This document shows positions 1 through 64,000 of a stretch of 64,000 nt of DNA, one piece after another. The first letter of the stretch is position 1. Each line of letters begins with the position of its first letter. The notes beneath the pieces were generated by a model. It had not been told where the DNA came from. It made no database searches and saw only the letters and a program-made list of their open reading frames with translations. This DNA is from Lytechinus pictus (lineage: Eukaryota): contig NC_087260.1 in the NCBI RefSeq assembly GCF_037042905.1, positions 22,444,001 through 22,508,000 on the forward strand. The letters are read 5' to 3'. The position numbers and the translations under genes were made by a program.

Positions 1-1869
1 GATATTGCTGATTGACAAAAATGAATGAATATGATTGACAATCTAACACTGATTCTAGGGAGGGTACCTACTGAACTTCTTTTTCCAAATTGGAAAAATA
101 TATCACCACTATGGAACTAAATTTTTACTGGCGGAAGAATAAGGGCCATTTGACTCTCTCAAGTGATGAATTTGATCCCGTCAAGTGTAGTCTTCATAAA
201 TGCTGATTCATTTTTTAAATGAGCCGGTCGAGATACCCTTTTCTGGTCAGATATGGAATGTCAGACATTTATCCTATCCATAGTAAAGGAAAAGGTCCCA
301 GACTATAAGGGCAGAAAAATGACGTACAGATGGGGGCGGGGTAGGTCATGGACCCTCAAATTTCACAACCAAACAAAAAAATAATAAAAAGGTTCCCCCC
401 ATTTATATCTTAACTAAAATTTGATTTTTTATTTACTAACCGAATTACTATTTCCTTGAAGCTGTGATTTCTGACAAGATATTGCGTAAAGTAATCGTAC
501 GTATCATTCTCTGCCACCCATGTCATGAATGCCTCACAGTTGTACGAAATAAGAATTGAGTAGAGCATAAAGAATTCATGATTTGAATAATTATTTGAAT
601 TATTGAAACACAATCACAACGTAAATTGAATTGGAGTATATTATCATACTGCTGATTTGAGTAATGAAAATTTGATTTGTTCGATCTAAGTTCTTCTTCT
701 ATACAACCATTTCGTCTACTAACAATTCCATTTCGAAGTGCTATTAGCACATCACCATTTAGCCTGATATCTATTTAGGCTATCATCATTTCGTCTAATG
801 CCCACTTGGTCTAATATCAATTAGTATAGGCCCTATTTTGATTGATTTTTTTTAAGTGTAGAACATCTAAAGGGGTGATTATAGGCTAACAACGGTGTAC
901 GCAGTCGTAATAAGACCAAGTTTGATATAGACCTAACGGCAGTCTTTGGTAGTAGGTTAAATGGACTTGTGGTAGTAGACTTTATGAGAAGTACCACGCT
1001 GTATGAAACAAAACTGCCAGGGCACTGGGAACGATTCTTTTGACTGTGGGGGTGCTGATAAGAAGAAGAAAAAAGTTTTCATTATAAAATGTAGGCAAAT
1101 TGTTTCACAGAAATTTGAAAACAAAAAATAAATAAATAAATAAGATTTTAGAAATCGCTACAAAATGAAGGTCATTATGCATACATTTTTAAAATTGTAC
1201 AAATCTTCCAGAATGCCTGGGGTTGCTGCCTAATACACGCAGCACCCCAATGATTTTTTTGGGGTGCTTTCCAGGGCCATGAAAACTTCAACTCACCCTC
1301 CATCTCTCCCCTCCTCCCCCTCCCTCTCTCACCACCCTGACTATATATCTTACACCTGTTCATAAATATGCTATATCAATATAAAGTCAACATTACTGAT
1401 TATATCTATTTTACACCTGTTTGCAACTAGTAATTCAAGGTTCACATTAATGATTAATGATTCTGTGTCAAATGATTATAATGATTCTGTGTTAAATTAT
1501 TAACGATTCTGTGTTAATAATTGTAGGGAGAATGCTCACATTTTCTTCATCTGTAACTATGCAATCGGATGACTTGAATTTAAAACATTCTGCTACACTT
1601 ATTTTCAAATCCACTAACTGAACAAGACGACATATAAAATTAGACCCAACAACTATGATTTACATGGTGTCTGTAATAACTGTGAATTTGGCGTGGAAGA
1701 GCTTTCACAATAATCAGCATTGCACATTATTCTTTTTTCACCGTTATTGATCTCGACAGAGTAAGTACAGCTCAATTCTTATATGACCCTCATCTCTTGA
1801 TGAACGAAGGATAACTTCCTTGTCTTCATTTAACCATAAAAACTTTCCTAACCTATTACTCGATATATA

Positions 1870-4211
1870 CACAACAAAAAAGTAAGTCCCCCTTGAACAA
1901 ACATCAATAATTTCCGAACCAATGCGAGTTTTTGATATATTTTTACATGAGCTTGTAGGTAATTTTATAAGCTACCATCTGAGTAAATGTTATGGGCTTT
2001 CTTTACGTCATGCTTCAGTGAGCACCGTCAGAAGAAAAAAAGTCACTTTTCAAAAATCACAAGCCAAATATCATGACTTTGAATCCATTTTATTGGAACT
2101 GATTCCACATTCTCATCATGAAAAATAGTCAGAAGGCTTGTAAAAGGTACTTTCTAAAAGACGATACAACTTTTTTGGCTAAATTTCACGGTTGAATAAA
2201 CACAATTCCCAATTTGCTATAATTGGAATTTTTACACATTTTTATCAATAAAAATGATAGAATATTATGACAATTATTTTTGGGAAGAGTATCTTCAACA
2301 ATATTCATCGTTTCACGGTTCAATGAACATTTATTGAAAACAAAAAATACGATTTTCAAATATCATAGGCAAGTATTGTTTCATTTTGGTAACTGAAACT
2401 GATCTTTTATCAACTTTTTCGTTATGTTCATGACCAATTAACATGCTTCAATGATTCAAAGGCGTTTAATTAAACATTCACGCTTGAATGAACATGTGGA
2501 ATGTGATTAGCTCTTTTTTACGTGATTGGAAAAAATGCAATTTGTAACTATGGATATCTGTCACAAACCTCCTTGCATGGTTCATTTGATTTGATTTTTA
2601 TGAAAATCCCGATGTTTAATGCATCAGTGAGCACACAATATTAGAAAATTATGCAAATGAGAAGAAAGTTCAAGACCTTGGCCCCACTCTGTGCCGTATC
2701 GAATTGTTATTTTGGTGTGCGTGCCTTTTGGATAGTGTTACTCTGAAGCCATGTGCGAAGTTTCATGAAATAACTCTTGGCAGAAGTAACAAAAACCGTC
2801 CATGAAACAAACCCTTATTTCATATTTGTTCAAATTTTGACTTACTCTCTCATAGACTTGTGTACATTATGGGTGCATATGTTTAAGAATAAGTAACCCT
2901 TATTCAATATGGTGGAACTTTTTTCAAGGCTGTTTTTAGCAATATCATTTGGCAGTAATGTTTATCAACCTATGGGCAGAAATCTGTGCAAACTCTGAAG
3001 CCATGTGCGAAGTTTCATGAAATAACTCTTGGCAGAAGTAACAAAAACCGTCCATGAAACAAACCCTTATTTCATATTTGTTCAAATTTTGACTTACTCT
3101 CTCATAGACTTGTGTACATTATGGGTGCATATGTTTAAGAATAAGTAACCCTTATTCAATATGGTGGGACTTTTTTCAAGGCTGTTTTTAGCAATATCAT
3201 TTGGCAGTAATGTTTATCAACCTATGGGCAGAAATCTGTGCAAAAATGAAATCGATTTGTTTATTTATGGATGAGTGAGCACGCATCAAAGTGGGAAAAT
3301 TGGTATTTTCAATGTCACAGACTCATTTTAAAGGGCATTAAGGTGAATATTGGGGGCAAATTCGGTTTCAAATGTGACTTTAATTGCTGTTGTTTTTATC
3401 ATCCATCATTTCTATCTCCACACACTTTCCGAACTTTTAACATTTTCATGGTTGAGCGAGCACATTCGAAAACTTAGGAATGAATACTCTTTATACTGCA
3501 TAAATGTATTCTTTTCCTAACAATTTCTCATGATCAGTTTAACTTATGGACAAATCTGGGGTGGATCCAGAATTTAAAAATGAGGGAGGGGCCTAAAATC
3601 GGGGGAGCCACCAACATTTTCAAATGTTAATTTGACCTAACAAGTTGTAGAGGATACTACCAAAGACACCTATGATGATACGTGACAATACAGAGGCCGC
3701 GGAACGGTTTTCAAAGTGTGGGGAGGGGCTTAGCCAAACGTGAGGGGGGGGGGGGACCATGCAAAAAATCACAATCGTATGGTCTTTTTTACATTTTTGT
3801 ACATGCTTTTGGAAAAAAGTGGGGGGGGGGGGGCTCCAGCCCCCATCCCGCTTCTTTGGCCCCTGCAATATTGTGCTCACTCAACCATGAACATACGAAT
3901 TCAAAATTGTGTGTGGAGTGGCTAAATGATGGATAGTAAAACAGCATTAACATAATAAAATTCACCTAACAACAACTTTTGCCCAACTTTGTATTTGCAC
4001 AATCTGAAAAACGACTCTTGTGACTTTTAAAAATTGTCATTTTTAATTCAATCTTTAATTACTCATGCATGACTCAACCGATCAATCTCATTTTCCCCTA
4101 GAAGTTGCCTAATGAGTGTAGAAAACCACCTACGAAATATCATATCTCAAAATAATTCCGTTCAAAAGTTACAGCAATTTGATTTAGGGGGGACTTACTT
4201 TTTTTGTTGTG
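1870..4211. mobile_element. Non-autonomous Tc1/mariner-type DNA transposon (~2.3 kb)
   Basis: TIRs CACAACAAAAAAGTAAGTCCCCC (1870-1892) and GGGGGACTTACTTTTTTTGTTGTG (ending 4211), each flanked by TA. No transposase ORF. Contains an internal 252-bp duplication and a GC-rich insert near 3690-3865. Confidence 0.75.
2741..3244. repeat. Near-perfect 252-bp tandem duplication
   Basis: 2741-2992 and 2993-3244 both start CTCTGAAGCCATGTGCGAAG and are almost identical (one visible mismatch, GGAAC/GGGAC). Confidence 0.9.
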
Positions 4212-5368
4212 TATATATTAATACTTAGCCTGTATCAAAGAAATAGATATACCCTAAATCACTGTGAAAGAATGAAAATTCTTTTTTATTATTATTTTCA
4301 AAGCAAGCATGTATGAGAATATGCTCTACAAATAAGAACTATGCTTCAGTAGTTGTGAATCAAACAATACACTTTGGCTGACATCACCATTGTTCAGATG
4401 GGATTTGAGAGTCGGCTTGATCGCTTTGCATTAATCATATATTTTTTTATCTGTAATTTATATTTTTTACAGACTAAGTTTTTACTTTGCTCTAGATGAT
4501 TTGAATGCTATATTCTGTATTTTTTGTACAATTTGTTGCATTATAAAAAATTATATGACTTTGTGAACAGCTGAGTGTTTTGTTGATATACTATTACTTG
4601 TATGATTTTGAACTGAATGATTTTAATTAAATACTATTTAAAAAATAAGAGTCACAGGCCTAATTTCATTTATGTTATGAGGTAAATCGTTTGTCAGTCT
4701 AAATCTTTTGATTTCATGCAAGTGTATACTTCATTAGAAATTGAGAAACTACATGGGACTGAATAAGCAGTACATTCAGATCTCCTCAAGAGGAGATTTA
4801 TTCTTTTTCACCACAATGCAATAATAATCATTTGCTCAAAATTATACTTTATTATGTAATGAGTTAATCTTTGAATTCATCTTAATGCGCATTATTAAAA
4901 ACACACTTTTATTCAAGGATTATCTGCAACGTTCTGCACGGACATAGTCCTGACATTGATGTCTTGAACTGAATCGAAGGACTAAATAAACTAGGACTCT
5001 GATGGAACTGCACAAGAAGTAAACCAAGTCAACCCTCATGAAATATATACAGATATCGATACACGTATCTTTATGAAAGAAAGACTTCAATCTCATTGGC
5101 TACTCTGCAAAAAGTGACTCCACTACGTGAATACCTGTGATTAGTTGAAACAGGTTGGATCAAGTGACGTTTTGATCTTCATATTTTGGATATTATCATG
5201 AGAACTTAAAAACTGCTACACTACCATATAACTTATTTTGTGTGTAAACCACTGTAATCCAATTTGTCACATGTTATTTCAATCATACATTTCGGTAATC
5301 TAATATACATGAATATTGTAATACAATCTTTATCTTTAAGTCTGAATTGTTACATTTACAAAAGCAAA

Positions 5369-6457
5369 ATGACAAAACTCATTATTTTGATGACTTTTCT
5401 TATTGCCCATGTGTATGAAGCTAAAGGAATATCCTTAATGCAGGGTCAAGAAGCCAACTTGATCTTCCAATATCCTTGTGATAGTTCAAAAGTAACATTA
5501 CAACAATCTAACAGACTGCCATTTTATAAATCAACAGAAGGGTCATCACTGTCTTTGCCTGCAAATCAGGCTCATAGATTTGAGGTTAATAATATGATTA
5601 TCAATGGGAGCTGCTATCTGTATCTTACGATAAAGGATCTAATGAGAGATGATCAAGGAACATTCATTTTGTTTGTTTACAAGGATAGGGATATACTAGG
5701 TGATAATACACATAGAATTTACCTGAAGGTAAACTGTCCCCCTGAGAAAGCACGTTGTGTTCTGGGGGAAGATTATGGTAGAGGATGGGTAGAGGTAGAC
5801 TGCACAGCCAATGCTGGAAGTCTACCAGGGAAGATTGAATGCTATCAAAATGGTTTATGGATGCCTCACTTAACAGACCCTGTTCTGACAGGCCCTTTAT
5901 TGAAACAGACTATTCTCATCAGGAAATCACAGCCAGCGTTTTGTTGCTCTTCTGCTTTGAATGCAAATAAATCAAGCTGTGAATGTGATGATACTTTGTT
6001 GTATCAAGATGTATATCAGAGGAAAGACCCTTGTCCTACCATACCAATCACAACACAAAAATCAACAGATCATACAGACACGGTAACGTTTATAACCACT
6101 ATGACCTCTACAGACTACCACTTATCAACATCCGCTTATGCAATAAAAATGTCAAGAAATGAACGAAAAACAATAGGCCTAATCATAGTTTGTGCCATTA
6201 CAATAGTTTTGGTCATATCATTAATATTTGTAATTATCCGTTGTGCCTACATAGAACAAAAGCTCAAGAATAGGAATGTTGCATCAGAACATCCATTAAA
6301 AAATGTTGATAGTGATGCTGAAGAATATATTGAACTGAATCCAAAACAGGATATGCCCCGTTGCAGCAAGGACCTCAAGAAATTTGCAGACATCCATGAT
6401 AAACTGAAAACATTTGATAAATTAAAAAAAAATGAATATATTGTCAGGACACTATGA
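5369..6457 (+). CDS. Single-exon type I transmembrane protein, 362 aa: atypical Ig-like domain, Cys-rich domain, Thr-rich stalk, TM helix and Tyr-motif tail
   Basis: Long ORF in AT-rich DNA. ATG 5369 begins signal peptide MTKLIILMTFLIAHVYEAKG. V-set-like motif LTIKDLMRDDQGTFI; Cys-rich second domain; stalk PTIPITTQKSTDHTDTVTFITTMTST; TM IGLIIVCAITIVLVISLIFVII; cytoplasmic EEYIEL. Confidence 0.85.
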   Translation: MTKLIILMTFLIAHVYEAKGISLMQGQEANLIFQYPCDSSKVTLQQSNRLPFYKSTEGSSLSLPANQAHRFEVNNMIINGSCYLYLTIKDLMRDDQGTFILFVYKDRDILGDNTHRIYLKVNCPPEKARCVLGEDYGRGWVEVDCTANAGSLPGKIECYQNGLWMPHLTDPVLTGPLLKQTILIRKSQPAFCCSSALNANKSSCECDDTLLYQDVYQRKDPCPTIPITTQKSTDHTDTVTFITTMTSTDYHLSTSAYAIKMSRNERKTIGLIIVCAITIVLVISLIFVIIRCAYIEQKLKNRNVASEHPLKNVDSDAEEYIELNPKQDMPRCSKDLKKFADIHDKLKTFDKLKKNEYIVRTL

Positions 6458-7039
6458 GGAAGTATGAAATATACATATTCAGATAAATTCATCCAAAATA
6501 AAACTACCAAGTCATTCTTTTCCATATTATGTTTTGTATATGTATTACACAATAGTATTCTGGAACTGGGATAACTCCCTTCAAGCTCCTTGTAGCTTTT
6601 TGGTTTTCCCATATTTCTCTTACAACATAAGTTTTATAATTTCAAATTCATATACCTATTCACTATATTATTGATTCAATTATAATGTTTTTATTGTTTG
6701 AATGTATATATTTTGTAGTGTTTTTATCATGAGAAATAAGTTCTACCAATCAATCAATCAATCAATCATTTTCAACTTACTAAAACATGTCGAAATTCAT
6801 TGTTTTGGTACATGACTTGTATGATATTGTATGTCACACGCATTTTTTGTTAGATTTAATTGATTTAGAGAAAATTCATCTTGAAAACCAAGACATTGCC
6901 GTCACAATGAGTGAATTTTTAAAACACATTTTCTGAATATCATGAGTTTTATCGCATATGTTATGTATTACAGACTTGCTGTGACCTATACGATACGATA
7001 AGAGTTTTGTATGTTACATATTTTAATTTGTATAGGAAA

Positions 7040-7720
7040 TACTATGATAAGCTTACATGTATATATATATCTGTTATTTGTTACACCCATTAAGTGGATT
7101 TGTTCACACTATGCATTCTATGACAATATTTGTATTTTTGAAATATTTTAGTATTCATCGGGAATAGGGCCGCCATCAATTACAAGCTTTACCGCTCACG
7201 ATGGCGGTCTCCTGCGTTCATTTGTTAATGTTCCTTTTTTTATCATTAAAATGTAAAGTATATGCCCAAACCATTTTTTTAAATGATGTATTACGTTTAT
7301 ATTGTATACATTATAGATTATTTTGTATATTGCGAAGAATGTAAATAATTTTGATAATTTATTGTGAACACAGAAATAAAAATAAAACAAACAAACAAAA
7401 TATTATTACGAGCTTCTATAAGTAATGTGTTACTGACTTGCAGTAGATCTATTTACACTATGATATTATTTGTATTTGACAAATGTTTTAATATTCATCG
7501 GGAATATTATTATGAGCTTCTATACGTTATGTGTTACTGACTTGCAGTGGATTGTTTACACTAACAATATTTGTATTTGTGAAATGTTTTAATGTTATAT
7601 CGGTAATATCACAATGAGCTTCTATATCTGTTATGCGTTACAGAATTACACTGGACTTTTTACAATATGACTATTTTTGCGTTAGTGAAATGTTTCAATG
7701 TAATAATAATGGGAATATCA
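7040..7720. repeat. Degenerate AT-rich tandem repeat (~120 bp units)
   Basis: Recurring GAGCTTCTATA...TGTGTTACTGACTTGCAGT...ATTTGTATTT...AAATGTTTTA...TCGGGAAT blocks near 7050, 7410, 7515 and 7615. Confidence 0.65.
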
Positions 7721-10331
7721 TAATACTATGTATCTCTCATATCTCATAATGTTTACACTTATTGCCCTTTTTTAGAATATGATAATATTCTTCCTAGTAA
7801 GTAAAATATGAAAAGAATTCCAAAGCCCTCAAAGATTTTCTTCACTTTCCCAATAACATGAGTTCCCATTTGAAGTTCTCTGAGTTTTCAGGTCGATTAG
7901 TTGGTCTCATATTAGTAGGTAAGAATACACTATATACTCAAACGATACCATGCATGTGCACAAAGATGATTTTGTTGTCCTATTGTTTTTTCATTGTTTA
8001 ATAGTTGCATGTCAATTATTTTTTTTGTGCAAAATTGCAGATGGGATAAGAAGGGAAATAGGTATAGAATCACCAAAAAGAGGGGAAAAAACTATTTTGA
8101 AATTTCCAAGCTTTGTACCGGACTTCAGTTATTCAATGATAGAAGAAGAAATAGTCAATTTCACGTTAAGATGCTATAGAATCAAATGTGATTGTCAAGC
8201 CCGAGTTGCGTCAAATGTTTTGGCTTGGATGACGGATGGATTATAATGTACAAATATATACATGCCTTTTGAAAATGTTAAAAATAGCAATAAATACATG
8301 TAACTTACAAAACATGATTTCAGTGTGCTTATTTTGGGAATATCCTGGCGAGTTCATCTCTATCTCTGGTTTTGGATCAGGAGACATAAGAAAGCTTCTC
8401 CAGCAAAGAGCCTGGTCCCCTTGTCCCACCAATCTGGCTTGCTGGATCAGGCACTGTACTATCTTACAGATTCTGGTCCATGAGAGATGGGCAGAGAGAA
8501 AGAGAGAGAGAGAGAGAGAAAGAAGGTGGGGGGGGGGAGCGCGGGGAGGGATAGAAATAGACACAGAGACAAGTAGGGTAAAGAGAGGTAGAGATGATGG
8601 GGAGAGGGACATAATAAAGAGAGAAATAAATTAGGATTGTTGTTCAAAACGGAGAAAAGGAGGAGAAAACAACAAAAGGGAAAGTGAGAAAATGAGGCAC
8701 TTTTTGCAAAACATACGGTCTAATGGATTGAAATTATATTAAGAACAAAATATAAAAAGGGGCAGACAGAGAATGAGAGGAAGGAGAGGAAAGAATGAGG
8801 ACAAGAGAGGAAGTAAAAAATCGAGAGACAAATCAATGATTAAAATATAAAGATCATGAGAGATAACTGAATGAATAAGCAAGAGAGAAATAAAAGAGGG
8901 AAATGGCAAGTAAGAGATAGACGGGCAATATGACAGAGAAAAGAGGCAACTGCCCCCCCCCCCCGTGCTGCTTACGGCCATGTTCATTTACCCTAAAACA
9001 ATAACCTATTTATTCTTTAATCCTTTAATAAAACGCTCCCCAGGATCTTGGTTTATTGTTTTCTGAATTAAATATTGACCGAATTTGATTCAAAAGCTTA
9101 AACACACACGCATGCACACCACCCCTCCCGTATGTAAGTGTGTTGCCTCTTGTTCTATGCCCGTGTCATCTCCTTCGTCTGGTGGTCTGGTCTCATCTGA
9201 GTCTAATCTAATAGTTCTCTATAGCCAGTTCGCCTACTCGGCCTATAATCATTTGGTCTATAAGAACCCGGTCAGCAGTTCGAAGTTTCGAAGCTGACGA
9301 AATGTTGAAAATATGCCCCGTTTGTTCAGTCCAGGACGAAACTACTGTTTTGATTCACCAAGTTTTCGACGAAGACTCCTTTGAAAGACATTTGAGAATA
9401 CATTTTCTTTGTTTTTGAAAGCGTTCTGCGTGGTAGTGCGAAAACTCCCTAATATAACTGAACATGCCCCCTTCCCTCCACCTTCCTCCCCTCTCTCTCC
9501 CTCTCTCCTCGTCGTGCCCCCTCTCTCACGACCCCCACTCTCTCCCCGCTCCAGTTTCTCTATTCATATCGAACAACCATCTTACCACTTTTAATCAAAT
9601 TTCTCAGTCCTCTCAGATTTCATTTCATATATTAAAAAAATAATCGAGTCGGCATTTACAAAAATAAGCTCCCATTCATTTGTCATACATCTCTACATGG
9701 CGGGGACATAAACAAAATACGTCAATACGTTACTTCATTTATTTTTTGCTATAATTTATTCATGGCTAATAAAGATCAACATTTTTCTTAATGGAGAGTA
9801 AATAATCAATGGCGAACAGATTAGGCGCTTGGGGTCATAGACCCTCAAAGTTTCAAAACCAAGAAAAGAAAGAGAATAAGAAGGGGAAGTGTGAAATGTA
9901 TATTATCTCATTTTCTGCATGAATATTATATAAAAATCTATCACAAAATTTATTTGTTTTTTTTTTTCTAACTAAGGATCAAACTTTGGCTTCCTGGCTT
10001 ACCTCGAATGAAGCTTTTCAGAAATTGTGGCCCATGCCAAATGTCTGACCCGCTCACAATTGTTGGCTCATTAAAGTTCACTGCATAAAACTAAAATATG
10101 AATATGATTATTTTAACATTATGAAAACTTTCAATGGTTCTGTAATATATACTGATAACCTAATTAGACATTTCGCTTTAAAGATGGGGAGGCGAGATCA
10201 TTTTCCTTGAAATGAAAACGGGATTGTGATCTTTGAACACCTTGATTGGCCACCATTCACAAGAAGATTAAAGGGAGGTGGCCAGTGGGTATAGAAACAG
10301 ACTGGGTGACTTAACAGTACGTTGAGTTATC

Positions 10332-10500
10332 TCTAATACCTCGGACACATTTGATCTACGGCGGCCGTACGGCTAGTCGAAAACTGTTTCATTCATTTTA
10401 ATTCAAACCATCTATTTGTAGCTGGTACAAAACATGTTGAAACGGCTGTTTTCGACTCGCCATACGGCCGCCGTAGAGCAAATGTGACCGAGGTATTAGA
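10332..10500. mobile_element. Palindromic MITE / hairpin
   Basis: TCTAATACCTCGGACACATTTGATCTACGGCGGCCGTA... is matched by ...TACGGCCGCCGTAGAGCAAATGTGACCGAGGTATTAGA. Confidence 0.75.
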
Positions 10501-11308
10501 TAAAATATATATTCAGAACGAAATTTATTTTGCTACGAAGAAAAAGGCTGAGGTAGAAGAGCTCTATAAGCGACTCAATATATTTTCACATCATAATAGG
10601 GGCAGTTACAAAGGAAAAAGTGACAACACTAAAATCAATATATGACAGGGTTCTACCATTTTGAGCCTTATCGCTTAAAATATTAGAATTGCAGACTAGG
10701 TTCAATGTTTTAGTTGTCAGTCGTCCATTTTCTTCGGTACAATCTGCAAGGTAAAACGAAATATATATATAAAACACGGTTACACGCAGTCAAAATAATA
10801 ATTACTAGTGTAATGTGAAGGAATCTCCCGTTTGTTACATATAGATTAAATTATCAGGAATGATTAAAAAATATATTATGTAATTGAGAAAAGTGGATGA
10901 GTTGTTCCATGCAACCCTACATCATATACCGTGTACACATTTGAAATCATTTTCCCTTGTAAGGATGGCTTAGCTCTGGTAGGGTCTATTAATCTTTTAA
11001 TATAACTATATAGTAATTATTTATTTTAATTATAAGGCATGTTTCAGAATTCTACATGCATATTCAAGTTAATATATTTTTCAGACAAAAAATAGTTTTA
11101 ATCATGTACAAAGAAACCAAGTTTTGAGAAATAATAATAACCAGTGGTTATAAAACAAAAAATAAGATCTTCCGAATTACTTGTGAATATTGTAATTTCT
11201 ATCCTGATTATCTACAATTTTAGATATTAAAAAAATATTTTATGTTGTTTTGATTACGAAATAAAAAAAAAAACTTTTTTTTAAATAGAGAGAAGAGAAA
11301 TATTTACT

Positions 11309-13689
11309 TTAACCGACGTGTTGGCAAGCACCCTTGAGTGCTTGATAACCACCGTAGAGGGCGGCAGCTTGATCTTCACTGACTCCACGATCACGGAGAG
11401 CCTTCTCTCTGAGTTTCACTGAAGAAATAAGAAGGAAAACACTCTTTGTTAAAGTGATTCTTATGATCGTGATGATAATAATAATAATAATGATAATAAT
11501 AAAAACAACGACAATGATAATAATAATATAATTATTATAGTGACAACAACAACAATATACGTCCCACATTTTACGAATTCATAACAGGGTCGTTCTAAAA
11601 AAAAAAGAAACCCATGTCATAATTCATTGTCCCAACAATATTTTGGCTTGAAATGGAGACCAATGTTAACATCCGTAACTGCATTTCTTAAATTCGGATT
11701 AATAAGCCTATTCGGGAGTTGCTGGTCACTGACAGTGGAAGCAGGAACTGTGCAACTTGTTTAATGTGTCTTTATTTCACTATTTTTTTAAATATTATTT
11801 TGTTTAATTTTGTTTAGCATAGTGGGATGGAACACTTTATCAGCAAGTTTCGTTTTGTAGGGATCTACGTTCGTTCTTGTGCGGGTGTGCATGGGTCTGT
11901 GGGCCGAAAGATGGATGTGTCATGATTTTCAATAATAATAATAATAATTTAAAAAAATCGTTTCAAGAATGGTGACATTTTCTTGAGAATGGCCCGTCAG
12001 TTAGTAGACTTACTCAAATCGTTAAAGGGAATAGAGTTGACGACACCGCACCCGCTTTTAACTGCTCCGGCTACATCGTGGGCAGCCTTTTTGGTCCATC
12101 TGCTGGCGTCGCTGACGGCTTTAGATAACCAGCTAGCAATGAGCACGTCGTCCATCGCCTGCTCATCCAGAACTTTAAAAAATATAATAAAAAACGTTCC
12201 ATTGTAATTGAGAAATGGAAATATTATGCAGATATTGCCTGACTATTGAGATATTGAAAAATAGTTCCGTTATAATATAAGAAATCATTATGATAGATAA
12301 AAATATCATACAGAAATTGCCTGCCCAGACAATGATTATAACATTTTATTTCTCTGAGGGATCTTGATCCATAATGAAATAGCGTTGGGACATAATAATT
12401 AGTCTGCAGGCACAGACCCTGATTGGAACTTTGATCAACAAGTGTGCCTCCACGCAAAGACTAGCACCTGAGCGAGAGAGCCTTCAGAACACAAGGCATG
12501 AGTAGGCTGCACATTCAGACCCTTAACTCGAGTGAAGTGTTTGCCCAGCAGACTACATAATAATTGTCATGAGAATCAAAAATTTACAGAAATTGCAAGC
12601 CTAAAGACGTGGAAAATAACATTACATTTCCCAGATGGATTTATATTGCTCCATATCAAAAGAGCATTCTGTTTAAAAGAAATATTACGAGGAATGAAAA
12701 TACACAGAAATTGCAAGCCTAGACGTTGAATATAACAATCATAATCATTTCCCCGATGAATTTATATCACTTCATAACAAAAGAGCATGCTGTTTAATAG
12801 AAATATTATGAGAAATGAAAATATATACGGAAATTGCCTGCTTAGACGTTGAATATTTTCCGATTGAGTTATAGTTCAATACACATCAAAGAAAAGATGC
12901 ATACAATACACTCTAAATTCCAAATACTACAAGAAATCCAGATCGGTTTCGCACATGACTAGCCTAACATATGGAATTAAACTTAAACCTCGTGGATTCG
13001 TATTCAAAGATGAGATTTAGAAATTAATCCTCTGGATGAAAATAAATCCTATCTTCTGATGGTCACTTCACTCTAAAAAAATGAAATCTTAAATCAACAA
13101 TAAGCTTGGAGGAGTGACAACCTTTTCCAAATGTTATATCCATCATTGCCTAAAGCTGAATCCAATAATATTTAAGTGTGGATCAAACCATTTATGTGGT
13201 GAGTGCAACATTTAGAAAAAGGTATTAACTCTTCCAACCTTTCAATCTCTCATGTAAAATTTAATTGTTAGAGTGTATTCAAGCTGATCAGGATTTATCT
13301 TAAGTCTTTATTGAGAGTTATTATCAAAATTATTACTATTATATTACCAAATAAAATAAAATATAAAACATAGTAGCCTAAAACATCTGTGAAATGGCTC
13401 GGTTGCGACAAACGTTTATAATTTCTCTTATAATAACTGAACGCTTTTTCTTTGATATTTACTGATATAGATTAAAAAAGGTAATATTAAACCTCTAGGC
13501 AGGCAATTTCTGTATAACATTTTCATTTCTCATATTTTTTTTCTCAAAATATTTGTCTCATATAATTGATTAAAACTTACAGAGCCCGATGTCGTCTTCC
13601 TCATCAACGTGTTGCTCCAAGCGGGCAGAGGTCACGTGATTAACCACGACGCCCAGAACAAGCAGAGTAGTGATGATCTTCATATTCAT
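11309..13689 (-). CDS. Centrocin-like heterodimeric antimicrobial peptide precursor, 125 aa, 3 coding exons
   Basis: Exons 13689-13581, 12172-12014 and 11418-11309, with GTAAGT donors, AG acceptors and matching phase-1 junctions. Translation: MNMKIITTLLVLGVVVNHVTSARLEQHVDEEDDIGLFLDEQAMDDVLIA-SWLSKAVSDASRWTKKAAHDVAGAVKSGCGVVNSIPF-NDLMKLREKALRDRGVSEDQAAALYGGYQ-ALKGACQHVG*. Exactly two Cys. LKGAC resembles the centrocin light-chain LRGAC; terminal Gly is an amidation signal. Chain boundaries are inferred. Confidence 0.85.
12400..12555. mobile_element. Academ-type MITE with 9-bp TSD, in an intron of the centrocin-like gene
   Basis: Termini TAGTCTGC...GCAGACTA flanked on both sides by CATAATAAT. 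A related copy lies inverted at 24895-25060. Confidence 0.7.
12585..12855. repeat. Degenerate ~122-bp tandem repeat in intron
   Basis: GAAATTGC(AA)GCCTA(A)GACG-type motif recurs near 12588, 12706 and 12830; related motif near 12311 and inverted near 13497. Confidence 0.65.
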
Positions 13690-14208
13690 TTTGAGAGATG
13701 ATCTGTGACGAAATAAAATAAGTATCATTTCCATCTCATTCGTAATTATAAAAACAATACCTCGATATTCATTAAGCGCCTATAAACAATTTTTTCTATT
13801 CGCTATACAATTATCTTTTGCTTATAGTGAATAATATAAACCATACATTTAGAATTTGTATTCCTTTTTCATATCACAATGCTGAAAACAAAACAAAGTA
13901 AACATTACAAAATCAAATTCATGGTGTAGTGGCTGGATATTATTTCTTGGGGCCCAGAAAATATATAAATCATTTACTGTACACAAGTCATGGTATGTTA
14001 CAACAAAGTGAAATTTCACATCAAAGTAAGATAATTGAGATAAACAATAATGGATAATAAAAATGTGAAGCCCGCTGCCAGAAGCAATAAAACGAAACTT
14101 TCTATAATCAATCTCTACTCCCCAACATCGAATGCAAATTGATTTCAACCCATTAGAAATACGTATAAAGAATTTTGTGAACAGAGACCTATTGTACATG
14201 TATCTTAC

Positions 14209-14304
14209 CGAATCAGGAAAGTTGCGGGAAAGTTATGTTCAGATCCGATGTCTTGACTGGCGCCGTAAATGATTCTCCTCTGGATTGGGCAGGCCTTTTA
14301 TGTA
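14209..14304 (-). promoter_or_regulatory. Candidate 5'-UTR exon and TATA-like box of the centrocin-like gene
   Basis: Minus-strand donor CG|GTAAGA at 14209/14208; acceptor CAG| at 13702, 13 nt before the ATG; TACATAAAA (minus) at 14304-14296; GC boxes at ~14396-14436. Confidence 0.55.
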
Positions 14305-16441
14305 TTTTGCTCTAATGGCAAACGCTGGCGTTGATCGATGCAGGTCGAAGACCAGGGCTGTCCTTTTTTTTTAAACCTAGTTGAAAAATCACAGTCCGCC
14401 CCTGTCCCTACGTAGTACCGCCCCCATTGAGGGCGGAACATGGAGAAAGCAGCAAGACCGTATGGTTAAAGGTGATCCGATACCTTGACCAAACGTCCAT
14501 GAAGAGCAGTGATTGAACGGCCGTATTCAATAGTCATTCAGTCATTATCGTATATACTTCTATGATTAATCAAAGTCATACTGGGACATTTTAGGTTAAC
14601 AGAAAGGATCCGGTTTCCTTTACAGAATTTGAATACGGTTGAATCATCCATGCGATACTTTCGATCCAAACATCAACGATTAAGAGTGATGATTTGAAGT
14701 GCCCACCCCCTATCCCGTCATGTCCAGTAACAATGGGAGTGCGTCACGAATTAAGCATCTTATCAGGGGATTTTTAATGACAAGACTTGTTCTGATTTAT
14801 TTGCTAAAAAGAAAAAATAAATTATTACAGGAAATTTTTAAGGTTTTATACGCCATATACCAATTTTCTGTAATTTTACACAACGTTTTTTTCTATTTTT
14901 TTAAGGAGAATCTAACAGATTATGACGTAATTATGTTCACATAATGATGCAGTTACTACGCAACGTATCTATCATAATGAAATGTCTTATGTTAACATAA
15001 TGATGCGGTTACTACGCAACGCATCCAGCGATCGTTGTTATACGGCGCCAGGGCGCCATTTTGTATGAACTAATTTTGTTTGTGCATCATAATTATTTCA
15101 CTTTCCGATTAATAAATCGAAACTAGTTCAAGAGAATTTTTTCGACTTTCTTCGATTAGTTTTGTTTGTTATGTGTACTTTCCTTGACGGNNNNNNNNNN
15201 NNNNNNNNNNNNNNNNNNNNNNNNNNNNNNNNNNNNNNNNNNNNNNNNNNNNNNNNNNNNNNNNNNNNNNNNNNNNNNNNNNNNNNNNNNNNNNNNNNNN
15301 NNNNNNNNNNNNNNNNNNNNNNNNNNNNNNNNNNNNNNNNNNNNNNNNNNNNNNNNNNNNNNNNNNNAAATTTGTTCCCCGTGGTGTGTGTTACTACCTA
15401 CAATAAAACATAGTCTATACTTTTCCACATTGAACTACTGAATGATTTGTATTATTTTAAAAAAGCACAGTCGGTAATCAATTCATAACATTTTAAAGCA
15501 TTCTATTTTTATTCATTATTTTGTGTCCATTCTATTTTGTCTTTGTTTTAAAGAGCCGGATTTGAAATCAGGGAAAACGAATTGCCTTATTCAAGTTGAT
15601 GGTATACTCATACATCATGCTACGGTATACAAGGACAGAACTTTGATCGCATTTCAGCCTATATATATATACAATGTATTTCATTTCATGTCATTGATTA
15701 CAATTTCCAACAATCGTTTACAATATGTTTTGTTCCATACATCTTGATACATAATCAATGAACAAGGAAAATTTATATGTATTATAATCAAGATAAGCAT
15801 ACAAACAGGTATGGGAACGGAGGAGGCTGCTCAAAAGCGAAGCTTGTATAAAGTGCAGCCTCCTATTAAAATATTCGTATAAACAGTATGAACAAAAACA
15901 CAAGAAAAAAATTGTTAAAATTTGAGCAGAAATCCAGTTGAATGTGTAATAGAGGAAATGGGGGAAAAAGGCGGGATTAAAAGTCTCCAGATTCCTGCCT
16001 GGCACTCACAGCGAATCTCACGGATCAACATCTTTAACATTGGGATGAATGTGAATTTCCAGGGATTATTTAATTTCAGTTTCCAGTGCTCTATAGAGCA
16101 TTTCGGGGGCTAAATCGCCCCCAACCCCTGTATAATTTTTCCCATGCACCGCTGCATAGGATTAAAAAAAGGCATGGAAATGACAGAAACATAATTGTTA
16201 ATGAAGGCTGGCGAAGATCCATAAAATAATAACAGAGATATTCTTTAAAAAAAAACTTGATATCGTAATGTCACATGCGAGAACTTTTGGTTGGGCTGTC
16301 ATACATGTTATGGATTCCATGTGCGATGTTCTAAGATGACAAAAAATATTTTTCAATATGATCTTGAATTTGATAAAAGAGGATTTTACATATTTACAAC
16401 AAGAGGAAATAACACATTATAAAAATGAACATACATGAGAC

Positions 16442-16666
16442 CAGGGACGGATCCAGGATTTTCCAAAAGAGGGGGGGGGGCACATTTTACGGAGAAAAAT
16501 TTTGACAAGCAAAAAAAAAAAAGGCTTCAATTTCAAAAGGGGGGGGGGCACACTTCTGTTTAACAGCATTTTTACATTACAAAATGTAATTGTGCCACTC
16601 AAAAGGCCGATCAAGGGGGGGGGGGCAAAGCTGGTCCGTGCCCCCCCCCCCCTGCATCGGCCAGTG
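16442..16666. mobile_element. hAT-type MITE (poly-G/C rich)
   Basis: Termini CAGGGACGGATCCAGG...CCTGCATCGGCCAGTG; 8-bp TSD CATGAGAC/CATGAGAT. Confidence 0.7.
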
Positions 16667-16843
16667 CATGAGATGACAGGACATTTTCAGAATTATGTCG
16701 ATACAAAAGCAGTTACATGGTTATGCAATCATCCATTAATCTTACATAAGCTATAACATATAATGTGGAAGACATTTAGTGAAAACATAAAGATTCACAA
16801 AGTTTCACATGTATTTAATGATTTTTCTGGGAAGACATATCTC

Positions 16844-17069
16844 CACTAGCGTACCTACGGGGGGGGGCAGGGGGGGCACTCTGCCCCCCCCCTGACGAGT
16901 CACAACCCATGAAAAAACGTATCTTTGCCCCCCCTGACGGGCTTGAAAAACCTTTTTTGCCCCCCCTGACGAGCTTTAAGACCTTCAATGCCCCCCTGAC
17001 GAGCTTGAAGACCTTTTTTTTGCTTGTCAATTTTTTTCTGGTACGAAATCCTTTATTTGTGATCGAAGA

Positions 17070-17106
<37 letters not shown>

Positions 17107-17167
17107 TGTCAAATTTTTTGGCGGACGGTTTTGACCCCCCCTGTGGAAAATCCTAGGTACGCCACTG
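16844..17167. mobile_element. hAT-type MITE
   Basis: Termini CACTAGCGTACCTA...TAGGTACGCCACTG; perfect 8-bp TSD CATATCTC; internal GCCCCCCCTGACG repeats. Confidence 0.8.
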
Positions 17168-18784
17168 CATATCTCCTATCTGTACCGAGCTTTCATTTCT
17201 ATTTCTCTTAAGAATATGAATTTCAATTTATCTATCTTTTCATTTCCACATAATATGTTTCTTGAAACAATTACTTTCTGAATGCACCAAAATGCAATAG
17301 TTAGAAGTAAAACTAATTTTTCATCTACTTCATGTTTATACATTTTATGACTGATTTCTTAATCTTTATGAAATACTTAATTAAATTATTATTTTTTAAT
17401 GAAAAGAATGGTTTGTTTGATTCACAAGAAATTATACAGTGGTGAATAAGCTCTTACATTTCGCAATTTCACAATGTGTCTAATAAATTATTTGAATGCA
17501 CTAAGAGATAAAAGTTTCAATAATGATTTTAAAAAAAAAAAATCGAAATTATTATTAATAAATCGTATCATAATGATCAATGAGAGTGCTGTTAGTGACG
17601 TCCCAACATATTATCAAGGTTAGAGAAGGTCTACTGGTAGTATCGTCAACAGCTTCCAGATCAAGTTTCTAATATCATATAATAAATAGCAAATATCCGT
17701 TTCCTTCGGGGTTCAAGGCTTTATATATATCCCTCTTATGAATATTCATGTGATAAACTATTGGTGAATTCGTGATCATGTGATAAAGTATAATTTCAAT
17801 AGGAAAAACAAGTATCTGCAAAGAAATCAGAGTAGTTTTCGCTATATGCTATTCAGCTCGTGACATCTGCAAGCTCCAACCAAAGTCACTATATAAAAAA
17901 ATGTCACCCTCATAAGTATTCCGAACTGGGTAAGATTAGCTCTTCCACAGGGAAGCTCTATACCCGTTTTATACACTCGATTTTAACTTTATTTATGCGA
18001 ATCTCTTTAGATTTTAGTGACACAAGACGCGTCAGCTGTGCGTGTACTTATGGCTCCCACTGTCACGAGCAGTGGGTATAGAATACTACTTAGAAATAAT
18101 AAAAATTGGTAAATAAATAAACCGACTCTCCTGAAATGAACATTGTCTCTTTGTCTGGAATCGTGAAATGAATTTCAAACAATAACACAATAAAACAAAT
18201 GAAGGATGCTGGGAAGATCGACAACTGTTGATAATGACTTAGCAATAAAAGACACACTTTAAAGGGGTAATAAAAGTTACTTTCATCGAGTCGAAGAGTG
18301 GCATAATTAACGAAAAAACAGTTTAAATTCCATCGCTAAAATCAAAGCACGAAGATTATACTGAATATAATGTTTGTCTCTATTATATTTCAGGTTAAAC
18401 CCACACAGCACTGTACAATGTACATCAGTCAGATAATGCTTGCATAGATCATGTTTCGTGTTAGATTCTTACTTTCATTCTTCTGCCTTGCACGGTATAA
18501 AAATTATACAACGCTGTTTAATATATATGAACCTTACAGTAATTGTTCAAACATTTTAAACAGGTGTTTAAATCTTAATCAACAAAGTTTGATTTTCAAT
18601 ATCTAATCTTCAATAAATTAAACAGGATTGTTTAAACGGTTAAACAAATAATGTAAGGTTCATATCGTAAACAGCATTGTATAAAATCTTAAACTTTTTC
18701 CTTCAAAAGATTCATTAGGTCGGCTGATGATGTCACATCCCCAATTCCCCTTTTCTTATATTACAATATACTCGATTCGTCTCC

Positions 18785-18787
<3 letters not shown>

Positions 18788-18844
<57 letters not shown>
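18788..18844. repeat. (AT)n microsatellite
   Basis: Pure AT dinucleotide run. Confidence 0.95.
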
Positions 18845-18846
<2 letters not shown>

Positions 18847-20104
18847 GTATATATATACATATACATTCCCATCTACACGTACATCTCTCTCGTACCACCA
18901 TCGTTCATTTCTCCATTTCTCCTGCTCAGCCTTTCACCCCTCTCTTACTGTTTTCTTTCGTCTCCTCTTGATTGATTCCTTCTCCAAATTCTATCCCTTC
19001 ATTCAATCTCTTGCTCTTTTCTTTGCTTTCAACAATCATGACAATGATTATGAAGAATTTAACGCTATGCACCGTTACCATGGGCACAATTAAGCATTCG
19101 TTTCTTTTTATTGCTGTGTAACATATTTATACCGTTCATTATTTTGTACTGTTATTTAAAGCATTTTATAACATTAATGGCAATAGTTTGAAACATTCAT
19201 ACATTTCATACACCGTCTTAATAATGATTGTCTTTATGAAAATAATTTAAAATGAAATAAAGGGGGGGGGGACAACTTACACGGCAATTCGTCAATTGCG
19301 TATAAAGAAGTTTAGAAAAATCTGCTGAATTAACATTTCGAAGTATAGCATACAGTGTAGAATAGTAGATCGTTTTAGCGTCGATAGTCGTAAAGTCTGC
19401 TTTCGTTTCATATTGGCGCAAGCCAGTTATATATCAAGGTCGATGTTCGCTCAAGCATGAACAAACAATTTTTTTTGTATCATCTGAAAGTGGAGATTTT
19501 AGAGCATCTACCAATATTTCAAAATAGGCCGACTATATAGTTTTCACAGATTTTCTTAAATGTAACTTTATATATCGCCCAATAAAAAGTTGAGTGAAAA
19601 TATAAAATATTAAAAGATGAAATAGACAAAAAATACATATAACTATTTTGATAATCTTGGCGTTAAAAAAATCCTTTGAAAAGATATAGATGGAACCATA
19701 AAGTCTGTGGATTATCGTCATCTGGAATATTGCACAAAAGTCCTTTATGGTGATATAGACGATGAGCTACCAATTACTAAATTTCTTGTAAAAGAAAAAA
19801 TCCGAGTAATTTCAAACAGGAAATTCCAATCATTCCAGTCTTTTGGTTACACTTTTTTGTGGTTAAAAAAATAACAAATTTACGGTCGTAATGTGATATG
19901 GAACACAAAATAGCAAAATATTTTAAGTCACCTAAAAGTATACAAGCCTAGGTATATAGATATCCTTTTCTTGCATCTTATGAACACACTTTATCAGAAC
20001 CATCAACATGATCAAAATAGGCCCATCAATGTTATTTTTGTCATGGCTTGTGATTGCTTTACCAGTACCCATTATAAATCATATTCTGATTTAACCGTGT
20101 TAAA

Positions 20105-20350
20105 TAATGATGATGTTGATGATGATGATGATGATGATGATGGTGATGATGGTGGTGATGGTGGTGACATATTAATTACTACGATGATATAACCATCATA
20201 AGTCATACTTATAGATGTACATCCGTTACAAATCATATTCAGATTGCAACGCACTTAATGATGATGATAATGACGATGATAATGATGATGATGATAATGA
20301 TGATGGTGATGATGGTAGTGATGGTGATGGTAATGATGTTGATGATGCCA
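20105..20350. repeat. (GAT)n-rich simple repeats, two blocks
   Basis: GAT/GGT runs at ~20105-20168 and ~20257-20347, each preceded by a similar AAATCATATTC..ATT sequence. Confidence 0.85.
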
Positions 20351-21241
20351 TGATGATTGAGAAGGCCGTATGTACTCCTTCTGTTTGGAGTTATTGTAAT
20401 TTATAAATTCATACTGACGACTTCTCTCCACTAATATGCCCGTACAAACATTTATGTATATCAGAACCGCCTACTGGCAAAGTTTGAACAACCTCCACTC
20501 TTTGAGGAACATTCTAGCTCAGTACGAAACTAGCGAGGTCACTTAATTTCAACCAACCGACTCTGAATTGTCGAAGTCTTTCATTTCGTAATAGATGATT
20601 CTTACAAAATCCTCATGAATTTCACGATCAGGATCCGGGGGGGGGGTAAAAACATTAATTCATACCTCATAATAGTTTAATCTTCAAGCTTGAACTGTTA
20701 AAACTGTAAGACAAAGTGATGGTGCTCAAAATTAGGATTCGTTTTTGTGTTGTTATGTCGGGCACATGTATCTTCTGTGAGGCATATCTCAGTGTGACCG
20801 GAGTCTTCCCCGTTTATTGTTGACGTAGTACAATGTGCCAAGAAAAAAACAACAACTGGATGATGACGATTCGACTCTGGAGTGCGTGGTTGCGATACCC
20901 GACGATGATAGTGGGTTTTGTTTCAGTTGATAATTTATTGAATTGAGCATTGCATCTTTCCTTCAAACTCGGCTCCCACTATAGTCTCCTAATTCGACAC
21001 GTGACATCAATGATGGGCAGTGGCATCAAAATATGGGCAGTGATGCCGGCGGAGGGGGGGGGGTTGCCCCTTAATCATTTATTTGTTTTATTCGTACAGC
21101 AATCGGAGGACCCCCCCCCCCTCCATCCATCCACGTCGTTACAAGAAATCTTCACAAATGCAAGCCTAACTTGTAAATATTTGTAATATTGTCTTTGCAA
21201 ACTCGATTTGAAAACAAACGGAACACCGCCCTGCCCCACCC

Positions 21242-24200
21242 TCAATTTTCTGGCTTCCACGGGGCGTGCGATAACAAGGCAGTGATGAGCAAACCGAAGA
21301 AGACGCCCCCAAACGTCAAGAGCCATATAGACCCCGAATCGTTTCTCTTCCGGCGGAATGTCCGCAGTAGATCCGTCTGTGATCGTAAAGAAAGAGTGAG
21401 AAAAAAAGAAAAAAAATTGATTTATTTGATTTTTATATCGTTTTCTTATGCATTCGTATCACTCATATTATACATTTTTTCTAAACATAAACATAATGTG
21501 AAGAAAAATATTCGAAACAATAAAAATATCTACTTCCAGAGTAATATAACATTAACAATTTGCAGGAGGGGAATTATCATCTCACAAGTAGATCATAAAA
21601 AAATGTATTTTTGCCTTCCCCCTATATTTCCACTTGTCTGCATCCATATGAGGAGGCTGAAAGAGGCGGGGTAAATGCATGATGCAGTTTTTATATCAAA
21701 TAAATAGATAACGAAATGTGAAATACTTTTCAACACCTTACTTGAAAGGACCCCGGACCCCAGACCGATCAAAGCTATTACCAATGGCATAGCAGTGGTC
21801 GGTCTGGAGTCGGTTTCGGTTACAGTCACACCAACGAAACCGACGTCAGACCGATCAAAGCTATTACGTTATTACCAATGGCATAGCAGCGGTCCGTTTG
21901 GAGTCGGTTTCGTGGTGTGACTGTAACGTAATTTTTGCATAAATTATAATGTAGTTCAGTGGAGTCAAAGTTTTATGTAATTACTGATATTACATTTTTC
22001 ATCAGATAAACAGATAAAAACCACTAATGGGCGTTCCATTAATATCTGGGACGAATTATAATATATTGTTCTAGATTATTATTTGATCATACACCGAGAT
22101 TCATTATGAAATGAGTTTTCATTACTGAGTCCAATAAGATTACATCTCTAATTCCAACCAGCCTCCCGAATGTGAATACATTATTAGTGGTTGGGTATTT
22201 GGGGTATTTTGCTGTTAATTGCTGAGTAGCATAAACGAATTAAATGAAATCATAATAGAAAACACGAATGGAATAATGGACATGAGGAAACAGAAAATAT
22301 TCATGTAATGGCTTCAGGGGAGTCTTTCATGAAAGGACTTATCAGACGTTTTATTTGACAAGTCCTGTTTTATCTGACAGTTACCATACTAACAGTGCTC
22401 CTCAGCCGATCAAAATCAAGGAAAGTTGTCAGATCTGACAACTTGTCGGACGAAAATGTTGATAAAACGCTCCCCGGATTTTCTCGTTGCAGCGAAAATG
22501 TTAATGAATATCTAAAAACCAAGGTGTCATGATAAGGCAATGTAGATGATAATATTCTGATAATACACTCTTTGGGAAGAAACTTAACACAACTTTATTT
22601 CACACTCTATATGAAATAGTTAAAATGACTAGACCAGTAAACAAATTGTAACCGAAATTTGTCTAGTAATAGTTCATATATATTTGCTAGTAAAATTTGA
22701 CGAGAACAGAGTCATTCCTGACTTGAAAATGTGACTAGACATATCACTTGCACCCAACGCCCTACTCATCTAGTCATGTTGACTACATGTATTTAAATCT
22801 GTTGGTTCACGAGCCGGAGGAAGATATTAAAATGAATTATAAATAATAATAAAAAAAGAATAAGTCTTATCTCACTTGCCAATGTATAATATTTTTTGAA
22901 AAATAAAGAAAGAAAACAAAAATGCGAAACATAAGGGGGGGGGTCATATATCGATAATTGGAAGAAGATCATTGCTTGGTAAATCACAATATAATTATAT
23001 TGCCACTGTGTGATTTTGTTTTCGTCAGGAATCTGCCCTCCGATTCAGGTTTGATATAATTATCCCCTTTTAGATATACACAGATATGAAAGCTTTCAGA
23101 CTTATTTTGTATTCAATCAGATATGATTCAATCCGATGACAACGCCCCCTATTTTAGAATTTGACAATTAATCCAGACATGAAGTGGAACGAGGAGTAAA
23201 CGAGAAGATGTGCGTGCGTTGGATATTACAAATGCCTCAGATAACAGTCTTCCACCAAAGTTTCAGTTTGAATAAAAGCATTAGATTAGATTCGATGGCA
23301 ATATCGGTTATTTTACGCAATGAACATGATGAATAATACCTTAAATTTGGAAGCATGATCATCATTAATAAGATCGTGATTATTATTGTCGTTTATCTTG
23401 TTGCCAATATGGTTGGTGTTACCATAATTTCTTTATATAATTTTCATCATCTCAACTGTGATTATGATTATCATCAACCTTATCGGTGACACGACATTTG
23501 CTCCTGCGACAATTGCTCCGGGCTAAATTTTCGTCTAAGATGTAGGGTTAGGGTTAGGGATGCAATAGGGTTACATGTTAGGGTTAGGTTTAGGATAGGG
23601 TATAGTGTTCAACCCAGGGTTGATGTTGGTCATTCGATTAGTGTGTGGAATTTAGAGCGGAGCAATTGTCGCCGGAGCAAATGTCATGGAACCCTATAAT
23701 CACCATGGGGGGTGTCCCATTCAGCAGCCAATGAGAGGGGCTGGGTCGTTCCCTCCCCTCCTTAGAGATGGACAAAAATCCCACAAAATCGTCGTGCATG
23801 ATAATCCCGATAGTGACCATTCCTATGTGATAAGTAAATGATATCTTACAGATATCTTACAATTTTAGGATCGAACGTCCATTACCATAAACACCCATCC
23901 CCCTCAAAATGATAATAATGATAAATTTTAAAACAAAACAAGACAACAGAACGAGACAGGAAAATGTATATCATCACATCCCAAAATCTAAAAAAAATGT
24001 ATAATAATAATACCCATGAACTACTATAATACTTTTGCATTTTAATCTGCCTCGAAAAGAATTTATTGCGTTCATAATCGTTCCATGCCCATAAAGCAAC
24101 GACCCGTGAGAAAATGAATATAGGCAACTTTGTTTTTTAATACTTTCTACCTCATCAGTTCGTATATCACTTGTATGAAACTTAAGAGCAAATACAACAC

Positions 24201-27200
24201 ATTCATAATTTTGCTGCTAAGTTCGCAGGATAGTTTTTTTTTCACGAAAGCTGTATAGATTTTCACAATGGCTGCTGCGGGATCATAATTTGAAGTACAA
24301 TGGCATATTATCAGCCGTCATGGAAACTCGAAGTTATACAAAAAGATATTTTCTTCACAAAAGTTATCCAGAGCAAATTCTTTCACTTGAACATTTCCCA
24401 TTATTGTCGTCGCTTTTTCATCATTCTCTATACATTCTTACCAATCCATGCATCTGCTAATTCGGAAATGAATGTGAAATGTCGCAGTCACAAAGCTCTT
24501 AACACTGAACATGTTAAATGGCACCGCAATCGACCATGTGATGATTTTTTTTTTATACATTTCTCTCAGTCTGTCAGTTACCAGGGTAACAACTGAGTTA
24601 ACTCCAAACAAAACACTGTTCATTCTTCATTACGTCGAGATGGTGATGCATTCGTTTGAGAAATGTCAAACTGGAAGCAATTACTTGACAAGTTAGGCGT
24701 GAGGAGATTAATTATCGTTTGTCAATTACATAATATAACTGTTCTCGCAATTTGTCACGTTCATACTAGCTCAGTCGCGTCCCCACCTCCAACATAATTT
24801 TATGATTTCTTGTAAGATGTTGTTGATAATTAGTATAATGAAAGAAAAAATATAGTATTCACTAGCTGCCCTGTTTAAATTGACCTTATGCCCCTAGTCT
24901 GCTGTGCAAACTCTTCACTCGAGTCTAGGGTCTGAATGTGCAGCCTACTCATGCCTTGTGTAAGCCCTCTCGCTCAGACAGCAAGTTTTGTATGTGCTAG
25001 TCTTTGCGCGGAGACACACTTGTTGATCAAAGTTTCAATCAGGGTCTATGACTGCAGACTCACATTGCCCTTGGTGTGCTTTTGGGGTGAGGATAGGGGT
25101 TACAGCCCATTTAAAGAAAATGAACAGAAATGTACGATTTATTAGAACGTTCTATCGAAATTTTCTACACCTTTCTACACTAATTTCAATCTGGTACTTT
25201 GCCATATTTCACTTTTAATACTCCCCAAACCTATTACATAATTAAAATTTTATTTGAAAATATTAACCTTTTTTGCTCTCTCACTCTAATCTTTGCGTCA
25301 TTACGCTGTGCGAGGAAGAAGAAATAGAAGAAGAAGAGGCCTATGATGACAACGAAATGAAAAATATGTGAAATTGCAAACATGTCATATTCTTTGAAAG
25401 ATTATCGAATCATTATCATCTTATTAAAGGTCAAGTCCACCCCAGAAAACAGTTGGTTTAAATAAATAGAGAAAAATAAAACATGAACAACGCTGAAAAT
25501 TTCATCACAACCGGGTGTAAAATAAGAAAATTATGACATATTAAAGTTTCCCTTATTTTAACAAAACAGTTCTATGCTCAACTCAGTGATATGCAAATGA
25601 GAGAGTCGATGATGTCACTCATTCACAATTTCTTTTGTTTTTTATTGTTTGAATTATACAATATTTCAATTTTAATGAATTAGAAAATTAGGACCTCCTT
25701 GCCTGAACCACAAAATGTTGAAATAATGGAATTCCACGTGTTCAGGGAGAAATGAATTTTCATTTGACATGACAATGACAATGACGAGAAAATCAAAATA
25801 TTTCATATAATACAAAAGAAATAGTGAGTGGCCGTCATCGGTCCCCTCATTTGCATACCGACCAGGATGTGCATATAACTGTTTTGTGAAATTAAGCGAA
25901 ACTTTAAATATCATAACTTCCTTATTTTACATTCGATTTTGATGAAATTTTCAGTGTTATGCTTGTTTAAATTTTCTCTTTCTATTCAAATCAGCTTTTT
26001 GTTGGGGGTGGACTTGTCCTTTAAGATTAATGAAAACATAATCGAGCAGCTAATGCACAGTCACAGTCAAATTCCTACCGATAACCGACCGATGGCATGT
26101 CAATGGTAATAACGTAATAACTTTGATCGGACTGGAGTCGGTTTCATTGGTGTGACTGTAACCGAAACCGATTCCAAACCGACCGATGGCATGTCTTTGG
26201 TAATAACATAATACATTTGATCGGTTTGGAGTCGGTTTCGTTGGTGTGACTGTAACCGACACCGATTCCAAACCGTCCGATGATATGTCATTGGTAATAA
26301 CATAATAGATTTGATCGGTTTGGAGTCGGTTTCGTTGGTGTGACTGTAACCGACACCGATTCCAAACCGACCGATGGCATGTCATTGGTAATAACGTAAT
26401 AGCTTTGATCGGTATGGAGTCGGTTTCGTCGATGTGACTGAATCATTACATATGAAGATATACTGCATGATGATATATACCTTTCTACCAAACTAAAGGA
26501 GGGAAACAAATAAATAAAAGGAAAGACAATATTGTGGGAGCCTTGTTATTTAGCGCAAGCTTGCGGAAATTCAAACAGGTGGTTTCCCCATAGAGAGGTG
26601 ATGGGTGCACGTCAGATTTGAATACACGTTTACTTCAGTCTAGTGACGCTATAGAGTGTTCCTCTTCTGGCAAGGGGCGGGGCAGGGATACTTTGATAGG
26701 GGTAAAATTACAGTAAGCTTGATTGATTTGTTGAAATATCATGATGAAATAATCTCTGACGTAGGCCTATAAATGGGAGGGGGGGGGGGGGCGCTTGGGG
26801 GAATTGACTCCCCAAAGTCCATAGAAAGAAAAGGGAAAGGAAAAGGGTGAAACATGATACAATTGTCTGAAAACTGCGTCAAAATCTTTAACAAATTATT
26901 TAAAAAAAGTAAAACATTTATTTGCTCGTTTCGCTCGTTCGTGACTTATTCGAAGATAGAAGAATGTTTTATGTTCGGCCCCTAAAAGTTTTGGGCTCTA
27001 TACGCCATTATGAATATTGATAGTTAATCTTCTAATGTCTGTCAGATATGATACTCATTGCGCTCTAATCACCAACGGTTTTGACATAGCTGACAAAAGT
27101 CGATTAATTATTTCAAGGAACTCCTGCCAAGTACAATTTTTCCTAACCTGGGTCGGGTGTGGCAAAAATACTATGATTGCAGAAGTGTGATTTGCACCAT

Positions 27201-30200
27201 GATCTACATTGTATGTCATTTCATGTACTGAAATTGAAAAAAAAATACATAAACCTTGTGATTAGTAATCTGGAGATATAGACCAAGAACCTCTAACATG
27301 TCTAAGTAGTCTGGAGATATCTTCGACATTATAGACCAAGTACCTCTAGTAATATATGTTTTAGTTCCATCCCACTTTTTCTTGGATTTTCTTGCTATGA
27401 TCTTATTAAAAGATATCACTTTGAAATTGAGAAGGGGGCTGTCTTAGCCAGCCCCCCCCCCCCCCGCTACACCACCCATGCAGTCAAAACGGGAAGTCCA
27501 TCCGACGTCAGGTTTATTCTTTACGTAGGAAATTAAGGTGTGTGGGTCTGACGAAAACAAATAAAAGAATATTGAATTACGATTTTTTACAGATTTCATG
27601 TGACGGTATATACATAATGCGCGATGGGCTTCCCCGTATATAGATTCCATAAACTTGCACTATGGGTCACGTAGACTGACAATAGTTTATCATATTGCAT
27701 CAGCTATGAATCAATGTTACTGTTAATAGTGGTGTAATGAGCCCCCCCCCAAAAAAAAAAAAAATAGGGGGGGCTAGATATAGCGTATAGCATGATATTT
27801 ATACAGATGTCGGTCGCTCGCTCGCAAAACTTTCGACATTTTTATTACAAAAATCAAACTTTGTGATAGATTTTGACATAGTATTCAGAAAATAGTTTCA
27901 CCCTTCTCTCTTTCCCATTCTTTTATAGAAGGGGGAGGGCAAGAAAACAGGCAGGTAAAAACAATATTTTTTCTTAAACCCCTTTGCTATAAGATGTCCA
28001 TGCAGGTGATTACATGATTTTTGTCTCGTCCACGACTCAGATTTCTCTGTTTTATATTCTTCTTTCTTGCCCCCGTTCCCTCTGTGGCGCCGCCACTGAA
28101 CATACTTGATAATACCTTGTAACCTTGATAATACTGAACTCAATCGCTTGTATTAGAATTAAAGAGGAAATGAAACCTGATAAGAAGAAGTAGAATGAGA
28201 ATTATAACAGGCCGGTAAAAGTTTAAGCCCGACCATCGCGGCGACAGGGTATTTTAATTGCGGCGGGGGACCTATGATGCGACGTCATTTTCTTTGTCAA
28301 TATTTTGAAAGTTTTTTCATCTTAAAAATGAGAGAAACAAATTCATGGCAGTGGCAGCGCAAAAAAAAAAAGATTTTCACTCATATTCGACCAACTCCCA
28401 GGCCAGCCCTTCGATCCCCCAACTTGTACGGTGGCGCCTCCCACCGGCCCATCAACGTTTAAAAATCACCTTATAGACTATTTTGAATGATCCAACATTA
28501 TTATTTTTTCGTTGATCTTAGAAATAACAAAAGGATTTTGCCTTGCAATGACAACACTAAAAAGGATTTTCTTAATTCACCATCTCCCCCCCCCCCCCGT
28601 GCTTCATCTCATTTTCCTTTATAATCCACCTTAAACGATTAATTCTCTGGGTTTTTTTTAAATGCCTTAACATCATCCACAGTCATAAGGTCGAAGCTGA
28701 TTTTCCGCTCTGCCTTTAGAAGAAGAGATTCTTTCTTTCCACATAATAATTGGTAATTAGCTTCAACGAGAATCGGTCTCCATGGTTATACTCTTTTAGA
28801 GAAATATCGTGACCTCTGTCATATTTATCAAAAAATAATTAGCCCTTTCCAGCCCTATATCTCTATACATAAAAGATCTTTATAGTCTTGTAATAAGCGT
28901 GAATACGCTGCAAAAAGCTGCAAATCATGATGTATAAATCATTGGCCTCTAGCTAATTTCATGATTTTTTTTTGCAGTTTGGAAGAAAAAAAGTCAAGGT
29001 GGAATTAATAATGATATTCATGAAATTGTTTTCATGATTTTCCTTCAGAAATCAAACATGATGACCTTTTTAACTCTATATGCACAAAGAACGCCACACG
29101 AGGACACATCGAACGAATCAAAAGGATAAAGGGACTACCCTGACTGAGAAAAATTATTAGTAAGACAGTTCGGAGACTAATGAGATGAAGTAATTGTTTT
29201 TCACGTTACATTGTGAAGATAATGATGATGATAATTATGCTGCTGCTGATGATTATGATGATGGAGTTGGTGGTAGTGATGNNNNNNNNNNNNNNNNNNN
29301 NNNNNNNNNNNNNNNNNNNNNNNNNNNNNNNNNNNNNNNNNNNNNNNNNNNNNNNNNNNNNNNNNNNNNNNNNNNNNNNNNNNNNNNNNNNNNNNNNNNN
29401 NNNNNNNNNNNNNNNNNNNNNNNNNNNNNNNNNNNNNNNNNNNNNATANNNNNNNNNNNNNNNNNNNNNNNNNNNNNNNNNNNNNNNNNNNNNNNNNNNN
29501 NNNNNNNNNNNNNNNNNNNNNNNNNNNNNNNNNNNNNNNNNNNNNNNNNNNNNNNNNNNNNNNNNNNNNNNNNNNNNNNNNNNNNNNNNNNNNNNNNNNN
29601 NNNNNNNNNNNNNNNNNNNNNNNNNNNNTGATGAAGGTGACGAAGCTTATATAGAAGATTATGAATATGATTAAGCCAAATGATGACGACGATGCCGATG
29701 AATTCCAAGGATTCAAAATAAATCCAGATGGGCTGTAAATAGTGACCAGCTGAAATTTAAATCTATTGAAAATCTTTAGCATAAACTTTGAAATCTCAAA
29801 AGATTTAAATTCAAATCTTTTAGATTTATATTTAAATCAACAAGGTTTAAATCCAGATTTATATTCAGCTGGTCACTATTCATTTATTAATTCTAAATCC
29901 TTTGAATTTAGAGTGTAATGGCAATAACAAGGACATAGATATCTATGATAGTAATAATTATAAGGGAGAAAATAGAGAATAAGGAGAAGAAGAGAAAGGA
30001 TAGTTAGAACAATAACGACAACTACAAAAAGAAAACAAGAATGGGAGGAAAATACATAATTTGCTGCTGATAATTATGATGATAAAGCTAATGATGGAAA
30101 CTAAAGGATTAACTTTTGATCGCTCTTGGAGATTGGTTGTGTTACTTCAATATTTCCCCCATTTATTTGTGCTTTAATATAGAAATGTGCCCTATTTTCA

Positions 30201-31119
30201 TCACTCTTAAAGTCAAAGGGCGGAAAGGATTATTATGTAAGCCCCCCCCCCTTAAAAGGGCAGAGGGGTGAGAGTTTTTTTTCAAAAAAGGATTAAAAAA
30301 TACGGTACATATGTCGCTCTTCGGCCCTTATCCACCCTCTTGAGTGAAGAAATGTGGCCATGTATAATACTGAATTTAACATAAATGTGACAAAAGATAA
30401 CAGAATCCTCAAATAATTATGATAACAAACAAAATAAGAAAACATACCCATCCGCCGCGTTGTGCTATCCACCTCACTAGTTTTGTTTGAACGTATCTCG
30501 TTAGAGCCACTGTAATACTGTGTACAAAGATGCCATTCCCTTGCTGCATGCATTCAATTGATAACGACGACGACACGACAAAAAACGCGACGACCCTCGC
30601 CCATGTGATCCCCGCCTTGAACACCGCATCGCCGACGTCGAAAAGCACCTGTTCGACGATCTGCTCGGAAGAAATGGTGACGTTGAGCTGCTTGGTGATA
30701 TCCTTATAGAGGGTCGGGTACATCCGTTCGAGCTCGGATCCGACTAGGGTGAGCTCCCGACATACAGCCGAGACTCGTTGGCCACGAGCAGCTACCGAAC
30801 CTCGGACCCCGTTCTTATTGCTGCCTCCCATGTACCCCAACCGCTTGAGCTTTGAGTGGATAAACTCCTTGCAGTAGACGGCGGTCTGGTCCCACACATC
30901 ATCATCCCTTGCAACCCAAGGTAGTCCCAAACCTGTTTGAGATACCAAAAGAGAAAATACAGAACTCTCAGACAGGCGCTTCTTGAGTTTTTTGGCGATG
31001 GTCTTCTCGCTGTTGGCGCCTTCTTTGATTTCGCGGTAGCTTTGGGAATGCTGCCGCCTGAGTGGGGTTCCTTGCCTACGCGATAGGAAACGAAGGATTT
31101 CTTGAGCGTTGTCTGTCAT
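21242..31119 (-). CDS. BOK: BOK-like protein, alternative isoform from an intronic start (268 aa, 2 coding exons)
   Basis: Open frame from ATG 31119 (MTDNAQEILRFLSRRQG...) reads through the 30932 acceptor to the donor at 30448, then splices to 21376-21242. Confidence 0.7.
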
Positions 31120-34100
31120 AGCACCATTTATTCGAGATAAACGTGATCTAACGAAATTTCGACTACCGCATTAGAACCTTTCTCAACAAAACATAACAAA
31201 TTCACTCTCGTTGAAAATAATATACATCAAAACTTGTGTATATCTCGCATGCTTAACATGCTTAACCATGACAACGTAGGCGTTTCTGCACATGCATTAA
31301 ACCTCAAAATAGGTGCTTGATTATGTTTTATTAGCGACAATTCTACACGATGATCAATGAAGTCTCACATTCCAAAGTCACATCGAAACTAAATCGAATT
31401 ATGATTAAGTTAAGAACAGTCTCGCGTTAGGTGTGAAGCACAAACGAAATCTCTTCCCTATGCGTTGCTTCCGCGTTGAGGTGAATATTCGCTTGGTGGC
31501 AGAACATATATTATGTTTCGAAGGAAACGATCCTATTTTGAAAGGGAATTCTATCAGCGATTGATTTGAATTGGGCTGAAGTAGGCAAAATGAAGAGTGG
31601 CACAAAGAGTGATCAAATTATACCGACGGGGTTGCCTCTTTGAATAGATCCACCTTGCACGCATGAAAAATCTTGAATGTATCGACTTAAATCAACTGAA
31701 AAAAAAAACACCGACCGGACTTGGAGCGATATTCGAGTGAAGTCAGTCGCTTTTTTTACAGGAATGCCCTCGCGATATAATCTGAAATGCAAATTTAGTA
31801 TAGGTTTCTGGAATCTTTGATAAGCCTGGAATTAATAAGCGAACATATTCACCCATCGAGTGCAATTCAGCCTCTTCAGAAATGTTGCATTCCGATATTG
31901 ACAATACTTATTACTTCACGCTTGTATGGAACTACTCCGCCCACTTCCGTAGTCTCGGCCATCCTAACACGTTTTGCAAAAAAGTTACAAATGATCCACT
32001 TCAGGTCTTTTACCATCCCAGCCAATGGATATTTACGACAGTGAAATAAAAATATGAAAAGCCGAATATTATTGATTGTAAGCGAGAAACTATATATATT
32101 TACATATTTTTTATTATTGTGAAACTTTATATGGATTTTGGGAGGTAAATTCTACAAGTGACGTAGACTACTCGAATCCAGGTGCGTTTACATGAAGTCT
32201 TTGATGGCAACAGTCTGATTGATCTGTAATGTGAACCGTTTTTCTGATCTTGATCTTAATAAGTGACATTTTAGAACGTGTTGCCAAAGAAAGGACGTGT
32301 GAAGACATTTGCCAATATACAGGCAACAATATATTTGTCGACTCTCAATTACTGATTAAAGGGATGGTCCGGGCTGAAAATATTTATATTTTGATACATA
32401 GAGTAGAATTCACTGAGCAAAATGCCGAAAATTTCATCAAAATCGGATAACAAATAATAAAGTTATTGAAGTTTAAAGTTTAGCAATATTTTGTGAAAAC
32501 AGTCGTCATGAAAATTTATTAGGTGGGCTGATGATGTCACACCCCCACTTTCTGTTTTTTTATGTTATTGCATAAAATCATATTTTTTTCATTATTTCAT
32601 ACATGTGTGAATACTATGTCTCCCTTATAATGAAATAAGTTGCAGCAATAAATATCTATTGCACTAAATCAGTTGTCAATCCAATTTTTCTAGTTCTTGG
32701 AGGAAAAATTTGAATAAACCTAATTTCATATAATAAAATACAAAAGAACAAGTGGGGATGTGACATCATCAGCCCACCTAATGAATATTCATGACGACTG
32801 TTTTCACAAAATATTGCTAAACTTTAAAATTCAATAACATTGTTATTTGTTATCCGATTTTAATGAAATTTTCGGCATTTTGCTCAGTGAATTTTACTCT
32901 ATTTATTAGGCTATAAATCATTCCAGCCCGGACCATCCCTTCAAGGAATTTCAATGCGGTATTTGGAAAATACGGCGACTAGTCATGCAGTTATTACTAC
33001 ACACTACATTTATCTCGCTTTGTCAAACCAGAAGCACTATGTGCAAAATTGGCTGACAGAATATGTAGTAAATCACCAGGATACTGTTTGACTATCACAT
33101 GAACCACCCTTAATTCGAGTCGCAAATTTCATTTCAACTATTAAACTATAGGTTTATGTATAGTCTTGATTGTAAGAGAATAAATAAAATGTTTTGAATT
33201 TGCTTTAATATAATAATGATGATGAATATGATAATTATNNNNNNNNNNNNNNNNNNNNNNNNNNNNNNNNNNNNNNNNNNNNNNNNNNNNNNNNNNNNNN
33301 NNNNNNNNNNNNNNNNNNNNNNNNNNNNNNNNNNNNNNNNNNNNNNNNNNNNNNNNNNNNNNNNNNNNACAACAAATTGAGATGGTCTGGAATATGGAAG
33401 CAACGAACCTCGCCAACTACCTATCCAATCCACCTGATATACTGACGAGTATATCCCTCGATTATGATAAATGTCAAGCAATATACTCCATTAACAAGCA
33501 AGCATCTATCTTATTGGCACAACATCGACTGACACTACCCTACGGTGAAAAAGAGAAGGCAAGACTTAAATGCTCCTTTCACAAGAAACTTCAAGAGCAA
33601 CTTAAATCCAAGCGACTTCATGGCCACCATGAAAAACAGACGCATCGGGAGTTCGTAGACCAGAAAGACACACATCAATGGCTTAAGTCGGCGGGACTAA
33701 GAGGTGAAACTGAAGGGTTCGTCTATGCTATTCAGGACCAGGTGGTGAGGACCCGTGCCTACGAAAAATCTATCCTCAGAAGAGACACAGACGACACTTG
33801 CAGGATGTGTGGAAAAGAGACCGAAACAATCATGCATTTGGTATCAGCATGTTCGACTCTTGCTGGAACTGAGTACATCACAAGACATGACAATATTGCC
33901 AAAGTTATCCATTGGCAACTACTGAAGGATCGCGGTAAAATGACTTGTGATCACGCTTGGGAACATCAGCCACAAACGATCACCCCGATCAATAACAGCA
34001 CCATATATTGGAACTGTGGCATACTAACGGATAGAACCATCAACTGCAACAAGCCGGACATCATCGTCAGAGACAACAACGTAGTAAATATCATTGAGGT

Positions 34101-37100
34101 CTCTGTTCCCCATGATATCAACATTGCTGTAAAGGAAAGAGACAAACGGCTCAAGTATCAAGACCTAAGGATTGAGATCGAGAGGATGTGGAACGTGAAA
34201 GCAGAGGTCACACCAGTCATCATTGGTCACTCAGGAATGGTGAAGAAGGGAATGGAAGCCTGCATAACCAAGATCTCTCCTCACCTTCGGATGTACGACA
34301 TTCAGAAGGCAGCTATCTTGGGTACAACCAGATTGATAAGAAAGACTCTCGGACATTATATTAGTAGTGTAAAGTTCCTAGTTGCACTTGAAATTACTTG
34401 GTGCTTTTTGTTAGATAATAATAATAATAATGATATAACGAAAATGACAATGTCATAACGTCCATATACGCTTCCAAAGGACTTGGTTATTATTACCCTG
34501 GCTTTAGCCCCATAGCCTTTTACAGCTCGGAGGCCCCGGGCGGAGGCATATTCAAAGAATAAATTCATGCAATTAAGGTACCCTTCACCTCACCTGGGTT
34601 GAGTGCAGCACAATGTGGATGAATGTCTTGCCGAAGGAAATTACGCCATGGCTGAGATTCGAACCCACGACCCTCGGTTTCAAAGTTAGAAGACTAGGAT
34701 CAACTGGGCCATGTAACGATTGAGGAACTTTGACCTTGATCCATCGAATATATGGATTAACTTGAAATTTATTAATAATCGCTCGTAATAACAGAGAAAA
34801 TATATTATGAGAGCCTTTTAATTTATAAAATGACATTAGTTCTACCTAAAACTTGAGTCAACCTTAAATGTGTAAACTCGATTCTTAGCCTATAGTTGTA
34901 TATTTAGTGGTCTATTTTCGGATAGTCTAATACCACATTATAGGCTTAATCCAGGAATGGTCAACTATTAGTTTGGTCCCCTTGTCTCTACTTGACCTAA
35001 TACCAGCATTACGTGGCCTAATTTCCATTGGCCCGTATTCTGAAGTCGGGTTTAACTTAAACTCAGGTTTAAAGTTGTGGTTTAAGTATGGCAAGCCAAA
35101 AGTATCAAATTTTGTATTAAAGGAGAATGAAACTCTTGGAGCAAGTTAGCTTTTGTGAAAGCAGAAAAATCAAAGAATAAGATCAACAAAAGTTTGAGTA
35201 AAATAGGACTAGCAATAGAAGAGTTATGAGCATTTGAATGTCGAGATCACTAATGTTATGGAGATCCTCCCATTGGCAATGCGACCAAGATCTATGATGT
35301 CACAGATGAACAACTCTCCCCGTTTGGACGCTGAAAATATACCCCAAAACATATCTTTTTGCTCATTCTAATCATATGACAAACGATTCATCAATTATAT
35401 AATGTTGTGAAACCTCTGTACTTGTCCTCTCATAAAGGGAACACCTCACCTTGTGATAGACTCTATATAAGTGAGAATATAAGTGAAATAAGTACTAAAG
35501 TAATGAGGGAGTTGTACGTGTGTGACATCACAGATCTTGGTCGCATTGCCAATTGGAGGATCTAGATGACATTAGTGATCTCAATATTCAAATGCTCATA
35601 ACTTTCTTATTATTCATTCAATCTTCCTCAAACTTTCAACAATATGTTTCTTTGATTTTTCTCTCTTCAGCTGGTTTCAAGTGTTTCATTCTCCTTTAAG
35701 TTGTATGTTTCTTATGTTTACAGTGCTCTTTCCTGATTCATCGATGGTGAAGACAATCATCTATTTATACTTCCTACACAATTATGAATGATTTGAGAGC
35801 CAAATGAGCTGAAGTTTGATATATCTACTGTTAGTAATTATGTAACAATAATTGGCTGTCCATACTTAAACCACAACTTTAAACCGACTTCAGAATACGG
35901 GCCATTTAGTCTAATGTCCAGTTGGTTTCTACTTCGTCCATTCTTATTATTTGTTGTTTGTCAAACGAAAGTTTGGTTTAGAAACAGTTCACTTCCAGAA
36001 ACAAAATAAAAGGTTAGTTAACATGATATACCAGCTGTTGATTAAAAGGAAATTACATGACAAACGAATTGAGATTTTTTTTTCTGAACCAACACCAACC
36101 CAATATTTGGTTAACATTTCTGATAGGGTTCTTCTAACTACATGGTGGATATTAGTCGAAATGTGTATGTCTCTCTGCGTTAGACATGGTACATGGGCTA
36201 TAAATGACAACTGGACCAAAATACTTAAAGGAGATTGAAACTCTTGGAGCAAGTTAGCTTTTGTGAAAGCAGAAAAATCAAAGAATAAGATCAACAAAAG
36301 TTTGAGTAAAATAGGACTAGCAATAAAAGAGTTATGAGCATTTGAATGTCGAGATCACTAATGCTATGGAGATCCTCCCATTGGCAATGCGACCAAGATC
36401 TATGATGTCACAGATGAACAACTCTCCCCTTTTGGACACTGAAAATATACCCCAAAACATCTCTTTTTGCTCATTCTAATCATATGACAAAGGATTCATC
36501 AATGATATAATGTTGTGAAACCTCTGTACTTGTCCTCTCATAAAGAGAACACCTCACCTTGTGATAGACTCTATAAAAGTGAGAATATAAGTGAAATAAG
36601 TACTAAAGTAATGAGGGAGTTGTACGTGTGTGACATCACAGATCTTGGTAGCATTGCCAATGGGAGGATCTACATGGTATTAGTGATCTCAATATTCAAA
36701 TGCTCATAACTTTCTTATTATTCATTCAATCTTCCTCAAACTTTCAACAATATGTTTCTTTGATTTTTCTCTTTGATATGGATTCAGCTGGTTTCATGGG
36801 TTTCATTCTCCTTTAAGACGTTGTGGACAAAGAAGGATTAGACCTTGTGGGATGAGACTAATAGTAGACGAAACGGCGAATCGGCAATTTACCGATGTAT
36901 TTATCCGTTTCATGAATTAACAGCGTCTGTATAATTGAGGTCGATGCACTCTAATATTGATTCCAGATTGTTGACGTTTAAGTTTTGTGTGTGATATACG
37001 GTCATAACAGCGCACCCGACTCCAAACTGATCAAAACTATTACGTTATTGCGATTGGTACATCATCAGTTGGTTTGGAGTCTGTATCGTTGGTGTAACTG

Positions 37101-38710
37101 GGGCACACTGCAAAAACTCCGGTGTTGATTTAACACCAGCCCGGAATCTATATGTCCACACCAGAGAAGTGTTAAACAAACCGGTATTGGTATTAGTTTA
37201 ACACCAGATAGGTGTTTATACAACACCAATTAGTTTTAAAACAACATCGGTTTGATTCCAAACTGGTGTTGTTTCAATACTTCTCTGGTGTGGACATAAT
37301 AGATTCTGGGCTGGTGTTGAATCAACACCGGAGTTTTTGCAGTGCAGGAATACCATCGGTTACCCCCTTCTTTATTTTTGTTTTCTAATTGCCATTTGGA
37401 CCCAACATCATCTTTTTCAGCATCCACCCCCCCCCCCCTTCCTGGAAAATTCTACATAGACCGGCAAATACTGCTACAGTCACATAACGATTCTAAACCA
37501 ATAGGGGCCTATACCGATTATATGTCATTGGAAATATCGTAACAGCTTTGATAGGCCAGGGCCCCGTCTTACAAAGAGTTACGATTGATCCAATCAACCT
37601 CGATCAGTTATATGGAAATCCACCAATGTCATAATTTTTTTTATACAGGAAACTTTGCACAATGTCCCCTGTACACTCTAAAAAAAGATTGGGTAAAAGT
37701 GTTCCATGAAGGTAATTATGTGTCCAACCAACAGTGGGCATTTCTTTTGGGCATTTCTTTTGGGCATTTTTATTTATCCAGTGTGATGAAAATTTGGCCC
37801 ATTTGATACAATATGCTTCCCGCATTGGGTAAAATACTGATTTTCAAGAAAAATACGAATGTATGATATTTAGAAAATATTTTGAACAAATATGCATTTT
37901 AGATTGACGTTACTGGCTTTTCATAGTTGCGGTTGATCGGATCAATCACAACTATTTGTAGTATGGGACCCGGGGATGTTACGTTGGTGTAACTGTAACA
38001 TATAACTTACCTCCCATCTTCCATTCAATAGTCTTTGTGACGTAATGGATCTCATCTGAGTAATGGTTCTTGAGTTGGTTTGCTCGGGTCAGCAGAGACT
38101 TCGCCTGAAGATCACGGATTCGAATCTCTTCCTCGATCTTGGCAGCCACCTGGAAGAGTTTCAGATAGAAGAATAATGGGTGTCTTTCAAATCCCCAATC
38201 CCGCACAATAATACAAATACATTATTTACAAACTACTCATTTTTTGAAAAAAATGCAATTCTTTGTCCCTTTAAGTGCCGACTTGTAATGAAAAAGAGAC
38301 CCTTCCCCTCATTCCACGTTTATTTTCCTAAAATAACATTCAACTTAACTTAATGAAGCCGTGTGCTATATATCTTGAGTGCATTTAACGCAAATCCCGA
38401 TTCATATGAGCTATAACAATTAATCATATAGCAATGCAAATTTATGATTTTCAATAATTCAAAATATCGATCGATATTCCATTATGGTCAGTGAATTAAT
38501 CTAGTAAGCCTGTGTCATCACTATTGTGGATAAAATTTATCTGACGCACTATCTCGCGCCAACATGATTAAAGAGACGCAAGAACTGGATAACATGCGCA
38601 TCGCAGCTTACCTTGACGTAGGCTGGTTGTCTTCTGAATGAGGCCCGTTTAAGGAGTGAGATGTAGCTCGGTGTAGCCTGCTCACCCACCGGTGTCATGA
38701 TATGGCCCAT
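21242..38710 (-). CDS. BOK: Bcl-2-related ovarian killer (BOK)-like protein, spliced long isoform (~285 aa, 4 coding exons)
   Basis: Exons 38710-38612 (MGHIMTPV...RRQPAYVK, in-frame stop upstream), 38149-38011 (VAAKIEEE...EWKMG+G), 30932-30448 (GLGLPW...WIAQRGGW) and 21376-21242 (TDLLRTFRRKRNDSGSIWLLTFGGVFFGLLITALLSHAPWKPEN*). All GT-AG and phase-compatible. BH4, BH3 (ELTLVGSELE), BH1 (ITWARVVAFF), BH2 (WIAQRGGW|TD, family-typical phase-0 intron) and a C-terminal TM anchor. The last two exons are high confidence; the upstream join is inferred. Confidence 0.75.
21762..21927. repeat. Palindromic 94-bp repeat family, copy inverted relative to 26084-26440
   Basis: AGACCGATCAAAGCTATTAC...GGAGTCGGTTTCGGTTACAGTCACACCAACGAAACCGAC is the reverse complement of the 26-kb array unit. 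Confidence 0.75.
22317..22475. mobile_element. MITE
   Basis: Imperfect TIRs GGGGAGTCTTTCATGAA...TTGATAAAACGCTCCCC. Confidence 0.6.
23484..23693. mobile_element. Dispersed element with subterminal inverted repeats and an internal TTAGGG-like tract
   Basis: GACATTTGCTCC.GCGACAATTGCTC...GAGCAATTGTCGCCGGAGCAAATGTC enclosing TAGGGTTAGGGTTAGGG. Inverted copy at 44800-44986 and a partial copy near 45190-45290. Confidence 0.75.
24895..25060. mobile_element. Academ-type MITE (second copy, inverted)
   Basis: TAGTCTGC...GCAGACT termini; reverse-complement similarity to 12400-12555. Confidence 0.65.
25428..26020. mobile_element. TTAA-TSD non-autonomous transposon (Kolobok/piggyBac-like)
   Basis: TTAA|AGGTCAAGTCCACCCC...GGGGTGGACTTGTCCT|TTAA. 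Same family at 51617-52207 and a degenerate copy at ~45565-46172. Confidence 0.85.
26084..26440. repeat. 94-bp tandem array (~3.8 copies), each unit internally palindromic
   Basis: ACCG(A/T)CCGATG starts at 26084, 26178, 26272 and 26366; each unit contains ATCGGTTTGGAGTCGGT...ACCGATTCCAAACCGA. Confidence 0.9.
32360..32940. mobile_element. TTAA-TSD palindromic non-autonomous transposon (Kolobok-like)
   Basis: TTAA|AGGGATGGTCCGGGCTG...CAGCCCGGACCATCCCT|TCAA, with long inverted arms. Confidence 0.85.
33369..34431 (+). mobile_element. 3' fragment of a restriction-like-endonuclease non-LTR retrotransposon (R4/Dong-like) in a BOK intron
   Basis: ORF 33382-34458 has a CCHC knuckle CRMCGKETETIMHLVSAC, an RHD motif and the PD-(D/E)xK core KPDIIVRDNNVVNIIEVSVPHD...KRLKY. 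Followed by (TAA)n; the 5' part is lost in an N-gap. Confidence 0.88.
34432..34710 (-). mobile_element. tRNA-derived SINE
   Basis: Minus-strand B-box-like GGTTCGAATC; body CACCTCACCTGGGT.GAGTGCAGCACA shared with the copies near 46470-46760 and 50851-51090; (TTA)n-type tail. Confidence 0.75.
35030..35903. mobile_element. PIF/Harbinger-like MITE carrying a nested TTAA element
   Basis: GGCCCGTATTCTGAAGTCGG...CCGACTTCAGAATACGGGCC with 3-bp ATT flanks. Uninterrupted ~300-bp relatives at 43105-43408 and 53528-53837. Confidence 0.8.
35121..35695. mobile_element. TTAA-TSD non-autonomous transposon, nested copy
   Basis: TTAA|AGGAGAATGAAAC...GTTTCATTCTCCT|TTAA. Confidence 0.85.
36229..36812. mobile_element. 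TTAA-TSD non-autonomous transposon, near-identical to 35121-35695
   Basis: TTAA|AGGAGATTGAAAC...GTTTCATTCTCCT|TTAA; same orientation and high identity. Confidence 0.85.
37106..37344. mobile_element. CACTG-terminated palindromic MITE (EnSpm/CACTA-type, 2-bp TSD)
   Basis: CA|CACTGCAAAAACTCCGGTGTTGATT...AATCAACACCGGAGTTTTTGCAGTG|CA. Confidence 0.85.
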
Positions 38711-39533
38711 CGTGTGTGGAACCCGAGATGCTGGGATCGATGAGTGTTCACGACCATCCGAGGAGGAACTTCGAGTTTCAGGTTATTCAGAGTCCCCAAC
38801 TTTCAGCAATTGATATAAAGGTGAAAACTATGAAAAAAAGTTATAGGCCTATACGTCTCGACGACACTTGCTTGATCCAGAGTAATTTTCCTATGTACAC
38901 GTAGGTCTAAAGGGGAAGCGACAGGCAATTTTTAAAAGCGGCAATTAAGACCTAAATGTGATGTCATTTTGTTTCAATTGATTAATAGGGGTCATAAAGA
39001 GTACACAACTTTACGACATCCTTTATGTTAGCTTCCTTTCTATCTTCCCTTTTCTTTCTATTTTTTCTCCCCCCCCCCTCTGTTCTTGACCACCCCACCC
39101 TAATATCGCCGCCCCTGGAGCTGAGCAAATGCGTGAAGGTGTTGATTTTATGCCCCAATAAACGCGGACAGGAACACTTATTGATGTTTCATTTAAACAA
39201 TAAAACCTACGCAACTAGTCATGTGGTTTCTCACAACAGACTTATCTGTTTAGGCCATCCATAAAACAATTAATTCTAAAATACAATATTTATCATTTTT
39301 CAATTTTATTTTGGTTTTATTTCCACAATCTCGTGACGTTATAGAACTTTGATACAGGGCCTAATTACATGACCAGGATGAACACCCTTGAACCTTATAC
39401 CTTTCCAAGAAAAGGCGCTGTAAAATGTAATCATTATTTATATATTATTATTTTTATTACATACCTACGATGGATACGAAATATAGATAACAAGAATTAA
39501 TACGCTCATTTCCCCCAAGAAAGAAAAGTTTAC

Positions 39534-39698
39534 CTTGACTCTGGCTGTGATGTCTCAACCGCATTGGGAGTTCAAATCCGTAGGTCTATTATCGTCTAAA
39601 ATCACTTTGAAAACCAAAGGTTCTTTCAAATCGCAAAGAACATCCACAAAACACAAGACTTGATCACTCATTCACTCTCGGCTCTAAAAGTTTCCATA
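39534..39698 (-). other. Candidate 5'-UTR exon of the BOK long isoform
   Basis: Donor CAAG|GTAAAC at 39534/39533; downstream acceptor TTTTTTTCATAG| at 38827. The 5' boundary is unknown. Confidence 0.4.
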
Positions 39699-40104
39699 CA
39701 CTGCAAAAACTCCGGTGTTGATTTAACACCAGGCCGGAATCTATATATGTCCACACCAGAGAAGTATTGAAACAACCAGTTTGGAATCAAACAGATGCTG
39801 TTTTAATACTAATTGGTGTTGTATAAGCACCTATCTGGTGTTAGATCAAAACAAAACTGGTGTGGATGCTGAAAAAAGATGATGTTGGATCCAAATGGCA
39901 ATTAGAAAACAAAAATAAAGAAGGGGGTAACCGATGGAATTCCTGCACAGCAAAAACTCCGGTGTTGATTTAACGCCAGCCCGGAATACAGTCCACACCG
40001 CCAGAGAAGTATTGAAACAACACCAGTTTGGAATCAAACTGGTCTGGTGTGGACATATATAGATTCCGGGCTGGTGTTAAATCAACACCGGAGTTTTTGC
40101 AGTG
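39699..40104. mobile_element. CACTG-terminated MITE with an internal captured segment
   Basis: TA|CACTGCAAAAACTCC...GGAGTTTTTGCAGTG|TA. 39862-40039 is an inverted copy of 37250-37427. Confidence 0.85.
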
Positions 40105-42611
40105 TATGTTGTTTTAAATCATTATTGTCTCAAAAAACATCATATACCATACTACAAGTTAGTATTATTATACCTCTATATGAGACATACCTTACTACGT
40201 ATTGTGCAGTTATGAGTATAATTGTGCGAAACGTATCGGTAAGAAAGGTGAAACTTACAGTTATTATGAGTGTAAATACTTATTGAATAGGTTTCTTTTC
40301 ACTGCTTTTAGACACTTTTCTTTTAACAATTGTCGGCGAACCTTGACACTTAGACAGAGTTCTGTCTTTAATAGAAAATAACAAAAATCGATCAACGGGT
40401 ATACCGCAAGACAAGGTCTAGTTTGCATGTATTGTTTAGAGTGAATACCTCATGCGAAGATACACGCCACTGAGGTGTAAATGGGGTGAGGTGGCCTGGG
40501 GCGCATGGGGCACTGGACCCCCTCCCTAATAAAAAACATGAGCCAGAGCAAAAAAAAAAAAACGTCAGGAAATGAAAAACTCTGAAATATGATATCAGCG
40601 GCTGAATATCTATCATTATTTTAGAAGTGTCAATATTTTCGCTCGCTCGCTCGCTTTTCCCGGTCCACCTTGCTGTTCCTCGAATCTCTAAATCTTTGGT
40701 TCATTACAGGCTACTGCTGCACACATTGGTATTGGTTTGGCTGCTGGCTTATGTGTATGTATATATATTTTAACACATACTGATGTTGAAAATGTATAGG
40801 GCCTAGATGGTGGTGATTAGTGGCGTACTGATCAAGTAACGCGAGCTGATTTTTTGTTTTATATTCAGACCTAAAAAAGGGGACATTATATAAGCAAATT
40901 TTTATAATCAACATAAGTACATGTCTCATTAAACAATGCTAGCGCGAAGTGCGAGCTGGAATTTTTATATACATTGACCCGAAACAGGGACATTTTAAGG
41001 ACTATTTTATTTTCAAAGGAATTCATAAAGATCATACATATCTCACCATGGTCATCTAACGCGCGTGCTGATTTATTATTATTCTTTTAGAATTACACGT
41101 TAACACAATTTTGTAGTCGTTATAATCATGAACATGATCCGTCTTTCACTAATCAAACATATTTTTTAATATTCAGATCAGAAATAAGGTACATTTTAAA
41201 GACTGTTTTTAGGAATTCATGAAGAGCGGACATAGCTCACGAATGCGAACGCCATGTAAGCACGGAATGATTAAAAAAAAAAATCAGACCTTAAAGGAGG
41301 CATTCACTTGAAGTAGTCATTAAAAAGAAACATGTGTCACTACTTAAAGTAATGAAACCTCGAAGTGCGAGGAAATACATTTGGTAAAACTGACTTGAAA
41401 ACGGAATGTTTTATCCGCTTGAACATGATTTATCTCATTAAACAGACAATGCGAGCACCAAGTGTGATGAACAATATGCCTTAAGCAAACTGTGTTTAAC
41501 AAAGTTCTGAAAAACCGTATTTCTTATGTCACATATTACAATATATACAATATGATATAATATATAATAATTTCTTCTCCCCCCACTACGTTTTTGGTTT
41601 TTCTTCCTTCCCTCTTTTCTTTTCTCGCCAGCCGATTTGGGGGGGGGGGGGGGGCAGTAGTTACGCCACTGGCGGTGTTCCGAACACACAAAGGGGAACT
41701 TGATTACAAAATATATTTGTGAAAGGGCGAAATAAGAAACAAAAACAAAGTCTGAAAGAAAAAATATCAAAAATAATAAGCATTTCAAAATTGCTCTTAA
41801 AAATGAGTTTAAGACTATATGTTTATCTCAAATTTATGAATAGATTGTGACTAGGGATAACTCTTCTATTCGTTTTTAGTAAAACTGTTGAAAAAAAAAT
41901 GCAAATTAGAGAAAGAGAGAGAGGGAGGGGGGGGGGAAGAAACTCCTCTTGGCAGGCAGTTCAAGGAAATATCAAAGCAATTAGCAAAACACTAATATTG
42001 CTAGATGGAATAACTCTGGTGTGAAGATAGCGTCGTGAGAAAAGCGCCAAATGTCAGATGATATAAATTAGGGCGTGTTATAAAAACTGGGGCAAACAGC
42101 GCATAATCGATGGGGTATATAATAAGATAAGAGTACGAGCAAGCGTTAGACCCGTTCAGACGATCGAAAAGTACACCTTCTGTGTGCTCTATTTTGGAAA
42201 TGCGAAATTGTATTGGACTTTGAACCTCGAGCCAGGGGAGGGAGGTGAGGCAGAGGGGGCACTGCGGCAGGGGCAAGGTTCTCAATCTCAACTTTCAAGG
42301 GGGGGGGCACACTTGGGTAAACACGGCATATTTACATTTATATTTTTAATTATGGCTCTCAAAGGGGGGGGGGGGGCTTGCATATTGTCATAAGGGTATC
42401 ATCATTGCCAAAATCAGGAAAAGGGTATGCTTTTGAACTTATCATAAAAGTGAAATATTTGAGGCATTACTTAGGATAGAGAACACACGACAAAACTTTT
42501 TTAAGGGTGCTTTGAAAGTGAAGGATGATTACTTACTTAGGGTTCATTTGGAAAGTCCATGTATGTACATATATGGTTTCCACCCTGCAATGACAGTGCC
42601 TCCGCCCCCGA

Positions 42612-43030
42612 TAATCATCACCATCATCTTAGTCATCATCATTACCCACATCTTCACTATTATCATCATTATCATATCCAACACCAACATCATTATTATG
42701 ATCATCACAACCACCATCATCATCATCATCATCATCATCATCGTCATCATCATTACCTACATCTTCACTATTATCATTATATCCAACACCAACATCATTA
42801 TTATGATCATCACAACCACCATCATCACAACCACCATCATCATCATCATCATCATCATCATCGTCATCATCATTACCTACATCTTCACTATTATCATTAT
42901 ATCCAACACCAACATCATTATTATGATCATCACAACCACCATCATCACAACCACCATCATCATCATCATCGTCATCATCGTCATCATCATCTTCACCACC
43001 ACCATCAATACTATCATCATAATCACCATA
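42612..43030. repeat. (CAT)n-derived minisatellite with 120-bp periodicity
   Basis: Sequence from 42721 is repeated at 42841. It explains the poly-His/Ile/Asp/Met ORFs. Confidence 0.92.
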
Positions 43031-43104
43031 CCCATTACCCCCCTTCTCCAATGAATATTCCACTTACTCGGATCATCTAATGTCACCATGGCTAAAGCTT
43101 CTTT

Positions 43105-43408
43105 CCCATATTCTGAACTCAGGTCCGAATTAAACCCTGGTTTAAAGTTATAGTTTAACTATGGGGAGCCAATCGGGACACAATTCTCTATTAGTACATG
43201 TTCAGTTTATTAACTCCTATGCCACTCAAATCATTTATACCTGTCTCAGAATGATAACTGAAATATTTTCTTAATTTTGAAAGCAAAAGGAAAAATAGTA
43301 AATATAGGAAATACAATATAAGCAGAATTTCTGGGTTTTTGGCTCCCCATAATTTTAGCACAGAGTGAGGCCAAGGTATAAGTTAAACCTGACTTCAGAA
43401 TACGGGCC
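43105..43408. mobile_element. Harbinger-like MITE copy
   Basis: CCCATATTCTGAA...TTCAGAATACGGGCC. Confidence 0.65.
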
Positions 43409-43595
43409 TCTTTGTCTACTATTGATTTATTATTATTACCAGTTGCTTCAGCAATCCCTTGGTCTAATACTCACATGGTCTAACTGTCATTTAGTCTAAT
43501 GCCCAGATGGTTTAATTTCCACTTCATCAAATTATTACATTGCACTCTGTCAAATATGTAGTTGGTTTATCTAATCGAATAGACTTTGTGGTGTT

Positions 43596-44679
43596 CAGTC
43601 AGACCGCAGGTCCCTATGCTAATGAGCAAAAAGGCCAGATTCATCCAAATCATCTCGTGGCTGAATCCTCCTCCTTGCAAAATCTCGTGATTCGTGAGAT
43701 TTTCTTTCTCTAAGAATTTACCTGTTTTAACCTCAAGTTAAATGAAATAGTATTACACCATCAGATAGAGTAAAAGTTACTCTTTCATATTGGTCATTTA
43801 TTTTGTATACAATGTTTTGTTAAATAAGTAAATTTCTGGCCTGAAAATGTGCCTTAAAACTGAATTTTCTTCCTCTGTTTTCTTTTGCAAATTGTGCAAA
43901 ACTTTTTATTTTGAGCCTCAATGATATCTGTATCACCATAACGCTGAACTTCTGTACTTTCTCACAATGCCAATCTTGATATGCGGCACCTTTTAATCGG
44001 GTCAAGATCACACTTTTCCCACCAAGGTACAAGACGAGATTTCTGAAATTTTGCACTTGCAAGAAATCCAGAGTTCTGATTGGCTGGATAAGGTTCACAG
44101 AACAACAGGCGCGGGGTATTTGAGGAGATTACCACGTGGGAAGTGTGACCTTCCCACAAACCCAGGCACTGGAACCGTTGGAATTTGCCATTGTGTGGTC
44201 TCTTTGACCAATCAGAGAGCAGTATTCTTGTTTTCAAGCTGCTTTATGTACCTGGCAAATGAAAAGTGTGATCTTGACCCGATTAAACCAATTCTTATTT
44301 TGAAACCTATATCATTTTAAAGCATACATATTCAGCTTTATCATGATATAAAAATCATTTGGGCTCAAACAAAAGTAAAGTGTGAAAATAGCAGCTTTTG
44401 TCAGGTGAAAATATTTATTTTGTAGCATATTTTAGATTAAAATTTTAACCTATATTACAAAATCTTTGAATAAATCCAAACATATGACCTGAAAGAATGA
44501 TTCTTCTTCTTTACAATGGTACCAAATTCATGAAATTCGATGCACAATTAGAGCAGCAATGACCGAATGAAAAGAGGTGTTTTGGTCCGCATCAAGCTCA
44601 TTAAATATGCAAAACATCTCAAGTCATGAATATCACTTGGATGAAAGAAGCCACTTTCTTGGGACCTGCGGTCTGACTG
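43596..44679. mobile_element. Non-autonomous DNA transposon with 19-bp perfect TIRs and apparent 4-bp TSD
   Basis: TGTT|CAGTCAGACCGCAGGTCCC...GGGACCTGCGGTCTGACTG|TGTT. Confidence 0.8.
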
Positions 44680-44799
44680 TGTTAAACCATGTGGATATTA
44701 GATGAATTGTGCATAGCCTAACTTGAAAGCAGTCAAAACTGTAAGTGGACTTAGAATCAGTTATACCAAATGGTTAGTAGACGGAATGGATGTTGGTAA

Positions 44800-44986
44800 G
44801 GTTCCATGACATTTGCTCCGGCGACAATTGCTCTGCTCCGCTGCAAATTCCACACACTAATGGAATCGCCAACTTCAACCCTGGATTTAACACTACACCA
44901 TATCCTAAACCTAACATAAAACCCTATTGCAACCATAACCCTATATCTTGGACGAAATAAAGCCCGGAGCAAATGTTGTGTCACCG
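44800..44986. mobile_element. Inverted copy of the 23484-23693 element
   Basis: GGTTCCATGACATTTGCTCCGGCGACAATTGCTC...GAGCAAATGTTGTGTCACCG. Confidence 0.75.
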
Positions 44987-46469
44987 TTGATGAAGTAGGA
45001 TTACACCACGTGGGATGAGACCAAACAGAAAGTACACAAAACAGGTGTAGATTAACTGGTGATAGACCAACGATGGATACCAAATGGGTGACAAAAGATA
45101 TGCTTCTGAAACATTTGCCCGGCATGGGGTTAGAGATACGATTGTAATAGAGTTTTTTTTTTTAATTCAGAAATAATGTAATAATTAGGATTACGGTTTA
45201 TACAGTTATCAGGGTTAGATTGCTTGTTTGGCTTAACATGCACATTTTCGATAGGAGCAATTGTTCCTGGAGCAAACGTCATGGAACCATTAAATGAAAT
45301 GGGTGCCATATAGCCTGTAGAACTCGGACTAAACGGTAAGTGGGATAAATGGCATTTTACCTTTCCACCTCTTATAATCTCTTTGCCTTAATTTTTGCAA
45401 CATTGTTTTTGCCTGCAACCCTTTTCACAAAATTAAGCTAGATTGCCCAAAACATTTGAACTCCCAAGGCGGTGTTTCATGGAGCTGTTTCTACAGTTAT
45501 GAATAAACTGAAGAATGAATAAAATATATTATATAATATATGGCAAGCAAAATTAATTTTGTTGAAGGCCAAGTCCATATGAAAAAAAATTGATTTTAAC
45601 AGAGAAAAATCAAGCAAACATAATGCTGAAGTATTCATCAAAATAAAACTTTATGTAAATCAGAAAGTTATAGGATTTGAAGTTGCACTTTATTCAACAA
45701 ACATTAAAAAGCACATCTCAGACATTATGCAAATGAGGTAACGAATGAGGTCACCCACTGGCTATATCTTTTACATTTTATTACATGAAATATAAAATGT
45801 TCCCTCTTTTTCAATAAAATAGAACATGGTTTCACTACTTGCTTTCTCATTGAAAATATAAAATCATCATCACTTTAATTAATTTCGAATAGGGCAAGAA
45901 TCTCTTCAGCATCAAGTTGATAAAATATGAATTCTTAATATTTCATACAATAATAAACATAAGACCTTGTCACAGTGTGACATCATTGGCTTTGTCATTT
46001 GCAAACTGACTAGGACGTGAATAAAGGCGTTTTTTAAGAAATGAAACAAACTTAAACCATAACTTTCTTATCAATATACAACTGATCTTGTATTGAAATA
46101 TTCAGTGCTATGCTTGTTTGATATTGCTTCATTTGTTCACATCAACTTCTTGTTGGGGTGGACTTTGCCTTTTAAGTGAAACATAAATTAGGAAAAAGTT
46201 TATGTATTCATATTTCAGTCTTTTGTAATGCAATGTGCAACATCATGCACAGGTTCAGGGAACACCCCAGCCATACTTGCTACCAGTAAACTTCCAGTTT
46301 ATATCATTAGTACATAGTAACAAAAAGCTACATGAAAAATACTTTGTATATAATAAAATTATTTTATAACGATTGTATTCATAAGGTATTGATTCTCACT
46401 GATGTACAAAGTTGAACCATGATGGTACTGTCATATCAAAGAAACTGTCACCAAACCGACCGAGGTTAT

Positions 46470-46760
46470 AATGATAATAATATGTCCATTTACATAGTAC
46501 AGTTACTATGTGCATATACTCAACTGGACTTTGATACTTGGTATCATATTATTACCCCGGCTGTTGGTGAGCCGTCGTATTAATAGGCGCGAAAGCGTTC
46601 AAGGAATAAATCATCCGGGTACCCATTCATCTCACCTGGATGAGGTGAATTTATCCACAATGTTGATAAATTTCTTGCCGAATGAAATTAGGCCATGGCT
46701 GGGATTCGAACCCATGACCCTCTGTTTCAAAGTCCGGAGACTTATCCACTAGGACACAAC
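46470..46760 (-). mobile_element. tRNA-derived SINE
   Basis: GGGTTCGAATCCCAGCCATGG on the minus strand; body shared with the other copies. Confidence 0.75.
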
Positions 46761-47669
46761 ACTCCACGTCATCGGTAATAACATACCGGTAATGACTTTT
46801 ACGGTCTGGAGTTGGTTTTGCCAGTGGGACTGTGTCATAATTCAATATCTAGCCAAACATGATCCAGTGGCGAATCCAGGAATTTGAAATATAGGGGGCG
46901 CAGACGACAATTTTCTTAGATTTAGCTGTATTAATATGTTCAATGGGCAATAGACCAATTAATAGTTCCATTCTGCACATGATTAGAAGAAGGTCATTTG
47001 AACTCAAATGACAAGGTGTTTTGATATTCCTTGACATAAGCACCAACGTTGATGAAAGATGTCTTGATCAGTGGTGAATCCTGGGGAGGGGGCACATTTG
47101 GCTCGTGAGAGAGCCATAATCAAAATTTTAAAGGTAGATATGCCATTTTTACCTAAGTGTGTCCCCCCCTTTTGACAGTGAGGATCTTTTTTTTTTGCTT
47201 GTCAAATTTGTCAAAATGAGCCATCTCCCTTTTGCAAAATCCTGGATCCGCCGCTGGTCTCCATAATTTACATATTGTTTTGAATTGTGCTTTTAATTAG
47301 ATCCCCTGGATAACAGTGCATCCATCAGCGACTGGTATTTAGCATAACATAAAGATAGCAGCCAATAGATGAGTATATCTTTATGGTAACTCAGCATCAG
47401 GGTGTGAATCAAAGCTTGGAGCGAACATTAAATCGCATAATACTTGCATTGAGACTGCAGATCAATCAATGATCCAAATCTGTCTTATCGGGATGCTTAT
47501 AAATAATTCATGCTTCTCAGTCTCAGCTATACCCAACAAGGCCTCATGACAGATTGCCTTCATGCTGTGTCTCTCAATCTGCCTTTACCATTGGCTAATC
47601 CAATCGCAGTTTCACTGGATGGCATGGAAATAACACAGATATCCGAAGATGAGAGACCTAGTCAAGATG

Positions 47670-59611
<11,942 letters not shown>

Positions 59612-60972
59612 CTAAAGATTTTTTACTCTCTTGTTCATGTTGCTTAAACTCGTTGATCTATAATAATAATGATCCAACTCTCCTTTCCTCCTCCAATTTC
59701 CTTCTTTTCTGGCTCTTCCTTTTATTTTCTTTCTTTTTTCTTCTTCTACACATTCTCCTTCCCCTCATCTTTGATCTTCTTCTTCTCCTTATCTCCTTTA
59801 CTTCTTCCTATCAAATCTCTTACTAAATCTAGCCCTACTTTGTTTATGATCTTAATAACCCATTCATTTTTTCAAAATGACAATGTTCATTTGCTTTTTT
59901 AGGCTTACCTTTAGAATCCAATGTCATAAATCGATTTCAGATGTGTCTATGATAATGTATCGGGGTGTGATACCTTGTTCTAATGCTAGTGTTAGTATCC
60001 ATGTTCCCATAATAGATTATGACTTTGGATTCTCTAGTTACTCTGCTTTTTTATTTAGGCAATCTTTGGTTAATGATCCGTTTTCCAAATTCATGTATGG
60101 GAGTGAATTGTATTACTGAACACTTTTCATATATTCAATCATATTAAATACAATATTCTCATAGATTTCTCCAAACTTTCACCATAAACACACAAATACC
60201 TACATATTCTGTAAAAATTTTGCTGTTTAATCATTTTTCTTTTTTAATGATATCAGCTTCCAATCGGACCCCTCTTCGCATGTGAAATATTTTGGTCACT
60301 TGAAAATGGTATCATATTACCGAACGTGTGTTTTATATGAGAAAAGTTGGTAAAACAACAAAATTACTGATGATGTAGTGATGAGCTATTTTTAAAACAA
60401 GACTAAGACTAGTGAGTAGTAAGAGTCTAGAAATCTATTTCATTATTTTGAGAATAGATTCTATATAAAGTATAGACTTTGAAAATGTCTTTTTGACAAT
60501 TTTTCATCATCTTTCTATTCCAGTTCCCTTAGGAAGGATGTTGCAAAGTTTTAATTGTCTAAAATTATTTTCGGAAAATTCTGACGCATGTAACGTTGTG
60601 AAGTTGTTCGGTAATCCTGTCTAACGTAATGTTACAAAAAATACAAATTATTAGTATTACAAGGCCAGTCGGTAATCACTCACTAGATCTATCAATATCA
60701 TTACCACTAATATAAACCATGGTATGACTAGACAGAAAGCTTCAGTTCATGTTTCGTCGTTACTTGACCCAAGTCTTGCTGAAGAAATTAGCCTAATGCC
60801 AATCACTCTAGGCACCAAGGCTATTAATTCCTGTGTTAAAAAAGTGAGTGCACGCGAATTAAATGTTGGACTTAAATTACTAGATCTTACCATGGAGCTC
60901 CATGACGAAATCTATTTTTAAATTAGACTCTAGATATTACTAAATGGAAAAAAATGTATAAATAGTACTCGC

Positions 60973-61047
60973 CTTGTCTTTTCTTGGGGGTATTGAAGCC
61001 TTTTTGTCCAGAACTTGCTCAACTTTTGCGGCAAATTTTGTCGCCAT
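60973..61047 (-). other. Candidate first exon of EARS2 with a 25-codon upstream ORF and a GC donor
   Basis: ATGGCG at 61047, MATKFAAKVEQVLDKKASIPPRKDK, then AAG|GCGAGT. The exon bearing the MTS ATG is preceded by acceptors, so an upstream exon is expected. Confidence 0.5.
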
Positions 61048-61078
61048 AGGGTTGTGCACATTCTCGTTTAATACTGGT

Positions 61079-61090
61079 TGTCACGTGACA
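61079..61090. promoter_or_regulatory. Perfect palindromic E-box TGTCACGTGACA (USF/MiT-TFE type)
   Basis: 12-bp palindrome ~30 nt upstream of the candidate EARS2 first-exon ATG. Confidence 0.55.
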
Positions 61091-62959
61091 CGGCAATGTC
61101 GTTAGGCTGTTTGGCCTGTATTCAAGGCGTTCTATCCGTTATGATTTTATATTGAATGAAGCAAATTCCATCAGGTATAGGCCCCTATCAAGTCAAAATC
61201 GATACAGGGATCGAGAGGGGGGGGGGGGGGTGGAGCCAAAAATTTCCCAGTCACATGGTATGAAAATGATATTTTTTATGATTGTCCACGATCATTAGGG
61301 CAAACCCGTGTGTGGCAGTACGGTAGCGTGATGAGTTAAAAAAAATAAAATAAAAGAAAGAAAGAGGGCCAATGTAGGCATACATGGCGCGTGGGAATAA
61401 AGTTGCTTTATATGTTCCAAGCGAGTGAAGCAAGCGAGAAAAAAACTTTTCGTGCAAATCTAAATTTGAGATAGATATCTTAACTTACACTTTTCCTTTT
61501 CTTTTCATTAATTCCCTTCATTTCTTTTTTATCTTGGTTGTAGAACTTTCGGGGGCCCCTGGGCCTAACCCTTCCATCGTGTACCCCCAGTGCAATATCA
61601 GCAGGTGGGTCTCGATAACTCTGGATATTTAGCAATTAGACCTATTTATAGAAAAACATAACGTTAATGTTTTGACCCCTTCCCCCCCAAAAAAGGAAAA
61701 ACAATTATAAACTAAGTTATATACATCCCCCTTTTCTCTTCCCTCCTTATTTTTTTTTAGGGGGGAGGGACCTTTTCGGGGGGCACCGCCCCTAGCTACG
61801 CGCCTACCAGATGAAGAGGCGAGCGAGCAAAACCTTTGTCACTTTTATTACAAATATCAATTTTGCAATAGATTTTGACATAACATTCGGAATTATTCTC
61901 GCATGCATTTTTCTTTCGTTTTGCTTTTTTATGGCCTTTTATTTCTCTTCCCTTTCTCTTTCTGTCTTTCTTTCTTTCTTTTCCTTCCTTCATTCCTTTT
62001 CTCTTATCCCGTTTTTTTTGGGTGAAATCCACTGGACCGGGGATCAAGGGCCAGCCTGCATGCCCCCGGCGGTTTACGCCTCTGCCGTGGATGTAGCTAT
62101 ATATACGCATGATCTTAATCTTCATTATGATTCAAACTATATAGAGGCGCATCCAAGATTTTCCAAATTAAGTAGGGGGGGGGGGGGGGCGGGGTGAATT
62201 TTCTCAAGTAAAATTTGACAACTCCCAAAAAAGGTTCTTACTAAAAAAAAAAACCGGTCATTATATTGTCTCGCGTAAAGTTTGACAAGTTAAAAAAAAA
62301 TGGTCACTCAAAATGAAAGTCATGTTGTCCGCGTAATATTCGGCAAGCCCCCCCCCACAAAAATAAGAAGAGGGAAAGTCATTTTGTCCATGTGATATTT
62401 GGCAACCCCCCCCCCCAAAAAAAAAAAAAAAAAAAAAAAAAAAGCTTTTAACTATAGCAATGATCGAAGGTCATTTTGTCTCGCGTAAAATTTGACAATT
62501 TTTTTATAAAGTTGTCACTAAAAAGAAGGTCATTTTTTCCACCATTGATTATATTTGGCAAGCCCCCAACCCCCACCCCCATAAAAAAGTTTGTCCCTAA
62601 AAGTGATGTATAGAAAGTCATATTGTTAATTTGTTCCCAGTAAAATTTTGAATTTGGCAATAAAAAAAAAAGGCCAAAAAGAGAAAAGAATATGAACGAA
62701 ATATCCCCATTACAAATAATGCTGTACGTGATTCTCATGAGGGGGGGGGGGGGGCACATAACTAGTATTAACAACATATTTAATTCCAAAATGTTTACTA
62801 TAAATCTCAAAAGGGGGAACGGGCAGAAATGCTCACCCCAACCCCCCCGCCACTGATTCCAATCAATAATGACTTTTCTCTGCAATACTAATGCTTTGAA
62901 ATCAAGATACTGAAGATTGATACGCTTAACATAAATTATGAACGTCTGACAAAAAGATA

Positions 62960-63078
62960 ACCAACCGATCACCTGACCGATCAGCTGACCAGTACGCGTA
63001 TCACTTCGGAGTTGATCACTCGTCGCAGGTGTGTGGAACGCTCACCGAAAATCAACAAAAAGGGCCTGAAATGTAAGT
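62960..63078 (+). other. Possible non-coding first exon of a divergently transcribed gene
   Basis: CpG-enriched patch ending in AAT|GTAAGT at ~63072; no downstream coding exon is visible in the window. Confidence 0.3.
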
Positions 63079-64000
63079 TTAACAATAATCCATTTTAATT
63101 TCAACTATTTTTAGAACTTACTCAATTAAATGCGACCAAATAAAAGTTATATCTTAACACTGCACCTTGTATTAATGCGTACATTTACCAAAGTCTTGGG
63201 TTGGAAATCAGAACAGCATTGTCCAACCCATAATTTGGGTAATGTCGCCTATGAGGTCCATACATGTTAATGTTTGGACCTCATTGGTACTAGGAGTGAT
63301 GCCAATGGCTAATTTATATTTTCAGCACAAGTCTTTAGACTTTACTTTGAATGACACGGATAAAGACATGTGGGACCGAGCCTGAGCCTGAGGTAAAATT
63401 AACCCACGGCCGCGGCCACGCCGGATCAAATTAGGCCTAGGTTTAGATCTATTAGTAAACTTGCCCTCTTATATTACCTTAAAAATCTGCCTTGGACAGA
63501 TTGTGCATCACAATTTAGGAAAATATGCTGCATTAATTCAAAGTTATCACCGTTTCCTCCGGATCTGATCTGACTGTACCGGTGTTTGGCAGACGGCACT
63601 CGACCTCGTTACGATACGCAATGCCCATGAATAAATGACGCAATAGCTGCATGAGCCATGACAGAAGAACGATTGGGGAGTTTTTGATGGAAACAAGTAA
63701 CGAAAATCAAGGATTGTAGACATTGAATCAAGTCACGACACAAACAAATGGTGAGAATATTAGTCAAAGTAGTTGTAGGATGTATGATTATGTTGAAAAA
63801 AATTACCAGTAGTCTACTATTAAAGTACTAACCTCTTCATTTCTGAAATTCTGCTACTGCTACTCTGCTCAGCTCACGTCAGGCGCAGGCTCGTCATGGT
63901 CATTGCGGCTGGTTCCGCGTGCACTAGGCGGCTGCACTCCCGGTAATTGTAAACTGCTTCTCGCACATGGCCAACCGCGTAGCCAGGATTTCATTTTGGA

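What the first reader, a model, noticed from the sequence alone, without database searches (positions are those of the whole stretch)
11309..13689. Spliced gene largely missed by the ORF track encodes a divergent centrocin-like heterodimeric antimicrobial peptide precursor
Seen in sequence: three short minus-strand exons join in phase into a 125-aa precursor. It comprises a signal peptide (~21-22 aa), an acidic pro-piece (EQHVDEEDDIGLFLDEQAMDD), a cationic segment SWLSKAVSDASRWTKKAAHDVAGAVKSGCGVVNSIPF (5 K/R, 2 D, Trp at position 2, one Cys), a spacer, and ALKGACQHV-G-stop (one Cys, amidation Gly). Established: sea-urchin centrocins have this layout, with a heavy chain starting GW/SW (brominated Trp), an excised interchain peptide, and a DLRGAC-type amidated light chain linked by one disulfide. 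Inference: this is a new, strongly diverged family member, with a heavy chain longer than the ~30 aa of known centrocins and an unusual spacer containing basic residues and Tyr.
Basis: partly seen in the sequence, partly recalled or inferred. Interest (0 to 1): 0.92.

Follow-up and report, generated by a model that had tools for sequence, protein, structure and literature searches.

The report
Expressed centrocin-family peptide gene, Lytechinus pictus
The three exons form a real, transcribed sea-urchin gene (RefSeq "uncharacterized protein LOC129279165") that encodes a secreted precursor related to the centrocin antimicrobial peptides; it is a diverged member of a known family, not a new kind of thing.

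Summary
Exons 13689-13581, 12172-12014 and 11418-11309 (minus strand) join in phase through GT..AG introns into 125 aa. Transcript contigs from two public runs carry exactly these two joints with no mismatches. The product is identical to Lytechinus pictus RefSeq LOC129279165, annotated "uncharacterized".

- **Family:** the gene is one of seven loci in this genome (C16, C4 x2, C11 x3, C13). All share the same exon plan and the invariants W51, G77-C78, N82, C121 and a terminal Gly.
- **Link to centrocins:** the published centrocin heavy chains match this gene (z 7.8 against SdCentrocin 1) and a family profile (0 to 16 of 3000 shuffles reach the score). Two unrelated Trp-containing helical peptides do not match.
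- **Layout:** segment lengths fit the published 20/30/30-32/24/15 plan.

Not shown here: cleavage into two chains, bromination, amidation, the tissue of expression, antimicrobial activity, and similarity to canonical light chains or full precursors.

Two new details. Heavy-chain length in the family steps in 11-residue Trp-led modules. In this clade the heavy chain is the most conserved segment, at 84% against 47-54% elsewhere.

The parts
14209..14239 (-). 3' end of the 5'UTR exon (GTAAGA donor at 14208-14203). How far it extends upstream is not determined. A TATA-like CATAAAAGG lies at about 14296-14288.
   Evidence: The contig's loose end beyond 13703 matches the window uniquely at 14210-14239; sequence read.
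13581..13702 (-). Coding exon 1. The ATG is at 13689. It encodes the signal peptide (aa 1-22, 13689-13624) and the first part of the acidic propiece. It ends in phase 1.
   Evidence: The AG acceptor is at 13704-13703.
12173..13580 (-). Intron 1 (1408 nt, GT..AG). It contains a dispersed repeat of about 157 bp at 12400-12556.
   Evidence: Joint 12172|13581 in two transcript contigs; repeat copy number.
12014..12172 (-). Coding exon 2. It encodes the end of the propiece (to 12135) and the heavy-chain-like segment aa 50-86 (12134-12024), with W51 at 12131-12129, W62 at 12098-12096, C78 at 12050-12048 and the NSIP motif at 12038-12027. It ends in phase 1 after D-L.
   Evidence: The exon boundary position and phase are the same in all paralogues.
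11419..12013 (-). Intron 2 (595 nt, GT..AG). It contains an AT-rich microsatellite at about 11461-11555. This microsatellite supplies the poly-Ile/Val head of the mechanical 86-aa ORF.
   Evidence: Joint 11418|12014 in two transcript contigs; ORF list.
11308..11418 (-). Coding exon 3. It encodes the spacer (to 11357) and the light-chain-like end aa 111-125 (11356-11312), with C121 at 11326-11324, the terminal Gly at 11314-11312 and the stop at 11311-11309. A GT donor follows 1 nt after the stop.
10524..10743 (-). 3'UTR exon. The acceptor ...ccttgcag lies immediately before 10743, and the AATAAA signal is at 10529-10524.
   Evidence: The 201-nt loose end at 11308 matches the window uniquely at 10714-10743; sequence read; AATAAA located.

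Best explanation
This is Lytechinus pictus gene LOC129279165. It has five exons, is spliced and transcribed, and encodes a 125-aa secreted prepropeptide of the echinoid centrocin family.

Shown here: the gene model, its transcription, its orthologues and paralogues, and its homology to published centrocin heavy chains.

Inferred by analogy with characterised centrocins:
- The signal peptide is removed after Ala22.
- Cys78 and Cys121 form a disulfide.
- The acidic propiece (net charge -9), which would mask the basic chain, is excised, and so is the spacer of about 24 aa.
- This leaves a heavy chain that starts Ser50-Trp51, with the Trp possibly 6-brominated, linked to a short light chain whose terminal Gly is converted to a Val-amide.
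- The heavy chain is two 11-residue Trp-led modules plus an AVKSGC cap. It would form an amphipathic helix that binds and disrupts microbial membranes.
For: - **Gene model and expression:**. Exon 2 is also held in full by 8 runs from 2 studies.
- **Identity and orthologues:** the product is 100% identical to RefSeq LOC129279165. L. variegatus has a 91% orthologue and S. purpuratus has orthologues at about 60%.
- **Family:** 7 loci in the genome share the same exon plan and intron phases. Invariant positions are W51, G77-C78, N82, L89 and C121; P85 and G125 are nearly invariant.
- **Homology to characterised centrocin heavy chains:** pairwise z is 7.8 for this gene and about 10 for paralogues. 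The family profile scores SdCentrocin 1 at 12.9 bits and EeCentrocin 2 at 9.6 bits, with 0 of 3000 shuffles as high. EeCentrocin 1 gives 5 of 3000 and Ee4635 gives 16 of 3000. The controls papillosin and halocyntin score at chance.
- **Architecture:** segments of 22/27/37/24/15 aa compare with the published 20/30/30-32/24/15, and the heavy chain starts at residue 50-51 against 51 in the Echinus precursors.
- **Amphipathicity:** the hydrophobic moment of residues 50-78 is 0.485 (1 of 5001 shuffles as high), against 0.51-0.59 for known heavy chains.
- **Signal peptide:** the pattern is K4, a 12-residue hydrophobic core, then T-S-A before the cleavage point, read directly from the sequence.
Against: - No evidence here bears on cleavage into two chains, bromination, amidation, coelomocyte expression or activity.
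- The net charge of the putative heavy chain is only +3, against about +5 for centrocin 1.
- The sequence after the Cys (GVVNSIP) differs from the canonical xALG[HF].
- The one published light chain available shows no detectable similarity.
- Canonical full-length precursors could not be retrieved, so the regions said to be most conserved in centrocins (prepro and interchain) were never compared.
- Unlike the published centrocin pattern, the heavy chain is the most conserved segment between Lytechinus and Strongylocentrotus (84% against 47-54%). That is unusual for a generic membrane-lytic peptide.
- Two deep RNA-seq runs of the species gave no reads on the exons.
- The AlphaFold model is unreliable, with pLDDT 49.
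Confidence: 0.62

Rival explanations
1. It belongs to the same gene family but to a functionally distinct subfamily. The product would either stay a single-chain helical hairpin stapled by Cys78-Cys121, or be a processed peptide that recognises a specific target, for example in immune signalling, opsonisation or lipid binding, rather than acting as a broad membrane-lytic AMP.
For: The heavy-chain core WTKKAAHDVAGAVK[SK]GCGVVNS[IL]PF is 88% identical between Lytechinus and Strongylocentrotus, while signal, pro, spacer and light chain are 47-54% identical. This is the reverse of the pattern reported for centrocins. Net charge is only +3, with a conserved Asp in every module. N82 and P85 are invariant after the Cys, and canonical centrocins have no such motif. 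No dibasic sites or other obvious cleavage sites flank the spacer.
Against: The layout, Cys pattern, Trp start and terminal Gly are those of centrocins. Canonical centrocins also lack dibasic sites, yet they are cleaved. Amphipathicity equals that of active heavy chains. Many active AMPs carry a charge of only +2 to +3 (general knowledge).
Confidence: 0.28
2. It is an amidated neuropeptide or hormone precursor unrelated to centrocins.
For: It has a signal peptide, a C-terminal Gly that could be an amidation signal, and small size.
Against: No KR or RR processing sites flank any candidate peptide; the only KK lies inside the helical module. Homologues fall in a family with significant similarity to centrocin heavy chains. 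Two conserved Cys lie 43-49 residues apart. There are no Pfam or PDB matches to peptide-hormone families.
Confidence: 0.05
3. It is a chance arrangement of ORFs or a pseudogene without function.
For: None beyond the absence of reads in two RNA-seq runs.
Against: Spliced transcript contigs carry exact joints. The reading frame is intact. Orthologues are conserved in two other species. Family invariants and intron phases are conserved.
Confidence: 0.01

Closest known systems
SdCentrocin 1 and 2 (Strongylocentrotus droebachiensis; Li et al. 2010, as cited in PMC3561256 and PMC4805251)
   Same: A heterodimeric AMP made from one precursor. The heavy chain has Trp at position 2 and a single Cys near its C-terminus, and forms an amphipathic cationic helix. 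Nine of 16 residues are identical over WFKKTFHKVSHAVKSG / WTKKAAHDVAGAVKSG.
   Different: Its heavy chain is 30 aa with a Trp-to-Cys distance of 23, against 27 here (16 plus one 11-residue module). It has IHAGQRG before the Cys and SALGF after it, where this gene has GVVNSIPF. Its charge is about +5 against +3. Its light chain and full precursor were not available for comparison.
EeCentrocin 1 and 2 (Echinus esculentus; PMC4805251)
   Same: The precursor plan is signal 20 / pro 30 / heavy chain 30-32 / interchain 24 / light chain 15 with a Gly-containing amidation signal. The heavy chain starts at residue 51, and each chain has one Cys. The heavy chains score above shuffles against the family profile (0 and 5 of 3000).
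   Different: Pairwise similarity to this particular gene is weak (z 2.1 to 3.4). The light chain DIGKYCGYAHALN-GR has 7 residues after the Cys, against 3 here, and shows no detectable similarity. The amidation signal is Gly-Arg, against a bare terminal Gly here.
S. purpuratus LOC115928446, LOC105441616 and LOC105442346, and L. variegatus LOC121430399 (all annotated 'uncharacterized')
   Same: They are direct orthologues with the same layout, and the heavy-chain core is 88% identical.
   Different: The S. purpuratus copies carry one extra 11-residue WTKKA module (Trp-to-Cys distance 38) and occur as several copies. They may be the unnamed 'putative S. purpuratus homologues' in the figures of PMC4805251, but this could not be checked because figures are not held.
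Other disulfide-linked two-chain AMPs such as halocidin (tunicate) and distinctin (frog); recalled from memory, not tested here
   Same: They work alike: a cationic helical chain linked to a second chain by one disulfide.
   Different: They are unrelated in sequence and in precursor organisation, and no membership is claimed.

Membership tests
Centrocins (echinoid heterodimeric AMPs) | Prepropeptide layout: signal about 20 aa, acidic prosequence about 30, heavy chain 30-32, interchain 24, light chain 12-15 including an amidation signal | tested here: met
   The segments 22/27/37/24/15 aa sum to 125. The heavy chain starts at S50-W51, against residue 51 in the Echinus precursors. The heavy-chain/spacer and spacer/light-chain boundaries are placed by analogy only.
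Centrocins (echinoid heterodimeric AMPs) | Exactly one Cys near the heavy-chain C-terminus and one Cys in the light chain | tested here: met
   C78 and C121 are the only Cys residues. Both are invariant in 12 family members, and the Cys-Cys spacing is 43-49.
Centrocins (echinoid heterodimeric AMPs) | Trp at heavy-chain position 1-3 | tested here: met
   W51 is the second residue after the propiece and is invariant in the family.
Centrocins (echinoid heterodimeric AMPs) | 6-bromination of that Trp | not testable with these tools
   This needs mass spectrometry or NMR of the native peptide.
Centrocins (echinoid heterodimeric AMPs) | Sequence homology of the heavy chain to characterised centrocins | tested here: met
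   Pairwise z against the SdCentrocin 1 heavy chain is 7.8. The family HMM gives 12.9 bits for SdCen1 and 9.6 bits for EeCen2, with 0 of 3000 shuffles as high; EeCen1 gives 5 of 3000 and Ee4635 gives 16 of 3000. Unrelated controls score at chance.
Centrocins (echinoid heterodimeric AMPs) | Sequence homology of the light chain to characterised centrocins | tested here: inconclusive
   For the EeCentrocin 1 light chain against the family HMM, 411 of 3000 shuffles score as high. The sequence is very short, and no Sd light-chain sequence was available.
Centrocins (echinoid heterodimeric AMPs) | Conserved prepro and interchain regions (58-79% among Sd, Ee and Sp centrocins) | not tested
   No search returned a canonical full-length precursor, and the published alignments are figures that are not held.
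Centrocins (echinoid heterodimeric AMPs) | Cationic amphipathic helical heavy chain | tested here: met
   The hydrophobic moment is 0.485 (1 of 5001 shuffles as high), against 0.51-0.59 for known heavy chains. Net charge is +3, which is weaker than about +5.
Centrocins (echinoid heterodimeric AMPs) | C-terminal amidation signal on the light chain | tested here: met
   The protein ends ...CQHV-G-stop. Within the family, Gly is terminal in 10 of 12 members, one ends GK and one ends DH. Amidation itself was not tested.
Centrocins (echinoid heterodimeric AMPs) | Excision of the interchain peptide to give two disulfide-linked chains; coelomocyte expression; antimicrobial activity of the heavy chain | not testable with these tools
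   Only transcription as such is shown. Sample identities are coded.
Amidated neuropeptide precursors | Candidate peptides flanked by dibasic (KR/RR/KK) cleavage sites | tested here: not met
   There is no KR or RR. The single KK (residues 64-65) lies inside the conserved helical module.

The most novel reading that the evidence does not exclude
The gene would belong to a distinct 'modular' centrocin subfamily. In it the heavy chain is built from a variable number of 11-residue Trp-led modules (x-W-T-K-K-A-x-x-D-x-x), so the Trp-to-Cys distance is quantised at 16, 27, 38 and 49 residues, reaching 78 in a 201-aa paralogue. The modules end in a conserved GC-x-V-N-x-x-P cap. Because 11 residues make almost exactly three helical turns, all the (possibly brominated) Trp residues would lie on one stripe of the helix. 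The heavy-chain core is under strong purifying selection, at 88% identity between Lytechinus and Strongylocentrotus against about 50% elsewhere. That would point to a specific molecular target or a dedicated processing enzyme rather than generic membrane lysis.
Probability: 0.3. Interest if true: 0.6.

Novelty: new member of a known kind. Interest (0 to 1): 0.42.

Why it matters
Centrocins have been characterised biochemically in only two urchin species. Here an "uncharacterized" RefSeq gene in the laboratory model Lytechinus pictus, and six paralogues, are tied to that family on tested evidence. This gives a complete, genetically tractable repertoire. The 11-residue modular length variation and the unusually conserved heavy chain are testable leads on how these two-chain peptides evolve and act. 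None of this changes a major concept: it is a useful annotation plus a modest evolutionary observation.

Tried and rejected
- **Canonical precursors not retrieved.** Three word-indexed protein searches and one exhaustive profile search of 1.84 billion representatives returned only unnamed urchin relatives, no named Sd or Ee centrocin. This may mean they are absent from the libraries or too diverged, so it is not evidence against homology.
- **Short queries gave nothing.** Published heavy chains of 30-32 aa gave no candidates against the 812-Mb genome. This is uninformative for such short queries.
- **Metagenome scan:** a family pattern found no confirmed relative.
- **Domain and RNA libraries:** Pfam, PDB sequence search and Rfam gave nothing meaningful.
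- **Structure prediction:** AlphaFold2 on a 7-sequence alignment gave pLDDT 49, so it was given no weight.
- **Literature on these genes:** no paper mentions these LOC identifiers.
- **Paralogue gene model:** an exact splice reconstruction of P0007 from the three C11 loci failed, because the fetched copies differ slightly from that protein. Boundary inspection was used instead.
- **Intron-1 RNA signal:** the heavy RNA-seq depth at 12313-12615 was considered as a possible intronic RNA gene and rejected. It comes from a dispersed repeat with more than 2000 candidate copies, and the reads only partly fit.
Full report
**Observation.** Reading 11200-13800 on the minus strand and joining 13689-13581, 12172-12014 and 11418-11309 gives 378 nt in phase, which is 125 aa plus a stop. 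Both introns begin GTAAGT and end in a polypyrimidine tract plus AG. The exons are 50-53% GC and the introns 31-32%. The mechanical ORF list holds only fragments of the gene. One of these is an 86-aa ORF whose front half is a translated AT-rich microsatellite in intron 2.

**Transcription and full gene structure.** Contigs from two public runs were laid on 11000-14000. One is 921 nt at depth 36 (X1) and the other 842 nt at depth 7.8 (X2). They match the three exons with no mismatches and carry joints exactly at 11418|12014 and 12172|13581. The ends read CT..AC on the plus strand, which is GT..AG on the gene strand. The introns are not covered, apart from a repeat.

Both contigs continue beyond the exons.
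- The 30-nt loose end beyond 13703 maps uniquely to 14210-14239. That stretch ends at a GTAAGA donor, and coding exon 1 is preceded by an AG at 13704-13703.
- The loose end at 11308 maps uniquely to 10714-10743, behind a ...ccttgcag acceptor. AATAAA lies at 10529-10524.

The gene therefore has at least five exons, and its 3'UTR intron begins one base after the stop codon. Exon 2 alone is held in full by eight runs from two studies. Two deep raw RNA-seq runs, read to about 6%, gave no reads on the exons. Expression is therefore probably specific to a tissue or stage.

**Identity.** A protein search returned a 125-aa RefSeq entry, "uncharacterized protein LOC129279165 [Lytechinus pictus]", at 100% identity. 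The window is G000:C16:22444001-22508000 of an 812-Mb assembly. Orthologues are L. variegatus LOC121430399 (91% identity) and S. purpuratus LOC115928446, LOC105441616 and LOC105442346 (about 60%). No held paper mentions any of these identifiers.

**A seven-locus family.** Searching the genome with exon 2, and later with a family profile, finds seven loci:
- this gene on C16;
- three tandem copies about 16.5 kb apart on C11;
- a head-to-head pair on C4;
- one gene on C13.

All have the same plan. Exon 1 carries the signal and the start of the acidic propiece. Exon 2 carries a Trp-led basic segment ending ...GC-x-V-N-x-x-P-x-x-[DE]-L. Exon 3 carries the spacer plus ...K-x-x-C-x-x-[VIL]-G. The intron after the heavy-chain exon lies at the same codon position and phase in every paralogue. 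In a 12-sequence alignment from three urchin species plus one metatranscriptome sequence, W51, G77, C78, N82, L89 and C121 are invariant, and P85 and G125 are nearly so. An exhaustive profile search of 1.84 billion representatives found no family member outside sea urchins, apart from a 117-aa plankton metatranscriptome sequence with a GW start.

**Link to centrocins.** The published sequences available here are the SdCentrocin 1 heavy chain (PMC3561256) and the EeCentrocin 1, EeCentrocin 2 and Ee4635 heavy chains plus the EeCentrocin 1 light chain (PMC4805251).
- **Pairwise Smith-Waterman against shuffles:** z is 7.8 for this gene against SdCentrocin 1, with 9 of 16 residues identical. It is 9.7 for the C11 paralogue, which shares the heptamer HKVSHAV, and 10.3 for a C4 paralogue, which shares WFKK-F-KV-HA.
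- **Family HMM:** SdCentrocin 1 scores 12.9 bits and EeCentrocin 2 scores 9.6 bits, and 0 of 3000 composition-matched shuffles reach either score. EeCentrocin 1 gives 5 of 3000 and Ee4635 gives 16 of 3000.
- **Controls:** two unrelated Trp-containing helical tunicate AMPs, papillosin and halocyntin, give 669 and 410 of 3000. The EeCentrocin 1 light chain gives 411 of 3000.

Heavy-chain homology is therefore supported, and light-chain homology is undetectable.

The architecture also fits. PMC4805251 describes signal 20, pro 30, heavy chain 30-32 starting at residue 51, interchain 24 and light chain 15 with a Gly-Arg amidation signal. This protein divides as 22/27/37/24/15, with Ser50-Trp51 opening the basic segment and a terminal Gly. 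Canonical full-length precursors could not be retrieved. The prepro and interchain regions, said to be the best conserved in centrocins, therefore remain uncompared.

**Physical properties.**
- The propiece has net charge -9.
- The putative heavy chain is +3 with one His.
- Residues 50-78 have a helical hydrophobic moment of 0.485, and only 1 of 5001 shuffles is as high. Two known heavy chains give 0.51-0.59.
- The N-terminus has K4, a 12-residue hydrophobic core and T-S-A before Arg23, which is a standard signal-peptidase pattern read from the sequence.
- AlphaFold2 predicts helices throughout, but at pLDDT 49, so it was given no weight.

**Two features not described for centrocins in the papers read.**
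1. Heavy-chain length steps in 11-residue modules of the form x-W-T-K-K-A-x-x-D-x-x. Trp residues are spaced exactly 11 apart. The first-Trp-to-Cys distance takes these values:
   - 16 in the metatranscriptome sequence;
   - 27 in this gene and in the C11 and C4 paralogues;
   - 38 in the S. purpuratus orthologues;
   - 49 in two S. purpuratus paralogues;
   - 78 in a 201-aa L. variegatus paralogue, and in its L. pictus C13 counterpart.
   The alignment to SdCentrocin 1 places its Trp2 on the second Trp here, so this gene's extra length is one N-terminal module.
2. Between L. pictus and S. purpuratus the heavy chain is 84% identical, and its core 88%. Signal, pro, spacer and light chain are 47-54% identical. 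This is the opposite of the pattern reported for centrocins, where the heavy and light chains vary most.

Together with the modest charge and the invariant Asn82/Pro85, this keeps open a more specific function or a dedicated processing step.

**Mechanism.**
- **Shown:** a spliced, transcribed, conserved gene for a secreted two-Cys prepropeptide homologous to centrocin heavy chains.
- **Inferred:** signal cleavage after Ala22; a Cys78-Cys121 disulfide; removal of the acidic propiece and the spacer; Trp bromination; C-terminal amidation; membrane-active amphipathic helix.

I put 0.62 on this centrocin-like heterodimeric AMP reading. I put 0.28 on a functionally distinct or uncleaved subfamily member, 0.05 on a neuropeptide-type precursor (there are no dibasic sites, and its homologues say otherwise), and about 0.01 on artefact or pseudogene.

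**Verdict.** It is a new, diverged member of a known family in an already annotated gene, so interest is moderate rather than high. That is consistent with the C4 pair found independently here.

Noticed in passing
window 12400-12556 (inside intron 1): A dispersed repeat of about 157 bp with short inverted ends (…gtagtctgc / gcagact…). More than 2000 first-look candidates occur genome-wide at 89-97% identity. It draws very high RNA-seq depth, but nearly all reads fit it only partly, so the signal comes from other copies and not from this gene. There is no Rfam match.
   Followed up: partly
G000 C11:11129813-11164621 (L004-L006); C4:6029514-6038852 (L003, L007, L008); C13:7236443-7237743 (L002): Six paralogues of the gene: three tandem copies about 16.5 kb apart, a head-to-head pair about 7 kb apart, and a gene whose heavy chain carries about seven 11-residue Trp modules. 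The C11 copies share the heptamer HKVSHAV with the SdCentrocin 1 heavy chain.
   Followed up: partly
proteins P0011-P0014, P0017, P0020-P0023, P0025 (one search hits; sequences): Large proteins unrelated to this family carry long arrays of a similar 11-residue Trp-led repeat (for example NWTENAVDDAS, QWVGNAANDVG, QWTETAAKDAT). Most come from unnamed assemblies; one is from a planctomycete MAG and one from a parasitoid wasp. They match the heavy-chain part of the profile at E values of 1e-10 to 1e-4. This is probably convergence on an amphipathic 11/3-helix repeat, and it was not investigated.
   Followed up: no
window 11308-11311 and 10743: The GT donor of the last intron lies one base after the TAA stop, so the entire 3'UTR sits in a separate exon 565 nt downstream. 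The stop is too close to the junction to be expected to trigger nonsense-mediated decay (general knowledge).
   Followed up: no
window 11461-11555 (intron 2): An AT-rich ATT/ATC microsatellite translates in frame with exon 3 as poly-Ile/Val. It inflates the mechanical ORF to 86 aa, which is a trap for ORF-based annotation.
   Followed up: yes
window 15191-15367, 29282-29628, 33239-33368, 58768-58902: Five runs of N (130-180 nt) in the window.
   Followed up: no
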